Program-made: the position numbers and the translations under genes | In this document: piece by piece, positions 1 to 64,000 of the stretch | How the letters are laid out: each line of letters begins with the position of its first letter | Position numbering within the stretch: position 1 is the stretch's first letter | Source: Candidatus Sulfomarinibacteraceae bacterium | GTDB taxonomy: Bacteria; Acidobacteriota; Thermoanaerobaculia; Thermoanaerobaculales; Sulfomarinibacteraceae | Assembly: GCA_963796455.1 (NCBI GenBank) | Contig: CAWCLO010000007.1 | Span: forward strand, 192,001 to 256,000 | DNA: 64,000 nt | Reading direction: 5' to 3' | The notes under the pieces: model-generated | Seen by the model: the letters and a program-made list of their open reading frames with translations, nothing else | What the model was told of the DNA's origin: nothing | Database searches by the model: none

Positions 1-468
1 ATCCTGAAGGTCCTCGGCGACGCGACGGAGAAGCTCGAAGCCGTTTTCCGGCCGCCGCATTTCACGCATGCGAAACATGATCGTCACTTTGACGTGCTTG
101 CCTTGCCCGAGGAACTTGCGCGCCCTCCGGGTTTTGGTTTCAAAGTCATGAATATTGATATTGGGTCGGTATTTGACTTCTTTGACGTCGACCTGATGCT
201 GTTGCTTTCTCGCCTCACGGGCTTTCTTTTCCTGCTCGTAACGGAATCGTCCGTAGTCCATGATCTTGCAAACGATCGGTCGTGAGTTTGCCGCCACCTC
301 GACCAGGTCGAGGCCCTTTTCTTTCGCCATGGCGAGAGCCTCGTCGACGGGCACCACTCCGATCTGACTGCCGTCATCATCGACGAGGCGCACCGGTGAG
401 AGTCTAATTCGTTCATTGATGCGCACTTGCGGCGCATCTGGATCGTCTCGAAACGCGTACTTTCTGAT
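1..468 (-). CDS. infC: Translation initiation factor IF-3 (3' end beyond window), non-canonical ATC start
   Basis: Manual translation, absent from the ORF track: (I/M)RKYAFRDDPDAPQVRINERIRLSPVRLVDDDGSQIGVV...GLDLVEVAANSRPIVCKIMDYGRFRYEQEKK...VKEVKYRPNINIHDFETK...KHVKVTIMFRMRE. GGAGG lies 6 nt upstream of the ATC at 468-466. Confidence 0.95.
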   Translation of the reverse strand, partial: MRKYAFRDDPDAPQVRINERIRLSPVRLVDDDGSQIGVVPVDEALAMAKEKGLDLVEVAANSRPIVCKIMDYGRFRYEQEKKAREARKQQHQVDVKEVKYRPNINIHDFETKTRRARKFLGQGKHVKVTIMFRMREMRRPENGFELLRRVAEDLQD

Positions 469-650
469 GGTCGTCCTCCCTCAGGTTGGATTGATATAAG
501 TATTGCCCGAAACCGCCCACGGCGGCTGGGGATACCGTCCGGGAGTATATCACCCAAGACGCATGAACAAACCGTTTTCGAGTATTTTTGTTGATTGATT
601 CAGCCGCGACCGAGATTCGCCACGATCCGGCCGACAAAGCGCACATGAGG

Positions 651-680
651 AACCGCAGATCACGCAGATAAGCGCAGATA
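651..680 (+). repeat. Nonamer repeat CCGCAGATCACGCAGAT(N)ACGCAGA, copy 1 of 4 (others 5030-5051 reverse, 18754-18786, 59604-59638)
   Basis: The same motif occurs in four intergenic regions. Confidence 0.85.
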
Positions 681-872
681 AACACCGCTATTGGAATCGA
701 CATCGGAAATCGAGATCTCCGCCGGCCCGTCAATAGCGAGAGCGATGGGGACTCAGCCCCTCTGCCATCGGTCGACGCACCAAAAACTGAAATCCAAAAT
801 CGATCTCCCTTTCTCCCTTTCTCCCTTTCTCCCTTTCGGGATCGGGATCGGGACCGGAACCGTCGTTCAAGA

Positions 873-990
873 TGTCATCCTGAGCGAAGCGCCTCGGGCG
901 CGAAGTCGAAGGATCTGCGGTCTTGGGTCTCTCCCGTGCGCGCCATAGATCCTTCGACTGCGCCCCTTTGGGGCTCCGCTCAGGATGACA
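873..990. repeat. REP/REPIN-like palindromic element
   Basis: TGTCATCCTGAGCG...AGTCGAAGGATCT followed by AGATCCTTCGACT...CGCTCAGGATGACA, i.e. two inverted arms around a ~30 nt spacer. Confidence 0.85.
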
Positions 991-1213
991 CCGGGATGCG
1001 GCATTCGCATGCGTGCGAAACCGGTGCCGAAAGGTTCTCCTTTTCCCCTCTGCCCCCTTTCCCCTCCGCCCCTCTGCCATGTGGCGGTTCGAGCATCGAG
1101 CATCAAGCGACTGTACGGTTCTCCCTTTCCCCTTTCCCCCTTTCTCCCCTTCTCCCTTTTCCTGCTTCCCCCTTCCCCGGTCGGCCGGGGTGATAATCCG
1201 ATACCATGGCCCG

Positions 1214-1855
1214 GTGCCGATCATCGACGACGAAGCCCTTGTCCTGGACCACCACAGATTTCGCGACCGCGATCTCGTCCTCGCGGTGATCTGTCGGCAT
1301 CACGGCGTGCAGCGAGGCATTCTCCGCCGGGCGCGTTCCGGCAAGGCACCGGCCGCCGCTGCGGCCCAGATCCTGTCCCACGTCCATGTGAGCCTCTTTC
1401 AGAAACCGACCGCCGAACTGGCCACCTACCGGCACATCGAATTGATCAGGTCTTCCTTCGGTCTGACCACCCAGTTGGAACGGTCGGCGGCCGCCGCGGT
1501 GGTGGCCGAGCTTCTCCTGACCTATTTCCCTCCTTCAGAGTCGTCCGAGCGGGCGTTCCGCCTCGGGTTGAAATCCCTCGAGGCCCTGCTCGAAAACACT
1601 GCAAGCGACACCGTGGTCGCCTACGCGCAATACTGGACCCTGGCCCTCGGTGGTGTCCTCGGTCCACCCGAGGCCGGGTCATCGCCGCTCGATCACGCCA
1701 GCCTCGAGTTCCTCTCCCAATGCCGGCAGCGCGGGGTTGCCGAAATCGAGGACCCGGTGCCGGCAGCGGCGGCTCGCTGGCTCGACCAACGCGCTCGCGA
1801 AGAGGCTGAGAGGCCTCTCCGCGCCCTGACCTTTTATCGGCGTGAGTGCGGTTGA
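1214..1855 (+). CDS. recO: DNA repair protein RecO (short, divergent)
   Basis: Sequence from GTG 1214 reads PIIDDEALVLDHHRFRDRDLVLAVICRHHGVQRGILRRAR, matching the RecO N-terminal OB-fold pattern. The upstream part of ORF 1013 is repeat-derived. Confidence 0.75.
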   Translation: MPIIDDEALVLDHHRFRDRDLVLAVICRHHGVQRGILRRARSGKAPAAAAAQILSHVHVSLFQKPTAELATYRHIELIRSSFGLTTQLERSAAAAVVAELLLTYFPPSESSERAFRLGLKSLEALLENTASDTVVAYAQYWTLALGGVLGPPEAGSSPLDHASLEFLSQCRQRGVAEIEDPVPAAAARWLDQRAREEAERPLRALTFYRRECG

Positions 1856-2544
1856 TGGAGATGCGGTTGGCCAGGCATCAAACCATCGCACTCTTCCAAC
1901 ATCGAGGGGTCCAGCACATAAGGTTCCTGCAACCGGTGCTCGACCTGGCGATGCTCGACGAAATCTCGACCGCCCTCGAGTCTCTTGCATTTCCCGGTTC
2001 ATTACCGTTGCTTCTGGTTTCCAGACACCCGTCGGTTTTTCTGGCCGGCGCCAACCTGGCGGAGATCGAGCAACTCGATGCCGCCAGGTGTATTGAATAC
2101 GCCGGAAGGGGACGACGGGTCGCTCGTCTGATCTCGCAGCACCCGGCACCCACGGTCGCCGCCGTTCATGGGTCCTGCTCCGGTGGCGGCGTGGATCTGG
2201 TCCTCTCATGCGACGCTCTGATCTCGAGACCGGACGCCACATTTCAGCACCCCGGTATTCGACGAGGTCTGGTGACCGGGTGGTCCGGAACCGCACGACT
2301 CCCGCACGGGCTCGGGCGGTCAAATGTGCGACGAATGCTCCTCGAGGGGGCGTCGCTCAACGGCCGAGCCATGGTGGACCTTGGGCTGGTCCAGTCGGTC
2401 TCGGACGAACCAGGCGCCGAGGCCATCGATACGGCGATCTCGCTGGCCGCCCTGGATTCCGAACGGCTGCGCCTGTGGCGGGCTCTCAGAAAGCCCGGTT
2501 TCATTGACAGATTCCGCGCCACCGTGGTACATAAATTACGATAG
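1855..2544 (+). CDS. Enoyl-CoA hydratase/isomerase family protein
   Basis: FLAGANL and PTVAAVHGSCSGGGVDLVLSCD crotonase motifs. TGATG overlap with recO. Confidence 0.9.
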   Translation: MEMRLARHQTIALFQHRGVQHIRFLQPVLDLAMLDEISTALESLAFPGSLPLLLVSRHPSVFLAGANLAEIEQLDAARCIEYAGRGRRVARLISQHPAPTVAAVHGSCSGGGVDLVLSCDALISRPDATFQHPGIRRGLVTGWSGTARLPHGLGRSNVRRMLLEGASLNGRAMVDLGLVQSVSDEPGAEAIDTAISLAALDSERLRLWRALRKPGFIDRFRATVVHKLR

Positions 2545-2643
2545 ACGAAGACTTTTCACGATTCAAGAATTGGCGGGAAACGGACATATGAAGGCAGCGA
2601 TTTACCGCAGTAACGTGGTTCGGAGAGGGAGCGAGGGGATGTC

Positions 2644-4017
2644 ATGAGTCGCACGATTTTGCTTGCCGATGACAGCCTGACAATTCAAAAAGTCGTCGAA
2701 CTCACATTTGCCGACACCGATTACGAGGTGGTGGCCGTCTCGAGTGGTGATGAGCTTTTGCAGAAGCTTCCCGGAAGCAATGCTGATCTGGTCATCTGCG
2801 ACGTGATCATGCCGGGGCGCGACGGTTACGACGTGTGCCATGAAATCAAATCGAACCCGGATTCGCTGCATCTCCCGGTTATTCTCTTGACCGGCACCTT
2901 TGAGCCCTTCGATCGGGATCGGGCGCTGGCGGTGGGATGTTCGGAGATCATCACAAAACCATTCGAGGCCCGAAAACTGGTTGATGCCGTCAACCGGCTG
3001 GCGACCGAAGATGGCGGTGCACCTCTGGCAGCACCCGCAACGAAGAACGAAGGACAGCTGGAGAATGAAGGGCAAGTCACGCCGCCCGTTCCCATGATGG
3101 TCCCCGAGAATCTCTCGAGTTTCGAGGACGAACTCCAAGACACCGCCGTGAGCGCTGAGTTCGGCCCCGGCCCGGAAGAAGAAATCGAGACGAACGATTT
3201 GTTTGACAGTGGGCCCGCCGTTCCGCAAGCAGATGAACCGAGCCGTGACACTGTCGATTTCGCCGCCCCCGCAGAAGATGTTGAATTCGATCTCGTTGAG
3301 AACGCACAAACGACGGAGATCGAAGTACCCGCGGATCCGCCGAACGCGGTGCCAATAGGCCCATCTGAAGCCGAGATCATCCACGATGCGGCCGACACCG
3401 TGTCTGACCGGAACATCGCGGAGATAATGGACGAAACCGAGAACGAGGTCTTCGCCGAGCAACCGGTCGCGATGGACGATGATGTCTTCCCATCGGATAC
3501 CAGTCACGAAGAGCCGTTCCAGACCGAGGAACCTGAATTGCCGACACCGCCGGTATCTCAGTTCGAAACCGACCATTCCAAAACAACTCCGATCAATGTC
3601 AGTTCGGTGATGGCCGAGGTTCCTGTCCACGATGAGATTTCTGAGTTTGAATTCGATGCCGCAACGGACGAGGTTGCGGGCGCGACGACCCAGGAAATCG
3701 ATGACATATCCGACGCTGACACCCAGGACTTTGACGAAACGCCCTGCACCGAAGACATCTCCAACGACGAAATGTCCAACGCGGCGACCCAGGACATCAC
3801 CGAGGTCGAGGAGACCCCGGCGGTCGCGGTTCCAGCCGGCGACTCCGCATCCAGTCTCAGCGACGAAGATGTTGATCGGATCGCGCGACGAGTGGTCGAG
3901 TTGTCCCGCGACAGAATCGAACACATCGCGTGGAGCGTCATCCCAGACATGGCTGAGATCGTGGTTCGCGAAAGGGTTCGTGAGATCGAAGAAAAGGCTG
4001 GAGGAGAGCCCGGCTGA
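2644..4017 (+). CDS. RomR-like response regulator (receiver, acidic linker, RomR-C-like tail)
   Basis: Receiver motifs ILLADD...ICDVIMP...ITKPF, a long D/E/P-rich linker, and C-terminal LSRDRIEHIAWSVIPDMAEIVVRE. Confidence 0.8.
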   Translation: MSRTILLADDSLTIQKVVELTFADTDYEVVAVSSGDELLQKLPGSNADLVICDVIMPGRDGYDVCHEIKSNPDSLHLPVILLTGTFEPFDRDRALAVGCSEIITKPFEARKLVDAVNRLATEDGGAPLAAPATKNEGQLENEGQVTPPVPMMVPENLSSFEDELQDTAVSAEFGPGPEEEIETNDLFDSGPAVPQADEPSRDTVDFAAPAEDVEFDLVENAQTTEIEVPADPPNAVPIGPSEAEIIHDAADTVSDRNIAEIMDETENEVFAEQPVAMDDDVFPSDTSHEEPFQTEEPELPTPPVSQFETDHSKTTPINVSSVMAEVPVHDEISEFEFDAATDEVAGATTQEIDDISDADTQDFDETPCTEDISNDEMSNAATQDITEVEETPAVAVPAGDSASSLSDEDVDRIARRVVELSRDRIEHIAWSVIPDMAEIVVRERVREIEEKAGGEPG

Positions 4018-4065
4018 TTCCTTCGCGTCGCATCGATTCGCCACCCAGACTCCCAGGAGAAATTT

Positions 4066-4842
4066 GTGAATGAACGATTGAACTCGTTGCAGCGAGCTCT
4101 TGCTCAGCACGCCGAAAATATCGTATTGCTTGACGTGACAAGCTCGACCCACGCCATGGCGCGGCGCCTGATCTCCGAGATGGATGAAGAATCCCAGGAA
4201 CTCGGACCGACCCTGATCCTCGCCGACCGGCAGGAGCACGGTGAGGGTCGAGGCGAGCATCGCTGGCAACAGTCTGAACAAGGACTCTACCTGAATTGGT
4301 TACGAACCGGGATCGGGCAGGAAACGCTGGGCATGCTGCCCATGTTGGCCGCCGCTGCAACCAGGCAGTCCATCGCCGCGGTTGGTGTCGCAGACACCCG
4401 CATCAAATGGCCGAACGACATCCTGGTCAAAGGCGAGAAAATTGCTGGGTTGCTGGTGTTTGCCCGCCATGGCGAAAAGATCTGGTTTACCGTGGGTCTC
4501 GGCGTCAATCTTGCCTCGGCCCCGGCCATCACCGAGAGCGATTCACCACCGGCGACAGCGATTGCTGATCACGTCGATGGCGGAGATTTCGACAGGTGGC
4601 GTCACGACATCGCCTGTTCCTTCATCGAGACCCTGGTTCTCTCCCTGGGAAACCCCGGATCCGGTCTCGAAGACTGGCGCCGCCACCTGGTTCAACGAGC
4701 CGGCGACGACATCAGCGTCCGCCTCGCTTCCGGCGAGGTCCTTGCGGGGTCGATCACAGAGATCACCAAGGAAGGGTTTTTGCGGATTCAGGGGAGCGAC
4801 GGCGAACGCCTGGTAACCGGAGGAGATGTCGTCGAGAGCTGA
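4066..4842 (+). CDS. birA: Biotin-[acetyl-CoA carboxylase] ligase (no N-terminal HTH)
   Basis: QEHGEGRG...W, IKWPNDIL...KIAGLL and GLGVNL motifs. Confidence 0.92.
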   Translation: MNERLNSLQRALAQHAENIVLLDVTSSTHAMARRLISEMDEESQELGPTLILADRQEHGEGRGEHRWQQSEQGLYLNWLRTGIGQETLGMLPMLAAAATRQSIAAVGVADTRIKWPNDILVKGEKIAGLLVFARHGEKIWFTVGLGVNLASAPAITESDSPPATAIADHVDGGDFDRWRHDIACSFIETLVLSLGNPGSGLEDWRRHLVQRAGDDISVRLASGEVLAGSITEITKEGFLRIQGSDGERLVTGGDVVES

Positions 4843-5143
4843 GCGCGAACCCGAGAAAGGGCGAAAGGGTGAAAGGGCGAAGGGGAGATCGTCCAGTTGC
4901 CCGATGCGAGAGTTTCGATTCGATGCTCTTCGCCCTCTAGAAACCCTCGGGGCCGTAGCGATCGCTCAAGATGAGCAACCGTAGATTTCGAGTTCCGATG
5001 CCTGTACCCATTGCGATGTCTTATCGCCGTTCATCTGCGTGATCTGCGGTTACTCATGAGAGCATTGCCGAAAATCCGAAATCCGAAATCCGAAATTCCA
5101 AATGCTCCCCTGCTCCCGTGCTCCCTTTCCCTACTCGACTTCC

Positions 5144-6940
5144 CTACTCGACGGCCTTCAGTCTCTCGAGAAATCTCTCAGGTGGCTCGAAGCCGGTGAT
5201 CCGAAAAACTTCCTCACCCCCAGAAAAAACGATCACAGTCGGAACTCCCATGACACCGTAGTCCCTGGTCAAGGCCTGGTTCTCTTCCGTCGCGCGGGTC
5301 AGATCCACCTTGAAGCGCGAGTAATCCTCGAGCACAGCGCGGACTTCCGGTGCGGAAAAGGTCTTCTCGTCCAATTCACGGCACGGTGCACACCAGTCGG
5401 CGTAGAAATCGACAATCACAGGGCGATCACCTGCGCGCGCCGAGGAGACCGCGGCAACGTCAAAGGCCTTCCACTCGAAGTGGCCACCCGCCTCGCCGGT
5501 CTCCGACGCGCCGTGCCGGATGGCCGGAGCCATCAGCACTCCGATGACGATCATTGCTGCCGAGAGCAGACGCATGACGCGATCGATGGTCGGTTGTTCG
5601 TTTCCCGTCCGATCAATCACCAACAGATAGAAGCCGCCGATCACCAACACCGCCGACATCAACCATCCACCGGATTCTCCCGGCATCAGGGGTGCCGCAA
5701 AATATGCAGCCATCGCAATCAAGATCACACCAAAGACTCTCCTGACCCCAACCATCCACATTCCGGACGCCGGCAATTTGTTCACCGCGCCGGTAAATGT
5801 TCCGAGGATCAGATAGGGCAGGCCGAGACCCAGGGCGAGGGTGAAGAAAAGGGTGAAACCGAGGACCGGGTCACCGCGTTGACCCACATAGGTCAGCAGT
5901 CCGACCACAAAGGGGCCGATGCACGGGGCGGCGACAAATCCCATGACAAAACCCATGATCAAGGCACCGAAAACACCGGTCCTGCCACCGGAGGCCCTTT
6001 GCGCCCAACCCGGCACCCGGAGCTCCCATAGACCGAACATCGATGCCGCCAGGGCCAGCAAGACCACCACGATCAAACCAACCACCCAAGGACTCTGGAG
6101 CGCACTCCCGAAAATCGCTCCGCTCAGCGCTGCGAGTACGCCGAGAATCGAATAGGTCACCGCGATCCCGATCACATAGGCCAGCGCCAGAGGAAAGGTG
6201 CTGCCCTCGCGATTTTTGGTCTGTTGGGTGAAATAGCCGATGGTGATCGGGATGAGGGGAAAAACGCAGGGCGTCAAATTGAGGGCGAGACCGGCAAAAA
6301 AGACACCAATCAAAAGCAAAGGCAACGATTTCGAACCGAAATCCGAAGCATCGGAAGGCGTCTCACCGGTGGTCGAAGGGCCCGCAACCCCGGAAAAAAA
6401 CTTTTGGTTGGTCGATTTCGAGGCGGTCCCGTTGGCCGCAATCATCACATCGACTCCGGCGCTCACGTCTTCGGGTGGCAGACACTGAGTGTTATTGCAT
6501 GCCTGCGCAGTGACCGTTACCCGCAAGCGATGATCACCGGTTGCCGATTCGGGCACCACGAGATTCGCGAGGATCACGATTTCGTGTTCCCAGACCTGGA
6601 TCGGAGTATCGGAGAATTCGAACTCGATGGTTTCCGCGGGAGGAAAGCTGATGATCGGATCGAGCCACCCCTCCGGCAGCCCGAATTCCACCTCGGTCGG
6701 CAGCGAAAAATCGTCTCCCGGGCTGTTGGAGTTGATGTGCCAACCGGTCTCGATTTCGACCACAACCGCCAGGCGAAGCTCCTCGCCGGCTATGACCGGT
6801 TCACGATCGGGCAGAATCTGAACCGTGAAAACCGGTTCCGCCTCGAATCCCTGTGCGGCGCCTGAAATCGCCCCCGCCAAACTCAGAATTAACGCAAAAA
6901 ACAGCCTTCGTTTCATAGTCATCCTCTTGATCACGCTCAA
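5144..6940 (-). CDS. dsbD: Thiol:disulfide interchange protein DsbD
   Basis: N-domain QACNNTQCLPP, transmembrane LNLTPCVFPLIP and AAPCIGP, thioredoxin domain DFYADWCAPC. Confidence 0.95.
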   Translation of the reverse strand: MSVIKRMTMKRRLFFALILSLAGAISGAAQGFEAEPVFTVQILPDREPVIAGEELRLAVVVEIETGWHINSNSPGDDFSLPTEVEFGLPEGWLDPIISFPPAETIEFEFSDTPIQVWEHEIVILANLVVPESATGDHRLRVTVTAQACNNTQCLPPEDVSAGVDVMIAANGTASKSTNQKFFSGVAGPSTTGETPSDASDFGSKSLPLLLIGVFFAGLALNLTPCVFPLIPITIGYFTQQTKNREGSTFPLALAYVIGIAVTYSILGVLAALSGAIFGSALQSPWVVGLIVVVLLALAASMFGLWELRVPGWAQRASGGRTGVFGALIMGFVMGFVAAPCIGPFVVGLLTYVGQRGDPVLGFTLFFTLALGLGLPYLILGTFTGAVNKLPASGMWMVGVRRVFGVILIAMAAYFAAPLMPGESGGWLMSAVLVIGGFYLLVIDRTGNEQPTIDRVMRLLSAAMIVIGVLMAPAIRHGASETGEAGGHFEWKAFDVAAVSSARAGDRPVIVDFYADWCAPCRELDEKTFSAPEVRAVLEDYSRFKVDLTRATEENQALTRDYGVMGVPTVIVFSGGEEVFRITGFEPPERFLERLKAVE

Positions 6941-7699
6941 CTATTCTTGATTGTTCCCGGGATCGAGGGCCGGGTCGAAACGCCGCACGATTTCACGGAT
7001 CTCGTCCGTGTAGCGCTCCCAGTTCTCTTTGACGAGGTCCGGGCGTCTGGTTACCGACTGCTCGACGGCCCGTTCCAGCCGCCATCGCCGGATCACCTCG
7101 TGATTGCCGGAGGTTAGCACTTCCGGCACCCTTCGACCCTCGAATTCCGGCGGTCTGGTGTAACACGGGTGATCCAGGATTCCGTTGGAAAAGCTGTCAT
7201 CCGCCACCGAATCAGGGTCACCGACCACACCCGGGATCAGCCGTGCCACGGCCTCGACAACCGCCATCGCAGCCACTTCACCACCACCTAGAACATAATC
7301 TCCGATCGAGATCTCCTCCAGATCGAGGATTTCGAAAATCCGCTCGTCAAAACCCTCGTACCGTCCGCAGACCAATAACAACCGATCCTCCGCCGCCAAT
7401 TCCCGTGCCAGCTCCTGGTCGAGCACGCGCCCTCTCGGCCCGAGCGCTATCACTCGAGCGGTCGGTTGGCTCGCAGCCAGTTGACGGATGGCGTTGACCA
7501 CGGGCGGCGCCTGCAAGACCATTCCCGCGCCGCCACCGTAGGGCTCATCGTCAACCTGATTCCAACGATTGTCCGCCCATTGCCGGAGATCGTGGGCTTC
7601 GAGTTGGACGACTCCCCGTGTGACGGCCTTGCCGAGCACGCCCACCGCCCGAAATGATTCGAAGAGCTCAGGGAAGATCGTCAGAATGTCGAATTGCAT
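6941..7699 (-). CDS. trmD: tRNA (guanine37-N1)-methyltransferase
   Basis: VDDEPYGGGAGMVL, LVCGRYEGFDER and SIGDYVLGGGE motifs, in the canonical operon. Confidence 0.98.
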   Translation of the reverse strand: MQFDILTIFPELFESFRAVGVLGKAVTRGVVQLEAHDLRQWADNRWNQVDDEPYGGGAGMVLQAPPVVNAIRQLAASQPTARVIALGPRGRVLDQELARELAAEDRLLLVCGRYEGFDERIFEILDLEEISIGDYVLGGGEVAAMAVVEAVARLIPGVVGDPDSVADDSFSNGILDHPCYTRPPEFEGRRVPEVLTSGNHEVIRRWRLERAVEQSVTRRPDLVKENWERYTDEIREIVRRFDPALDPGNNQE

Positions 7700-7822
7700 T
7701 GCGGTCTCCGGATGGGAAGGGTCAGGGTCGAGGGGTCAAAGGTAAAGGGTTCGCAGATTCAGATTGCCCGGGGTGGCAGCCATGTCGGGAAGGGCGACTG
7801 TCGAAGCCATCGGCGACTTCGG

Positions 7823-8380
7823 TCAGCGTGCCTCGATGGCGTCATCGTCAAGCAGCCCGGCGGGTGCATCGATGATCACGAATCCACCGTCGAGATCGAC
7901 CTCGGACACGATCTCCGGAACATACGGCACCAACCACTCGCGATCGAGGTTTCGAACCACCAACCTGGATTGTCCGTCGCCGAGGTCCATTCCACTGACC
8001 TGCCCCAACACGTCACCTTCAGGGGACCTGCATTCGAGCCCTACAAGGTGGTGCTCGTAATAGTAGCCTTCTGGGAGTTCATCCAGGCTTTGTTCGGGCA
8101 AAAAGAGAAACTCACCGGTCCAACCCTCGATGACGGTGCGATCACGGATGCCACGCACCGAGAGCAACCACCGCCCCTTGTGATACCGCACCCGGTGGGC
8201 GTGATGAAATTCCCGCGGTCCCGAATCGTCGCCGACACCGAACTCGATGCCATCAATCAACCGTTCCGGAAAATCGGTAATGATCTCCACCAGAATGTCG
8301 CCATGGATACCGTGCGGTTTGCCCGCCCGGCCGACGATCAACCACTCGCGCGGCTTCGATTCGGTGCCAGAGTCGGGCAC
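7823..8380 (-). CDS. rimM: 16S rRNA processing protein RimM
   Basis: VGRAGKPHGIHG, LPEGYYYEHHLVGL and LVPYV motifs, plus operon context. Confidence 0.95.
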   Translation of the reverse strand: MPDSGTESKPREWLIVGRAGKPHGIHGDILVEIITDFPERLIDGIEFGVGDDSGPREFHHAHRVRYHKGRWLLSVRGIRDRTVIEGWTGEFLFLPEQSLDELPEGYYYEHHLVGLECRSPEGDVLGQVSGMDLGDGQSRLVVRNLDREWLVPYVPEIVSEVDLDGGFVIIDAPAGLLDDDAIEAR

Positions 8381-8382
8381 TG

Positions 8383-8622
8383 CTACTCGAGGATTTCGAG
8401 CACGAAACGTTTCTGAACCTTCATGCCCGCCGCAGCGAGCAATGTGCGAATCGCTCGTGCGGTTCGCCCCTGGCGGCCGATCACCTTACCAAGATCTTCA
8501 GTGCGGACGCGCAGTTCGAGAACCGTGGTCTGTTCACCCTCGACCTCTGTCACCGACACATCCTCAGGATTGTCAACCAGCGCTTTCGCGATCTCTTCCA
8601 GCAGGTCTTTCATCGCGCTCAT
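8383..8622 (-). CDS. khpA: KH-domain RNA-binding protein KhpA
   Basis: [17 protein letters not shown]; lies between rpsP and rimM. Confidence 0.93.
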
Positions 8623-8679
8623 TGGAGCTCCTTTCGTGAAGGGTCCGCTGGCTCGGAGCTCGATCGCCCCGAGCGTCGG

Positions 8680-8922
8680 TCACTGCTGTGTTTCGGCTTT
8701 ACGGATCAGAGATCGGACTGTTTCAGAAACTCCCGCACCTTTGCCTCGCCACTCCTGGATCTTCTCGAGATCGAGACGGATCTCCGGGGGCTCGATGGTC
8801 GGGTTATAAAAACCCACCTGTTCAAGATAGTCGGCCTGCGTATCCTTACGCGAGTCCGACACCACCACACGGTAGACGGGGCTGTGCTTCGCACCACCTC
8901 GCCGAAGTCTGATCATCAACAC
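8680..8922 (-). CDS. rpsP: 30S ribosomal protein S16
   Basis: IRLRRGGAKHSPVYRVVVSDSR...EQVGFYNP. Confidence 0.97.
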   Translation of the reverse strand: MLMIRLRRGGAKHSPVYRVVVSDSRKDTQADYLEQVGFYNPTIEPPEIRLDLEKIQEWRGKGAGVSETVRSLIRKAETQQ

Positions 8923-8960
8923 AAATCCTCCTCGAACAACCCCTGAGGTCGCTCTTTCTT

Positions 8961-10295
8961 TCAGCCGATTCCTAGTTGTCGTTTCAACGTTCGAGAGTCG
9001 GCTTTCCCCAAACGCTTCATGAGCTTACGCATCTGTCCGTATTGGCGCAAGAGGCGATTAATTTCCTCGACGCTCGTTCCGGAGCCTTTTGCGATCCTTT
9101 TCTTCCGCGAACCGTTCAAAAGCTGCGGGTGGCGACGCTCTTTCGGCGTCATCGAATCAATACACGCTTCCATCCGCTTGAGTTGTCTTTCTTGTCCTTC
9201 GCCGATGCCGCCTTCCGGAAGCATCTTTCCCATTCCGGGAACCATTTCCATCACCGATTGCAGGGGACCCATCTTTTTCAGGCTGCTGAGCTGATCTCGG
9301 AGATCTTCGAGGTCGAACTTGTTTTTTCTGAGCTTTGCCTCGAGTCGCCGCGCTTTCTTCTCGTCGATGGCATCCTGTGCCTTCTCAACAAGGGTGAGCA
9401 CATCACCCATTCCCAGGATCCGGCCGGCCATACGATCGGGGTGAAATTGCTCCAGGTTTTCAATCTGTTCGCCGATTCCCGCAAAGACAATCGGTTTTCC
9501 GACGACCTCGCGAACCGAAAGGGCGGCCCCGCCACGGGCGTCACCGTCGAGCTTTGTGAGAATCACCCCCGTGATCTCGAGTTGCTCATGGAACGCGCGA
9601 GCCGAACGCACCGCGTCCTGACCGGTCATCGAGTCGGCAACAAAGAGAATCTGTTTCGGGTTGAGGATCTTTTTGAGGCGCTGCAACTGATCCATCAACT
9701 GATCGTCGATGTGAAGCCGGCCGGCAGTGTCGAATATGAGGACCTGGTAGCCCTTGATCGAAGCCTCTCGAAGTGCGCGTTTTGCGATCTCCTCCGGATC
9801 GTCCATATCGCGTGAGTCGATGGTCGGGATCTGGGCCTTCTCCCCCAGGACAAGAAGCTGCTCGCGCGCAGCAGGCCTCGAAGTATCGGCCGGGACCAAC
9901 AGCGGAAAGAGATTCTTCTTGTCTTTGATCCAGCGTGCCATCTTGGCCGCGGTCGTCGTTTTTCCCGAGCCCTGCAAACCGACCAACATGATCACGGCCG
10001 GCCGGCCTTTGAACTGCAGTTCGGTGGTTTCGCCACCGAGAAGAGCAACCAGCTCCTCATGAACGATCTTGGTCACCATCTGGGCCGGTGTGACCGAGTC
10101 GAGAACCTCTTTGCCGACGGCACGTTCCCGGACCCTGTCGACAAACCCTGAAACGACCTCGACACTGACATCGGCTTCAAGCAGAGCGAGTCGGATCTCG
10201 CGCAGCGCCGTGTCGATGTGGTACTCGGTCAGATGCCCCTCTCCACGGAGGGTCTTCGTGACTCGAGCCATACGTTCTTGCAGGCCTTCCAACAT
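8961..10295 (-). CDS. ffh: Signal recognition particle protein Ffh
   Basis: GLQGSGKTTT, DTAGR, TKLDGDARGGAALS and an M domain. Confidence 0.98.
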   Translation of the reverse strand: MLEGLQERMARVTKTLRGEGHLTEYHIDTALREIRLALLEADVSVEVVSGFVDRVRERAVGKEVLDSVTPAQMVTKIVHEELVALLGGETTELQFKGRPAVIMLVGLQGSGKTTTAAKMARWIKDKKNLFPLLVPADTSRPAAREQLLVLGEKAQIPTIDSRDMDDPEEIAKRALREASIKGYQVLIFDTAGRLHIDDQLMDQLQRLKKILNPKQILFVADSMTGQDAVRSARAFHEQLEITGVILTKLDGDARGGAALSVREVVGKPIVFAGIGEQIENLEQFHPDRMAGRILGMGDVLTLVEKAQDAIDEKKARRLEAKLRKNKFDLEDLRDQLSSLKKMGPLQSVMEMVPGMGKMLPEGGIGEGQERQLKRMEACIDSMTPKERRHPQLLNGSRKKRIAKGSGTSVEEINRLLRQYGQMRKLMKRLGKADSRTLKRQLGIG

Positions 10296-10397
10296 AAGAG
10301 CGGCAGTCTAAGACAGTGCCCTGGTGAGGTCAAGTGTCGAGTCTCAAAGCGTTAACGAAAGAGATAAGAGGTTTCACTCATATACAATTGAGTCGAG

Positions 10398-11309
10398 ATG
10401 GGCGCCGATCTTTCAGTGGTTCTCGATGCCCGTTGTCCGGAAGCAGACGATCCCGCGGTGAACGATTTTCTCCACCTCGCTGGAATGCTCTGTGACGCAC
10501 AATGGGTCAAGCTCACCCTGACTCCGGTCGGGGTGGGTGGATGGCGAAGTTATGTTCGCGGCAACCAGACGGAAAAAACAGCGGTTCATACGCTCGACGC
10601 GGGTAACGAGTTCACGGCGTCAATCGAGACAGAATCCAAGAAACCGCCCTCGAGGGCGGCCGTTTCCGCCCTCGAAGCAAGTCTCCAACAAATTCTTCAA
10701 AATCAAAGACTTCGGATCGAGTCGGCTCTATTCCGAGGAGTGATCAATACCTCATCGAGCGCGGCCCTTGTCTTTGGCGGTGAAGGAGAAATCATTTTCG
10801 CCAATCCCCCGGCCGATCGGCTGTTGTCCTTGCAGACCGAGGACGAACTCATGGCCGAGACCAAGGGTGAGCCCACACAACCTCTTTTTACTCTGCTGTG
10901 TTGTCTCGTCGACCGGGTCCGCGATCCGTCGAACGAAGATACGGTCTGGAACGGAACCCTGTATCTGGCCGACGGGCGATTCATGAATTGTGAGGTTTCG
11001 AAGATCCACCTTCCCACCGACTTCGGCACAGGTGCGGTCCTGGTGATCGTTCGATCCGTGGGCTCAGGGTCGAAAGCCCGGGTCGAGAGTTTTGCAAACC
11101 GCCACGACCTGAGCCCGCGGCAACGTGAGGTCGTACAACTTTTGGTCGAGGGACTGACGACGGTTGCGATGGCCGACGCCCTCGGCATCAGCACCCACAC
11201 GGTCAGAGATCACCTGAAACACCTGTACCGTAAGACAGGGAGCAACTCGCGGGGCGAGCTGCTCGGTCTGGTTTCCCGCACGGCACCGGCGAAGGCGAGC
11301 GTCGGCTGA
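10398..11309 (+). CDS. LuxR-family HTH regulator with PAS-like region
   Basis: C-terminal LSPRQREVVQLLVEGLTT..MADALGISTHTVRDHLKHLYRK; IIFANPPADRLL is PAS-like. Confidence 0.85.
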   Translation: MGADLSVVLDARCPEADDPAVNDFLHLAGMLCDAQWVKLTLTPVGVGGWRSYVRGNQTEKTAVHTLDAGNEFTASIETESKKPPSRAAVSALEASLQQILQNQRLRIESALFRGVINTSSSAALVFGGEGEIIFANPPADRLLSLQTEDELMAETKGEPTQPLFTLLCCLVDRVRDPSNEDTVWNGTLYLADGRFMNCEVSKIHLPTDFGTGAVLVIVRSVGSGSKARVESFANRHDLSPRQREVVQLLVEGLTTVAMADALGISTHTVRDHLKHLYRKTGSNSRGELLGLVSRTAPAKASVG

Positions 11310-11432
11310 CGCCAGGTACCGACCAGATGAATTCTCAATCTATGGAACTCAAAAGTTTGAATCCGGATTTTGGAATCTCCCGATTGCCCCTTCGGTATAA
11401 TGGATGGAGATCGTTCGCTGGAGGTCATAACC

Positions 11433-12197
11433 ATGTCTAAATTTCGCATTTTCGGCCTGGTAGCTGTTGCGCTACTGGTCGTAGTCATGATGGCCAGCGC
11501 CGAGGGATACGTGGTGATCCTCAAAAGCGGGCACAAGATCCGCTGCAAAGAACCAATGAGAATCGAAGGCGACAGAGCGATTCTCACCATGAGCACCGGC
11601 ACCGTGACAAGCTATCCACTCCAGTACATCAACGTGGTTGAAACGGAGCGATACAACCAGCTGGGGCTCGGCGACGCGGTGATGATCGACGAACTCTCGG
11701 TCAACAGGGAGGCACTGCCGACACCAACACCACGAGCGGCACTCGGCTCGATCACGGAAATCGACGCCGGTCATGCCGGCCCAGCACCCCAGCTCTCGAA
11801 CACCACACCGCCAACCCCTACTCCAACACCGGGTATCGAACTGCAACAGGCGAAGTACCACGACGAACGGGTCGACGATGCCTTTTCCAAGATCTTCGAT
11901 GACAAAGAGCTCCTGATCTACAAGACCAGCCAGGGAACGAAACCGGAGTATTTCTTCGTGCAGACGACAACCGATTCGGAGAAAGAGGTCTTCAAAGCTC
12001 TCGAAATCGTCTCCCAGGCCTACGTGATGATTGAAGAACTTCACAAGGACATTTCCCCCGAGGCGGTGGAAATCAAGATGCTTCAGACCTCCGGCAAACC
12101 GGCCGGCACCTTCCGGCTGACGCCGGACCTCGCTCGCGAACTGGTGACGGGTGACACGCCGACCCAGAGCTTCTACATCAAGAACGTGATCTTCTGA
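11433..12197 (+). CDS. Secreted hypothetical protein with Pro/Thr linker
   Basis: GGAGG SD, signal peptide MSKFRIFGLVAVALLVVVMMASA, and PTPTP linkers. Confidence 0.75.
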   Translation: MSKFRIFGLVAVALLVVVMMASAEGYVVILKSGHKIRCKEPMRIEGDRAILTMSTGTVTSYPLQYINVVETERYNQLGLGDAVMIDELSVNREALPTPTPRAALGSITEIDAGHAGPAPQLSNTTPPTPTPTPGIELQQAKYHDERVDDAFSKIFDDKELLIYKTSQGTKPEYFFVQTTTDSEKEVFKALEIVSQAYVMIEELHKDISPEAVEIKMLQTSGKPAGTFRLTPDLARELVTGDTPTQSFYIKNVIF

Positions 12198-12309
12198 GAT
12201 TTCGCGCGGTTTTGGTCTCGCATCGTGGATATTCGACAACCCCGAATCTCAGGGGATCGACCGCACAACGAGGATGGAGAATTGCCGCTGCACCAGATCG
12301 TATTGAATC

Positions 12310-13641
12310 ATGGTTGATGTCGCCATCGTCGGCGCAGGCCTCACGGGTCTGACCACTGCGCTTCGGCTGACCGGGGCCGGATACAGCGTCAGAGTCTTCG
12401 AGCGTTATCCACGCCCCGGAGGACTCGCCCGGGTTCTCGAAATCGGCGGCGAAGAGATCGAGGCCTTCTACCACCATCTCTTCACCAGCGACACAGCCTA
12501 TATCGACCTGGCCAAGGAACTCGGGGTTGATCACCTGATTGAATGGCTGCCGTCGAAGATGGGCATCTGGACCGAGAATCGTTTGTGGGACTTCGGTACC
12601 CCGATCTCTTTGCTGCGCTTCAGGCCTCTCCGATTGTTTGACAAATTCCGCTTCGCTCTCTCGACCCTTCTTCTGCAGCGGACAAAAGACTATTCGCCCT
12701 TCGAAGACATCACTGCCAAGGATTGGATTCGAAAACATCAGGGCGAGCGGGTCTGGCGGTCGGTGTGGGGCCCTCTGCTCGACCAGAAGTTTGCGGAGGA
12801 CGCCGACAAGGTTGCCATGGTCTGGCTATGGGGCAAACTCTGCCTGCGCGGGACATCACGCTCCGAGTCCGGGTTGGGCGAACGCCTGGGCTACATGCGG
12901 GGGTCCTTCGCCGCCTTTGTCCGGGCCCTCGAAGGGCGGCTCGCCGAGCGTGGTGTCACCCTCCACCTGAGCGACGCGGTGAAGAAGATCGAAAAAGACG
13001 GCGACGGCTTTCGGCTCAGTTCGCGTGACGGCTCGTGGACGGCGAAACGGGTGGTCGTGGCGGCATCGGTGCCCGACTTTCTCGAAACTGCGGGGGATCT
13101 GCTGACCGATTCAGAACGGGGCAACCTCTCGCAGCTCCGGGCTACCGGCGCCATTTGCACGATCCTCGAGCTCGAACACTCGCTGACACCCTATTACTGG
13201 CTCAACATCGCAGATTCCGAGATGCCATTCGGTGGTCTCATCGAACACACCAACTACATACCTCGCGACAGATATGACGGCCGCCATATCGTGTATGTGT
13301 CCAACTATCTGTTCCCGGACCACCCGCTCTACCGGGCTCCGAAAAAACAGGTGATCGAGACCTACCTGCCGGCGTTGACTCGCATCAACCCCTCCTTCGA
13401 GCGGTCCTGGATCAAGGCCTCCCACCATTTCCGGGCCGACTACGCTCAACCGGTCGTAACGGTCGGTTACAGCGGCAAGATCCCATCGTTCAGATCGTCG
13501 GTCCCTGGTCTCTACCAATGTTCGATGGCGCAGATTTTTCCCGAGGACCGCGGCCAGAATTATGCCGTCGCCTACGCCGAAAAGGTCGCCCGAGTGGTGA
13601 TCGAGGATCTTCGTGCAGCAGGGTCTGGCAAGGACACCTGA
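12310..13641 (+). CDS. NAD(P)/FAD-dependent oxidoreductase (protoporphyrinogen oxidase/amine oxidase-like)
   Basis: VAIVGAGLTGL...VFE...PGGL, FYHHLF and C-terminal PEDRGQN. Confidence 0.85.
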   Translation: MVDVAIVGAGLTGLTTALRLTGAGYSVRVFERYPRPGGLARVLEIGGEEIEAFYHHLFTSDTAYIDLAKELGVDHLIEWLPSKMGIWTENRLWDFGTPISLLRFRPLRLFDKFRFALSTLLLQRTKDYSPFEDITAKDWIRKHQGERVWRSVWGPLLDQKFAEDADKVAMVWLWGKLCLRGTSRSESGLGERLGYMRGSFAAFVRALEGRLAERGVTLHLSDAVKKIEKDGDGFRLSSRDGSWTAKRVVVAASVPDFLETAGDLLTDSERGNLSQLRATGAICTILELEHSLTPYYWLNIADSEMPFGGLIEHTNYIPRDRYDGRHIVYVSNYLFPDHPLYRAPKKQVIETYLPALTRINPSFERSWIKASHHFRADYAQPVVTVGYSGKIPSFRSSVPGLYQCSMAQIFPEDRGQNYAVAYAEKVARVVIEDLRAAGSGKDT

Positions 13642-13769
13642 CCGGCGTCGTGCAACCAGCGAGCCGCTTCGAATGACGGGGCTCGCCAATGGTGTAGTAT
13701 TGAGCCGCCCGCTTGAGCGGCCGGGCAAGAACGGCCGAGGGCAGAGCACGAGCATGGAGGCACGACTCG

Positions 13770-14096
13770 ATGGCAGCTAATGCAGTGGAAATCACAGACG
13801 CGAATTTTGATGAAATGGTCCTCAACGCCGGCAAACCGGTCCTGGTGGATTTCTGGGCGGTGTGGTGCGGCCCGTGCCGCGTCATCGGTCCGATAGTTGA
13901 AGAGATCGCCGAGGAATACGGCGACAAAGTGATTGTCGGCAAGCTCGATGTCGATTCGAATCGGGAAACCGCCGTCAAATTCGGTATTCAGGCGATTCCA
14001 ACCGTTCTACTCGTCAACAACGGTGAAGTCGCCGATCGGATCGTCGGCGTCACCGACAAGGCCAGTCTGGCGGCGAAGCTGGATAGCTTGCTGTAG
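13770..14096 (+). CDS. trxA: Thioredoxin
   Basis: VLVDFWAVWCGPC; GGAGG SD upstream. Confidence 0.97.
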   Translation: MAANAVEITDANFDEMVLNAGKPVLVDFWAVWCGPCRVIGPIVEEIAEEYGDKVIVGKLDVDSNRETAVKFGIQAIPTVLLVNNGEVADRIVGVTDKASLAAKLDSLL

Positions 14097-14196
14097 CACG
14101 TGTGACGCGGTCACGAGCAATTGATTGGGAATCTCTGCCCGCGGCGATGCTGCGGGCCGTGGTGATGTCGCGTGGCTGCCTCCGCCTGGGGATGAG

Positions 14197-15051
14197 ATGA
14201 TTCGCACTGTCGGTATTGTCGGCGCCGGTCAAATGGGAGCCGGAATCGCCCTCGTGGCGGCTCGGTCCGGCTGTGAAGTCGTGCTCACGGACATCGACGA
14301 ATCGATATTGGGAAACGGGCTCGAAACCATCGCCAACCATCTCGACAGGCAGATCAGCAAGGGCCTGATCGATTCCGCGGACAAGACGCAGACCCTCGAA
14401 AGAATTTCCACCAGCGCTCATGTCGATCGCCACAGCGGCGCCGATCTGGTCATCGAGTCGGCAGTGGAATCCCTCGACATCAAAGCGGAGATTTTTCGCC
14501 AGCTCGATCGTCTGTGCCCGGCGCAGGCCATTCTTGCCTCCAACACCTCTTCGATTTCGATCACCCGGCTTGCGGCGGTCACCGGTCGTCCCGGTCAGGT
14601 CATCGGGATGCATTTCATGAATCCGGTACAGGTCATGCGCCTGGTGGAGGTTGTCAGAGGCCTCGAGACCTCTGATCAGACGGTGGCGACGATTCGCGAC
14701 CTCGCCGAACGAATGGGAAAGGTCCCCGTCGAATGCAACGACCAGCCCGGTTTCATCTCCAACCGGTTGCTGATGCCGATGATCAACGAGGCCGTTTTCG
14801 CCGTCGCCGAACAGATAGCTACCGCAGAAGCCATCGACCAGATCATGACCCTTGGCATGAACCATCCCATGGGACCGCTGCGAACCGCCGATCTCCTTGG
14901 CCTCGATAACTGTCTGAGTGTGATGCGCATCCTCCATCAAGAGCTCGGAGAGGACAAATTCCGTCCCTGCCCGCTGTTGGTCAAGATGGTCGACGCCGGG
15001 CGGCTCGGACAAAAGTCAGGGCGGGGTTTCTTCATCTACGGCGAGGACTGA
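14197..15051 (+). CDS. hbd: 3-hydroxybutyryl-CoA dehydrogenase
   Basis: VGAGQMGAGIA, ASNTSSISIT, GMHFMNP, PGFISNR and HPMGPL motifs. Confidence 0.9.
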   Translation: MIRTVGIVGAGQMGAGIALVAARSGCEVVLTDIDESILGNGLETIANHLDRQISKGLIDSADKTQTLERISTSAHVDRHSGADLVIESAVESLDIKAEIFRQLDRLCPAQAILASNTSSISITRLAAVTGRPGQVIGMHFMNPVQVMRLVEVVRGLETSDQTVATIRDLAERMGKVPVECNDQPGFISNRLLMPMINEAVFAVAEQIATAEAIDQIMTLGMNHPMGPLRTADLLGLDNCLSVMRILHQELGEDKFRPCPLLVKMVDAGRLGQKSGRGFFIYGED

Positions 15052-15053
15052 CG

Positions 15054-16919
15054 ATGCTGTGTCAGTACTGCGGCACGGCCAATCGCAACGAACATGAGTT
15101 CTGCCACCGCTGCGGAAACAAGCTGCTGGTGGTTTCCGGAAGCAGCGAAGTCCAGACTGAGATCTCGGATGAGTTTTTCATCGAAGCTCAGGAGCAACTC
15201 GAAGAACACATCCTGGAAAGAATCACCGGGCTGGAGGAAGGCGTGCGCAGACTGTCGCAGGCTGTGGCGTCAACCGGCCAGCATCTCGCCCAGGTCGAAC
15301 ACAACCTCACCGTGGCGTTCGCGGGAGTGCAATCGCTGGGCGGTCTTTTGGAGACTCAGGGCATCGTGACCCGGACCGAGGTGGTCGACGGTTGGGAGCG
15401 CCTCGCCGATCAGGAACTCATGTCCCGGGACCTGTCTCGACGATTCCGCGCCTATGGAACCCGGATCCTTTCCCAGGCAAACCACACCGGAAAGGCGAGC
15501 GATGAGTTTCGACGCAAGCTCCGGGCGCTCGAATTCGCCCTTCTGGGACCGGATACCGAGGCGGTACGTGGGCTCCTCACCGATTTGGTGAGGATGGCGC
15601 CCGAAAGCGACGAACTCTGGTCCTTCATCGGCGAAATTGCATTCCAAACGGGAGAGCTTGAAACGGCACGCATCGCCTTTCGCAAAGTGCTCGAGCTGCG
15701 CGGGCCTCATTTCGAGACGCTGGTTTATCTCGGCGCCACAACCTCCGATCTCGGGCTCTGGCCTGAAGCCGAGGAGGCCCTGATCGAGGCGCGGGAAATG
15801 GCGCCGGAGGCTTTTCTCCCCCACTTCACCCTTGGCGCCCTCAAGGTTCTGTCCGGCGATCACGCCTCCGCCACCAAACACCTCGAACAGAGTCTCACCA
15901 TAGAGAACGCCTCCCAGAGCTGGTATCTCCTCGGAATCTGCCGGCTCGAGTCGGGAAACCACGGACGCGCCATCGACGCCCTACGGCACGCCGTCGAGAT
16001 CGAACCCGGGTTCGAAGACGCCCTCTACCACCTGGGGATCGCCTATCTCCGTCGTGGTTGGACACGCAAGGCTCTCGAGGCCTTTCAACAGGTCCTCAAA
16101 CTCGATCCGCAACGTCTGCAATACCAGGAGTCGGTGAGGCTTTTGAGTTCATCACCGCCACTGGATCTTCCGCCGCAAACAGCACAGAAGGTGGAAAAGG
16201 CTGAATCAGCGCTCGAGGCCGGCCGGCCGGAGAAGGCGCTGGAATTGTACTCGGATGCGCTCGGGACGGCCCCGGATCAAACGGAACTGCAAGCAACCGC
16301 GGCCCTCCTCGCCTCGGCCCTCGGTCGAACCCGTCAGGCCATCGCTTATTCCCACGCGATTCTGGCCCAGCGCCCCGACGGCGCACCCTATCTGGCCGCC
16401 GCTGTCGTCGCGCTGTTGGAGTCCCTGCGCCACGCAGGCAGGTTGCGCGCCGCCCGTCGATTCGCTACGAAGTTCTACCACGAGGAAGATATCGACCCGT
16501 TGGTTCGCAGCATGGCAGCCTATGAGCTTTCTGTGATCGAATCCGAGCTCGGCGGCGATCTCGAAATTGCCCGCAATCTGGCCCGAGAAGCGCTCGAGAT
16601 CACTCCCAGGGAGCTTCGCCACTATCCGCTTGCCGCTCTTGGAAGCATCGCGCTCAAGGCGGGCCGTTTCCGCGAAGCGGTTCAGTATCTCGAGCAGGCA
16701 TCAACCGAGGGTTCGGAACCTCCATTGATGCGCCAACTGGCTCTCGCCAAGCTTGGCGACGGCGACGCGGAGGGCGCCGAGGAAGCTCTCCGCGAAGCCG
16801 AAAACAATCTCAAGGGCGGCATCGATCACGAATTGCTCGACCACGTTCGCCGGCTCGCCGGACTGGTCGACGATCTCACCAGAAACCACCGCCCTCAGCG
16901 GTCCGGCGCGGGCCGGTAA
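15054..16919 (+). CDS. Zinc-ribbon plus tetratricopeptide repeat protein
   Basis: N-terminal CQYCG...FCHRCG followed by multiple TPR-like helical repeats. Confidence 0.85.
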   Translation: MLCQYCGTANRNEHEFCHRCGNKLLVVSGSSEVQTEISDEFFIEAQEQLEEHILERITGLEEGVRRLSQAVASTGQHLAQVEHNLTVAFAGVQSLGGLLETQGIVTRTEVVDGWERLADQELMSRDLSRRFRAYGTRILSQANHTGKASDEFRRKLRALEFALLGPDTEAVRGLLTDLVRMAPESDELWSFIGEIAFQTGELETARIAFRKVLELRGPHFETLVYLGATTSDLGLWPEAEEALIEAREMAPEAFLPHFTLGALKVLSGDHASATKHLEQSLTIENASQSWYLLGICRLESGNHGRAIDALRHAVEIEPGFEDALYHLGIAYLRRGWTRKALEAFQQVLKLDPQRLQYQESVRLLSSSPPLDLPPQTAQKVEKAESALEAGRPEKALELYSDALGTAPDQTELQATAALLASALGRTRQAIAYSHAILAQRPDGAPYLAAAVVALLESLRHAGRLRAARRFATKFYHEEDIDPLVRSMAAYELSVIESELGGDLEIARNLAREALEITPRELRHYPLAALGSIALKAGRFREAVQYLEQASTEGSEPPLMRQLALAKLGDGDAEGAEEALREAENNLKGGIDHELLDHVRRLAGLVDDLTRNHRPQRSGAGR

Positions 16920-16933
16920 ATATGGAGTAAGAC

Positions 16934-18655
16934 ATGCGCTGGAGTCAGAATTTCATCCACACACTTCGCCAGGACCCGTCCGATGCCGAGGTTGTCTCGC
17001 ACCGGTTGATGACCCGTGCCGGAATGATCTCCAAGGTGGCAGCCGGCATCTACAACTATCTCCCCCTCGGGTGGCGATCGCTGCGCAAGCTTGAAGCCAT
17101 CATTCGAGACGAAATGGAGGGGGCGGGTTCGGCCGAGCTCGTGATGCCGGCTATTCAACCGGCGGAACTGTGGCAGGAATCCGGCCGTTGGTACCAGTAC
17201 GGGCCCGAACTCCTGCGGATGAACGATCGGCATGAACGCGAGTTCTGTTTCGGCCCGACCCACGAAGAGGTGATCACCGACCTCATCCGGCGGACAATCA
17301 CATCCTACCGTCAACTCCCGGTCAACCTCTACCAGATTCAGACCAAGTTTCGGGATGAGATTCGACCGCGCTTCGGACTCATGAGAGGCCGCGAATTCAT
17401 CATGAAAGACGCCTACACCTTCCACGCCGACGCCGAGGACCTCGACCTCGCCTATCGCGCGATGGAGGCCGCCTACCGCGGAGTCTTCGAGCGTTGCGGG
17501 CTCGGCTACACCCAGGTGGAGGCAGACACCGGCAACATCGGCGGTTCCGAGAGCCACGAGTTCATGGTTCTGGCCGACACCGGCGAAGACGCCATCCTCG
17601 CCTGTACGAATTGTGACTATGGCGCCAACGTCGAGAAAGCGGAGGCGGGACCCGTCGCAGCAGCTCCCGATTGGCCCCGCGAGCGCAGCGACAAACCGGA
17701 GGAAATCCATACGCCGGAAATGCGAAGCGTCGAAGAGGTGGCCGAATTTCTCGGTATCTCACCCGCTCATCTGATCAAGACCCTGATCTTCGAGACCGAC
17801 GAAGGATACGTGGCGGTCCTCATTCGAGGTGATCTCGGGGTCAACGAGGTCAAACTCAAGAACGAGCTCGGGTGCACCCACCTCCAGCTCGCCAGCGAGG
17901 CCAAGATCGAGGAGATCACCGGCGGACCGCAGGGCTTTTCGGGGCCCGTCGGCCTCGACGGTGTCCGTCTCGTTGCCGATCCCACCGTCATGGATCTCGA
18001 ACTCGCCGCCACCGGAGCCAACAAAGGGGACACCCACCTCGTGAGCGTTGTTCCGGGCCGCGACTTCCAAACAGAGACGATCGTCGATCTGCGCCTCGCC
18101 CAGGCCGGCGATGCCTGTCCCTCATGCGGCACCGCAATGGTTGAAAAGCGCGGCATCGAAGTGGGCCACATCTTCAAGCTCGGCATCAAATACTCCAAGG
18201 CGATGGACTGCCGGTTTCAGGACGCCGAGGGTGAAGAACTCCCCATGATCATGGGTTGCTACGGACTCGGCGTCAGCCGAACCCTGGCAGCCGCAGTGGA
18301 GCAGAACCACGATGACAACGGCATTATCTGGCCGCTGCCGCTGGCCCCCTACGAGGTCGCTCTCGTGGTCTTGAATGCCGACAAACCCGACATCGTCGAG
18401 GCAGCTGCCGGGCTTTACGATCAGCTTCGTGAGGCCGGAATCGACGTGCTTTTCGACGATCGTCCCGAACGTCCCGGGGTCAAGTTCAAAGACATGGATC
18501 TGATCGGCTTTCCGGTACGCGCCGTGCTCGGGAAAAGGGGTCTGGACAACGGCGAGATCGAGCTCAGTCTGCGCCGCGATGGGGAAAAGCGATTGACGCC
18601 CATCGCCGACCTCGTCCCGGCGGTCCAGGCGATGCTCGAGGAGCTACGGCGATAG
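16934..18655 (+). CDS. proS: Proline--tRNA ligase (with editing insertion)
   Basis: GPTHEE, FRDEIRPRFGLMRGREF, GIEVGHIFKLG and MGCYGLG motifs. Confidence 0.98.
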   Translation: MRWSQNFIHTLRQDPSDAEVVSHRLMTRAGMISKVAAGIYNYLPLGWRSLRKLEAIIRDEMEGAGSAELVMPAIQPAELWQESGRWYQYGPELLRMNDRHEREFCFGPTHEEVITDLIRRTITSYRQLPVNLYQIQTKFRDEIRPRFGLMRGREFIMKDAYTFHADAEDLDLAYRAMEAAYRGVFERCGLGYTQVEADTGNIGGSESHEFMVLADTGEDAILACTNCDYGANVEKAEAGPVAAAPDWPRERSDKPEEIHTPEMRSVEEVAEFLGISPAHLIKTLIFETDEGYVAVLIRGDLGVNEVKLKNELGCTHLQLASEAKIEEITGGPQGFSGPVGLDGVRLVADPTVMDLELAATGANKGDTHLVSVVPGRDFQTETIVDLRLAQAGDACPSCGTAMVEKRGIEVGHIFKLGIKYSKAMDCRFQDAEGEELPMIMGCYGLGVSRTLAAAVEQNHDDNGIIWPLPLAPYEVALVVLNADKPDIVEAAAGLYDQLREAGIDVLFDDRPERPGVKFKDMDLIGFPVRAVLGKRGLDNGEIELSLRRDGEKRLTPIADLVPAVQAMLEELRR

Positions 18656-18659
18656 ATAT

Positions 18660-18955
18660 CAGTTTTGAGGTTTGAGTTCTGAGTTTTGAGTTGGCACTCT
18701 GGCATCAATATGGCGACGGGTGCGGGTGAGGTGCTCGGTAACGACCCTTGGCTGAGAAACCGCAGATCACGCAGATGAACGCAGAGAGGAGAGACGTCTG
18801 ACCCGGCTGATCAACGCGACCCTGCATCCAGCTTTCGTTGATACGGTCGGGACATGTCCGGCCCGTTCCGAGGACCTCGTTGTTCGCTCGAAATCTGCGA
18901 TTGTTGTAAGAGGCTGAACTCAAAACTCAAAACTCAGAACTCAAAACTCAAAACT
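18660..18955. repeat. Inverted pair of heptamer arrays (TTTTGAG)n / (CTCAAAA)n between convergent genes
   Basis: 18660-18692 agttttgaggtttgagttctgagttttgagtt is complementary to 18916-18955 aactcaaaactcaaaactcagaactcaaaactcaaaact. Confidence 0.9.
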
Positions 18956-20049
18956 GTTTCAGCGACCGGGATCAATGTGCCCTTTGCTTGCACAAGGACC
19001 TTCAGATCCGAACCCATGCCCTCGGGGTCGAGGAGGCGCTTGACCTCCTGTCGAGCAACGACGGTATCGGCGTTCATTTCGGCTTCCATGCCGAAACCGC
19101 GTTCTTCGAGTTCGACCGCGATGCCCGCGCGCACCAGGAACTCCGCCAACGGCCACAAACCGATTTCCTGCCAACCCTCGGATACGGCTGCGCTTCGCAG
19201 ATCGCCCCAGTTGACGTGCGCGGTCAGATCCACCTTGCCCGGCGAAACCAGAGGGTCGCGACCAACTTGATGGTCGCTGAAGGTCGATATCGAACCAAAG
19301 CGCCGGCCGCGCGGATCATAGAGCCTCGCCGCCTCGTATCCGTAATCGAGCACGAATGAAACTGCATCGGAGGCTGCAGAGCGAAGCACATGGCGGTGGG
19401 TCCCGGCTGCCGCGAGATTCGCTTCGGCGAACTGGCCCTCGGTCAGTTCCACGCCGTGGCCCGCGAAATAGTCCGCGACCGGGGCTCGAGCCGACCGCTC
19501 TTCCCAAGCCAGTTCTGCACCGCTCGCAGCGACCCACAACTCGCGCAAACCGGCTGCTCTGGCGACGACTCGAACCACGGGCAACGCGTCGTAGAGTTCG
19601 GAGGCATGCAGCACCGTCGGATTGCCGCCCAGAACTCCCGGTTCCAGCTCTTCAACCGTGGTCACGGGAATTGCCGTGTCAGCGAATCGCTCGTGAGTGA
19701 CCGCTCTCATCGCATCGGACCGCTCGACCAGCACAACCTCCTCGATCAATTCTCGGGCCCGGGTTCCCAGTGCATCCAGGACTCCGGCAAGGAACGATCC
19801 GTCACCCGCGGCCAGATCAACCAGCTCCACCCCACCCGCGGAGGACGCGATCGCCGCGATCACCCTGCTGAAAACCCGCGGATACCACTCCGACGCAGTG
19901 GGGGCGGTCAAAAAATCACCGGCCCGGCCATAACGCGCTGTGCCACCCGAGTAATAACCGTGAACCGGGTGATAGAGGGCGAGTTCCATGAACTCGTCAA
20001 ATGGAATGGCTCCCCCACGCGCCTCGATTTCGGAGTGAATCCATTTCAT
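18934..20049 (-). CDS. SAM-dependent methyltransferase, MidA/NDUFAF7 family
   Basis: IPFDEFMELALYHP..GYY, GDFLTAP, ELYDALP, DYGY and DLTAHVNW motifs. Confidence 0.92.
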   Translation of the reverse strand: MKWIHSEIEARGGAIPFDEFMELALYHPVHGYYSGGTARYGRAGDFLTAPTASEWYPRVFSRVIAAIASSAGGVELVDLAAGDGSFLAGVLDALGTRARELIEEVVLVERSDAMRAVTHERFADTAIPVTTVEELEPGVLGGNPTVLHASELYDALPVVRVVARAAGLRELWVAASGAELAWEERSARAPVADYFAGHGVELTEGQFAEANLAAAGTHRHVLRSAASDAVSFVLDYGYEAARLYDPRGRRFGSISTFSDHQVGRDPLVSPGKVDLTAHVNWGDLRSAAVSEGWQEIGLWPLAEFLVRAGIAVELEERGFGMEAEMNADTVVARQEVKRLLDPEGMGSDLKVLVQAKGTLIPVAETVLSFEF

Positions 20050-20112
20050 TGGAGCATTCTAGTCGCTCGAGGCTCGATGCTCGATGCTCGATGCTGGATC
20101 CAGGATTCAGGA

Positions 20113-20562
20113 TCACTCTTGTCCAAGACAGAGTCTCGGATAGCGAACAGGGACAGCGACAGAGATCAGGAGTCAGCGGCAGCAATCAGTCATCAGCGTC
20201 AGTGATCAGCGGCCGGGACAGCGAACAGCATTCACTTCTTCGGGCTCCGGCCTTTGTGGTGCGGCCGTCTCGGCCGCACGGTGTGCAGGCGAGACGCCTA
20301 CACCACAACCGCTGTTCCTTCTGTAAAACCACCCGGAGGAGGCCACTTCGTCGCTTGGACTCCTGATCGCTGCTGCTGAACACTGATCGCTGAACCCGGT
20401 CGCTGCTCCCTGTCCCTGCCGCTGGACACTGTCGCTGCCGCTGCAATTCGGGATCGGGATCGGGTACGTGCCAACCGCGAACCGGAAATGCCAAAAACCA
20501 ACCCGTAAACCACGTGTTGTCAGGTGGGTAACATCATGACAATCTGTTTTGGACAGCAGTGA
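20113..20562 (-). mobile_element. E1: short non-coding TIR element (MITE-like), flanking repeat TTCAGGA
   Basis: Ends TCACTCTTGTCCAAGACAGA and TCTGTTTTGGACAGCAGTGA. TTCAGGA at 20106-20112 and 20563-20569. Near-identical inverted copy of E8. Confidence 0.88.
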
Positions 20563-20576
20563 TTCAGGATGCAGGA

Positions 20577-20990
20577 TTACTCTTGTCCAGGACAGAGTAT
20601 TCAGACCGTGACCGGGGACAGTGTCAGTGAACAGGAGTCAGCGTCAGAGTTCAGTCGGCAGCGTCAGCGATCAGCGATCAGCGACCGGGACAGCGAACAG
20701 CACTCACATCTTCGGGTTCAACAGCCGCCAGGTCATCGCACGGCCCTGATCGAAGGCATTCATCGCTTCACCGGCTCCGTTCGGGCTGATCGCCCCGGCG
20801 GGGGCGAGGAGCTCCAAGTGGCCGACCACCGGCTACCCCTGCTGGTGAACGACCCGGAGGTGGCCACGCCGTCGCGGAACCTGATCGCTGATCGCTGACG
20901 CTGCCAACTGTCGCTGCCGCTGTTCGCTGTTCCCTGACGCTGGACACTGTCGCTGCCGCTGCAATTCGGGATCGGGATCGGAATCGGGCC
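20577..20990 (-). mobile_element. E2: internally deleted element with four-helix-bundle gene remnant
   Basis: Degenerate TIR TTACTCTTGTCCAGGACAGA at 20577. The 5' arm of the leader hairpin is fused directly to the last ~40 codons of the gene. Far end not defined. Confidence 0.8.
20704..20826 (-). pseudogene. 3' fragment of four-helix-bundle protein gene
   Basis: Translates to VGHLELLAPAGAISPNGAGEAMNAFDQGRAMTWRLLNPKM*, matching the C-terminus of the intact copies. Confidence 0.9.
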
Positions 20991-21163
20991 CTGCGAATGC
21001 GCTCGAACCGACATTCAACACTTCTCGTCACTATTTTTCAGTCCGAAACCCTTGTTGCAACGTTGGGCAACCGACAAAGATCCTGCCCGCAAATCGAGTA
21101 TGGGTTATCCAGTATCGAGGACCGGGAAGATTCCTGCACTCCGCCGAAAACGGCCTTGTCTCC

Positions 21164-21192
21164 TTGCGTTTGACCATCCCTTGTGCTATAAA
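21164..21192 (+). promoter_or_regulatory. Putative sigma70 promoter of the rimP operon
   Basis: TTGCGT, 17-nt spacer, then TATAAA preceded by a TGn extension. Confidence 0.55.
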
Positions 21193-21215
21193 ACGCGCTG
21201 CTGCTTTCGCGAGGG

Positions 21216-21242
21216 AAGTGGGCCCGAGGCCCACTTTTTTTT
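21216..21242 (+). promoter_or_regulatory. rimP leader (terminator-like hairpin)
   Basis: AAGTGGGC-CCGAG-GCCCACTT followed by a T-run just upstream of the rimP SD; resembles the described rimP-leader GUGGGC...GCCCAC motif. Confidence 0.8.
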
Positions 21243-21259
21243 CTGCAGCAAGGAGCTAT

Positions 21260-21748
21260 ATGAAGCTGGAAACGACAGTGCAGGATGGGCTCGCCGCGAT
21301 GGTCGCGGACGAGGGTCTCGAGTTGCTTGCGGCCGAAGTCGCGGGCTCGGGATCGAAGACCGTCGTGCGCCTGATCGTCGATGGTCCGGATGGCGTCAAT
21401 CTCGACCAGTGCGCATCGATTTCGAGACAGGCTTCGGCGATTCTCGACGTCGAGGACCCGATCGACCATCGCTACACCCTCGAGGTGTCGTCGCCGGGCC
21501 TCGACCGCAAGCTCTATCGAATGGAAGATTTTGAACGATTTGTCGGCCACCGGGTCAAGATCAGGATGGCGCCGTCATTTCGTGACCACCGTACCGCGAT
21601 CGGAGAGCTTCTCGGCGCGAGTGGTGAGGTCGTGCGCGTCCTCGTCGAATCCGGTGACGAACTGCAACTTCCAGCCGACGAGATATTCGAGGCGAGGCTC
21701 GAAGTCGACTGGGAATCGATCATGAAGGAAGGGAAATCCCGTCCATGA
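21260..21748 (+). CDS. rimP: Ribosome maturation factor RimP
   Basis: GVNLDQCASISR and YTLEVSSPGLDRKL; AAGGAG SD. Confidence 0.97.
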   Translation: MKLETTVQDGLAAMVADEGLELLAAEVAGSGSKTVVRLIVDGPDGVNLDQCASISRQASAILDVEDPIDHRYTLEVSSPGLDRKLYRMEDFERFVGHRVKIRMAPSFRDHRTAIGELLGASGEVVRVLVESGDELQLPADEIFEARLEVDWESIMKEGKSRP

Positions 21749-23196
21749 AACTCGACATCAATATGCTCGTCAGCCAGATGGCTGCAGAACGCGACATCGA
21801 GGCCGAAACACTCGTCGACGCTGTCGCGGAGGCCATTTCTTCGGCTGCACGCAAGCATTACAAAGAACGCAACGTTTTCACGAACATCGATGTCGAAACC
21901 GGCGAGGTGGAATCGTGGACAGCCCGTGACGTGGTCGAAGAGGTCGAGGATCCCGAGATCGAAGTGACCCTCGAAGAAGCGCACGCCATCGATCCGACTG
22001 CGGTGGTCGGCGGGATCGTCAAACTGGAGGCCCTCGACACCTCGGTGCTCGGACGTATCGCCGCCCAGAGCGCTCGCCAGGTCCTTTTTCAGAGAGTCCG
22101 CGAAGCCGAAAGAGCCGTGGTTTTCAAGAATTACTCGACGCGGGTCGGGGACATGATCAATGGCATCGTCAAAAGGATGGACCGGGGCGCACTGATCGTG
22201 GAACTCGGCGACACCGAGGGCATCATCCCTCGCGGCCACCAGGTCCGCCACGAACGATATAGCCAGGGAGATCGGGTCCGGGCCGTGGTGGTCGACGTCA
22301 CGATGGACGCGAACCGACCCCAGGTCGTCCTGTCCCGAACCTCTCCGATGCTTCTCGAGAAGCTCCTCGAGATGGAAGTTCCGGAAATCTACGACGGCAC
22401 GGTCATCATCCGCATCTGTGTTCGTGAGCCCGGCGAGCGGGCCAAGGTGGCCGTCTTTTCGAAGGACAGCGACGTCGATCCGGTCGGGGCTTGCGTCGGC
22501 CTCAAGGGGTCTCGTGTCCAGGCCATCACCCGCGAGCTCAAGGGCGAGAAGATCGACATCATTCCATTCAACAGCGACCTCGTGACCTTTGCTCAGAACG
22601 CGCTCTCGCCGGCCAAGATCAACCGGGTTGCGGTGCGCGAAGAGCCGATCAAAATCATCGTTCGCGATGAGGAGGGTCAGCCCGTTTACGATGAGAACGG
22701 CGAAACCGTGACCGAAGACGGCACCGAGGTCGTGCTCGACGTCATTGTCGGCACCGAACAGCTCTCACTGGCCATCGGCAAACGGGGACAGAATGTGCGG
22801 CTTGCTTCGAAGCTCCTCGACTGCCGAATCGAGATCAAGAGCCAGGAAGCGGTCAAGGACGAGCTGGCTTCCGCGCTGGCCACGATGCTCCGGGAGATGG
22901 AAGGTGTTTCCGCCGACGAGGAGATTCCGGAGCTCGAGGCCGTAACCATGGGAGTCTCGTACGACGAAATCATCCCACTCGAAGAGATGGAGATGCTCAC
23001 CGAGCGCCTCCGCGAACGACTGGGAGGCCACAGTATTCACACCGTCCAGGATCTTTTGGCAAAGACGGCGGACGACCTTTCTACGATTCCAGGGATCGGA
23101 CCGGTGACCGCACAGAAGCTCCTGGACATGGCCAACCAGACCCTCAAGGAGACCCTGGCCGAAGCAGCCGAGGCATCCATGATCGGGGAGGAGTAA
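21745..23196 (+). CDS. nusA: Transcription termination factor NusA
   Basis: GRIAAQSARQV, VDPVGACVGLKGSRV, LSLAIGKRGQNVRLA and a C-terminal HhH. Confidence 0.98.
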   Translation: MKLDINMLVSQMAAERDIEAETLVDAVAEAISSAARKHYKERNVFTNIDVETGEVESWTARDVVEEVEDPEIEVTLEEAHAIDPTAVVGGIVKLEALDTSVLGRIAAQSARQVLFQRVREAERAVVFKNYSTRVGDMINGIVKRMDRGALIVELGDTEGIIPRGHQVRHERYSQGDRVRAVVVDVTMDANRPQVVLSRTSPMLLEKLLEMEVPEIYDGTVIIRICVREPGERAKVAVFSKDSDVDPVGACVGLKGSRVQAITRELKGEKIDIIPFNSDLVTFAQNALSPAKINRVAVREEPIKIIVRDEEGQPVYDENGETVTEDGTEVVLDVIVGTEQLSLAIGKRGQNVRLASKLLDCRIEIKSQEAVKDELASALATMLREMEGVSADEEIPELEAVTMGVSYDEIIPLEEMEMLTERLRERLGGHSIHTVQDLLAKTADDLSTIPGIGPVTAQKLLDMANQTLKETLAEAAEASMIGEE

Positions 23197-23202
23197 GAGA
23201 GC

Positions 23203-25965
23203 ATGCAGCAGCTTCGAGTCGTCGACCTGGCCCACACGATGGGCATCACTCCACGAGAGCTGATTTTCAAGCTGCGCTCGATCGGAGTCACCGTCACATC
23301 GGAAGAGGACACCCTCGATCTGTCGACGGTCCGTTCGATCATTACGGGCGAAACCCTGCAACGACGCCCTCGCGAGGTCATCGTCCGCAGGGAAAAGGCT
23401 GAAGAAGAATCAACGACGGTTTCCGCCAAGGACCGCCTCGCGCGTCGTCGTCGGCGTCAGGTGGTAGATACCGACAAAGAGATCAAAGAGGTCGTTACCG
23501 AGGACAAGCCGTCCGAAGCAGCGGCCGAAATGGCCGCCGATGCCCTCGATGAGGCCGAAGTCACCGAAGCGACCGAGATGGTCGAATCGGGCGAAGTGGT
23601 CGAGGCGACCGAGGCGCTGGAGGGTGCCGAAGTCGAGGAGATCGTCGAGGCTGCCGCGGAGGCCGATGAATCGTTCGAGGCTGCTGAGGATGACGCAGTC
23701 GAAGCGGTCGAAGCGGTCGAAACCGAGGTGGAACTCGAAGAGGGCGTGGTGCTCAAACCGGCGCCCGAGATCACCGAAGAAGAGATCACGGCCGAACGCA
23801 AGATATCGGAAGATGCCGAAACGCCCCAGCGCGTGCGCCCGACGCGTGCGAAAACACCTCTCGAGCAGAGCCTCCGAGAGCTTTCTCCGGACGAGATTCG
23901 GCAACGTCTGGCCGATCAGAAAGCCGTCGAAAAGGCCCGCAAAGAAGAAAAAGCGGCCGGCAGAGTGGCCGGACGCAAAGCAAAGGCGGCCGCGGATGCC
24001 AAAGAGATCCGGGATCTCCTCAACAAGTTCGAAGAACAGAAGCTCAAGGGTCAAAAGGAATCCGCCGGCCCGTCCCGCGCAGCGCCGCGCCCGCCCGGGG
24101 GAGGCCGTCCTTCCAAAAAGGCCCGCCGCCGTCGGCAGGACGACGAACGCCGGACCGCGCCACCGCGCCCGGCTCGCACTGTTCAGTTCAGAGATGACGT
24201 CAAACCAGGTGGACCGATCATTCTTTCGGAGATGGTCACCGCCCGCGAGCTCGCCGAGAAACTCAACGTCACTGCCAAGGACCTCCTTGGACTGCTGATT
24301 CAAAAGGGAATGATGGTGACGACAAACCAGTCTCTTCCCCATGAACTGGCGGAGGAAGTCTGTGCGGACCTCGGTATCGAGGCGATGGTCGCCACTGCCG
24401 AAGAGGTCATCGAGTACGAACGCGAGGAGAGTTCCGAGGACGCCGGACCGCTCGAGCCGCGGCCGCCCGTCGTGACCGTGATGGGCCATGTCGACCACGG
24501 AAAGACCTCGCTCCTGGATGCCATTCGTTCGAGCCGGGTCGCCGAGCAGGAAGCAGGCGGTATCACCCAGCATATCGGCGCCTCTCGGATCGAGGCATCC
24601 GACGGACGAGCGGTGGTCTTTGTCGACACTCCAGGCCACGAAGCATTCACTCAGATGCGAGCCCGTGGCGCCCAGGTGACCGATATCGTCGTCCTGGTTG
24701 TCGCTGCCGATGATGGCGTGATGCCACAGACGAAAGAGGCCATCAACCACGCCCGTGCGGCAAATGTGCCGCTGATCGTGGCCATCAACAAGATCGACAA
24801 AGGCAACGCCAACCCGGACAGGGTCAAACAACAATTGGCCGAGAACGACGTCTTGGTCGAATCCTGGGGTGGTGAAATCCCGTCCATCGATGTCTCGGCA
24901 AAGAAGAACCAGGGTCTCGACGACCTGCTCGACATGATCCTTTTGGTCGCCGAGATGAAGGAGCTCAAAGCGGTTGCCGAGGGTTCTGCACGCGGCGTCG
25001 TTCTCGAGGCGCGCAAAGAAAAAGGCCGCGGAATCGTGGCCACGGTCCTTCTTCAACAGGGCAGCCTCTCGGTCGGAGACTACTTCTTCTGCGGCTCGAC
25101 CTGGGGTCGAGTCCGCGCGATCGCCGACGACACGGGCAAACGGATCGAAGGCGGCGGACCATCCGATCCGATCGAAGTCACCGGATTCGACGATGTCCCG
25201 GCCGCCGGCGATGTCCTTCAGGGCACCGAGAGCGAAGACAAGGCGGTCGAGGTTGCCAGCTACCGAAGCCTGCGCGACCGTGAGGAAGGCCTTATGGGCA
25301 CCCGCAAGGTTTCGCTCGAAAACCTCTTCGATCAGATCGCAGAATCGGAGATTCGAGAACTGAACGTAGTCATCAAGGCCGACGTGCAGGGCTCGGTCGA
25401 AGTGTTGCGAGAGACCCTCATCAGTCTCGGCACCGAAAAGGTCAAGATCAACGTGCTCCAGGGTTCGGTAGGTGCGATCACAACCAACGATGTCATGCTG
25501 GCCTCGGCGTCGAACGCCATCATCATCGGGTTTTCCGTGCGGCCCGAGCGCACCGCCAAAGAACTGGCCGAAACGGAGCAGGTGGACGTCCGGCTCTACA
25601 CGGTGATCTACGATCTCGTCGATGACGTGAAAAAAGCGATGGTCGGTCTTCTCGATCCCGAATTTGAAGAAGAAGAACTCGGGCGCGCCGAGGTTCGCGA
25701 AGTGTTCAAGGTTCCGAAGGTGGGCGCGATCGCCGGCAGCCACGTTATTGATGGCGTCGTTACCCGCAACGCCAAGGTTCGACTGTTGCGGGATCACGTC
25801 GTGATATTCGAAGGCGAACTGGCGTCTTTGAGGAGATTCAAGGACGATGCGTCCGAGGTGCGTCAGGGATTTGACTGCGGAATCGGTCTCGAGCGCTATC
25901 ACGACATCAAGGTCGGTGACATTGTCGAGGCCTACCGGATGATCGAGATCGCCCCTGAGCTCTGA
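23203..25965 (+). CDS. infB: Translation initiation factor IF-2
   Basis: RPPVVTVMGHVDHGKTSLLD, DTPGHEAF and NKID motifs. Confidence 0.99.
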   Translation: MQQLRVVDLAHTMGITPRELIFKLRSIGVTVTSEEDTLDLSTVRSIITGETLQRRPREVIVRREKAEEESTTVSAKDRLARRRRRQVVDTDKEIKEVVTEDKPSEAAAEMAADALDEAEVTEATEMVESGEVVEATEALEGAEVEEIVEAAAEADESFEAAEDDAVEAVEAVETEVELEEGVVLKPAPEITEEEITAERKISEDAETPQRVRPTRAKTPLEQSLRELSPDEIRQRLADQKAVEKARKEEKAAGRVAGRKAKAAADAKEIRDLLNKFEEQKLKGQKESAGPSRAAPRPPGGGRPSKKARRRRQDDERRTAPPRPARTVQFRDDVKPGGPIILSEMVTARELAEKLNVTAKDLLGLLIQKGMMVTTNQSLPHELAEEVCADLGIEAMVATAEEVIEYEREESSEDAGPLEPRPPVVTVMGHVDHGKTSLLDAIRSSRVAEQEAGGITQHIGASRIEASDGRAVVFVDTPGHEAFTQMRARGAQVTDIVVLVVAADDGVMPQTKEAINHARAANVPLIVAINKIDKGNANPDRVKQQLAENDVLVESWGGEIPSIDVSAKKNQGLDDLLDMILLVAEMKELKAVAEGSARGVVLEARKEKGRGIVATVLLQQGSLSVGDYFFCGSTWGRVRAIADDTGKRIEGGGPSDPIEVTGFDDVPAAGDVLQGTESEDKAVEVASYRSLRDREEGLMGTRKVSLENLFDQIAESEIRELNVVIKADVQGSVEVLRETLISLGTEKVKINVLQGSVGAITTNDVMLASASNAIIIGFSVRPERTAKELAETEQVDVRLYTVIYDLVDDVKKAMVGLLDPEFEEEELGRAEVREVFKVPKVGAIAGSHVIDGVVTRNAKVRLLRDHVVIFEGELASLRRFKDDASEVRQGFDCGIGLERYHDIKVGDIVEAYRMIEIAPEL

Positions 25966-25993
25966 TTCGAAGCGATAGGCAGACCAAAGAGTT

Positions 25994-26293
25994 GTGAGCG
26001 GAGAAACCTACATTGGAATCGCCCACCTGGAATTGCACGTTCCGGAAGCGCGAAGCCTCAAGGCAAAACGCGGCCCGGTTCGAAGCCTGGTGGAAAAAAT
26101 CAGAAACCGTCACCAGGTGCTCGTGGTCGAGTCCGGGCACCAGGACCTTTACCAGCGTTCACGAATCACATTTTGCGCCTTGTCTACCGATCCGGTTGAT
26201 GCGGAAGCGCGGCTCCGGCGAGTCGAGCGGACCATCGATCAAAACTGGAGCGGTAACGTGCTGGCCTGGGAGGTCGAAATTGTCCAGGTCTGA
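25994..26293 (+). CDS. DUF503 (YlxP-like) protein
   Basis: ELHVPEARSLKAKR...HQDLYQR; located between infB and rbfA. Confidence 0.88.
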   Translation: MSGETYIGIAHLELHVPEARSLKAKRGPVRSLVEKIRNRHQVLVVESGHQDLYQRSRITFCALSTDPVDAEARLRRVERTIDQNWSGNVLAWEVEIVQV

Positions 26294-26324
26294 CGCTATG
26301 AGAAACGAAACCCGGAGGTGAGCC

Positions 26325-26729
26325 GTGCAGAACCCAAGCTATGACCGTAATGCACGCCTCGAGGGCGAGATCCGAGCTGTGTTGTCCGATCTCCTCCGGA
26401 TCGACGTCAACGACCCAAGACTGACCGACGTCACGCTTTCGTCGATCAAGCTCTCCGCAGACCGTTCCAAGGCCCGCGTCTACTTCTCGGTCATCGGCGA
26501 TGAAGAACGTGAACGCGAAGCAAGCGATGGATTCGCCGCAGCAGCACCCTTCATGCGCCGACGACTCGGACAGAAGATGCGGATGCGGGTGCTGCCGTCG
26601 TTGGAGTTCTTCAGAGATACATCATTCGAGTACGGCGACCGCATGGAGCGTGTGTTCGACCGCCTGTCTGCCGAAGGTCGGTTGCCCGACCCGGAAGTCG
26701 ACTCGAACAGCCCGGAGGACGAATCGTGA
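26325..26729 (+). CDS. rbfA: Ribosome-binding factor A
   Basis: DPRL..VT...LSADRSKARVYFS and MRVLPSLEFFRD. Confidence 0.95.
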   Translation: MQNPSYDRNARLEGEIRAVLSDLLRIDVNDPRLTDVTLSSIKLSADRSKARVYFSVIGDEEREREASDGFAAAAPFMRRRLGQKMRMRVLPSLEFFRDTSFEYGDRMERVFDRLSAEGRLPDPEVDSNSPEDES

Positions 26730-27712
26730 CTCGTATCAGCTCCGATCCGACCGACGCCGCCAAGGCCTTCAAAGAGGCGTACAGGGTCCTTCTCACCTGC
26801 CACCGGAATCCGGATGGCGATGCCATCGGCTCAGAGCTCGCGTTGGCTGAACTCGCACAGAAGCTGGGGGTCAAAAGCGCGATCGTCAACCGCGATCCGA
26901 CTCCCGCCAATCTCCAGCATCTACCCGGTACCGAGCAAATATCCGTCGGTGAAGTCCTTCCGGAGGACTTCCCGGACGCCTACGATCTGGTGATCACCGT
27001 GGAATGCCCCGAGCTGGTGCGTTCCGGTTTTGAAGGTCTGACAAAGGTGCCGATCCTGAACATCGATCATCACCCGGCCAACCCGGCCTACGGGGTCGTG
27101 AACTTCCTCGACGACCAGTCCCCGGCGGTCGGCGAAATGGTGCTGCGTCTTTATAGCGAGCTCAACGTCACGCCATCCCCGACGGCAGCCACCAATCTCT
27201 TTGCGGCTCTGTCCACCGACACCGGGGATTTTCGTTATTCCAACGCCACCAGCCGGGCCTTCCGGGCGGCGGCCGAGATGGTCGATGCGGGAGCCGAACC
27301 CGCTTCGGTCGCAAACTGGGTCCACAACCACCGCAGCCTGGCGTCGGTCCGCCTCCTCGGTGAGGCGCTCAAGACCCTGCGCATCGAAGCGGACGGCAAA
27401 CTGGCCCTGATCACCGCCGATCTCGGAGCCTTCGCCCGCGCCGGAGCGGGGCCGGAAGATACGGAAGAGATCATCAATATCCCGCGTTCCATATCCGGGG
27501 TCCAGGCCATCGCCTATTTCAAACAGTGGGAAACGGGAACAGTCAAAGTGAGTCTGCGATCTCGTGGAGAAATCGATGTTCGCGCCATCGCGGCGACTTT
27601 TGGCGGAGGCGGCCACACCAACGCCGCCGGTTGCGCGATTCAGGGAGAGCTCGCCGATGTGGAGCGCCGGGTTGCCGCTGCCATGGTGGACGCCCTCGAG
27701 GCCGCACGATGA
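26726..27712 (+). CDS. nrnA: DHH/DHHA1 phosphoesterase (nanoRNase/pAp phosphatase NrnA-like)
   Basis: HRNPDGDAIGS, NIDHH, TDTGDFRY and GGGGHTNAAG motifs. Confidence 0.88.
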   Translation: MTRISSDPTDAAKAFKEAYRVLLTCHRNPDGDAIGSELALAELAQKLGVKSAIVNRDPTPANLQHLPGTEQISVGEVLPEDFPDAYDLVITVECPELVRSGFEGLTKVPILNIDHHPANPAYGVVNFLDDQSPAVGEMVLRLYSELNVTPSPTAATNLFAALSTDTGDFRYSNATSRAFRAAAEMVDAGAEPASVANWVHNHRSLASVRLLGEALKTLRIEADGKLALITADLGAFARAGAGPEDTEEIINIPRSISGVQAIAYFKQWETGTVKVSLRSRGEIDVRAIAATFGGGGHTNAAGCAIQGELADVERRVAAAMVDALEAAR

Positions 27713-28683
27713 GTCGGCGGCGCCCCTCCCTTTTTCACGGTCTGCTGCCGGTCTACAAACGACCCGGCCCGACCTCGCACGATGTCGTCGACATGGCCCG
27801 CAAGGCCCTGGGCGAGCGCAGGATCGGGCACACCGGAACTCTCGATCCGATGGCGGAGGGCCTGCTCCTCCTGTGCGTCGGACAGGCCACCCGCCTGCAG
27901 CAGTTCCTGCTCAAATGGGACAAGGTTTATCGGGGAGAAATAAAGCTCGGGAGTGCGACAACGACCTATGACGGCGAGGGTGAGCCGCAGGAACCTCAGG
28001 GCACACCACCCGATCTCGACCGCGAGCTCCTGGCTCGGCTCGAGACGGCGTTCTGCGGCATAATCCAGCAGGTTCCTCCCCCCTACTCTGCCAAAAAGGT
28101 CGGGGGCAAAAAGCTCTACGAACTGGCGCGCCGTGGCGAAGACGTCAAACCCGAACCAAAAACGGTGACCGTCCACGAGCTGACGCTTCAAAACACTGAA
28201 CCCGATCTGATCAACCTGGTCGCGCGGACGTCGACGGGCTTCTACGTCCGTTCTCTGGCCCATGATATCGGCTCGGAAATCGGTTGTGGCGGTTATCTCC
28301 ACCACCTGCACCGGGTATCGATCGGGCCCTACGAGGCTGCAGAGGCCCTCGATCAAGAGGATCTCGAGAAGGCCGCCAGCCCGGATGACATCATCGGCGG
28401 CCCGAAGTGGATACCGCTCGAGAAGATCGCGCTGCCCTTTCCCGACGTCGACCTCAACTCAACCGCCGCCGATCGCTTCATCCATGGCCAGGAGGTCGTG
28501 GTCTTCCGATCTGGCACCGATGAACTGAAGACAGATTCCAACGTCGTTATTCGGGGTGCCGAAAATCGGCTTCTCGGAATCGGCTCCGTACGAGCCGTAC
28601 TCGCCCGAGGGCGCACCCTGAACATCGCTCCTTCAATGGTGATCGACAAAACGACCAGTGCCGCGCCGCGACGGAGAACGTGA
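27709..28683 (+). CDS. truB: tRNA pseudouridine(55) synthase
   Basis: GPTSHDVV, IGHTGTLDPMAEG, QVPPPYSAKK and GFYVRSLAHD motifs. Confidence 0.97.
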   Translation: MSRRRPSLFHGLLPVYKRPGPTSHDVVDMARKALGERRIGHTGTLDPMAEGLLLLCVGQATRLQQFLLKWDKVYRGEIKLGSATTTYDGEGEPQEPQGTPPDLDRELLARLETAFCGIIQQVPPPYSAKKVGGKKLYELARRGEDVKPEPKTVTVHELTLQNTEPDLINLVARTSTGFYVRSLAHDIGSEIGCGGYLHHLHRVSIGPYEAAEALDQEDLEKAASPDDIIGGPKWIPLEKIALPFPDVDLNSTAADRFIHGQEVVVFRSGTDELKTDSNVVIRGAENRLLGIGSVRAVLARGRTLNIAPSMVIDKTTSAAPRRRT

Positions 28684-28755
28684 AAATTTGCGCTCCGAGT
28701 CGCTTCCTGTTAACGTATCGAAGCCTCCTCGCCACCGGAGGATTGTGGAGAAGAC

Positions 28756-29025
28756 ATGAGTCACTTTGACGCCCAGAAGAACAACATCATCGACGAGTTT
28801 CGCACCCATCCGAACGACACCGGGTCACCGGAGGTGCAAATCGCCCTGCTGACACGCCGTATTCAGTACCTGACGGAGCATTTCAAAGTCTACAAAAAGG
28901 ACTATCACTCCCGTCGCGGCCTGCTGCGTTTGGTCGGCCGGCGCCGCCGGCTGCTCGAGTACCTCAAGGCGAAAGACATCAGCCGCTATCGCCAGTTGGT
29001 GGAACAGCTCGGTCTCAGAGGCTGA
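28756..29025 (+). CDS. rpsO: 30S ribosomal protein S15
   Basis: [13 protein letters not shown]...[20 protein letters not shown]. Confidence 0.99.
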
Positions 29026-29052
29026 AACTCTGATTAACCCAGGAAGATGCGT

Positions 29053-29099
29053 ATCGGGCCCTCTCACTGCTGCAAAGGCGGCAGAATAGAGGGTCTGAT
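29053..29099 (+). promoter_or_regulatory. Long hairpin in pnp leader (candidate RNase III site)
   Basis: ATCGGGCCCTCT pairs with AGAGGGTCTGAT around CTGCTGC-AAAG-GCGGCAG; same position as the E. coli rpsO-pnp processing stem. Confidence 0.55.
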
Positions 29100-29126
29100 G
29101 ACGTGCGCCTGAAGAATGGAAAAAAC

Positions 29127-31343
29127 ATGAACGTCATTACGAAGACCGTCGAAATCGACGGCAAGACCCTGAGTTTCGAAACCGGGAAGATCGCCAAACA
29201 GGCCGACGGCTCCACCGTCGTCCGCATGGGCGACACCATGGTTTTGGTAACCGCCTGCTCGGAAGCCAGCCAGCGCCAGGGGGTGGATTTCCTTCCCCTC
29301 ACGGTGGACTACCGGGAAAACACATATGCCAGCGGCCGTATCCCCGGCGGATTCTTCAAACGCGAAGGACGACCGACCGAGCGCGAGATTCTCACCTGCC
29401 GGGTGATCGATCGCGGTCTGAGGCCACTCTTCCCGAGCGGTTATTACCGCGAAACCCAGGTCATCGCCTGGGTTCTGTCCGCCGACAACAACTTCAACTC
29501 TGACATCTATGGCATTTCGGGCGCATCGCTCGCCCTGCTGATGTCGCCGCAGATTCCCTTCTACGAAGCCATCGCCGGTGTCCGAATCGGTCGCATTGAT
29601 GGTCGGTTGATCGTCTTCCCCACCTTCGACGAGCTCGAGGAGAGCGAACTCGATCTGGTGGTCGCCGGCACCGAGGACGCTTTGGCGATGGTGGAGTGCG
29701 GTGCCACCGAGCTTTCCGAAGAGATCATTCTCGATGCGCTCGATCTTGCCCACAGTGAAATCAAGAGGATCATCGCGCTGCAACACGAGGTCGTTGCGGA
29801 GCTCGGCATCGTCAAGGACGAGTTCGTTTCCGATCCCAACCCCTGGCCCGATGATTTTGCCGAGGCCCTCCAGAACCGCTGGAGCGATGAACTGCGCGGG
29901 GCGCTCCAGGTTCGAGGAAAATTCGAACAGAAGGATGCCATCAACGCAGTCCGCGACAAGGTGCTGGCCGAACTCGGAGAGGACGAGGCCGACGAAAAGA
30001 CCCCGTGGGTCAAAAAGGTCTTCGGATCGATGGTCAAGGCCATCACCCGTGAAACGATCCTCGCCCAGCGCGAACGCCTCGACGGCCGCGCCTTTGACGA
30101 GATTCGTCCCGTTTCGTGTGAGGCCGGGGTCCTTCCTCGAACTCACGGGTCCGCTCTCTTCACCCGTGGCGAGACCCAGGCGATCGTCACCTGCACCCTT
30201 GGCACCTCAGACGACACCCAGCTCATCGAAAGTGTCGAGGGCGACCACCGCGAATCGTTCATGCTTCACTACAACTTCCCGCCCTTCTCGGTCGGCGAAG
30301 CCCGATTCCTGCGCGGCCCCGGTCGTCGCGAAATCGGACACGGAGCCCTCGCTCGAAGGGCCCTGGTGCCCGTGCTTCCGAGCGGGGACGACTTTCCTTA
30401 CACAATGCGGGTGGTTTCCGACATCCTTGAGTCCAACGGCTCGTCGTCGATGGCGTCGGTTTGCGGCGGTTCGATGTCGATGATGGATGCCGGCGCGCCG
30501 CTCAAGGGCGCAGTCGCGGGAATCGCCATGGGCCTCGTATCCGATGGTGATCGTTACGCGGTTCTCACCGATATTGCTGGTCAGGAAGACCACTACGGCG
30601 ACATGGATTTCAAAGTTGCCGGAACAGCCAAAGGCATCACGGCGCTGCAGATGGACATCAAGGTCGAAGGCCTCAGCCGGCAGATCCTTGAAGAAGCCAT
30701 GGAACAGGCTCGCCTCGGCCGCCTGCAACTGCTCGACAGCATGGCCAAAGCCATCGATCAGGGCCGTGAGGACATCTCACCCTATGCGCCACGGATCATC
30801 CAGATCAAGATCGACGTCGACAAGATCCGCAACGTGATCGGCCCCGGCGGCAAGATGATTCGCCACATCGTCGAAACCACCGGCGCAAAGATCAACGTCG
30901 AGGACGACGGCACGGTGCAGATCGCGACCTCGGACGGCGAGGCGGGTCAAAAAGCCATCGACATGGTCATGGGTCTGACCCGGGTGCCGGAGATCGGCGA
31001 GGAGTTCGACGGAATCGTCCGCCGAATCGAGCCCTACGGTGCATTTGTGGAGATTCTTCCCAATCACGACGGTCTGGTCCACATCTCCGAGCTCTCGCTC
31101 GAGCGAATCCCCGACATTCGCGACGTTTTGACCGAGGGTGACGAACTCAAAGTCCGCATCATCGATATCGATGCCAACGACCGCATCAAGCTGTCGCGCC
31201 GTGTCATCCTCGAGGATGAGGCGCGAGAGCGCGGCGAGGATATTCCCGAACGCGACACTCGTCCCCCACGTGACAATCGCCGCGGCGGAAGGCCGGGCGG
31301 CGGTCGTGGCGGCGGTCGCGACCGCGGGCCGCGTCGTAACTGA
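29127..31343 (+). CDS. pnp: Polyribonucleotide nucleotidyltransferase
   Basis: FLPLTVDYRE, IPGGFFKREGRP, RREIGHG and DMDFKVAG motifs, KH and S1 domains. Confidence 0.99.
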   Translation: MNVITKTVEIDGKTLSFETGKIAKQADGSTVVRMGDTMVLVTACSEASQRQGVDFLPLTVDYRENTYASGRIPGGFFKREGRPTEREILTCRVIDRGLRPLFPSGYYRETQVIAWVLSADNNFNSDIYGISGASLALLMSPQIPFYEAIAGVRIGRIDGRLIVFPTFDELEESELDLVVAGTEDALAMVECGATELSEEIILDALDLAHSEIKRIIALQHEVVAELGIVKDEFVSDPNPWPDDFAEALQNRWSDELRGALQVRGKFEQKDAINAVRDKVLAELGEDEADEKTPWVKKVFGSMVKAITRETILAQRERLDGRAFDEIRPVSCEAGVLPRTHGSALFTRGETQAIVTCTLGTSDDTQLIESVEGDHRESFMLHYNFPPFSVGEARFLRGPGRREIGHGALARRALVPVLPSGDDFPYTMRVVSDILESNGSSSMASVCGGSMSMMDAGAPLKGAVAGIAMGLVSDGDRYAVLTDIAGQEDHYGDMDFKVAGTAKGITALQMDIKVEGLSRQILEEAMEQARLGRLQLLDSMAKAIDQGREDISPYAPRIIQIKIDVDKIRNVIGPGGKMIRHIVETTGAKINVEDDGTVQIATSDGEAGQKAIDMVMGLTRVPEIGEEFDGIVRRIEPYGAFVEILPNHDGLVHISELSLERIPDIRDVLTEGDELKVRIIDIDANDRIKLSRRVILEDEARERGEDIPERDTRPPRDNRRGGRPGGGRGGGRDRGPRRN

Positions 31344-31366
31344 CGCACAAGCCAACTGAAAACCTC

Positions 31367-31392
31367 AAAACCGGCCGCAAGGCCGGTTTTTG
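31367..31392 (+). terminator. Intrinsic terminator after pnp
   Basis: AAAACCGGCC-GCAA-GGCCGGTTTTT. Confidence 0.9.
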
Positions 31393-31555
31393 TTGTGAAA
31401 GGGGGAAAGGGTGCAGGGCAGAAAGGGAGAACGGCCTTCGCAAACGCCTTGTGAATAGACGCAAAACTCCCCTGCTCCCCTGCTCCCCCGCTCCCTTTCA
31501 CCTCATGCCGCACCTTGACGAGAATTTCTTGCATTCTTGCCGCAGTTCGGAGAGA

Positions 31556-31575
31556 ATGAATGAGTGTTCATTCAT
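31556..31575. promoter_or_regulatory. TetR/FadR-like operator palindrome
   Basis: ATGAATGA-GTGT-TCATTCAT just upstream of an acyl-CoA dehydrogenase; resembles the Bacillus FadR (YsiA) box. Confidence 0.65.
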
Positions 31576-31613
31576 AATCTGATGACTGAGAGTGTCACTC
31601 AAGGAGGCCGGCC

Positions 31614-33456
31614 GTGGATTACAAAGTAGATAAGCGCGATGTCAAGTTCCAGCTCTTTGAATGGCTGGGTCTCGGCAAGATGCTCGAGGCAGAGAAATTC
31701 GCTGATTGGGACGAAGAAAACGTGCAGATGGTCCTCGATGAGGCCCTCAAGATCGCCAAGGAACAGTTGGGACCGTGCAACGAGGACGGAGACCGCATCG
31801 GCGCCCAATATGCCGATGGCAAGGTCACCCTGCCGGAATCCTTCAAACCCGTCTACCAGACCATCTGCGAAGGAGGTTGGCTCGGGCTCCTGGCAAGCCC
31901 CGAATATGGGGGCATGGGTCTTCCCGACACCGTCGGTACGGCGGTCAACGAGTTTTTCAACGGTTCGAACGTGGCTTTCACCCTGACGCTCATGTTGACC
32001 CGTGGTGCGGGCGCCATGATCGAAGGATTCGGCACCGATGAGCAGAAGGCCACCTTTGTCGAAAAGCTCTACTCCGGTGAGTGGAGTGGCACCATGTGTC
32101 TGACCGAGGCACAGGCCGGATCCGATGTCGGCGCCTCCACCACCAAGGCGGTTAAAAACGACGATGGCAGCTATGCCATCAGCGGTGAGAAGATCTTCAT
32201 CACCGGCGGCGACCACGACCTGCCCCAGAACATCATCCACCTGGTCCTCGCACGCACCCCGGATGCTCCCAGCGGAACAAAGGGTCTTTCCCTGTTCATC
32301 GTTCCCAAGATCCGGATCAATGACGACGGTTCCCTCGGAGAAGCAAACGACGTATTCGTCAACAATATCGAGGAGAAGATGGGCATCCACGGTTCGCCCA
32401 CCTGCACCCTCGTCTTCGGCCAGAACGACGGTTGCCAGGGCTTCATCCTGGGCGAAGAGCTTCAAGGCATGAAGCTCATGTTCCATCTCATGAACGCTGC
32501 CCGGATCGATGTTGGTCTGCAGGGCCAGGCTGCCGCCGGGGCCGCTCACCAACAGGCCCTGTCCTACGCCAAAGAGAGGTTGCAGAGCCGTCACTGGAAA
32601 GAGCTCAGAAATCCCGACGCGCCGCAGGTGGCGATCATCGAGCATCCGGACGTCCGGCGCATGTTGCTCTCATCGAAGGCCTACACCGAGGCCATGCGGG
32701 CACTGCTCCTGCAAACCTCCTATTACCTCGATATGTCCCACCTCACCGAGGGGGAAGAGGCCGAGCGATATCACAGCTATGTCGAGATGCTCACGCCGAT
32801 CTGCAAGGCGTGGTGCTCGGAATGGGGCGTCCAGGTCACCCACTGGTGCCTGCAGGTCCACGGTGGTTATGGCTATACCTCGGACTATCCCGCAGAACAA
32901 TTCATGCGTGACGCAGAAATCGCCTGCATCTACGAGGGCACCAATGGGATCCAGGCACTTGATTTCGTTGCCCGCAAGCTGCCGATGAACAACGGCCAGA
33001 CGATCCGCGAACTGCTCGGCGAGGCCGAGGCGACCTTCAAAAAGCTCCGCAGCGATTCGGAGATGATGGAACCGGCGTGGATGCTGGCCGCCGCCCTCAA
33101 ACAGATCGAGACCATCTCCAAGGAAATCACGAAACGGCCCGATGCGATCCAGTTGGTGCTCCTCAACGCACCCCCGCTGCTCGACATGGTCGGTACGGTA
33201 CTTGGTGCCCACTTACCTGTTGGATCAGGCCATTCTCGCAAAGAAAAAACTGACCGAAATCCTCCAAGAACAGGGGATCGACAGCGACGACAAAAAGGCC
33301 TACAAGGAATTCCTGAAGGGCCACGAAGACGCCGCCTTCTACCACAACAAGGTCCAGACCGCGATCCACTTCGCCTACCGCGCGCTGCCCACCGTGGCCG
33401 CCAAAGGCGCCGCAATCCGGTCAGGAGAAAAAAGCCCCTTCTACGCGATCATGTGA
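31614..33456 (+). pseudogene. Acyl-CoA dehydrogenase, frameshifted near 33213 (pseudogene or sequencing error)
   Basis: GTMCLTE..AGSD, ISGEKIFIT, EEKMGIHGSPT, GGYGY and IYEGTNGIQALD motifs. The natural C-terminus (YLLDQA...AAFYHNKVQTAIHF...AIM*) is in another frame; removing one T in CACTTACCTG restores it. A terminator follows 33456. Confidence 0.85.
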
Positions 33457-33484
33457 TCGCGATCGTTCCCTCCTCTTTTCTGGT

Positions 33485-33512
33485 TGCCCCCGCCGAGCGG
33501 GGGCATTTTTTT
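33485..33512 (+). terminator. Intrinsic terminator
   Basis: TGCCCCCGC-CGA-GCGGGGGCA followed by TTTTTTT. Confidence 0.9.
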
Positions 33513-33786
33513 GGCCCTAGGGGCTTGGGGATCGCAAATTTCCATCGAACCACATTGCTGTCCAAAACAGATCGTCATGAAGTTTCCCACCTGACAACAC
33601 GTGGTTTTCGGGTTGGTTCTTGGCATATCCAGTTCGCGGTTGCCCGCGTCCGCGTCCGTGCCCGTGCCCGAATTGCAGCGGCAGCGACAGGCAACAGCGA
33701 TCAGGGGCAGCGACAGGGAACAGCGACAGAGGGCAGCGACAGAGGACAGCGGAGGCGGCAGCGATCAGGAGTCCAGTCGGCGAAAT

Positions 33787-33923
33787 GGCCACCTCCGGGT
33801 CGTTCAACAGAAGGAGTAGCCGGTGGGCGGCCGATGTCAAGGACAGGCAGGGTGCAGGGCATCCTTGACATCGGCCACCACACCGGCTTGTGGGGTAGGG
33901 GCATGAACGACCCGGAGGTGACC
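33787..33923 (+). promoter_or_regulatory. Conserved nested hairpin sequestering the SD of the four-helix-bundle gene
   Basis: Three stems: GGCCACCTCCGGGTCGTTCA/TGAACGACCCGGAGGTGACC, AGCCGGTG/CACCGGCT and GGCCGATGTCAAGGA/TCCTTGACATCGGCC. Also at 54839-54974, 56687-56822 (minus) and 58929-59064. Confidence 0.8.
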
Positions 33924-34277
33924 ATGTCTTCAGCCGCCACGAACACCAACCTCGTTGCCCACTCCAAAGCCCTCGAAGCAGCAGGCATCTCGATAAAACT
34001 CGTGATGAGGGTTCCAGCTCCGCTGAAGTCCATAGCCAATCAGGTAATCCGTTCGGCAAGTTCAGTCCCTGCGAATCTGGCAGAAGGGCACGGCCGCGTC
34101 GGTAGAGACCGGTCGAATCACTGGAGAATCGCCTACGCCTCGGCCAAAGAGGTCGACAGCCACTTGCAGCTCCTCGCCCACACCGGGGCGATCAGCCCGA
34201 ACAGAGCCAGTGAAGCGATGAACGCCTTCGATCAGGTGCGTGCCATGACTTGGAGATTGATCAACCCAAAGTCTTGA
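33924..34277 (+). CDS. Four-helix-bundle protein (23S rRNA IVP / Avd-like family), 117 aa
   Basis: IANQVIRSASSVPANLAEGHGR...IAYASAKE family motif; GGAGGTG SD. Confidence 0.9.
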   Translation: MSSAATNTNLVAHSKALEAAGISIKLVMRVPAPLKSIANQVIRSASSVPANLAEGHGRVGRDRSNHWRIAYASAKEVDSHLQLLAHTGAISPNRASEAMNAFDQVRAMTWRLINPKS

Positions 34278-34537
34278 TTTCAGGGCTCCATGCCAGTCAA
34301 ACGTGAGGCTGACTGCTGTTCGCTGACCATGAACACTGGACACTGGTTCCTGACTCTGATCGCTGTCGCCGTCCCTGAACGCTATCCGAGACTCTGTTTT
34401 GGACAACATCGATCGAACGACAGCATTACAGGCCCATTCCGTCGAAGGAGATTCCGGCTACGACAAGGAAAGCAAAGCCGCGAGCCAGGTGCTCGCGGCT
34501 TGTTGTAGGCGAAAATTTTTTGGACTCGAACGCGGGA

Positions 34538-35587
34538 TCAGGCGATTGTCACCTCATCGCAGAGATACACGTCCTGGATTGCGTTGAGCAGCGTTACACC
34601 ATCGGTCATCGGTTTCTGGAACGCTTTGCGCCCGGAAATCAGACCCATGCCACCGGCGCGTTTGTTGATGACGGCGGTTGTCACCGCCTGCGCGAGATCA
34701 TTGTCACCCGAGGCGCCGCCGGAGTTGATGAGCCCGGCGCGACCCATGTAGCAGTTGACCACCTGCCAACGGGTCAACTCGATCGGATTGTTCGGGACCA
34801 GCGAGTCATAGACGAGCGGGTGGGTCTTGCCAAAACCAATGGCGGTGTAACCGCCGTTGTTGGTGGCCTGCTTTTGCTTGATGATGTCGGCTTCAATGGT
34901 CACACCGAGATGATTCGCCTGACCCGTGAGATCGGCCGAGGCATGATAGTCGGTGCCGTCTTTTTTGAAGGCCGAGTTCCGCAGATAGCACCACAACACC
35001 GTGCACATCCCGAGTTCGTGGGCGTGCTGGAACGCTTCTGAAATCTCCATGATCTGACGCCTGCAATTGTCGGAGCCGTAATAGATGGTTGCACCGATGG
35101 CAGCCGCCCCGAGATTCCACGCCTGTTCGACCGAGGCCCACAGCGTTTGATCGTAGTCATTCGGATAGGTCAACATCTCGTTGTGGTTGATTTTGACCAG
35201 GAACGGGATTTTGTGGGCGTAGGTCCTGGAGACCGAACCGAGGACACCGAGAGTCGAGGCCACCGCATTGCAGCCGCCCTCGAGAGCGAGCTCCACGATG
35301 TTCGCAGGATCAAAGTAGATCGGGTTGGGAGCAAAGGACGCCGCCCCGGAGTGTTCGATCCCCTGATCAACCGGAAGAATCGATATGAAACCGGTGCCCG
35401 CCATCCTGCCGGTGTTGAATATCCGCTGCATGGAAGCCATCACCTGCGGCGATCGATCGGTCTTCGAAACCACCCGGTCGATGAAATCCGGACCCGGCAG
35501 ATGGAGTTGGTATGACGAAACTCCGGTGCATTGATAGTTGAGTAACGATGCCTGGTCTCCGAGATGCTTGCTGATGGTATCGATCAT
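34538..35587 (-). CDS. fbaB: Class I fructose-bisphosphate aldolase
   Basis: [24 protein letters not shown] and [10 protein letters not shown] motifs. Confidence 0.95.
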
Positions 35588-35709
35588 GATTTCCTCCCGT
35601 GTGCAGCGACATTGTAGAACATTCCAGGAACAAGCGTCACCGCTCGAAAAACAGCGGCGAGATCACCGGGCCGTTTGAAAAAGAAACAACCGGGCTAGGC
35701 ACGGTAGAG

Positions 35710-35826
35710 GGGGAACGGGAGAAAGGGAGAAAGGGAGAAAGGGAGAAAGGGAGAAAGGGAGAACCGTACCGGAAACGTCGTTCGTAATAAGGGCCGTGTC
35801 TCCCCTGCTCCCCTGCTCCCCTTCCC
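35710..35826. repeat. Octamer arrays (AAAGGGAG)n and (CTCCCCTG)n in opposed orientation
   Basis: About five AAAGGGAG units at 35722-35762 and CTCCCCTG units at 35799-35826; similar pair at 31398-31498. Confidence 0.85.
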
Positions 35827-35830
35827 AAAA

Positions 35831-37174
35831 TCACCCTCGGCCGTAGCGGTGGGCAAACATTCCCGCCAGTATCGCTCCCTTGGCGACCGTGGTCGAAGCG
35901 ATGGCCAGCCACACCGCTTCCACCCCCCACCCTTCGGCGACCAACCACGCGGCCATCGGTACCCGCACCGCCGTCAGGACGATCACGGTTGCAGCCGGGA
36001 CGGCGGTCCACTGAGCGCCGGCAAAGGCGCCGATCATCACAACTTCGGCAGCCATGAAGAGTTGGGTCATACCAATCAGCAGGACGTAGGTCACTCCCGC
36101 CGAGATCACCCCTGGGTCCTGCGAGAAAATTCGGATCGCTGTTTCGGGCAGAGCCACCAGAAAGAGCGTCACCAATCCCACCGGCAGACAGGTCAGAAAG
36201 AGGGTTCGCCACGCACAGCGAACGGCACGGCCGGTATCTCCAGCGCCGAGATTCTGACCGACCAGAGTTGTCGCTGCGGCCCCCATTCCGGCGCAGACGA
36301 AGTAGTTCAGGACCTCGAGTTTGTGGCAAACACCGAGAGCAGCCACGGCGGGGGTGCCAAAATCGGTGATGACCCGGGTCAGGAGAATATAAATCAGGGA
36401 GAAAAGTGCGCCCTCGATTCCCAACGGCAGCCCAACCTTGAGCGCCTGCCAGGATTCGCGAACCGGGGGGCTGAACAACTCTGCGAATTTCGGTCGAATG
36501 CCGAGCCGACCGAGCAGTACCCAACCACGAAGGGAGGCGACGATCCACGAGACCACGGTTGCCGTGGCGGCACCGCCGACCCCGCAGACCGGCACCGGGC
36601 CAAACCCGAAAATCAGGATCGGATCGAGAATCAGGTTGACTCCGCCGGCAATGGCCAACAACCTCAATGGGGTCCGGGCGTCGCCGACTGCGCGGAACGC
36701 CGCGGACAACCAGACAAAGATGAAATAGGCCGGCATTCCGGCGAAAATTACCCACATGTAGCGGAGGCCTTCGGTCGTCACCGCCGCATCCGTACCCATA
36801 AAGGCAAAGGTCGCGGAACTCAGCAACAGACCGGCAGCCGAAACCGCTGCAGATCCCCAGACACTCAGGGCCTGACCGGCAGCGGCAGCCTTTTTCGCAC
36901 CATCCGGATCGTCGGCACCAATCGCCCGCGCCAGAACCGAACCCGAACCCGCTGAGACACCATCACCAAGGGTCTGGGCGAGCCACATCGTGAATCCTGC
37001 GGTCGAAGCAGCAGCCAAGGCCACTGCACCGACCCGACCGAGCCAAAAAGTATCGACAACAAGGAAACCGGCCTGGAGCAGGGCCGCGGCAGCGGCCGGA
37101 GCCCCGAGGTGGAGAATCGCCCGGTCGATGGAACCGGAGATCATCAGATCGCGGTAACGAAGAGCGTCACTCAC
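35831..37174 (-). CDS. MATE family efflux transporter
   Basis: VDTFWLGRVG, FRAVGDARTP, NLILDPILIFG...GGAATAT and VGQNLGAG motifs; start codon uncertain. Confidence 0.93.
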   Translation of the reverse strand: MSDALRYRDLMISGSIDRAILHLGAPAAAAALLQAGFLVVDTFWLGRVGAVALAAASTAGFTMWLAQTLGDGVSAGSGSVLARAIGADDPDGAKKAAAAGQALSVWGSAAVSAAGLLLSSATFAFMGTDAAVTTEGLRYMWVIFAGMPAYFIFVWLSAAFRAVGDARTPLRLLAIAGGVNLILDPILIFGFGPVPVCGVGGAATATVVSWIVASLRGWVLLGRLGIRPKFAELFSPPVRESWQALKVGLPLGIEGALFSLIYILLTRVITDFGTPAVAALGVCHKLEVLNYFVCAGMGAAATTLVGQNLGAGDTGRAVRCAWRTLFLTCLPVGLVTLFLVALPETAIRIFSQDPGVISAGVTYVLLIGMTQLFMAAEVVMIGAFAGAQWTAVPAATVIVLTAVRVPMAAWLVAEGWGVEAVWLAIASTTVAKGAILAGMFAHRYGRG

Positions 37175-37296
37175 GCCAGGCACCTTTTGGGTGCGAATGA
37201 GGAATGAGGAATGAGGAAATCCCACCGAACCCAACGAAATGACATCTCCGAAGGGTGGTGTGCCCCATTCCCAATTCCTAATTCCTGATTCTCAAT

Positions 37297-38625
37297 TCAG
37301 ACGGTCTTCACCTCTTCACTGAACTGGATGCCAAGCCGCTCGAGCTCTTCGAGTGCCGGTGCGTAGAATTCCTTCATCACCGGTACGATCACACCTGGTT
37401 GGGTGAAGCGGCCCTCGAGGATGAAACGAACACCAACCGCCGCCGGCAGGCCAACCGTGCGATTCATCGATGAATCACCACCCGGGATGCCGAAATCGAT
37501 CATGCTCGAGGTGATGTGCTCGGTACGATCCGGGAACTCAGCCACGAAGGTGTGCTGGAGCACAAGCATGTCGCGCTCGCCGTCACCATAAGACATTTTC
37601 TCGAGCATTCGGTGGGTCAGGATGTCTACCGGCGCCGTCGGCTCCGGCAACAAATCGGTTCCGAGAAGTCCCAGCCATTCCATGCCCGCGAGCTCAGGAC
37701 CGGCAGCATCGATTTCGAGCTGGGCCGCGAGCTTCGCCTTGAGGTCATCGGTCCCGTCAACCCCGGCCAGAAGGGCTGTCAGATCAGCGTACGTCTTCCC
37801 CTCGAGGCCGTCGATACCATCGGTGCGCAACCAACCCAGGCGAGCTGCCTGTTTCTGGATCGGGCACCAGGCCGGAAAACGCAGGGTTCCGCGGAACATG
37901 ACGTCGCGCGGGTCGATGCCGTAGGTCTCGGTGTAGGGCATGGAGTCGCGATTGGGGTAGCCCTGAAGATCGGTCGGCACACCGTCGATCGCCACCTGCA
38001 CCGGCCAGACATGGTCGAAAAGCTCCGGTCCTGCGACGTCGACGACCTTTCCATCCCGGCGGTAGCGCGCGGTGTTGAGCCCGGCCAACAGCACGCCCCG
38101 CGGGCTCCACGAGAACTTGTAGCCATAAGGGTTGTCGTTGGCCTCAGGGGCCGGCAACCCGCCGCAATAGGACTGGAATGTCGTGATTTTACCGCCCTCG
38201 GCGTGGACCCTGTCGATCACCTGCATCGCCGTCATGTGGTCGATGCCGGGGTCGACACCGAGCTCGTTGATGAGAATGACGCCCTTTTCCTTGGCCTCCG
38301 CGTCGAGTGCCTGCATCTCTTCCTTGACATAGGAAGTGGTGACCATGTGGCGACCCTGGTTGATGCATGCGCGCGCGACCTGCGGGTGGAACTGCCAGGG
38401 CAGCAGGCTGACCGCAACATCGTGCTCGGCAATGATCTCTTCGAGACGATCGGGCTCGACGGTGATGTCGTAGGCCATCGGTGTTCCCTTGGGGTGACCG
38501 TCGAGGATTTCCTCGGCCTTGCTCACCGTCCGGCTGGCGACGGTGACTTCAAATCCCTGATCCAACAAATAGCGAACGTGGGCCCTCACGACCAGGCCCG
38601 CGCCAAAAACAACGACTTTCTTCAT
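37297..38625 (-). CDS. Saccharopine dehydrogenase family protein
   Basis: ELGVDPGIDHM, SYCGGLPAPE, YKFSWSPRGVL, YPNRDS and RGTLR motifs. Confidence 0.93.
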   Translation of the reverse strand: MKKVVVFGAGLVVRAHVRYLLDQGFEVTVASRTVSKAEEILDGHPKGTPMAYDITVEPDRLEEIIAEHDVAVSLLPWQFHPQVARACINQGRHMVTTSYVKEEMQALDAEAKEKGVILINELGVDPGIDHMTAMQVIDRVHAEGGKITTFQSYCGGLPAPEANDNPYGYKFSWSPRGVLLAGLNTARYRRDGKVVDVAGPELFDHVWPVQVAIDGVPTDLQGYPNRDSMPYTETYGIDPRDVMFRGTLRFPAWCPIQKQAARLGWLRTDGIDGLEGKTYADLTALLAGVDGTDDLKAKLAAQLEIDAAGPELAGMEWLGLLGTDLLPEPTAPVDILTHRMLEKMSYGDGERDMLVLQHTFVAEFPDRTEHITSSMIDFGIPGGDSSMNRTVGLPAAVGVRFILEGRFTQPGVIVPVMKEFYAPALEELERLGIQFSEEVKTV

Positions 38626-38668
38626 GATTGCTCCTTCGCAGCCGCGCAGCAGCGCGGAATTTCAGTTC

Positions 38669-39649
38669 TCAGGCTCCAAGAGTCGCCACCATCACCGCTT
38701 TGATGGTGTGGAGGCGATTTTCGGCCTGGTCAAAAACGCGGGATTGTTTGCCTTCGAAGACTGCATCCTCGACCTCTTGAATCAACGGGTATTTCTTTGA
38801 CACCTCGGTGAGCAAATTGTGGAACGCGGGCAGACAATGCAGGAATATGGTGCCCGGCTTCCCGCTCAGAGCCATCATGGCTTCGGTGATCTTGTAGGGA
38901 CCGAGCACACGAATGCGTTCCGCAATCATGTCTTCCTCGCCCATCGACGCCCAGACGTCGGCATAGATGGCGTCGGCGCCGTTGACTCCCTCCTCGATGG
39001 AGTCCGTCACGATCAACGAGCCGCCGGTCGAGCTGGCAATCTCGTTGACCGCCGCCACCAGATCAGCATCCGGCTGCAACGATTCAGGCGAAACGACTCG
39101 ACAGTTCATTCCGAGCTTGGCGCAGCCGACCATCGTCGAGTTGGCCACGTTGTTCCGCCCATCACCGACATAGGCCAGGGTCCGTCCCTCGAGGTCGCCA
39201 AACTCCTCGTCGATCGTCAGGACATCGGCGAGAAACTGGGTCGGGTGCCAATCATCGGTGAGGCCGTTCCACACCGGCACACCTGCGTACTCGGCAAGTG
39301 TCTCCACCGTTTGGTGTTGGAACCCACGAAATTCGATACCATCGAACATCCGGCCGAGCACCCGGGCGGTGTCGGCAACCGTTTCTTTCTTGCCAAACTG
39401 AATGTCACCCTTGCCGAGGTACTCGGGGTGGGCGCCCTCATCGATGCACGCGACGGTGAACGCGCAGCGGGTCCGGGTGGAAGGCTTTTCGAAGAGCAGC
39501 GCGATATTCAGACCGTCAAGGGCCCGCTCGCGAATGCCGGCCTTTTTCTTGGCCTTGAGTTCGGCCGAAAGACGCAATAATTCGCGGATCTCGTTGGGAG
39601 AAAAGTCGAGCAGTTTGAGGAATGAACGACCCTGTAAGTCGACTGCCAT
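38669..39649 (-). CDS. argF: Ornithine carbamoyltransferase
   Basis: [27 protein letters not shown] and QAENRLH motifs. Confidence 0.9.
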
Positions 39650-39834
39650 CGAGGCCTCCAATTCGGAAGTCACGCCGGTGGCAAAGATGTCACCACCGGC
39701 GCGGCTGCATGGTACTCCGAGTAACCATATTTGCCAAGGGCTGGCTCAGCCAGGAACGGAAGGAGGCCGAGGCCAAGGATCTCTACCGGCCCGAGTCTGG
39801 TTTTTCCGGCATTTCGCTCGACCGTCCGACAAAT

Positions 39835-41355
39835 TTATAAAAATGGAGGACGGGCGCAAAAGCTTTGTTCGGATTGTCCGGCAGGGATCGTCTCGAAGTA
39901 GAGCGCCCGGTCCGGGAATCGACCGGCGAGGCGCAGCCAATTGTGGGGCATCGCGTTCACCACGACCACATCCCTATGCTTCCCCTCAACCCACTGGAAA
40001 TACCAAATGAGGCTCGAATTCTCCCAGGTCGAAAAAACCACAGCATCGCTTTCGATGTTTGTCAGAAGTCTTTCAGTCTCGAGGACGTAGATCTCGGTCC
40101 CATGCTTGTCGAGCGAAACGAAATGTGTCACGAGCTGGCCCAGCGCTACAGCAGAAAGCAACACCACGACGAGTACGCGGCCTCTGAAAGACCGCGTGAT
40201 TCGCGCCAGAACGAATGCCATGCCGAGCGCCAACACGAGGTAGAGGTGGATCAGGAAAACCGGTTCGAAAAACTTGGTATAGGTCGCGAAATACAGAATA
40301 TTCATCAGCGCCGTCGCTGCGACAAACACAAAAAACGGTCTCTGCTCCGATTTCGACTTCCAACCCGCGCCGCAGCTGATCACGCCTGCGGCACCAATCA
40401 CCAACAGAGCGGGGTTTTCGGTCCAGGCGGTTCGAAGGACGTGGGCTATGCCCGACAGCCATTTCAGTGACAACAGGCTGTCGCCGATCCCGGAAACCGC
40501 ACCGTATTGCTGAGCCAAAACAATCCACAGCACCCGGGAGAGCGGGTCGGAAAAACGTGGATCGGAGATTTCGACCGCGTATTGGTTGATGTAATTGATC
40601 GCGTTCGGGCGATCAAAAAAGAACAACAACCCGATCACGCCCGCACCCGCAGCATAGCTCGAAATGATCGACACAACTGACAGAAGGGGCCGGCGGGGGG
40701 CCGAGGATCGGATCGTCATGACGGTCCAGACCACAAGTCCCGGGACCATGAGAATTGAAGTCATGTGGTTACCGAGGGCAACTCCTGCCAGCGCCCAGAC
40801 AAGACAGAGCCGGAACATGGACGGCCGCTCCGGGAAACCAACCAGCAGCCACATGATCGCAACCAGCATCAGTCCATGCAGCGTGTAGACCTCGGCAAAT
40901 GTCGAATAGTTCCAGATCGAAGGCGTCAGCCCCACCAGGACGAGGACCGCCGCCGAGATCAGCGCGGACACTCGCAGTTTCCTCGAGATCACCGCCAGCA
41001 ATGCCAGGGACGCCAGACAGCAGGCGGCGCTGAAAAGATTGAGGGTGGTGGCCGCGGGAACAAAGAAAAACAACCACGACATCAGCTTGCCAATGACGAT
41101 GTACAGAGGATATCCGGTGGGATGAGCGAGGCCGAGGCTCACGGAGGCACTGACGAACTCGGCAGAATCGCCGGGGATCACCATCGGTGCTCGCGTCAGC
41201 CAGTAGACGATGGCGAGAACACCCAGGGCGACCGCCGGCGGCTTGAGGCTGTGCCAGCCACTATCTCCCTGGATGACCTCCATATCGCGATTCTTTGCCG
41301 CTGAGGTCATGGCGGCGTCAGCCCCGCCGCCGCTGGTCTGTTCGTCAGCTTCCAT
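39835..41355 (-). CDS. DUF2723/TMEM260-like membrane glycosyltransferase
   Basis: PGDSAEF...LGLAHPTGYPLY, AEVYTL and LGNH motifs, multiple TM helices. Confidence 0.85.
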   Translation of the reverse strand: MEADEQTSGGGADAAMTSAAKNRDMEVIQGDSGWHSLKPPAVALGVLAIVYWLTRAPMVIPGDSAEFVSASVSLGLAHPTGYPLYIVIGKLMSWLFFFVPAATTLNLFSAACCLASLALLAVISRKLRVSALISAAVLVLVGLTPSIWNYSTFAEVYTLHGLMLVAIMWLLVGFPERPSMFRLCLVWALAGVALGNHMTSILMVPGLVVWTVMTIRSSAPRRPLLSVVSIISSYAAGAGVIGLLFFFDRPNAINYINQYAVEISDPRFSDPLSRVLWIVLAQQYGAVSGIGDSLLSLKWLSGIAHVLRTAWTENPALLVIGAAGVISCGAGWKSKSEQRPFFVFVAATALMNILYFATYTKFFEPVFLIHLYLVLALGMAFVLARITRSFRGRVLVVVLLSAVALGQLVTHFVSLDKHGTEIYVLETERLLTNIESDAVVFSTWENSSLIWYFQWVEGKHRDVVVVNAMPHNWLRLAGRFPDRALYFETIPAGQSEQSFCARPPFL

Positions 41356-41471
41356 CCGCTTTCAGTCTACTGCACGTGGGAATCGACTCCCCTCTCGCAG
41401 CGCAACTCGGGACGCAAGAGAAATCTGTTACGGATCGGTCCGATTCGGCGACCCGATGACGCGGGGGAGTC

Positions 41472-41741
41472 TCAGGCTTTCGTCGTGAACCAGATGGTCG
41501 GCCGACCCTGGACGCCGGCTGCCATCATGACTTCCGTAAGCCGGGGGTTGTTCATAAAGGCCTTGGCCGCACCCATGCTTTCAAAATGATGATAGAGGGT
41601 CACATTGTTCGGGCTGTCCTCGGTCTGATAGACCCCGTGCCCGGTCACTCCCATCGTTGATCTCTCGTCATCAAAATCGTCGTAGGCCCGTTTCCACGTC
41701 GCAAAATCCGCCACATCGTGCCGTACAAACAGCGTTGCCAT
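41472..41741 (-). CDS. Small dimeric alpha/beta-barrel-like hypothetical protein
   Basis: VRHDVADFATWKRAYD...MMAAGVQGRPTIWF; GGAGG SD. Confidence 0.75.
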   Translation of the reverse strand: MATLFVRHDVADFATWKRAYDDFDDERSTMGVTGHGVYQTEDSPNNVTLYHHFESMGAAKAFMNNPRLTEVMMAAGVQGRPTIWFTTKA

Positions 41742-41886
41742 CAGCTGACCTCCCTTTGGTCGTACTCGTCAATCTGCCGGTTCTTATCGATTCACAATAG
41801 GCTTGGAGATTTCCAGAGTCAAGAAAGGGTCTCAGACTCTGTATAATACGAATACTCGACAGCCCAGACAATAAGGAGGATCGGAC

Positions 41887-42537
41887 ATGCGCCTCCAATC
41901 ATTCGTGACTCTGTTGATCGTGGCCATGACAGCAGTTTTGCCGGCCCATGCTCAGGAGATCGGTCAATGCCTGACGGCCGACGAAGTCGAACTGGGCGCT
42001 CTGATCAACCAGTACCGCGAGGACAACGCTCTCCTCCCGGTGCCGGTTTCGATATCGCTCACCACCGTCGCACAGTGGCACGTGTGGGATCTTGTGAACA
42101 ACAACCCGGTCGGCGGTGACTGCAACCTGCACAGTTGGTCCGATTATGGAACGCTGTGGAATGCCCTTTGCTACACCTCCGATCATGCCCAGGCCTCCGG
42201 TATGTGGAGCAAGCCATCGGAGATCACGGGCGGTCTGTACTCGGCCAACGGATACGAGATCGCGGCGTCTTCGGGCGGTATCATCACACCATTGGGCGCT
42301 CTTAACGCCTGGAAGAACAGCCCCGGGCACAATGACGTCATCCTCAACCAGGGGATTTGGGCATCGCGAAACCCGTGGCCGGCCATGGGAATCGGCATGC
42401 TCGACGGATACGCAGTTGTCTGGTTCGGTGATTCGGCAGATCCCGCCGGCACCATTGCCGAGTGCGCCGCCGCATTTTTCAGCGACGGATTTGAAAACGG
42501 CGACACCGAGAGTTGGTCGGCCACAGTTTCCGATTGA
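41887..42537 (+). CDS. Secreted CAP/SCP-domain protein with C-terminal FxDGFE motif
   Basis: Signal peptide, LINQYR, WKNSPGHNDVILN and C-terminal FFSDGFENGDTESWS. Confidence 0.85.
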   Translation: MRLQSFVTLLIVAMTAVLPAHAQEIGQCLTADEVELGALINQYREDNALLPVPVSISLTTVAQWHVWDLVNNNPVGGDCNLHSWSDYGTLWNALCYTSDHAQASGMWSKPSEITGGLYSANGYEIAASSGGIITPLGALNAWKNSPGHNDVILNQGIWASRNPWPAMGIGMLDGYAVVWFGDSADPAGTIAECAAAFFSDGFENGDTESWSATVSD

Positions 42538-42699
42538 CCGACAGTCAGATTTCGTGCCACGCGCGGCAGAAGTTTGACCGTACCTCCTACTCGGAGAGTC
42601 GTGCCGTGACCAGCCCGCAGGAGGTGGTCTCGCGGCCTCGGACGCGGACGCGGGCGCGGGAATCGAGTAGAATCGCGGGTCGATGTATGGAGGCCCGTG

Positions 42700-44871
42700 A
42701 TGTCCCTTGAATCAATCAAGAATCGCGCCGCCGAGGCGCTCGCTGCGGCGCTCGAGGCCGAGTTCGGCCATCGCCCGGATGGGGTGGCGCTCGAGGTGCC
42801 GCCGCGGCGTGAGCTTGGCGATCTCGCCTGGCCCGGGGCGCTCCCTCTGGCCCGAGTGCTCAAAACCAATCCCCGCCAGATTGCTGAAAAGGTGGCGGAA
42901 AAGGCCGAGTGGCCAGAGGATATCGAAAGGGTCGAGATCGCGGGACCGGGTTTCCTCAATCTCTATCTGGTGCGCAACCGTTTGCTCATGGATCTTCTGA
43001 AACACGATCACGATGAACAACAATCGTCATCGATCAAGACAATCGTCGAACACACAGCCATCAACCCCAACAAGGCGGCCCACATCGGCCATCTCCGCAA
43101 CTGCGTTCTGGGGGACATCCTGGGGCGGAGTCTCCGCAGCCTCGGTTCCGAGGTCGAGATCCAGAACTACATCGACGACACCGGTGTACAGGTTGCGGAC
43201 GTCGTGGTTGGCGTGCTGTACCTGCCGGAAACCGAGCTTGCGGGTTGCCTGGGGATCGAGCCGTGCCGCCGCGACGAGCTCATCGAAAATGTTGTCGAAC
43301 GGCTGCCGGGTCATGTGATTCCTCCCCCATCCACCACCGATTTCGACGATCTCTGTTGGGAGATCTACCCCCGTGTCACCGCCAGATACCCGGAGGACGA
43401 GGCATTGGCGGAGCGACGCGCCGAGGTCCTCCACCACATTGAAGCTGGGTCCGAAGGTCTCGAACTCGATCAGGCCCTCCAGTTGCTGCACGGATCGGTG
43501 GTCGCCGGAGACGAATTCAACGGACGTGCTGTCGCACGTCTCGCCGAGGCAGTGGCCGACGGCAATGTGCGCTGTCACCAGGCCACTACCGCCCGGCTCG
43601 GCATCGCCTATGACCTGCTGACCCACGAATCGGACATTCTCCACCTGGGGTTCTGGCAGCGGGCCTTCGAGATCCTGCGCGACGCCGAGGCCATCCGACT
43701 CGAAGACGCCGGCAAGAACTCCGGTTGCTGGGTGATGTCCCTCGCCTCAAGCCCCGAGTTCGCCGACATGGACGACCCCGACAAAATTCTGGTGCGCTCG
43801 AACGGCACCGTGACCTACACCGGCAAGGACATCGCCTACCAGCTGTGGAAGCTCGGGCTCCTGGTCGAGGCCGACGGCACGAAACACGATTTTGGCTACC
43901 GGACATTCGCCGATTGGGGCCAACCGGGTCCGGCCGCGCCGGTTGAGTACGGAGCCGGCACCAATGATCTTGTCCGAACCACCTCCGATTCTTCCGAGAT
44001 CGTCCCGGGCCATGCCTTTGGCAGCGGCAACAGGGTCTACAACGTCATCGATGTTCGCCAGTCCTATCCGCAGAAGGTGGTCAAGGAGGCGGTGCGGGTC
44101 CTCGGCCATCCCGACGCCGCGGACAACTCAATCCACTTTTCCTACGAGATGGTGGCATTGACTCCGGCCGCCGTCCGGGTCATCGAGGAACGCACCGGGT
44201 CCTCCTTCGGTCTCAGCGACGACGAGATGAAAAAATCCTATATCGAGATGTCCGGCCGCCGCGGAATCGGCGTCAAGGCCGACGAGTTCCTCGATGTCCT
44301 GACCGACGCCGCCGAAGACGCCATCGTGCAACGGATGGACGGCACTGGAGCTCCGGCTGACGTCGCAGACCGGTCGCGGACCATCGCCGTCGGCGCGTTG
44401 CGCTATCTCATGGCCCGCCAGTCACGCAACCGGGTCCTCGCCTTCGACTTTGACGAGGCGCTCGCCTTCGAGGGCGATACCGGGCCCTATCTCCAATACT
44501 CGGCGGTGCGGGCGAAGAAAGTCTTTCAAAAGTTGCAGGATCGCCGTGGTGAGGGGCGGCTTCTACCCGAGGAGGTCGAGGGGCTTTCGGGGGCCGGGAT
44601 CGCCGACGATCTCTGGGGTCTCGTGCTGCAGTGCGCCCAGCGGCGTGAGGTGGTGGCCCAGGCGGTTTCGAATCTCGAGTTCTCGATACTCGCGCAGCAC
44701 GTCCACGATCTCGCGCAACTCTTCCACCGCCTCTACCACGCCCATCCGGTGGTGCCCGAGGACGACGAAGATGTTCGCCGCATGCGCCGCGCGGTATTCA
44801 CCCTCTTCAACGACGAGATGGGAATCTTGCTGGAAGATCTTCTGGGAATACCGATTCCCGAAGAAATGTAG
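42700..44871 (+). CDS. argS: Arginine--tRNA ligase
   Basis: AGPGFLN, NPNKAAHIGHLRN, RSNGT..Y, MSGRRG and GDTGPYLQYS motifs. Confidence 0.96.
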   Translation: MSLESIKNRAAEALAAALEAEFGHRPDGVALEVPPRRELGDLAWPGALPLARVLKTNPRQIAEKVAEKAEWPEDIERVEIAGPGFLNLYLVRNRLLMDLLKHDHDEQQSSSIKTIVEHTAINPNKAAHIGHLRNCVLGDILGRSLRSLGSEVEIQNYIDDTGVQVADVVVGVLYLPETELAGCLGIEPCRRDELIENVVERLPGHVIPPPSTTDFDDLCWEIYPRVTARYPEDEALAERRAEVLHHIEAGSEGLELDQALQLLHGSVVAGDEFNGRAVARLAEAVADGNVRCHQATTARLGIAYDLLTHESDILHLGFWQRAFEILRDAEAIRLEDAGKNSGCWVMSLASSPEFADMDDPDKILVRSNGTVTYTGKDIAYQLWKLGLLVEADGTKHDFGYRTFADWGQPGPAAPVEYGAGTNDLVRTTSDSSEIVPGHAFGSGNRVYNVIDVRQSYPQKVVKEAVRVLGHPDAADNSIHFSYEMVALTPAAVRVIEERTGSSFGLSDDEMKKSYIEMSGRRGIGVKADEFLDVLTDAAEDAIVQRMDGTGAPADVADRSRTIAVGALRYLMARQSRNRVLAFDFDEALAFEGDTGPYLQYSAVRAKKVFQKLQDRRGEGRLLPEEVEGLSGAGIADDLWGLVLQCAQRREVVAQAVSNLEFSILAQHVHDLAQLFHRLYHAHPVVPEDDEDVRRMRRAVFTLFNDEMGILLEDLLGIPIPEEM

Positions 44872-44945
44872 ACGAGGAATGAGGAATTGAGAGTTCGAAG
44901 TTCGGAGTTCGGAGTGCGACGAGCCTGCATTTTTTTGGGGAATTT

Positions 44946-45434
44946 ATGACTGACGAAAAACGAACGGCCAGATATCAGCGCATCGCCGACCAGCTTGGTG
45001 AGCTGATCGCCAAGACGGATGACCGGACGGCTCATTGCGCCACCGCCGCCGCCCTGCTCCACCACAAGATCCCCGGGGTCTCGTGGACCGGCTTTTATTT
45101 CATCAAGGACGGCGAGTTGGTGGTCGATGCCTACCAGGGCCCGGTGGCATGTCTGGTTTTGAATCGTCACGAGGGTGTGTGTTGGGCCGCCATCGACAGC
45201 AACGTCACCCAACTTGTCGCCGATGTACACGCCGTCGAGAGCCACATCGCGTGCGACGCCAATACCCGCTCCGAGGTCGTTGTGCCGATCCACGACAAGG
45301 ACGGATCGCCGATCGGGGTCCTCGACATCGACTCGCACAATACAGCCCATTTTTCGGAGACTGATGCCGCCGGTTACGAGGTGATCGTGAATCTCCTCGA
45401 AAACCGATGGAATACTCCGTCGCCGGGCGCGTAA
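44946..45434 (+). CDS. msrC: GAF-domain free methionine-R-sulfoxide reductase-like protein
   Basis: WTGFY, YQGPVAC, GVC, HIACD...SEVVVP and GVLDIDS motifs. Confidence 0.8.
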   Translation: MTDEKRTARYQRIADQLGELIAKTDDRTAHCATAAALLHHKIPGVSWTGFYFIKDGELVVDAYQGPVACLVLNRHEGVCWAAIDSNVTQLVADVHAVESHIACDANTRSEVVVPIHDKDGSPIGVLDIDSHNTAHFSETDAAGYEVIVNLLENRWNTPSPGA

Positions 45435-45442
45435 GGGAGGGC

Positions 45443-46081
45443 GTGAGCATTGCCATGACGAATCCGCAAGGCCTCCCACCAGCGGCGGCGATCCCAGCGC
45501 CCACCGAGGCGCAAACTGTGGTCCTCGCGCAAAAGGGCGAGACCGCGGCCCTGGATGAACTTGCACGAAGCTGTCGCAAGCAAGCCTATGTCTTTGCATT
45601 GCAGCTGATCGGCAACCCCGATGAGGCCCTCGACGTCGCTCAGGACGCAATGGTCCGCTTCTTCCGCTCACTCGATCGTTTCGACGCCACGCGGCCGGTG
45701 CGCCCGTGGTTACTCAGGATCGTGCGGAATCTGGTCCGCGACCGCGCGCGCAGGATGCGGGTCCGACGGACCGAGTCATTGGAACCTGCCAGTGACGATG
45801 CGATTCGTTTCGACCCACGAGATTCCGGTCCGGATCCGGAGATCATGGCCGCACGCCACCAGTTACAGGCAGCGGTGTGGCGATACGTGCAAGAACTACC
45901 GCCGCGATATCGCGAGGTTCTGGTTCTCCGCGACTACCAGGATCTCAGCTACGCTGAGATCGCGACGACTTTGAGAATTCCACGAGGAACGGTGATGTCT
46001 CGGTTGCACAGGGCGCGGCGTCTTCTCCGCGAGGCGCTGCAGGGACACGAGTTATTCACCGGGGAGGTCAGAGATGACTGA
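45443..46081 (+). CDS. ECF RNA polymerase sigma factor
   Basis: ALDVAQDA, PWLLRIVRN and LSYAEIA..L.IPRGTVMSRLHRAR motifs. Confidence 0.95.
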   Translation: MSIAMTNPQGLPPAAAIPAPTEAQTVVLAQKGETAALDELARSCRKQAYVFALQLIGNPDEALDVAQDAMVRFFRSLDRFDATRPVRPWLLRIVRNLVRDRARRMRVRRTESLEPASDDAIRFDPRDSGPDPEIMAARHQLQAAVWRYVQELPPRYREVLVLRDYQDLSYAEIATTLRIPRGTVMSRLHRARRLLREALQGHELFTGEVRDD

Positions 46082-46517
46082 CCGATGCCCCAAAGAGTTC
46101 GACGAGACCCTGATTTCAGGGCACATCGACGGCGAGCTCACGCAGGCCACGGAGCAGAAGGTCCGCATCCACATCGATGATTGTGACCACTGCCGCGGGC
46201 TCTTCGATGAGCTCTCGACCATGAGGGAGGCCACGATGTCTACCGCTTTCAGGATTCCGGACGACAGCCAGTGGGATGAGCGCCCGAGGAGCGGAGCGAG
46301 CTTTGCTGCCCGAAACCTGGGCTGGGCTATCGGGATCCTCTGGGCGGTTTTCTTTTCGGGCTTTGCTCTGTGGCAGATTTGGCACGGGTCTGAGAACCTG
46401 GTCGAACGATTGCTCGTTTTCGGCGGGCTCAGTGCCTTTGTTTTGCTTTTTGTCTCGGTCCTTCTCGATAGGATCCAAGTGGCGAAGACAGATCCCTACC
46501 GGGAGGTTGAGAAATGA
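46074..46517 (+). CDS. Zinc-binding (zf-HC2) membrane anti-sigma factor
   Basis: HIDGEL...HIDDCDHC, two TM helices, overlaps the sigma gene. Confidence 0.9.
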   Translation: MTDRCPKEFDETLISGHIDGELTQATEQKVRIHIDDCDHCRGLFDELSTMREATMSTAFRIPDDSQWDERPRSGASFAARNLGWAIGILWAVFFSGFALWQIWHGSENLVERLLVFGGLSAFVLLFVSVLLDRIQVAKTDPYREVEK

Positions 46518-46834
46518 TTGTCGTTTCCGACAACAGCATCGCCGGCAAAAAGGTGGTTCGGACCCTCGGGTTGGTGCGAGGCAACACGATTCGCGCCCGT
46601 CACCTCGGCAAAGACATACTGGCGGTCATGCGCAATATCGTCGGCGGTGAGGTCTCGGAGTACACCAAGATGATGGCCGAAGCCCGCGAACAGGCCCTTG
46701 ATCGGATGGTGGAAGAGGCCGAGGAACTGGGAGCCAACGCGGTCATCGGCACCCGTTTCATGACCTCGATGCTCATGCAGGGAGCAGCCGAACTCCTGGC
46801 CTACGGCACCGCCGTCATCATCGAAGACGAGTGA
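46514..46834 (+). CDS. YbjQ/UPF0145 family protein
   Basis: RNIVGGEVSEYT...AREQAL.RM...A..LGANAVIG and YGTAV motifs. Confidence 0.93.
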   Translation: MIVVSDNSIAGKKVVRTLGLVRGNTIRARHLGKDILAVMRNIVGGEVSEYTKMMAEAREQALDRMVEEAEELGANAVIGTRFMTSMLMQGAAELLAYGTAVIIEDE

Positions 46835-46874
46835 CTCTGCGAACTCTCCGGACTCAACGACAAACGTCTTTCGT

Positions 46875-47411
46875 TTAGAAAGTCCAGACGACCCCGGCGT
46901 TCGCGCCAAAGCCCCCGAGATCCATATTGCCGATTATCCGGTCCCCACCCGAGGCGTAGACCACATCGGCCGTGCCATAGCGGTAGATCGCTTCAACAAA
47001 AAAACTGGTTCTTTTCTGGCCGAAACTGATACCAAAAAGTCCGTACGCCCCAAATTCTTTGGAGATGCTGGCATCGTTGAGATTTGCCCAGAAATAGGTG
47101 ATGCCGGCGCCAACGTACGGTTTCACCTTGCCTGTAGTGTTGAACAGGTAGCGTGCGCCGAGGTCCGTCGGGATGACCTGGAGGTCATCCACGAAGCCGC
47201 CAATCGTATTGACATCGCCGGACGTGGGATACCACGTCCAGGTGAGATCACCGACCCAGTGCTCACCCCCGATGGTGAGGCGCATGCCGATACCCGGCTC
47301 GTTCGCATCGTCACTCAACTGGGCGTATGACCCGAAAAGACTGTAACCGCCACCGGCCCAAACCGGGGTCGCCAGAATGCAGATTCCGAGCACCAGAAGA
47401 ACCTTGCGCAT
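46875..47411 (-). CDS. Outer-membrane beta-barrel protein (OmpW/OmpA-like)
   Basis: Signal peptide, KPYVGAG and terminal Phe (VVWTF). Confidence 0.85.
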   Translation of the reverse strand: MRKVLLVLGICILATPVWAGGGYSLFGSYAQLSDDANEPGIGMRLTIGGEHWVGDLTWTWYPTSGDVNTIGGFVDDLQVIPTDLGARYLFNTTGKVKPYVGAGITYFWANLNDASISKEFGAYGLFGISFGQKRTSFFVEAIYRYGTADVVYASGGDRIIGNMDLGGFGANAGVVWTF

Positions 47412-47549
47412 GTATACCTCCGCCTACGCAACAAAAAATTAGATCGCAACTTTCGCGCTCTCTCTTAAATATTGTATTACATAAGCTTTTCGGCGGCTGG
47501 TCGGAGTGGGGTTCCACGACCGGCAACGACCGTTTTGACGCTCGAGGCT

Positions 47550-47996
47550 CTAGTCCTCGACCTTCGTCCAGGTCACCGCCCGATAGAGGTTGCTGCTTTC
47601 AATGGTCCGGACTTTTTCAAGCTCGGCCCAGATCTCCTGCCATTCCTCGGCAGTATTGATCTCGCCGGCCAACTCACCCATCCGGCCCAGAGCCTTTTCG
47701 TAGCCCGCGAGAGTTTCGACGGACCACCACACCACGACGTCTCCGTCTCCGGCCTTTCCGGTTGTTTTCATCATGACGCCGTAATCGAGGATCAGACCCT
47801 CCGCCTTGACCGCTTCGAGCAAGACGACATAGCCCTTTCCGAGGTAGTCGAGGAAGGTCGCGTCCCCGTAGGTAGCCAGTTCAAAGACATCGACATTGAC
47901 CCAGGGTCCGTCGTCGGCTTCGAATTCGGCAGCAACGGCAAAGGGGGCGATCGCAAGCGTGCACAGCAGAATGGCGACTCGAAGAACTGGCTTCAT
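47550..47996 (-). CDS. Secreted hypothetical protein
   Basis: GAGGAGG SD and signal peptide MKPVLRVAILLCTLAIAPFAVA. Confidence 0.75.
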   Translation of the reverse strand: MKPVLRVAILLCTLAIAPFAVAAEFEADDGPWVNVDVFELATYGDATFLDYLGKGYVVLLEAVKAEGLILDYGVMMKTTGKAGDGDVVVWWSVETLAGYEKALGRMGELAGEINTAEEWQEIWAELEKVRTIESSNLYRAVTWTKVED

Positions 47997-48121
47997 GGGG
48001 TTCCTCCTCGGTATTTTTCCTGGTGATTCCACTATGCAGAGCAGTGTTGAGGAAGTCAAGGATGCGTTCGTCTTCGGAGATGCAGATACAGAATGCAGGA
48101 TGCCGGATTCTGGATGTGGGT

Positions 48122-48647
48122 TCACTCTTGTCCAAGACAGTGTCTCGGACAGCGTTCAGGAACGGCCCTGAAGGTGGGCCAAGGCCCACCTTCAGAGTTG
48201 TGTCCCGCTGGCTGGATCACCCAGCCCAGGCGGGAAGTATCGGACAGCGATCAGGGGCAGCGGCAGCGAACAGTCGCCAGCGGCAGTGTTCAGTCATCAG
48301 CGTCAGCGATCAGCGGCCGGGACAGTGAACAGCACTCATTTCTTCGAGGATCCGGCCTTGGTGGTGCGGCCGTCTCGGCCGCACGGTGGGCAGGCAAGAC
48401 GCCGACACCACAGCGGCTGTTCCTTCTGTTGAACGACCCGGAGGTGGCCACGCCGTCACTGCACCTGATTGCTGCCGCTGAACTCTGATCACTGTTCGCT
48501 GAACCTGGACACTGTCGCTGCCGCTGCAATTCGGGAGCGGGATCGGGTACGTGCCAATCGCGAACCGATAATGCCTAAAACCAACCCGAAGACCTTCTAT
48601 TGTCCTGGATGCGATTTCACGTGAAGATTTGTTTTCGACAGCAGCAA
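48122..48647 (-). mobile_element. E4: short non-coding TIR element, degenerate, with nested palindrome
   Basis: TIR TCACTCTTGTCCAAGACAG at 48122 and degenerate TTTGTTTTCGACAGCAG near 48628. Same central cassette as E1/E8. Extra palindrome at 48168-48195. No intact flanking repeat. Confidence 0.78.
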
Positions 48648-48662
48648 AACTGGATGCTGGAT

Positions 48663-49565
48663 TCAAAAACCCCACGGGAGTGTCCCCGTGTAACCCGAGC
48701 GGGTGTCCACGGTATAGCCCTCGACCTTGACCTCGATGGTCCGCCATTTATCGGTCCCCACGCCTGAGGCCTCAAAGGTGAGGATGTATCGAGAGGACAG
48801 TTCTCTGACCAACTCGTCGACGATCTCCGGCATAACCTCCGCCTTTGGGATGCGCCGGTAATGGCCTCCGGAAGCCTCTGCGATCATCGTCAGGATCTCC
48901 TCGTACGAAGGCCCATCGGATTCCATGGAAGGAGGTGGCGGTTCCACACCGAGCACATAGATCGGTGTTTCGAGACGCCGGACCACATCCATTGCCTGTT
49001 CAGGGCTCATCTGCGAGGCATTGTCGACACCATCCGTGAGGAGGATGGCGGCACGTCGGTGATGGCGAGCCTTCTCGAGCATCTCGGGCACCCGACGCGC
49101 CATATCGTAGATTGCCGTGGTGCTCCACGGTTTGAGCGTCTCGAGAACCCGCGGCAGCAGATACCAACCCATACCAAAGGGGAATTTTTCGAGCACACGG
49201 TCGTCACCAAAGGTCCACAGAGCCAACTGATCTTCGGGCCGGCGGCGCTCCAGGAATGCAGAGATCAACTGTTTGCTTCCCGACAGCTTGCGACCCGACA
49301 TTGAACCAGAGGTATCGAGGATAAAGCCGAGACTGATCGGCAGATCTGTTTCAAGATTCAAATCCTGGATCCGGACCTTGAGCCCATCGACATAGAGTTC
49401 GAATTTTTGCCGGGAGATACCGGTGACCACACGACCCTTGGCGTTTCGGACCGTCACCGGAACAACCACGGCATTGATGTCGACCTGACCCTGGTATTGA
49501 GCCTCGACGCCGCTCGCGACGCCGACGACGGCGATCGCGCAAAAAAGAAGGGCCCGCCGCATCAA
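48663..49565 (-). CDS. VWA domain-containing protein
   Basis: ILDTSGSM MIDAS motif, TAIYD, LLTDGVDNAS and IAEASGG. Confidence 0.92.
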   Translation of the reverse strand: MMRRALLFCAIAVVGVASGVEAQYQGQVDINAVVVPVTVRNAKGRVVTGISRQKFELYVDGLKVRIQDLNLETDLPISLGFILDTSGSMSGRKLSGSKQLISAFLERRRPEDQLALWTFGDDRVLEKFPFGMGWYLLPRVLETLKPWSTTAIYDMARRVPEMLEKARHHRRAAILLTDGVDNASQMSPEQAMDVVRRLETPIYVLGVEPPPPSMESDGPSYEEILTMIAEASGGHYRRIPKAEVMPEIVDELVRELSSRYILTFEASGVGTDKWRTIEVKVEGYTVDTRSGYTGTLPWGF

Positions 49566-49894
49566 TTCTCGGGTTCGCCCGACTCGAGGAGGTCGGCACG
49601 GACATCGCGCCCGGTTGCCCTGCGGATTCGGTCGCCGATGCCTTCGATCGCCGGACCGCTTTCATCGAGGTCAATCCTCAGGACGCGGTGGATGGGAACA
49701 AAGAAGGTCGTCGGAGCGATCATCGCTTCCGAAGCAGTGCGAAGCTGGCGCAACCAGTCGTCGACCGCACCGAGCTCGAGGCCGCGCAGGACCAGCCCCA
49801 CGGCGTCAAGCCGGACCACGACCCCCCACATTTTTTCCTTGGGGCTGCCGCAGTGAAGAATCACCAGGGAACCGTCACCTATGCCGTCCACCAT
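49562..49894 (-). CDS. Hypothetical protein
   Basis: Compact ORF filling the operon between mce and the VWA gene. Confidence 0.7.
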   Translation of the reverse strand: MVDGIGDGSLVILHCGSPKEKMWGVVVRLDAVGLVLRGLELGAVDDWLRQLRTASEAMIAPTTFFVPIHRVLRIDLDESGPAIEGIGDRIRRATGRDVRADLLESGEPEN

Positions 49895-49903
49895 TCGAGC
49901 CTA

Positions 49904-50320
49904 CTACACCGAGATCTCGCCACCATCCGCCGGTTGCGAGAGCTCGAGCAAAACCCCGCCGGTCGACTTGGGATGGACAAAACAGACCAGGCAGTCGTGG
50001 GCTCCACGCTGCGGTTCTTCGGACAATAGGCGATAGCCGCGCGCCGTCAACTCCGCCATCGCAGCCCGGATATCAGGAACCCGGAGGCAAACATGATGCA
50101 ACCCGGGGCCTCTCCGTTCAAGGTGGCGCGCAATCGGTGAGGAAGCATCGATCGGCTCGAGCAACTCGATACGGCTGTCGCCGACCGGGAGGAAGGCCAC
50201 CCGGACGCCCTGTTCGATGACTTCCTCGGTCCCCTCGACCTCGAGGCCGAGAGCCTCGTAGATGCCAAGTCGCTCCTCGATGGAATCGACGGCGATCCCG
50301 AGATGATCCAAAACCGTCAT
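49904..50320 (-). CDS. mce: Methylmalonyl-CoA epimerase
   Basis: [27 protein letters not shown] and [14 protein letters not shown] motifs. Confidence 0.93.
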
Positions 50321-51474
50321 GGTGAGGACTCGAGGGCCTTGAGAAGCTCGCGAGCAATGACCATCCGCTGGATCTCCGAGGTCCCCTCGCCGATCGTGCA
50401 CAGCTTGGCATCCCGCCACGCCCGTTCGACCGGGTAGTCCTTGGTGTAGCCATAGCCGCCGTGAATCTGGATCGCTTCTTCGGCGACGGCGACGGCAACC
50501 TCGGAGGCGAAGACCTTGGCCATCGCTGACTCACGGGTGACTCTCAAACCAGCGTCCTTCATGGCAGCAGAACGTTGAGTCAGCAAACGCGCAGCATCGA
50601 CGGAGGTCGCCATATCGGCGAGTTTTGCCTGGATCAGCTGGAAAGCGCTGATCGGCTTGCCGAACTGCTCCCTGGTGGATGCGTAACCGAGCGCCGCATC
50701 GAGAGCGCCGCGGGCAATGCCAAGAGACAAGGCGGCGATCGAGATTCGCCCACCATCGAGGACCTTCATCGCCTGGGTGAAGCCTTCCCCCTCGTTACCG
50801 AGCAGGAAACCAGCCGGAATCCGACAGTCCTCGAGCATCAGCGAGGAAGTATCCGACGCCCGCATGCCGAGCTTGTTCTCCTTCTTTCCGGCTTCAACAC
50901 CCTTTCGATCAAAAGGAACAAAAAAGGCGGAGATTCCATGGTGAGCGCCCTCTTTCGAAGTCCGCGCCACCAGAACCGCCGCATCTCCGACACTGGCGTG
51001 TGTGATAAATGTCTTGGAACCGTTCAAGACCCATTCGTCTCCGTCACGGACGGCGGTGGTCCGGGTCCCTCCGGCGTCCGAGCCCGCCTGCGATTCGGTC
51101 AGTCCCCAGGCGCCGATCCACTCGCCCGAAGCCAGTTTCGGGAGGTAAGTGTTTCTGAGTTCATCCGACCCGAATAGATAAAGATGATTCGTACACAGGG
51201 AGTTGTGTGCGGCAACCGAGAGACCGATCCCACCATCGGCGGCCCCGATCTCCTCGAGAATGGCCGCATACTCCACGTAGCCCAGTCCGGCACCGCCGAA
51301 TTCCTCCGGAATCACGACTCCGAGAAGGCCGAGCTCGCCGAGCTGGCTGAAGAGCTGGCGCGGAAAATGTTGGTTTTCGTCCCATTCGAGGGCGTGGGGA
51401 GCGATCTCTTTTTGCGCGAAATCGCGCACCATGTCCCGAATCGCGATCTGGTCATCTGACAGCTGAAAATCCAC
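50317..51474 (-). CDS. Short/branched-chain acyl-CoA dehydrogenase
   Basis: [39 protein letters not shown] and [10 protein letters not shown] motifs. Confidence 0.95.
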
Positions 51475-51522
51475 TCATCCACCCCCTTGTCGATCAACAC
51501 ACCCAATCAGTCGAGCACCGAT

Positions 51523-53649
51523 TCACCTGCCGACTGCGCTTCCAGGCCAGCGCACAACCTGAATGCCCGAATAATAGTGTTTGAGAATCCTCTCGAAATC
51601 CATCCCGACGCGCGCGAGACCGTAGGCACCGTGCTGGCACAAACCCACACCGTGCCCCCATCCGCGGCCCAGAAAATGAACCCGGCGTTCGCCGTCGGCC
51701 CCGGTTCTCAGGTGCATCGCGAAGAAAGTCTCCGGAAGTTCGAGCGCTTGTCGGACCTCGAAACCCGACCATTCGCGGGTTGTTCCATCCCGGGCGACCG
51801 CAGCCAACCCGATGACTCTTCCGGATGGTGAGCGCCGGGTCACGGTCAGTCGTTCGAGGGCCGTCATTCCAAGCACCTCTTCGATCTCCGACCAGCTCTT
51901 GTCGCGAACCCACTCGCGCCACGCCGATCGCCGGTCGGCTTCGCCGCCACCCTCGGATCGAACGATGGCCAAGGCCGACACTCGTTCTCCCAGCCGAATT
52001 CGCTCGAGAACGGTTCCTGGAGACACCTCGGCGCTTCGCACACTCCGATACGCTCCAGCCCACCTTTCCCACAACGGAAGCATAGACGGCAGCGGCATCG
52101 AGTGTTTGGCGCGCCTGGGGAATATCCCAACACCGTCCGGTCGAGGCACCGCCTCACCCGTGTCGCGCACTACATCGCCGCGCAGTTCGAGAACCGTGAG
52201 CGCCGCCGCGGCCGCCCAATCCGAGCTCAGACCGGCAGACGGCGGGTCGAGGGGCGCGAGAAAAAGATCGGCCAGAAAGAGCAGTCTTTCGAGACCATTC
52301 GAAGACGGGGCGATACCGGACGGAGGATCGATGCCGGCAGCCTTCAGGAGCGCAGCAGAAAAGGTTTCGCCGTCGAGCGAGGTCGGCGTCCCAATGCTTG
52401 CTCCGAAACGAGACTGGAGTCGGGCCAGAATCTCTCCGGGACCGGAATTCGGTGCGAGAGCGAGAATCTGGAACGCAACCGCAGCCGAATAAGCCGTTTG
52501 ATCGATCCAACCCGTTTCCGCCGACGCGCCGGCCATTTTCATCGGCCGATCCCAAGCGCACGACACGCCCCTCAAGTAGGGTCGGACGCGGCCCGGAAAG
52601 AGCACCTCCACATCCTCCGTATGCCCGCCACAGGTCGAGGTGTACATGGCATCGATGGGCTCACCTTCATAAACCGCCACCAGACCGGCACTCTCGCGGA
52701 TGGCGCGGTTTGAAAGGGAGTGTTCGACATCAAAACCTTTATAGACCTGGCAGGTCGGGGTATCGCAGAGATCCCAGCCTTCATCGGCGTGATCGCCGAG
52801 ATGGGCCACTGCGTAGGTTCTCGCGGCAACCGTCTGAGCCTTGAGGGCATTGAGTTCAGGAAACTGCGACGGGCCCATCTCGGCCGGAACCACACCCTTC
52901 AGATAGCTTTCGAGATTGAGTTCGTTGATGACCAATGCCTCGCCACCCATCGCCCGGGCCAGCAATCGTCCGCGGTATCGACGGGAACCGACGGCAACCG
53001 GCCAATCGCCCGCAGGGTCCATCAGGATCTCACCGGCGCTGGTCACCGCTGCGCCGTTTGCGCCGGCGATCCGCACTTCGCCACTGCGTGGGATCGGTCG
53101 GACGGCGTCGAAGCCGAGGGCCTCGAGCTCTCGTTCGGGATCAGAGGGCTCGCTGCCGAGCCATCCCACCAGAAGCCTGGTCAGACCATCCCGAATGGTC
53201 TCCTCTCGGATCTCGACAGACGATCCGAATTTTCGCTGCAGCCGCTGCCGCGCGGCGGCGACATTTGCCGGATCGCCCCACGCACCGAGTTGCCACCAGC
53301 GCGAACCGGCGGTATCCACCGTCACAGTGATCGGTCCCCATAACCAGGCGGCACGACCATCAAAACTGAGGCGATACGCCCTTCCGGGTTGAGGCAGGCG
53401 AATCTGGGAGGATGAACGCTGGAGCAGGACGCGAATCAATGGCGGCTCAACGTCCTGAATCCGCAGAATAGCCGGCGGCGGTACCGTTGGCACCGCGGTC
53501 GGCACGGGGGTCGCAGTCGGCACCGGCGTCGGCGTCCCCACGACTTCAGCCGTCGGGGCCGGAGTGGCGCTCGGTGGCCGCTGAATCGTCTGTGGCGCGC
53601 TGGCACAGCCCGCGGCCACCGCCAGGATACCGACGAGCACCACCCTCAC
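51523..53649 (-). CDS. SpoIID/LytB domain lipoprotein with SPOR-like region
   Basis: Lipobox AAGC, YLKGVVPAEM, LKAQTVAARTY, CQVY, GHGVGLCQHGA and ILKHYY motifs. Confidence 0.92.
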   Translation of the reverse strand: MRVVLVGILAVAAGCASAPQTIQRPPSATPAPTAEVVGTPTPVPTATPVPTAVPTVPPPAILRIQDVEPPLIRVLLQRSSSQIRLPQPGRAYRLSFDGRAAWLWGPITVTVDTAGSRWWQLGAWGDPANVAAARQRLQRKFGSSVEIREETIRDGLTRLLVGWLGSEPSDPERELEALGFDAVRPIPRSGEVRIAGANGAAVTSAGEILMDPAGDWPVAVGSRRYRGRLLARAMGGEALVINELNLESYLKGVVPAEMGPSQFPELNALKAQTVAARTYAVAHLGDHADEGWDLCDTPTCQVYKGFDVEHSLSNRAIRESAGLVAVYEGEPIDAMYTSTCGGHTEDVEVLFPGRVRPYLRGVSCAWDRPMKMAGASAETGWIDQTAYSAAVAFQILALAPNSGPGEILARLQSRFGASIGTPTSLDGETFSAALLKAAGIDPPSGIAPSSNGLERLLFLADLFLAPLDPPSAGLSSDWAAAAALTVLELRGDVVRDTGEAVPRPDGVGIFPRRAKHSMPLPSMLPLWERWAGAYRSVRSAEVSPGTVLERIRLGERVSALAIVRSEGGGEADRRSAWREWVRDKSWSEIEEVLGMTALERLTVTRRSPSGRVIGLAAVARDGTTREWSGFEVRQALELPETFFAMHLRTGADGERRVHFLGRGWGHGVGLCQHGAYGLARVGMDFERILKHYYSGIQVVRWPGSAVGR

Positions 53650-54413
53650 AAGCGAATTCCCCCTTCGCGAGACGCGAGCCGCTGGGCGCGGTAGTCGAGT
53701 CCCCGGAGTTCGAGGCGCCGGCACATTTCATAGAGCCTCGATCGGATCCTCTGCGATACCCGGTCGGTCAACGACTCCTCGGCCGAAGCTTTGGGAAAAT
53801 CCGAAAAATTGGTCGTGTAGATCGTCAGTTTGCCCTCGAGATAGCGCGTGTTGACCAGATAGTAGAGAAGATCCATGACCCACGGCGTCGACTTTCCCGC
53901 TCCGAGTTCGTCGAGCACGAGGAGATCCGCGTCGATCAGTGGTCGCAGGATCTTGCGGCTCGACCCCGAGCCGTCAAAGGTCATCTGGATCTCGAGGATC
54001 AATGAGGTGAAATCGGCAAATCGTCCCCGGATCGCCGGGGTCTTTTCGCGCATTATCTGTTGCATCGCCGCCACCGCGAGGTGGGTCTTGCCCGTACCGA
54101 CCGGCCCCATGAGGAGGAGGCCCTTGTCGGTGGCTGGAAAGAGATCGACGAATTCCTGAACCGAACGAACCGCCTTTGCGAGGGTCGGATCATCCGGGTT
54201 CCAAAGTTCGAAGTCCGCAAGCGTGCAATGTTGGTAGCGGGCTGGAATCTCGGCCTGTTGGAGATAACGTTCCCGCAATGCCCCGGCGGCGCACCCGCAT
54301 CTCTTGACCAACTCGACGCCGTTTTCCTCCACCAGAATCCACCCGGTGCCGCCGCACTTCGAACAGGTCTCGGTCGTCTCAGCGCTCTCGGAGGTTTTTC
54401 CAGTTTCGGCCAT
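53646..54413 (-). CDS. DnaC/IstB-like AAA+ ATPase with N-terminal Zn-binding motif
   Basis: CSKCGGTGW...CGC, GPVGTGKTHLA, LLVLDELG, TTN and RIRSRLYEMC motifs. Confidence 0.88.
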   Translation of the reverse strand: MAETGKTSESAETTETCSKCGGTGWILVEENGVELVKRCGCAAGALRERYLQQAEIPARYQHCTLADFELWNPDDPTLAKAVRSVQEFVDLFPATDKGLLLMGPVGTGKTHLAVAAMQQIMREKTPAIRGRFADFTSLILEIQMTFDGSGSSRKILRPLIDADLLVLDELGAGKSTPWVMDLLYYLVNTRYLEGKLTIYTTNFSDFPKASAEESLTDRVSQRIRSRLYEMCRRLELRGLDYRAQRLASREGGIRL

Positions 54414-54612
54414 CGGCACAGTATAGCCGCACCCTGTGTCCATCTCTTGGTTCGATTCGCTATCGCTATCGGGATCGCTATCGCTATCGATGGGCCTCTT
54501 TGGATCCAGCCTTTCGTTTTTCGACGGTTGATGCCAGATGCATCTCTTGGGGCAGTCAGTTCTCAATCTTTAACGCAGAGACGCCAAGGCGCAGAGTCGC
54601 AGAGACATCGCA

Positions 54613-55428
<816 letters not shown>

Positions 55429-55513
55429 TCCAGCATCCGGGATCCAGCATCCTGCATGCCTCGCCCTGCATCGAGTATCGTGTAATTGACAAACAACCGA
55501 CCCGAGGTGATGT

Positions 55514-56116
55514 ATGGAAGCCGTCAAGGATGAATTGCTGGAATTCTGGTTCGGAAATGACCCCGACGACGCGGTGGTGGCCGAGCAAAAGGCTGGACTT
55601 TGGTGGGGCCACCAACCCGGTACCGATGAGGAGATTCAGCGTCGTTTCGGCACCGCCGCCGCGGCTGCCGCGGTCGATTATCTCGATCACTGGAGTGGTT
55701 CGCCACGCGGCAGACTTGCCTTGATTCTGCTTCTCGACCAGGTCCCGCGCTCGATCCACCGCGGAATGCCGGAAGCTTTCGCCACCGATTTCAAGGCTCG
55801 GGAGGTTGCCGTGCAGGGCCTCCAGAGCGGCGCCGACAAGTTGTTGCGGCCGATCGAACGACTCTTCTTCTATCTGCCGTTTGAACACTCGGAAGAACTG
55901 GCCGACCAGGAACGAAGTATGGAGCTTTTTCGCCAGCTTGCCACCGAGGTTCCGGAGCAACATCGGGTCACCTTTGCCGCCTTTGTCGATTATGCGGTGA
56001 GGCACCACGCTGTCATCGCTCGTTTTGACCGCTTCCCCCACCGCAATATGGTTCTCGGCCGCGAGTCGACGCCCGAAGAGTTGGAATTTTTGGAGCAACC
56101 GGGGTCGTCGTTCTGA
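55514..56116 (+). CDS. DUF924 family protein
   Basis: LEFWF, LALILLLDQ.PR, FFYLPFEHSE and IARFDRFPHRN motifs. Confidence 0.93.
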   Translation: MEAVKDELLEFWFGNDPDDAVVAEQKAGLWWGHQPGTDEEIQRRFGTAAAAAAVDYLDHWSGSPRGRLALILLLDQVPRSIHRGMPEAFATDFKAREVAVQGLQSGADKLLRPIERLFFYLPFEHSEELADQERSMELFRQLATEVPEQHRVTFAAFVDYAVRHHAVIARFDRFPHRNMVLGRESTPEELEFLEQPGSSF

Positions 56117-56193
56117 GAAAGGGAGAAGGGCAGGACCGCACGGTTGCTCGATACTCGATACTCGATACTCGATACTCGATGCTGGATGCTGGA

Positions 56194-56980
56194 TCACTCT
56201 TGTCCAAGACAGGGTCTCAGACAGCGACCAGGGACGGGGAACGGCGGACAGCGTCAGGAAACAGTAGTCAGCTGTCAGCGGCAGCGGCAGAAACCAGCGC
56301 CAGCGACAGTGGTCAGCGGCAGCGAATAGCACTTACATTTTCAAGTTCTAAAGCCGCCACGTCATGGCACGGACCTGATCGAAGGCGTTCATCGCTTCAC
56401 TGGCTCCGTTGGGGCTGATCGCCCCCGCATGGGCGAGGAGCTGCAAGTGGCTGTCGACCTCTTTCGCCGAGGCGTAGGCGATTCTCCAATGGTTCAACCG
56501 GTCTCTACCGAAACAGCCGTGGCCTTCAGCCAGGTTCGCAGGGACTGAACTCGACGATCGGATCACCTGATCGGCTATGGACTTCAGCGGAGCTGGAACC
56601 CTCATCACAAGCTTGATCGCTATTCCTGCTGCTTCGAGGGCTTTCGAGTGGGCAACGAGGTTGGTGTTCGTGGCGGCTTTGGACATGGTCACCTCCGGGT
56701 CGTTCATGCCCATTCCCACAAGCCGGTGTGGTGGCCGATGTCAAGGATGCCCTGCACCCTGCCTGTCCTTGACATCGGCCGCCCACCGGCTACCCCTTCT
56801 GTTGAACGACCCGGAGGTGGCCACGTCGTCGCCTGTACTCCTGACCGCTGCCGCTGGACACTGATTGCTGATCTCTGTCGCTGACGCCGCCTCCTGTCGC
56901 TGTCCCTGCACCCTGGACACTGTCGCTGACGCTGGGCACTGTCGCTGCCGCTGCAATTCGGGATCGGGATCGGGATCGGG
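56194..56980 (-). mobile_element. E6: four-helix-bundle element, left end truncated
   Basis: TIR TCACTCTTGTCCAAGACAG at 56194 next to a (CTCGATA)n array; hairpin and gene on the minus strand. Confidence 0.82.
56348..56686 (-). CDS. Four-helix-bundle protein, 112 aa (TAG five codons before the usual end)
   Basis: Ends WRL*NLKM*, whereas sister copies end WRL(L/I)NP... Confidence 0.85.
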   Translation of the reverse strand: MSKAATNTNLVAHSKALEAAGIAIKLVMRVPAPLKSIADQVIRSSSSVPANLAEGHGCFGRDRLNHWRIAYASAKEVDSHLQLLAHAGAISPNGASEAMNAFDQVRAMTWRL

Positions 56981-57051
56981 AAAACAGTGCGGTCAGCTCT
57001 ATTCGCGATAATGAGCGCCGAATTTCTCATTCCTAGTTCATAATTCTGAAG

Positions 57052-58272
57052 ATGCGAGTCCTTCACGTCCTCTCCCAGCGGCCGTCCCTGACCGGCAGCG
57101 GCATCACCCTCGATGCGCTCGTCCGGCATGCCGCCGCGAAAGGCTGGGATCAACGGGTCGTGGTAGGCACACCGGCCGGTGATCCAAGGCCGCCAGTCGG
57201 CGGACTTGAGGGTCCCTTCATCGATCCTCTTGTGTTCGGTTCGCCGCCACTGGATTTCGAGCTACCCGGGATGAGCGATGTCATGCCCTATCCGAGCTCC
57301 CGGTTTTCAGAACTCCGGCCGACCCAGATCGACGCTTACCGAGAAGCGTGGACCAAACATCTCGAGCATGTGGTCGAAGACTTCGAGCCCGACATCATCC
57401 ACAGCCATCACATCTGGCTGATGTCCGCTCTGGTCAAGGACGTCGCCACCGGTATCCCGGTCCTCACCCACTGCCACGCCACCGGTTTACGGCAAATGGA
57501 GCTTTGTCCTCATCTAGCCGACGATGTGCGCCGGGGGTGTTCGCGCAACGAGGCTTTCGCCGTTCTCCACCGCGGCCACGCGTCGGAACTCGAGACCCGA
57601 CTCGGAATTCCCGGCCATAAAATTCATCGGGTTGGTGCCGGCTATCGCGACGATCTCTTTCACACCCACGATCGAGCACAGGAAGAGAATCCGGCGCTCC
57701 TGTTTATCGGGAAATTCAGCCGGTCAAAGGGCCTTCCCGAACTCCTGGACGCCTTCGATCGAGTTCGGACGCACCGACCGGAGCTTCGGCTCCACGTCGC
57801 CGGAGGGGGCTCCGGCAACGAAGCGGACGAGTTGCGAGCGAGAATGGAGCGGATGGCTCCATCGGTTGAAATGCACGGCCGGTTGCCGCAATCGGCAGTC
57901 GCGGATCTGGCCCGGCGAGCAACGGTGTGCGTCCTCCCATCCTTTTACGAAGGACTTCCTCTCGTTCTGGTTGAGGCGCTGGCCTGCGGATGTCATCTCG
58001 TGGCGACCAATTTGCAGGGCATCCGCGAGGAGCTGGCGCCCCGGCTCGGCGATGCCCTGACTCTGGTTCCGTCGCCACGAATGATTTCTATCGACCGACC
58101 CGACCCCGGCTCCCTGCCGGTCTTTGTCGATGATCTCGCGACTGCAATCGATCAAAGCCTCGACAAGGCACCGATCGGCGACCCGAAAGCCTCTCTTCCA
58201 GAAGCCCTCGAGACCTTCTCCTGGACCGCTGTTTTCGAGCGGGTGGAACGGATCTGGCAGGGCCTTCTCTGA
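57052..58272 (+). CDS. Glycosyltransferase family 4
   Basis: PDIIHSHH, FIGKFSRSKG and VLPSFYEGLPLVLVEALACG motifs. Confidence 0.93.
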   Translation: MRVLHVLSQRPSLTGSGITLDALVRHAAAKGWDQRVVVGTPAGDPRPPVGGLEGPFIDPLVFGSPPLDFELPGMSDVMPYPSSRFSELRPTQIDAYREAWTKHLEHVVEDFEPDIIHSHHIWLMSALVKDVATGIPVLTHCHATGLRQMELCPHLADDVRRGCSRNEAFAVLHRGHASELETRLGIPGHKIHRVGAGYRDDLFHTHDRAQEENPALLFIGKFSRSKGLPELLDAFDRVRTHRPELRLHVAGGGSGNEADELRARMERMAPSVEMHGRLPQSAVADLARRATVCVLPSFYEGLPLVLVEALACGCHLVATNLQGIREELAPRLGDALTLVPSPRMISIDRPDPGSLPVFVDDLATAIDQSLDKAPIGDPKASLPEALETFSWTAVFERVERIWQGLL

Positions 58273-58274
58273 TC

Positions 58275-58622
58275 TCAGACCAGTTCGAGCACCCGTTCCG
58301 TGGGCCGCCCGAGGACCGCCCGTTTCCCCGTAATGGCGATCGGCCGCTCGATCAGCCGTGGGTGCTCCACCATCGCCCGAATCAGTTCGTCGCGATCGAG
58401 CGTGGTGTCGGCGAGACCGAGTTCCGTGTATTCCTTCTCGCGCTTGCGCATGAGTTCGCGAGGTTCCATTCCGAGCATTTTCAAGACGCCCTCGAGTTCC
58501 CCAGCCGTCGGGGGTTGCTTGAGATACTCGACGATTTCGAAGTCGATTCCTTTGTCACGAAGCAGGCTGACCGCCTGCCTGGATTTGCTTCAACGGGGGT
58601 TGTGCCAGATGACCAGTGGCAT
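58275..58622 (-). CDS. arsC: Arsenate reductase (glutaredoxin-type ArsC family), predicted selenoprotein, 115 aa
   Basis: GGAGG SD, then MPLVIWHNPR-UGA-SKSRQAV...EYLKQPP...HPRLIERPI...LGRP. The TGA (58592-58590) occupies the catalytic Cys of HNPRCSKSR. Confidence 0.9.
58559..58592 (-). promoter_or_regulatory. Bacterial SECIS-like hairpin
   Basis: UGA, 9 nt, then AGGCAGGC-GGUCA-GCCUGCUU; the G-initiated apical loop lies 17 nt after the UGA. Confidence 0.75.
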
Positions 58623-58695
58623 GGATATTCCTCCTTGGCAGCGATCATAGCCCGGACGGATGCTGGATGCTCGATGCTGGATACTTGACGCTGGA

Positions 58696-59559
58696 TCACT
58701 GCTGTCCAAAACAGATCGTCACCTGAAGTTACCCACCTGACAACACGTGGTTTACGGGTTGGTTTTTGGCATATCCGGTTCGCGGTTGGCACGTACCCGT
58801 TCCCGATCCCGAATTGCAGCGGCAGCGACAGTGTCCAGCGTCAGCGACAGACAACAGCGAACAGGGACAGCGGTCAGTGTTCAGCGCCAGAGAGCAGCGG
58901 CAGCGGTCAGGAGTACAGGCGACGAAGTGGCCACCATCGGGTCGTTCAACAGAAGAGGTAGCCGGTGGGCGGCCGATGTCAAGGACAGGCAGGGTGCAGG
59001 GCATCCTTGACATCGGCCACCACACCGGCTTGTGGGTATGGGCATGAACGACCCGGAGGTGACCATGTCCTCAGCCGCCACGAACACCAAACTCGTTGCC
59101 CACTCGAAAGCACTCGAAGCCGCAGGAATCGCGATCAAGCTCGTGATGAGGGTTCCAGCTCCTCTGAAGTCGATAGCCGATCAGGTGATCCGGTCGGCAA
59201 GTTCGGTCCCTGCGAACCTGGCAGAAGGGCACGGCCGGTTTGGTAGAGACCGGTCGAACCACTGGAGGATCGCCTACGCCTCGGCCAAAGAGGTCGACAG
59301 CCACTTGCAGCTTCTCGCTCACGCCGGGGCGATCAGCCCGAACAGAGCCAGTGAAGCGATGAAGGCCTTTGATCAGGTGCGTGCAATGACTTGGAGATTG
59401 CTCAACCCGAAGTCTTGATTTCAGGGCCCCATGCCAGTCAAACGTGACGCTGACTCCTGTTCGCTGACGCTGAACACTGATTGCTGTTCCCTGTCCCTGA
59501 CGCTGATCGCTGTCGCCGTCCCTGAACGCCAGCCGAGACTCTGTCTTGGACAAGAGTGA
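58696..59559 (+). mobile_element. E7: full-length 864-bp TIR element with four-helix-bundle gene, flanking repeat CGCTGGA
   Basis: TIRs TCACTGCTGTCCAAAACAGA / TCTGTCTTGGACAAGAGTGA (17/20). CGCTGGA at 58689-58695 and 59560-59566. Confidence 0.9.
59065..59418 (+). CDS. Four-helix-bundle protein, 117 aa
   Basis: IADQVIRSASSVPANLAEGHGR motif. Confidence 0.9.
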   Translation: MSSAATNTKLVAHSKALEAAGIAIKLVMRVPAPLKSIADQVIRSASSVPANLAEGHGRFGRDRSNHWRIAYASAKEVDSHLQLLAHAGAISPNRASEAMKAFDQVRAMTWRLLNPKS

Positions 59560-59902
59560 CGCTGGATGCTGGAACCTCCGCGGCGTAGCCGGAGGGAAAA
59601 GCCTGAGAAACCGCAGATCACGCAGATCAACGCAGATTGACCCTCGCAATGGCCGTCGTGGCAAACACCATTGCCCACAGAACACACAGAAAAGCATGGA
59701 ATAAGGCGCAAAGAACGCAAAGATGCCATGAACCTGAAGAAAAGAACCTCGACCGTCGCAAAAGTAAAACTTAGCGTCGCCTTTGCGCTTTTTGCGTTCT
59801 TAGCGTTTTTAGCGTTGCAAAACGGCGCCTTTACAGCAACCGCCATTCCTCAGGTGCCGCCGGCCCGGACGCGGCTCAGACCGGCGGATCCAGTATCCAG
59901 AA

Positions 59903-60360
59903 TCACAGCTGTCCAAAACAAATCGTCATTTGAAGTTTTCCACCTGACAGCACCTGGTTTACGGGTTGGTTTTTACCGTATCCGGTTCGCGGTTGGCCCG
60001 TACCCGATTCCGATCCCGAGCCCGAATTGCAGCGGCAGCGACAGTGTCCAGCGACAGGGACAGGGAGCAGCGACCGGGTTCAGCGATCAGTGTTCAGCGG
60101 CAGCGATCAGGAGTCCAAGCGACGAAGTGGCCTCCTCCGGGTGGTTTTACAGAAGGAACAGCGGTTGTGGTGTAGGCGTCTCGCCTGCACACCGCGCGGC
60201 CGAGACGGCCGCACCACAAAGGCCGGAGCCCGAAGAAGTGAATGCTGTTCGCTGTCCCGGCCGCTGATCACTGACGCTGATGACTGATTGCTGCCGCTGA
60301 CTCCTGATCTCTGTCGCTGTCCCTGTTCGCTATCCGAGAACCTGTCTTGGACAAGAGTGA
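59903..60360 (+). mobile_element. E8: short non-coding TIR element, flanking repeat TCCAGAA
   Basis: Ends TCACAGCTGTCCAAAACAAA and CCTGTCTTGGACAAGAGTGA. TCCAGAA at 59896-59902 and 60361-60367. Confidence 0.88.
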
Positions 60361-60441
60361 TCCAGAATCTAGTATCCAGCATCAAAAAACGCCCCCGCTC
60401 AAATGAGCGGCGGCGTTCCTGGTTCCAAATTCAGACGTCCT

Positions 60442-61938
60442 TCAGCGTTTCCAATCTTCGACGAAGTCGGCTGGATTCCGGTTTTCGCCGTCGTCTCGGA
60501 CCTCGAAGTGAAGGTGCGGGCCGGTGCTTTTGCCGGTCGATCCCACCGTGGCAATGACCTCCCTTTGCGAAACCCGTTGCCCGGCATCTACCGCCAGTGA
60601 TCCGAGATGGGAGTACATGGTCGTGAGACCCTGGCCGTGGTCGATAATGATCACCGTCCCCGCCGCCGGCGATTCTTCATAGGCTTCGGTGGCCACCCTG
60701 ATCACGCCGCCGGCCGGCGCCACCACCGGTGTACCGGTCTTTGCACCGATATCGATGCCGCGGTGAAAAACACCCTCCTTGCCTGTGAATGGATCACGCT
60801 TCCCCGGACCAAAGGTCTGGGTTACCCGTCCATCGGGCAACGGATTGATCATTGTCATCTGATTCTTCAACTGCGCCGGGCTCGATGTCTGCATCCCCTG
60901 CTCGCCATCATCCGGTGCGACCGTCGCACCACCTTGACCCAGTGGCAACAAAAAGACTCCCAAAACGAAGGCTCCCAGTACTGCCGCAACAACCCGCGGC
61001 CGGCCGCCTTCGCGATCGAGGATTTTTTGAATTCGCACTCCGATTCTCCTTTTCTTGGCACTCATGGTTGGGGCTCCCGCTCCCTGCAGGTCGAGCCGAA
61101 GCACGTTGAGGAGGCCTCCGACATAGTCGCGGGCAGCAAGGCGCCCGGCGGCCACCGCCGTCGCATCCGCCAGCTGCTCGCGTTCTTCGCTGAGTCTCGC
61201 TCCGCTGATCCAGACCAGCGGATGGAAAAAGTAGACCGAATGGATCAGGTGTTGCAGACCGAGCCACAGTGCGTCCAGCCTCGCAACATGAGCCATCTCG
61301 TGGGCGATCACCGGTTCCAGGCAACTCGAATCGGCCAGAACGGATTGTGGCAGGAAGATCACGGGTCGAATCACGCCGGTTGTAAAGGGACTGGTTCGAG
61401 CGTTGGAGGAAAGGACTCTCACCCTTCGCCGGATCCGCAAGCGATCCCGCCACGAAGCGGCCAGCGCATCGATTTCTGGATCCTTCACCTCGACGGCGGC
61501 TCGGAGAATCGTGGAGAAGGCGGTTTTGCGCCTGCGATAGACGGAGAAGGTGGTCAACGCACCAACCACCCACACGATAAAAATGCCCACCGCCCTGTTC
61601 TGAGAGGCCCCCGAAGGCCCGATCAGAAAAGCCTCGCCGCCGCCTGTGGCTGCCAATGCCCCGTTGGGAGGAGCCTCGACCTGATGCGCACCGACGGAAA
61701 AATTCGATACTGAAACCGCGCCCAGGAGGCGACCGGCGCTTAACGGATGATTCAGCCCCGGCGGCAACAGCAGCCGGAGAAAGATCAACGACCACATCGC
61801 CACGTGAAAGGCCGGTCCGATCCGCCGGCCGCAGCGCGCCATGATCACCACGAAGACAAAGACCGGGATCACCAGGAGACTGTCCCGGACCAGCAGATCG
61901 GCCCAGGCGGATGCAAGATCGAGAAACATCGAGCTCAC
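60442..61938 (-). CDS. BlaR1-like M56 peptidase fused to M23 peptidase domain
   Basis: HEMAHVAR...YFFHPLVW...EREQLAD (M56); HRGIDI, TMYSHL and STGPHLHFEV (M23). Confidence 0.93.
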   Translation of the reverse strand: MSSMFLDLASAWADLLVRDSLLVIPVFVFVVIMARCGRRIGPAFHVAMWSLIFLRLLLPPGLNHPLSAGRLLGAVSVSNFSVGAHQVEAPPNGALAATGGGEAFLIGPSGASQNRAVGIFIVWVVGALTTFSVYRRRKTAFSTILRAAVEVKDPEIDALAASWRDRLRIRRRVRVLSSNARTSPFTTGVIRPVIFLPQSVLADSSCLEPVIAHEMAHVARLDALWLGLQHLIHSVYFFHPLVWISGARLSEEREQLADATAVAAGRLAARDYVGGLLNVLRLDLQGAGAPTMSAKKRRIGVRIQKILDREGGRPRVVAAVLGAFVLGVFLLPLGQGGATVAPDDGEQGMQTSSPAQLKNQMTMINPLPDGRVTQTFGPGKRDPFTGKEGVFHRGIDIGAKTGTPVVAPAGGVIRVATEAYEESPAAGTVIIIDHGQGLTTMYSHLGSLAVDAGQRVSQREVIATVGSTGKSTGPHLHFEVRDDGENRNPADFVEDWKR

Positions 61939-62336
61939 GATTCCGCCCCTTCGCCCGTCGATTCGCCGAGCAACTGCCGAAGCTCTTCGATTTCTTCGGC
62001 GCTCAGGTTGCCGCTCTCGGCAAAGAGAGACACCACCGGGACATGAGAGCTTTCCAAGACCTGGTGGGCAAAATCGCGAACCAACCGGGCCAGACCGGAT
62101 GCTCGGGATACCGAGGGCCGATACACATGAAGCCCGTGATACGAGCTCTTGCCGACCAGACCCTTGCGGACCATTCTGTCAATGGTTGTTCTGGTGGTGG
62201 AATAGGCCCAGTCCTGGCTCTCTCCCACATGCTGGTGCACCTCGCGAGCACTCAATCCGTCGGCGTCCCACAATACCTTCATGACCTCGAGTTCGGCCGG
62301 GGTGAGTTGGGGAAGGTCTGGGGTTGTGGCGCTCAT
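61935..62336 (-). CDS. BlaI/MecI/CopY family repressor
   Basis: LTPAELEVMKVLW, WAYSTTRT...KGLV and LSAEEIEELR motifs. Confidence 0.95.
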   Translation of the reverse strand: MSATTPDLPQLTPAELEVMKVLWDADGLSAREVHQHVGESQDWAYSTTRTTIDRMVRKGLVGKSSYHGLHVYRPSVSRASGLARLVRDFAHQVLESSHVPVVSLFAESGNLSAEEIEELRQLLGESTGEGAES

Positions 62337-62354
62337 CGGTCCTCCCGATTCATG

Positions 62355-62390
62355 ATGCTACATCTGTAGCATATTCGCTACACTATAGCG
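62355..62390. promoter_or_regulatory. BlaI/CopY-type operator(s)
   Basis: ATGCTACA-TC-TGTAGCAT (TACAnnTGTA box) plus an imperfect second site CGCTACACTATAGCG; TTGACA on the minus strand at 62408-62403. Confidence 0.8.
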
Positions 62391-62566
62391 AGAAATCAGG
62401 ATTGTCAAGGCTTGAGGCTATGGGGCTATGGGGCTGTGAGGCTATGAGGCTTGAGGCTATGAGGCTCCAAAGGACCGGATGTTTATCTGAGGATGTCACG
62501 GCCTGAGGCATGGGATCGGTGAGTAATCACGAACTCATAACTCCGAACTCCGAACTCCGAATTCTT

Positions 62567-63526
62567 TCAGAGCCCCAACTCATCAAAGGCGACATAGCCG
62601 GCCGTCACCTCGGCGCGGGCATCGGCGAGAGCAGTCCCCGCTCCCTCGAGTGTTTCTTCAGAAAGACCGTCGCTCAGGATGACATCAACAACCCCGGAAC
62701 CGAGATCGAAGGCAAATATTTTGGATGAAAAGGCGCCATCGCGCACTTCACGGGCCACCCGCACCATCGCCTCGGCCACATCAATCTCGACGGCCGCAAC
62801 AATCAGATCGGGATTGGAGGACATCAACCCGCGATCGGTCGCCACCAGTTTCAGCCCGGCGCTGCGAGCGGCGGCAAGAATCTCGGGGTCGGCAAAGTCG
62901 GTCGCGTAGAGCGCGACCTCGACCCCGGCCGCCGCAAGGCTCGCTGCGCCATCCACTCCGTGCACGGTGATGACCTCGGTTCGATTCCGGTGGGCGTGGA
63001 ACCCGGCTGCAAAACCTTCTTCGAGCGCTTCGAGCCAGGCCTGGCCTTCACCCCTCAACACACCCGCGCGTTTGCCGGACGCCACAACTCCGGCCACCGC
63101 ACCCGCCAGATACCCGGCCTCCTCAGGAAGAAACTGGATACCGGCCAGGTTGCCGCCCCGGACCCGGCCGGGCAGCAGCACGAAGATAGTCCCCGGGAAG
63201 GCCGCCGCCTCGGTGTAGAGGCTTTTTTCGAAAAGGGATCCGGTACAAAAAACGAGATCCGCCGGTTCCCGGCCGACCGCGAGCAAACGGGCTCGAGCGT
63301 CATTCGAATCAATCACCCGAAAGGCCTCGACATCTGCTCCGAGTTCCTCCCCGATACGGACGAGTCCCATTTGTGCAGCCCGATCCCAGCGACCTGCTAA
63401 GTCTTCACTGCTGATCGTCCGCACCGTGAAGCCGTTTATCGCGGTCTGCTCTCTCCGATCACAGGTTGCCATCAGGAGAGCCAATAACAAGGCGACGAGA
63501 ACAACGGTGATCCCCGGTTTTCGCAT
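62567..63526 (-). CDS. BMP family ABC transporter substrate-binding lipoprotein
   Basis: Lipobox-like MATC, F.PEEAGYLAGAVAG and EGFAAG motifs. Confidence 0.85.
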   Translation of the reverse strand: MRKPGITVVLVALLLALLMATCDRREQTAINGFTVRTISSEDLAGRWDRAAQMGLVRIGEELGADVEAFRVIDSNDARARLLAVGREPADLVFCTGSLFEKSLYTEAAAFPGTIFVLLPGRVRGGNLAGIQFLPEEAGYLAGAVAGVVASGKRAGVLRGEGQAWLEALEEGFAAGFHAHRNRTEVITVHGVDGAASLAAAGVEVALYATDFADPEILAAARSAGLKLVATDRGLMSSNPDLIVAAVEIDVAEAMVRVAREVRDGAFSSKIFAFDLGSGVVDVILSDGLSEETLEGAGTALADARAEVTAGYVAFDELGL

Positions 63527-63557
63527 AGCTCCGTTCATCATACGCTAATATCATCCA

Positions 63558-64000
63558 ATGGATCTCCTCCAACTGGTTGCAGAGCTCGACGATCTCCTCG
63601 ATTCGGAAGGCACGGCCGATTATTGCCCCAACGGTCTGCAGGTCGAAGGAGCGCCAACGATCCGCCGAATCGTGACCGCGGTGTCAGCTTCAAGGGAGCT
63701 TTTTCACCACGCCATCGAGGAAGACGCGGATGCGATCATCGTCCACCACGGCGTTCTCTGGAACGGATCAGAAGCACCCCGCATCATTGGTTCGTTTCGC
63801 GAACGGCTCCGGCTACTGCTCGAAAACCGAATCTCGCTCATCGCCTATCACCTGCCCCTCGATCGCCATCTTGAACTCGGCAATGCGGCCCAGCTCGCGC
63901 GGAGGATCGGCCTCTCGGAGCTCGAGCCATTCGGGATTCACAACGGCGCGCCGACCGGAGTCTGCGGCGTTTTCCCGGAACCGATCGAGGCGGAGGAATT
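63558..64000 (+). CDS. Nif3-like dinuclear metal centre protein (partial)
   Basis: Manual translation: MDLLQLVAELDDLL...DYCPNGLQVEG...ADAIIVHHG...LIAYHLPLD.H.ELGN. Confidence 0.93.
   Translation, partial: MDLLQLVAELDDLLDSEGTADYCPNGLQVEGAPTIRRIVTAVSASRELFHHAIEEDADAIIVHHGVLWNGSEAPRIIGSFRERLRLLLENRISLIAYHLPLDRHLELGNAAQLARRIGLSELEPFGIHNGAPTGVCGVFPEPIEAEE

Follow-up and report, generated by a model that had tools for sequence, protein, structure and literature searches.

Leader hairpins that bury a ribosome binding site (RBS) are a familiar means for mobile DNA to restrain its own genes, and fold-back inhibition in IS10 and IS50 was reportedly described by Davis, Simons and Kleckner in 1985. In IS200, a stem-loop in the 5' untranslated region of tnpA (nts 69-138) is described as sequestering a near-perfect Shine-Dalgarno sequence (SD) and blocking 30S binding (Ellis, Trussler and Haniford 2015, PMC4513863). 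The same paper describes the multicopy inhibition of IS10 by RNA-OUT. Coxiella burnetii has a 23S rRNA intervening sequence (IVS) that encodes the protein S23p (PF05635), and RNase III is described as cutting this IVS in mid-stem, which removes the SD region (Warrier et al. 2016, PMC4990558). PF05635 is linked by sequence and structure to Avd of diversity-generating retroelements (DGRs), a protein of the same four-helix-bundle family (PMC10053308).

The leader described here is a 140-nt nested hairpin (33787-33926) in a 64,000-nucleotide stretch of an acidobacterial genome, which we call the window. Like the IS200 tnpA leader, it belongs to a small mobile element and buries a near-consensus SD, and a limit on 30S binding is predicted for it. 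In both cases, as IS200 is described in PMC4513863, the element lacks a defined promoter of its own, and ribosomes could find toeholds in single-stranded stretches upstream of the start. However, the two leaders have no sequence or covariance-model similarity, and the hairpin here differs from that of IS200 in being twice as long, in having three tiers, in containing a sequence-invariant box and in spanning two in-frame ATGs. In contrast to the transposase gene of IS200, the gene here encodes a passenger four-helix-bundle protein, and the role of the hairpin is predicted in silico. The logic is also like that of IS10 and IS50, in which RNAs started outside the element, with a stretch that can pair with the start region, are silent, and in which high copy number needs damping. 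Unlike IS10 and IS50, no internal promoter for an mRNA free of the 5' arm turned up here in a scan for sigma-70-type promoters (33450-34550, 0 sites on either strand), and an antisense RNA is only hypothetical.

The minimum free energy fold contains three stacked helices (Table 1). Its energy is -92.2 kcal/mol, compared with -58.7 +/- 4.1 kcal/mol for dinucleotide shuffles (n=200; z = -8.14), none of which (0/200) was equally stable. A preliminary description of this DNA had proposed stacked stems with a 20-nt outer stem and with TGTCAA and TTGACA hexamers placed back to back in the inner stem. The stacking holds. The outer arms as quoted there pair at 19 of 20 positions; in the fold, the outer stem (33785-33806 with 33904-33925) has 4 and 17 bp on the two sides of a single C.A mismatch. 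The hexamers face each other across the inner stem, one on each arm (33835-33840 and 33865-33870), and so are not back to back. We rejected TTGACA as a -35 element: no -10 hexamer lies 16-18 bp downstream, none is conserved in either direction, and the DNA 17 bp downstream is a covarying stem without a conserved hexamer. An intrinsic terminator was also rejected, since neither the plus strand, which continues with ATGTCT... after the hairpin, nor the minus strand, which continues with CATTTCGCC, has a U run there, and the terminator scan did not call the hairpin. A search of the whole window against Rfam 15 at the gathering level gave no matches. At E <= 10 (33550-34450), the hairpin matched only eukaryotic miRNA-precursor models (scores of 14-28 bits, cut-offs 50-168) and isrG (8.7 bits, cut-off 100), and there were weak sub-cut-off matches to Bcj11 and IS1222_FSE upstream of it.

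Table 1. Features of the leader hairpin, its gene and its cassette, and further hairpin copies and fragments in the window.
Feature	Position	Strand	Evidence or remark
Cassette copy with hairpin and gene, TIR-bounded, transposase-less	33553..34414	+	genome blastn coverage edges
Left TIR core TGTCCAAAACAGA	33559..33571	+	partner 34393-34405
Outer stem, 5' arm (ATGG.CACCTCCGGGTCGTTCA); anti-SD, like 16S rRNA 3' tail	33785..33806	+	fold
Internal loop, 5' side; purine-rich, variable	33807..33817	+	diversity 0.195 (68 copies); purine fraction 0.71 (41 homologues)
Middle stem, 5' side (AGCCGGTG GG); nearly invariant T before it (GTAG)	33818..33827	+	compensated changes in 6/7 helix pairs
Inner stem, 5' side	33829..33843	+	sequence-invariant box TGTCAAGG = 33835-33842; box pairs unvarying in 41 sequences
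Apical loop	33844..33861	+	diversity 0.013 in source genome; relatives have an additional small hairpin here
Inner stem, 3' side	33862..33876	+	box CCTTGACA = 33863-33870
Middle stem, 3' side	33878..33888	+	fold and covariation
Internal loop, 3' side; G-rich, unpaired, SD-like run directly before upstream ATG	33889..33902	+	purine fraction 0.72, >0.6 in 38/41; diversity 0.113
Upstream in-frame ATG at base of outer stem; adds MNDPEVT if used	33903..33905	+	ATG in 40/41 homologues
Outer stem, 3' arm, with SD GGAGGTG (33914-33920); ends at ATG 33924-33926	33904..33925	+	diversity 0.012; GGAGG in 40/41
117-aa four-helix-bundle gene (PF05635 / TIGR02436), pI 10.9	33924..34277	+	
Right TIR core TCTGTTTTGGACA	34393..34405	+	
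Orphan 5' arm, cassette deletion derivative (C7_212865_-)	20846..20865	-	hairpin cut at GGTCGGCC, joined to CDS
Orphan 5' arm, gene-less mini-cassette with a different hairpin (C7_240449_-)	48430..48449	-	
Hairpin copy 2, then its gene	54839..54977	+	
Hairpin copy 3, then its gene	56684..56822	-	gene also on minus strand
Hairpin copy 4, then its gene	58929..59067	+	

The gene that follows the hairpin scores 57 bits against PF05635 (cut-off 33.8) and 60.7 bits against TIGR02436 (cut-off 24), and its product matches PDB 2gsc with an E value of 7.7e-4. To our knowledge, no function is known for PF05635 (Avd-like) proteins outside DGRs; Avd itself binds nucleic acids. The motif RxxxSxxxNxxE, quoted in PMC3936711, can be read in RSASSVPANLAE. 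The accessible text of the papers we found describes no leader hairpin for PF05635, 23S_rRNA_IVP or TIGR02436. The avd gene of a DGR is rejected as an identity for this gene, as the PF00078 reverse transcriptase had 0 matches in the 90.5%-complete genome and there is no TR/VR context. Similarly, a 23S rRNA IVS, which would sit in helix 9, 25 or 45, is rejected: the only 23S gene found (C10:140644-143654) is 3011 nt long, against a model of 2925 positions, too short to include an insert with an ORF. What is shared with the Coxiella IVS is a PF05635 gene accompanied by a stable stem of great length (28 bp in Coxiella, where it is an RNase III substrate; PMC4990558). In contrast to that IVS, the hairpin here lies outside rRNA and entirely upstream of the ORF, and does not enclose it. 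As far as the fold goes, the counterpart of the enclosing IVS stem would be the inverted arrays of the cassette together with its terminal inverted repeats (TIRs).

Mobile insertion cassettes and MITE-like non-autonomous elements are the class with which the vehicle of this gene is to be compared. Like MITEs, the cassette has TIRs (CACTGCTGTCCAAAACAGA / TCTGTCTTGGACAAGAGTG), 8-9-bp target duplications (for example, ATGCAGGAT and ATCCTGCAT at other copies), a high copy number and derivatives with internal deletions, and it has no transposase. The class covers the vehicle, not the hairpin. Blastn coverage rises from 1 to >100 at 33553, where 60 matches begin exactly, and returns to 1 after 34406-34414. 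The genome has 125 left-type and 121 right-type TIR sites, which form 74 adjacent left-right pairs, 22 of them spaced 800-900 bp. The 117-aa gene is the only ORF inside the cassette, as expected of a non-autonomous TIR cassette. No autonomous partner was found in the source genome: no left-right pair lies 1-3 kb apart, and the lone DDE_Tnp_1 gene has different ends. The window copy is flanked by two protein genes that converge on it, and the two terminator-like sites in the terminator scan belong to these genes.

The hairpin is tightly coupled to one subfamily of genes. The window contains exactly four occurrences of its 77-nt core (AGCCGGTG...TTGTGGG), three on the plus strand (33818-33894, 54870-54946 and 58960-59036) and one on the minus strand (56715-56791), and a 30-mer from the core has four window matches against 0.00 expected. 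The claim that the core is identical in these four copies (E3, E5, E6 and E7) was borne out, and the coding sequences that follow differ at many sites. The hairpin was also said to precede every four-helix-bundle gene. This is true of the four genes in the window (4/4), and 58 of the 59 full-length subfamily genes in the genome have all three parts of the hairpin, but it fails for two canonical PF05635 paralogues in the same genome, which have G-rich heptamer arrays upstream instead. In other Acidobacteriota, the DNA upstream of 30 canonical PF05635 genes (one such region masked N and another only 54 nt long) likewise contains G-rich heptamer arrays and no such hairpin. In total, the genome contains 68 copies of the hairpin, and an intact 117-aa ORF comes next in 55.

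Among the 68 copies, nucleotide diversity is 0.012-0.046 in the stems and 0.01-0.02 in the core (see Table 1 for the apical loop and the two sides of the internal loop), compared with 0.078 (codon position 1), 0.063 (position 2) and 0.229 (position 3) in the coding sequence. The stems and the apical loop are 5-15x less variable than the coding sequence, and the internal loops drift at the synonymous rate. Constraint is thus a mosaic: it falls on the stems and apical loop, not on the internal loops. Blanket homogenisation of the copies would not yield low-diversity stems around variable internal loops. Hairpins in front of broken genes showed no detectable extra decay (4.7 vs 4.3 differences, p = 0.16), in a comparison of low power.

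The hairpin had been called invariant, which fits the copies within the source genome but not those of different species, whose stems vary by compensated substitutions. Blastn found it in 18 of 24 genomes of the same genus, and a covariance model found it in 15 of 19 family genomes, compared with 0 of 14 for the sister family. In an alignment of 41 sequences, 96.6% of cells are paired. Two-sided changes affect 25 of 39 pairs (114 cells), whereas shuffles gave 9.1 +/- 1.6 pairs and 23.5 +/- 4.4 cells (0/500 reach the observed values) and slid controls only 4-12 such pairs. In the outer stem, 11 of 18 pairs covary. The invariant box (GTCAAGGG/CCCTTGAC) has no covariation, while the adjacent stems covary freely. 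A second copy from the source genome (L020), L025 and L028 (apex inverted) were dropped on going from alignment A2 to A4; L087 (broken gene), L071:1770 and L076-L078 (weak matches without a gene) were left out of the far set. Covariation and distant conservation had been named beforehand as a check on the proposal, and compensatory changes are strong across the bacterial family. Judged from these alignments, the hairpin is a new, well-defined RNA-type motif outside Rfam with unusually strong covariation, and its covariance model allows annotation throughout this acidobacterial family.

The structure also keeps an exact register with the translation start in 39-40 of 41 homologues. The SD, GGAGGTGA(C/T)C, complements the 3' tail of the genome's own 16S rRNA (GGATCACCTCCTT), in 39 of 41 homologues the ATG marks the end of the palindrome, and one relative (L071) keeps GGAGG though the arm is otherwise rewritten (GGTTTCCTCCC / GGGAGGAAACC). 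In another relative (L075), the SD and the downstream ATG are both absent, the upstream ATG is the sole available start, and a fully compensated outer stem is retained over the first codons. Opening the start region is predicted to cost 30.2 kcal/mol in a transcript from the cassette end and 23.5 kcal/mol in one from the 5' arm, and 8.7-13.7 kcal/mol without the 5' arm. For control genes (150 of 627 candidates) the median cost is 11.1 kcal/mol, the 95th percentile 17.9 and the maximum 24.1. The SD is thus paired in silico by the leader stem, as in leaders of the IS200 tnpA type. From its sequence record, we conclude that the hairpin is a selected, functional structure rather than a chance palindrome, because of the covariation, the mosaic constraint, the register with the SD and start codon, and an opening cost above that of all controls.

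Our main reading, to which we give a probability of about 0.5, is that the conserved leader, if transcribed together with its 5' arm, buries the RBS and both in-frame ATGs, with likely very low translation of the ~58 intact copies. The hairpin would then act in the sense mRNA, as in the IS200 tnpA leader. Transcripts entering from upstream would be silenced, and translation would be confined to RNAs made without the 5' arm or deprived of it later. The block may be leaky, because the helix edge has an unpaired G-rich stretch and the upstream in-frame ATG. The preliminary description had offered a functional cis-RNA, with a translational off-switch, a processing site and a binding site for the encoded protein as candidate mechanisms, or, alternatively, a DNA operator or cruciform; a functional, selected structure is upheld, and covariation favors neither RNA nor DNA, as it fits a DNA hairpin equally well. 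The strand-specific features, namely the purine-rich loop sides, the SD-like run before the upstream ATG and the joint loss of SD and ATG in L075, lean towards sense RNA. The motif provides a mutable handle (the anti-SD arm, the invariant box and the two ATGs) on whether and when PF05635 proteins are made. It also opens the way to asking whether the protein binds its own RNA and how a genome tolerates ~58 gene copies with a perfect SD.

We suspect that a trans-acting factor reads the box (GUCAAGGG/CCCUUGAC) and the apical loop, because these are kept in sequence while the flanking stems covary; the encoded basic protein and RNase III are candidate readers. If the reader were the encoded protein, the hairpin might be an autoregulatory operator, that is, a specific RNA ligand of its own basic Avd-like protein, whose predicted binding to the box and apex would set translation or lead to assembly on its own mRNA. 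We regard this as possible, though unlikely. The behavior of the box, the conservation of the apical loop within the genome, the near-complete coupling of hairpin and gene, and a product with a pI of 10.9 in a family linked to Avd (PMC10053308) all fit such an operator. However, the canonical PF05635 genes of this genome and the 30 distant ones lack the hairpin, which is therefore not a family-wide partner. It is decidedly unlikely, in our estimate, that hairpin and protein form one self-recognising module in which the Avd-like pentamer encoded downstream has the box and apex as its operator. If true, such a module would supply a first defined nucleic-acid target for the '23S rRNA intervening-sequence protein' family, and it would explain why these genes constantly travel in long stem-loops, in rRNA intervening sequences and in jumping cassettes.

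An element acting at the level of DNA, which we consider improbable, would be a cruciform or single-strand DNA hairpin that serves as a site for a recombinase, an HUH-type enzyme or a DNA-binding protein, with the SD merely inside it. Consistent with this, the sense strand shows no excess of G.U pairs over A.C mismatches (17 vs 21 cells, 12 vs 17 events), cassette deletion junctions cluster at GGCGGCCG in the stem's 5' side, and the apex in L028 is inverted between the arms, a DNA-level flip. In addition, a nearly invariant (G/A)TAG stands 5' of the middle stem and recalls REP heads. Against it, the palindrome stops at the ATG and includes GGAGG in nearly all homologues, L075 lost SD and ATG together, and the purine richness of the loop sides is confined to one strand. 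Moreover, the core hairpin never dispersed alone in the source genome, and derivatives without the hairpin multiplied (43 gene-less mini-cassettes, and 9 loci with one common deletion junction), so the hairpin is not needed for DNA spread. A REP/RAYT-type palindrome was rejected despite the GTAG resembling a REP head: 65 of 67 box hairpins in the genome are inside cassette copies, and the other 2 are chance matches.

A near-perfect duplex of ~45 bp is a textbook RNase III substrate, and the hairpin could be an activation site, at which RNase III or another nuclease would cut the duplex and free the start region in a processing-dependent on-switch. We consider this very unlikely. The near-perfect duplex exceeds 20 bp, and RNase III excises IVSs that carry a PF05635 protein, but in Coxiella the cut removes the SD and does not expose it (PMC4990558), and the 21-bp GC-rich outer arms of the hairpin here would remain annealed after a cut in the upper stem. 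Since these arms would stay together, destruction of the mRNA is a more probable outcome of cleavage than its activation.

It is highly improbable that a stable hairpin RNA from the opposite strand pairs in trans with all leaders, giving copy-number-dependent inhibition like that by IS10 RNA-OUT or IS200 art200: the high copy number and the precedent in PMC4513863 fit, and of 66 distinct genomic copies, 62 fold more stably in the antisense RNA (204 vs 54 G.U pairs), but this asymmetry stems from two inherited mismatches and is gone in relatives (16 vs 12), and the minus-strand promoter scan found none.

Two minor observations concern transcription of the leader. Metatranscriptome contigs from relatives (X1, at least 85% likeness) have a summed depth of 20-70 over the coding sequence and 4-8 over the core, although such contigs carry no end, strand or level information. 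They break near 33892-33900, palindromes being known to break assemblies, and the run contained 0.07 of the sampled words. Returning to the reading that we prefer, in which the leader buries the RBS in sense transcripts, the cassettes are co-directional with their upstream neighbor in 33 cases and opposed to it in 32 (crude ORF calls), and it is thus only in roughly half of the cassettes that silencing of read-through would count.

The leader hairpin is genuine and under strong selection. It is confined to one bacterial family and to one multicopy cassette gene, and represents a new motif of a familiar type. MFE folding of the sequence predicts three stacked helices (see table), with an energy of -92.2 kcal/mol compared with -58.7 +/- 4.1 in 200 shuffles (z -8.14). 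The sequence GGAGGTG is inside the 3' arm of the outer stem, and this arm adjoins the ATG of the gene. The preliminary description reported a 77-nt core identical in four window copies whose coding sequences differ. It was correct: the cores match letter for letter and the coding sequences differ at many sites. The 20-nt outer arms that it quoted do pair, but at 19 of 20 positions, and the TGTCAA and TTGACA hexamers that it placed back to back are in opposite arms of the inner stem. The motif (G/A)T(A/G)G is nearly invariant directly 5' of the middle stem (column T32-A33-G34 of A2, our alignment of hairpin sequences), on the sense strand only; it resembles the GTAG head of REP elements, which is read by RAYT transposases. 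Independent dispersal of the core hairpin was not found in the window's genome, G000.

Features of the hairpin, its cassette and related loci (diversity is among the 68 full hairpins of G000; C, contigs of G000; L, individual loci)
Feature	Location	Detail	Diversity
Three stacked helices (predicted)	33785-33926		
Outer stem, 4+17 bp		ATGG.CACCTCCGGGTCGTTCA paired to TGAACGACCCGGAGGTG.CCAT; one C.A mismatch within	5' arm 0.046; 3' arm 0.012
Internal loop, 11 x 14 nt		next after outer stem	5' side 0.195; 3' side 0.113
Middle stem		AGCCGGTG-GG paired to CC-CACCGGCT	middle and inner stems: 0.015 / 0.031
Inner stem, 15 bp		one arm with TGTCAAGG, other with CCTTGACA	0.031
Apical loop		18 nt	0.013
(G/A)T(A/G)G	33815-33818		
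Upstream in-frame ATG	33903		
ATG of 117-aa ORF	33924		
Cassette ends	33553 and 34406-34414	TIRs CACTGCTGTCCAAAACAGA / TCTGTCTTGGACAAGAGTG	
Upstream arrays	33640-33780	(CCCGNN)n and (GCAGCGACAG)-like	
Downstream arrays	34290-34400	(CTGTCGCTG)-like, complementary	
Window mini-cassette	48300-48750 (-)	around orphan 5' arm 48430-48449	
Nine junction-sharing loci	C3:98094, C7:143653, C1:368307, C1:1137328, C10:438253, C1:999983, C1:391089, C1:470249, C3:14027	hairpin GGCGGCCGA to CDS ..GGTAGAGACC	
Transposase locus L091	C7:291107-291601	ends ..GTGAGCCTCTTGCAAAATTCATG / CATGAATTTTGCAAGAGGCTCAC	
23S rRNA gene, L061	C10:140644-143654	3011 nt	
Hairpin with reversed apex	L028:1501-1648 (-)	arms TGTCAAGGG and CCCTTGACA	
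Weak matches	L076:1501-1647 (+), L078:1501-1646 (-)	e.g. CCGGTGTCAAGGGC...GACCCTTGACACCGG	

The genome (5.02 Mb in 10 contigs, 90.5% complete) contains 68 full hairpins, and an intact 117-aa ORF follows 55 of these. All three hairpin parts (5' arm, core and 3' arm) precede 58 of the 59 full-length genes of the subfamily, and the remaining gene is 5'-truncated. Near-neutral internal loops between frozen stems favor selection on the stems and apex, and argue against a recent copying burst or blanket gene conversion. The encoded protein is also under purifying selection, since nucleotide diversity over the 68 copies is 0.078 at first, 0.063 at second and 0.229 at third codon positions. It is a PF05635/TIGR02436 four-helix-bundle protein with a pI of 10.9, and its only sequence match of solved structure is Xanthomonas XCC0516 (PDB 2gsc).

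Conservation and covariation extend beyond the genus but within the family. By blastn, 18 of 24 same-genus genomes contain the hairpin, compared with 0 of 16 from the sister family. We derived a covariance model from 28 sequences; it matched 15 of 19 other family genomes (nine further genera) and 0 of 14 sister-family genomes, and in the remainder of the class (141 genomes in all) gave only two weak, gene-less matches. Among 28 sequences of the genus, 14 of 43 pairs have two-sided changes, compared with 4.5 +/- 1.6 in shuffles. In a cross-genus alignment of 41 sequences from several genera (some rows were left out), 96.6% of cells are paired and 25 of 39 pairs are compensated (114 cells). Shuffles gave 9.1 +/- 1.6 pairs and 23.5 +/- 4.4 cells (0/500 reached the observed level); because the sequences are mutually related, these shuffle counts are not probabilities. 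Slid controls gave 4-12 compensated pairs, and 11 of 18 outer-stem pairs covary. An 8-bp box, GTCAAGGG/CCCTTGAC, is invariant while the stems on either side change freely. In one relative (L028), the apical segment is the reverse complement, a DNA-level flip between inverted arms. Weak matches L076 and L078, which come from two further families in the class, retain box and apex but lack an outer stem, SD and downstream four-helix-bundle gene, and may be decayed cassettes. Rfam contains no family matching the hairpin.

Contrary to what had been proposed, the hairpin does not precede every four-helix-bundle gene. Of 121 genomes sampled across the phylum (a tally that includes the unpublished genome G063), 72 have PF05635 genes, and the best-scoring 30 of these genes, like two canonical paralogues in G000, have G-rich heptamer arrays upstream and no hairpin. 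Heptamer arrays, typically (GCTGGAT)n-type, are also the usual insertion setting of the cassette.

We suspect that the hairpin occludes the start region in sense mRNA, which would silence translation; we give this, the most likely role, a probability of about 0.5. Some factor probably recognizes the invariant box and apex. The 16S rRNA of G000 ends in GGATCACCTCCTT, and the 3'-arm SD, GGAGGTGA(C/T)C, is complementary to 8-10 nt of this tail. Thus, the 5' arm mimics the anti-SD of the ribosome itself. Of 41 homologues, 40 retain GGAGG, including cases in which the rest of the arm has changed under full compensation, as in L071 (GGTTTCCTCCC paired to GGGAGGAAACC). A second in-frame ATG, 21 nt upstream at the base of the outer stem, is likewise in 40 of 41, and the unpaired G-rich loop side directly 5' of it resembles a weak SD. 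Homologue L075 lacks both the SD and the downstream ATG, making the upstream ATG the necessary start, and its outer stem is fully compensated across the first codons. The stem therefore appears to be selected as a start-region block and not merely as an SD cover. We computed the cost of opening positions -13 to +13 around the ATG: 30.2 kcal/mol for RNA starting at the cassette end, 23.5 from the 5' arm, and 8.7-13.7 from downstream of that arm. Control genes with an SD (150 sampled from 627 candidates) have a median of 11.1, a 95th percentile of 17.9 and a maximum of 24.1. IS10/IS50 fold-back inhibition is a comparable system. The closest working analogue is the stem-loop in the IS200 tnpA leader, where a near-perfect SD is sequestered and 30S binding is blocked (PMC4513863).

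Among the rival readings, the hairpin may be a processing-dependent switch. In the Coxiella 23S rRNA intervening sequence, RNase III cuts a 28-bp stem mid-stem, with loss of the SD region (PMC4990558). A promoter scan around our hairpin placed none, and the available RNA data are contigs of relatives, from which ends and strand are not resolvable. Hairpins 5' of broken genes in G000 have decayed no more than others. The hairpin could also serve the encoded protein as an operator. Action at the DNA level is another alternative: covariation is equally compatible with an RNA or DNA hairpin, and sense-strand G.U is not favored over A.C (17 vs 21 cells). However, purines make up 0.71 and 0.72 of the two internal-loop sides on the sense strand, an excess not required of a symmetric DNA palindrome. 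Lastly, an antisense regulator might be suggested by the more stable antisense fold in 62 of 66 G000 copies, an excess due to two inherited C.A mismatches, but relatives split 16 to 12.

The cassette ends are sharp, enclose both hairpin and gene, and are flanked by target duplications of 8-9 bp. The cassette encodes no transposase, and its orientation relative to neighbors is unbiased (33 vs 32). The sole DDE_Tnp_1 transposase gene found in G000 (L091, outside the window) has its own inverted ends, unrelated to the cassette TIRs. A further 79 genomic loci retain only the upstream part and 5' arm: 43 are mini-cassettes that lack the gene and carry a different hairpin, nine share one identical junction from the hairpin 5' side to the CDS, and 27 are other truncations. 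Thus, the DNA spreads without the hairpin, which is tied to the gene and not to mobility. Mini-cassettes keep the upstream arrays and 5' arm; in place of the core, the 3' arm and the greater part of the gene they have the different hairpin, GTTGTGGTG..GGCGTCTCGCC..GGCCGAGACGGCC..CACCACAA, joined to the gene's last codons. There are 19 left-right TIR pairs at 400-500 bp spacing. The nine-locus junction is at a GGCCG microhomology; either an already defective element was copied or the same deletion arose repeatedly.

By gene content, ORF-bearing 23S rRNA intervening sequences are the closest relatives. Unlike them, our element lies outside rRNA and its hairpin is upstream of the ORF, not around it. 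No reverse transcriptase was found in G000 (90.5% complete), which excludes a DGR link for this genome. MFE folding of whole-cassette RNA predicts that the ends and arrays pair around the gene with the leader hairpin retained, a predicted fold that would resemble an rRNA intervening sequence. The single 23S rRNA gene of G000 has ~86 extra bases relative to a 2925-position model.

Follow-up and report, generated by a model that had tools for sequence, protein, structure and literature searches.

A repeated four-helix-bundle gene cassette of Candidatus Sulfomarinibacteraceae with IS4-family ends, probably moved in trans

How a cassette with one small gene and no transposase of its own comes to stand at many places in a genome is the question raised by a 64-kb stretch of DNA (the window, G000:C7:192001-256000) from a Candidatus Sulfomarinibacteraceae bacterium, the genome of which (G000) comprises 5.02 Mb in 10 contigs and is 90.5% complete. 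The pattern of the inverted ends (TIRs) was matched 12 times in the window, against 0.03 matches expected. All eight copies reported in a first-pass annotation, E1 to E8, were recovered at their places and in both orientations, and the order described there for long copies (TIR, VNTR, arm, hairpin, gene, arm, TIR) was borne out (Table 1). The TIRs are real, but measure 19 bp counted from CACT instead of ~20 bp, and the ends of E7, rightly located but given as 58696-59559, were corrected to those in the table.

Table 1. Cassette copies in the window and the parts of E7 (window positions)
Feature	Position	Strand	Remark
E1, gene-less derivative	20114..20561	-	duplication 9/9 ATCCTGAAT
E2, right end only, partial gene	20578..20981	-	16 bp from E1, same array
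E3, complete, gene 33924-34277	33553..34411	+	duplication 8/9
E4, decayed gene-less derivative	48123..48646	-	flanks match 4/9
E5, left TIR lost, gene 54975-55328	54613..55427	+	
E6, right end only, stops at hexamer VNTR	56195..56974	-	gene 56348-56686, stop at codon 113
E7, complete cassette, 862 bp	58697..59558	+	
E7, left copy of 9-bp target duplication ACGCTGGAT	58688..58696	+	
E7, TIR equivalent to right (3') end of autonomous IS4 elements	58697..58715	+	
E7, hexamer VNTR, CCCGWT-type	58797..58816	+	
E7, 5' hexamer arm (CAGCGR)	58825..58897	+	pairs with 3' arm in predicted fold, longest helix 23 bp (58864-58886 / 59468-59490)
E7, leader hairpin with compensatory changes	58929..59064	+	
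E7, 117-aa four-helix-bundle gene (PF05635/TIGR02436)	59065..59418	+	
E7, 3' complementary hexamer arm	59457..59516	+	
E7, TIR equivalent to left (promoter) end of autonomous IS4 elements	59540..59558	-	
E7, right copy of 9-bp target duplication	59559..59567	+	
E8, gene-less derivative, shared 82-nt interior	59904..60359	+	duplication 9/9 ATCCAGAAT

The copies E1, E4 and E8 are not simple deletions of the long form; they have a common 82-nt replacement interior. The left duplication of E7 is made of the final units of a GATGCTG heptamer array, which begins near 58658. By eye, the ~70 nt that follow the TIR at 58697..58715 look like the corresponding end of gene-less IS4 MITEs (see below). As the TIR on the far side corresponds to a promoter end, the cargo gene is oriented opposite to the former transposase. 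All copies had been called intergenic, yet E3 overlaps an 887-codon open frame (31614-34277) that begins in an acyl-CoA dehydrogenase gene. This frame becomes non-protein-like near codon 535 and the acyl-CoA dehydrogenase gene is separated from E3 by a terminator-like GC hairpin and its T-run, so E3 is probably intergenic still. A frameshift read-through is more probable than a true acyl-CoA dehydrogenase fusion, and the shift near codon 535 appears to be a natural frameshift or an assembly error.

The surroundings of E7 hold further repeats. Arrays of 9-mers, of CGCAGAT type and of AAAGAACGC type, the latter with an inverted copy, occupy the E7-E8 interval (59600-59840), and inverted 9-mers of AAAGAACGC type bracket a small gene at G000:C1:750121, which looks like a member of the GxxExxY family. 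The neighbouring gene at 60442-61938 encodes a BlaR1-type M56 peptidase domain fused to an M23 peptidase domain. In Rfam, window positions 53000-61000 had no match but a weak one to RNase P, which scored far below the cut-off.

The first-pass annotation had called for a genome-wide count. Profiles of the ends gave 320 hits, of which the 305 with at most 6 TIR mismatches were kept (111 left, 194 right). Of these ends, 109 are unpaired and the others form 98 facing pairs (86 left-right), i.e. ~200 loci in the genome, E1-E8 among them. Forms were counted for the 85 left-right elements shorter than 1.5 kb (one 5.9-kb pairing was dropped): 31 hold a full gene and no other, 29 the shared 82-nt interior, 12 a partial gene and 13 none, leaving 54 of 85, all of them shorter derivatives, without a full gene. 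PF05635 was matched 70 times genome-wide, by 66 genes of the cassette family and four unrelated ones; the spread of the cassette explains the 66 near-identical "four helix bundle" genes in one genome. On crude gene calls, the cassettes do not preferentially follow a gene on the same strand (16/31). The unpaired ends are unequal in number (84 right-only vs 25 left-only). Among the 83 right-only copies scored, 54 stop at the hexamer VNTR, and 53 of the 54 have no duplication; this right-only excess stopping at the VNTR is not accounted for by transposition.

The base preceding CACT is T in 77-78% of ends, compared with 90-94% conservation of the C, and the outer T/A that had been counted as TIR is therefore target DNA. 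Once the TIR is set at CACT, the 7-bp direct repeats noted earlier turn out to be parts of a 9-bp duplication: a perfect 9-bp direct repeat flanks 22 of the 86 left-right elements, with none at lengths of 4-8 or 10-13 bp, and a 7-bp duplication was rejected on this count. At least 8 of 9 bases match in 41 of 85 elements (shuffled mean 7.9, max 17). Where both flanks are unlike the heptamer 9-mers (n = 24), nine elements reach this level, compared with 0.41 after shuffling (max 5), so that flanks match above the expectation for arrays, a point on which the first-pass annotation had asked for tabulation. Shifting the register by 7 bases lowered the perfect matches from 22 to 10. Flanks match better as direct than as inverted repeats in 68 of 85 elements, and better as inverted in 14.

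The target consensus is a near-palindrome, ATSCWGSAT, which occurs every 7 bp in a GATGCTG array. An array-like flank was found at 163 of the 305 ends, against 0.1% of random sites. Of the 182 heptamer arrays of this genome, 92 are free of elements, and G015, with 207 array matches, lacks the TIR altogether. The notion that arrays are footprints of the elements was rejected, since arrays are abundant where matching ends are absent (GATGCWS in G015 and G031, AACGTTN in G013). Pairs of elements stand 16 bp apart in one heptamer array at window positions 20561-20578 and at G000 C2:76337/76354, C3:330034/330051 and C8:99794/99811; such a spacing is the sum of a 9-bp target and a 7-bp unit.

Insertions differ between species. 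In G006, 20 of the 41 paired elements fetched have perfect 9-bp duplications (shuffled mean 3.5). Of 26 G006 sites with syntenic flanks in G000, 16 have no TIR there, five are occupied in the same and five in the opposite orientation; one of the 16 TIR-less sites holds a gene copy without ends. It had been proposed to look for empty orthologous sites with a single 7-mer. At the 65-80% identity of these flanks TIR presence or absence is readable, as at the 16 sites, but the 7-mer state of the single-copy target is not. Occupancy of the same syntenic site (10/26, compared with ~12% of gaps) exceeds expectation, suggesting hot spots or that some old insertions are shared. A search of sequencing reads for an empty site gave no clean joint (best DNA share 0.48); two read joints skip about the element length, but have short sides and end in another repeat, and were left uncounted. 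Identity is 97.9% among twenty genes of G006 and complete among seven of G008, which suggests recent bursts. The copies in G000 average 89% identity.

A transposase bounded by the same TIRs, the object of a search suggested earlier, was found in the IS4 family. The intact 425-aa enzyme L010 (G017, from the family search) lies between cassette TIRs, scores 251 bits with NF033592 (cut-off 115), comprises DUF4372 and DDE_Tnp_1 (PF14294 and PF01609) and, as a single-ORF DDE transposase, has the Y(2)R(3)E(6)K motif: YKDRWQIELFFKALK. In all eight full-length IS4 elements compared with E7, the right end is identical at 18/19 positions and the left at 14-18/19. A left-TIR scan of the genome collection, in which one end was pattern-selected and the other end and the transposase were independent of selection, gave at least 103 loci; at least 32 hold this transposase, 32 being counted among the loci listed, and many other listed loci end at a contig edge. 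Nine of those listed show both ends at 1.36-1.42 kb, and four of the nine (L082, L084, L098 and L099) have perfect 9-bp duplications outside GATGCTG arrays. Named records in which these ends occur are from Ca. Sulfomarinibacteraceae. The cassette consists of two IS-derived TIRs, has no internal transposase and makes a duplication of the length of its parent IS (9 bp), and its shell is very probably a non-autonomous derivative of an IS4-family element.

No IS4 transposase was found in G000 by tblastn or with a 12-sequence profile for which a positive control was run, and neither an ISL3 transposase nor an RVT_1 match was found in this 90.5%-complete genome; in the window, the first-pass annotation had recognised no transposase, integrase or RT. 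Among 25 genus genomes, the partner transposase was found in one, G017, with just two IS4 TIR matches (those of its own IS); it was not found in the incomplete assemblies of G000, G006 and the other genus genomes. The cassette copies of G006 look recent though no partner was found there. Two other partners were rejected. The only DDE_Tnp_1 element found in G000 (L009:1468-2529, at G000:C7:~291000) encodes 353 aa and has unrelated ends. For an IS50/Tn5 partner, PF02281 and PF14706 are absent from G000 (the PF02281 control matched nowhere), and NF033590 exceeds its cut-off in none of the 25 genus genomes. G006, the genome with the youngest IS4-ended cassettes, has eleven RVT_1 matches (L378 and others), several with near-identical scores and frame lengths, which are probably group II introns.

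Movement of the IS4 shell does not appear to depend on the gene within. A duplication of at least 8/9 flanks 15 of the 29 gene-less (82-nt) forms vs 16 of the 31 full forms, and as gene-less forms are thus equally common and equally often flanked, the protein is probably dispensable in cis. IS4 MITEs that share these ends but have no gene enclose other hairpin cargo, in the named records L039, L040, L044 and L094 and in L177-L181 of G008, and more than one kind of hairpin repeat thus seems to be taken up by the IS4 shell. L039, L040, L094 and L177-L181 carry REP-like palindromes. In G034 and G005 most TIR pairs are ~200-410 bp apart, too close for the gene. A viral collection gave 27 TIR-pattern matches, none with transposase or gene, and no relative of the protein.

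The same gene module also occurs in a second, unrelated shell. It was matched in 15 of 30 relatives, including 14 of 18 of the genus, and in G008, G014, G017, G005, G033 and others a different TIR, GGYTCATCCGGAAT, stands at its ends; exact matches to this TIR occur in 12 of 25 genus genomes but not in G000 or G006. All 14 paired copies scored with these ends match at 7 or 8 of 8 flanking bases, a count made at AACGTTN array sites and unshuffled, hence weaker than the IS4 count. This TIR also bounds the 1303-bp ISL3 elements L225 (NF033550, 295 bits with a cut-off of 180) and L371; in G017, L371 adjoins an ISL3-ended cassette copy. Just inside ISL3-type ends, L260 and L252 have ORFs of ~400 aa, which look like IS110 transposases. 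Module copies in G004, G003, G018, G010 and G015 have no recognisable ends and may be decayed.

A tree was built from 126 genes (25 of the 60 G000 copies, 20 from G006, and others from 13 further genomes and metagenome contigs). In this tree, in which the bootstrap is partly unsettled and which has no true root, all genes of G000 and G006, i.e. the IS4-shelled ones, form one clade (support 100/99), the remainder of the tree being made up of ISL3-ended and end-less copies. The dS is 0.38 within the IS4-shelled clade and at least 0.67 to genes outside it. The simplest reading would be one capture by the IS4 shell, a direction suggested by the greater diversity outside that clade. Beyond the relatives, the protein clade was found in one of 300 other genomes of the phylum (E 1e-20).

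The assignment of the E7 protein to PF05635/TIGR02436, proposed for checking, holds, with 57.7 bits for PF05635 (cut-off 33.8) and 59.3 for TIGR02436 (cut-off 24). The protein is basic, with a predicted pI of 10.7. Modelled from its single sequence (pLDDT 73), it forms four helices and resembles 2GSC (TM 0.77, E 2e-5), 2RLD and Avd (4DWL; TM 0.75, E 0.03), in keeping with the kinship to Avd noted earlier. Among 60 ungapped full-length G000 copies, a choice that excludes frameshifted copies and so is biased upward, 58 have an open frame, with pN/pS to the consensus of 0.18. Variants shared by at least three copies comprise 102 synonymous and 37 non-synonymous changes, 104 of the 139 at third codon positions, and private variants comprise 40 synonymous changes, 73 non-synonymous changes and two stops. 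The corresponding dN/dS is ~0.12 for shared vs ~0.60 for private variants (Fisher p 7e-10); private mutations are close to neutral. Between lineages, dN/dS is 0.09-0.30 in 14 of 15 consensus pairs, the remaining pair being saturated. These substitution patterns indicate that the gene is under purifying selection. The copies are, however, recombinant mosaics, in which 67% of site pairs fail the four-gamete test and linkage declines with distance (0/1000 permutations), so the selected alleles need not be selected in place. The pattern of shared synonymous and private near-neutral changes would also be expected from a cis-acting protein.

The four unrelated, single-copy PF05635 genes (G000 C4:1278094, C1:983149, C9:2726 and C10:733004) have inverted 6-8-mer repeats of their own and no IS ends were seen around them. 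Bracketing by inverted repeats was found for two of the four by a strict test, against a background of 52 in 3458 genes, and for all four by eye.

The outer stem of the leader hairpin buries the GGAGG ribosome-binding site of the gene (59055-59059). Of the 42 pairs compared over 22 leaders, 14 are changed on each side (0/500 shuffles; slid controls far lower). This covariation does not prove RNA function, as the leaders are related and palindromes can homogenise at the DNA level. The predicted fold of E7 (z -8.6) closes the hexamer arms round the gene. A promoter and terminator scan of E7 found neither, with no sigma-70 promoter match. A TTGACA hexamer is conserved, facing outward, on both arms of the leader stem (58982-58987 and 59008-59013); no -10 box to go with it passed the scan.

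We consider a two-layer element the probable explanation: an IS4 shell moved in trans around an older inner module, with the protein, on balance, a passenger. The outer layer would be a non-autonomous shell of 19-bp TIRs and ~100 bp of the IS right end, mobilised in bursts by a cognate DUF4372+DDE transposase supplied in trans while the IS passes through the lineage. IS4-family elements transpose by cut and paste, and the shell would do likewise, through excision and reinsertion with a 9-bp staggered cut and a preference for the near-palindromic 9-mer. The chemistry assumed here is that outlined for the family in PMC2266710. The inner layer would comprise the older four-helix-bundle gene, its RBS-burying hairpin and the enclosing inverted hexamer arms; one lineage would have captured this module in an IS4 shell, and the module of other lineages stands in an ISL3 shell. 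Through the long stem, as an IVS-like RNase III substrate, insertions probably cost the host little, and the hairpin would keep translation off by default. We propose that such cheap insertions let copies pile up, and recombination among the accumulated copies would then yield the mosaics. Conservation of the gene would most likely derive from a few expressed source copies or from a life of the module outside the shell. Mobilisation in trans, one of two alternatives offered by the first-pass annotation, is thus supported by the IS4 ends and the matching duplication; the other, a new type of element whose protein drives mobility, finds no support for the IS4 shell in view of the gene-less forms and the ISL3 ends. 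The ends are swappable vehicles, ordinary in themselves, and the gene cargo is the puzzle.

Among the rivals, it is unlikely, though conceivable, that the protein aids the spread of its own module in cis, an Avd-like basic ring binding folded DNA or RNA and helping copying, capture or repair, with the IS ends as one route only. Such a role would suit the low dN/dS of shared variants and of lineages despite many redundant copies per genome, but recombination among copies can import selected alleles. The fold like Avd and 2GSC and the basic charge fit as well, against which stand the buried ribosome-binding site and the lack of an RT match in G000. Persistence of the module through IS4, ISL3 and end-less states, and the inverted short repeats around the unrelated single-copy genes, would likewise be explained; gene-less derivatives, equally abundant and equally duplication-flanked, and gene-less MITEs with other hairpin cargo would not. 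A related and also improbable version makes the inner module the true selfish unit, which its Avd-like protein, acting in cis on the folded DNA or RNA, would help to be copied or captured, so that it spreads without ends and hops between IS4 and ISL3 shells; the intervening sequences of rRNA would then belong to this module class too, as members that became stranded.

Quite unlikely is a host-beneficial passenger, such as an RNA chaperone or defence accessory, kept for dosage or multi-locus expression. The strong purifying selection and the open frames of 58 of the 60 copies, in that upward-biased choice, would agree with a benefit, but private mutations are near neutral and 54 of 85 paired elements have lost the gene. 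The family is described as common near defence loci and DGRs in PMC10053308; yet E7 has no sigma-70 match, the same-strand bias is absent, and the clade occurs in one of 300 other phylum genomes. It is very improbable that the copies are old fixed insertions homogenised by gene conversion, with flank repeats that are mere array units: the array-flanked ends, the co-occupied syntenic sites and the mosaics would fit, but duplications hold away from arrays, the 7-base shift halves the perfect matches or more, elements at co-occupied sites are as often in opposite as in the same orientation, TIRs are absent from 16 of the 26 syntenic sites, and G006 copies are 97.9% identical over 20 loci.

With regard to known systems, the two-layer cassette is closest in its outer layer to MICs, which have two IRs, no transposase and at least one CDS, span 700 bp-3 kb and are moved in trans, as described in PMC6199540 and PMC9330008. 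Like MIC231 and MITEs, the cassette has two IS-derived TIRs and no transposase, with one CDS, and like MIC231 (IS231 subgroup, IS4 family) its ends are of the IS4 family and its duplication spans about one helical turn. IS231-type elements have CAT ends and 10-12 bp duplications (Table 1 of PMC2266710), whereas the cassette ends start with CACT and the duplication is 9 bp, which sets it apart from that subgroup. It further differs from MIC231 and MITEs in its PF05635 cargo, ~200 loci per genome and a second, ISL3 shell. With IS4 elements of the DUF4372+DDE_Tnp_1 type (NF033592) it shares TIRs and 9-bp duplications, but not the transposase. The autonomous parent may belong to the IS4Sa subgroup, judged by ends, size and duplication: the CA-start ends, 1.36-1.42 kb and 9-bp duplication of the autonomous elements fit the IS4Sa row in Table 1 of PMC2266710 (CA-start ends, 1150-1750 bp, 8-10 bp duplication).

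In its inner layer, the cassette resembles ORF-bearing 23S intervening sequences (IVSs), which are described in PMC4990558 as stem-enclosed, excised by RNase III and of unknown origin. As in Coxiella S23p and Leptospira IVSs, a PF05635 ORF lies within complementary long-stem arms (predicted for the cassette), and by analogy RNase III may cleave the cassette transcript; probably poor translation is a further trait shared with the Coxiella IVS, for which PMC4990558 gives it. Unlike these IVSs, the cassette lies outside rRNA, has IS ends and duplications, and its gene is intact and selected rather than decaying; the single 23S gene of G000 (C10:140644-143654) contains no PF05635 ORF. A likeness of PF05635 proteins to Avd is noted in PMC10053308. 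Avd of DGRs and the cassette protein, as modelled, have the same fold and are both basic, but identity is 10% and no RT was found in G000.

Where ORF-bearing rRNA intervening sequences come from and how they spread has long been an open question, and among the hypotheses given in PMC4990558 are transposon remnants and a role of the ORF in mobility. Here a relative of the IVS ORF, in the same stem-enclosed layout, bears clear marks of DNA transposition. Candidate transposases can be named (L010 and L098 for IS4, L225 and L371 for ISL3), and the natural gene-plus and gene-minus forms make the role of the protein in spread directly testable. The first-pass annotation had allowed that the TIR might belong to a known IS with this passenger already described; the first part applies at family level, and for the second no published IS-ended cassette with a PF05635 gene was found in full-text literature, mostly non-subscription and exclusive of ISfinder. 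A non-autonomous shell mobilised in trans is a known kind of element.
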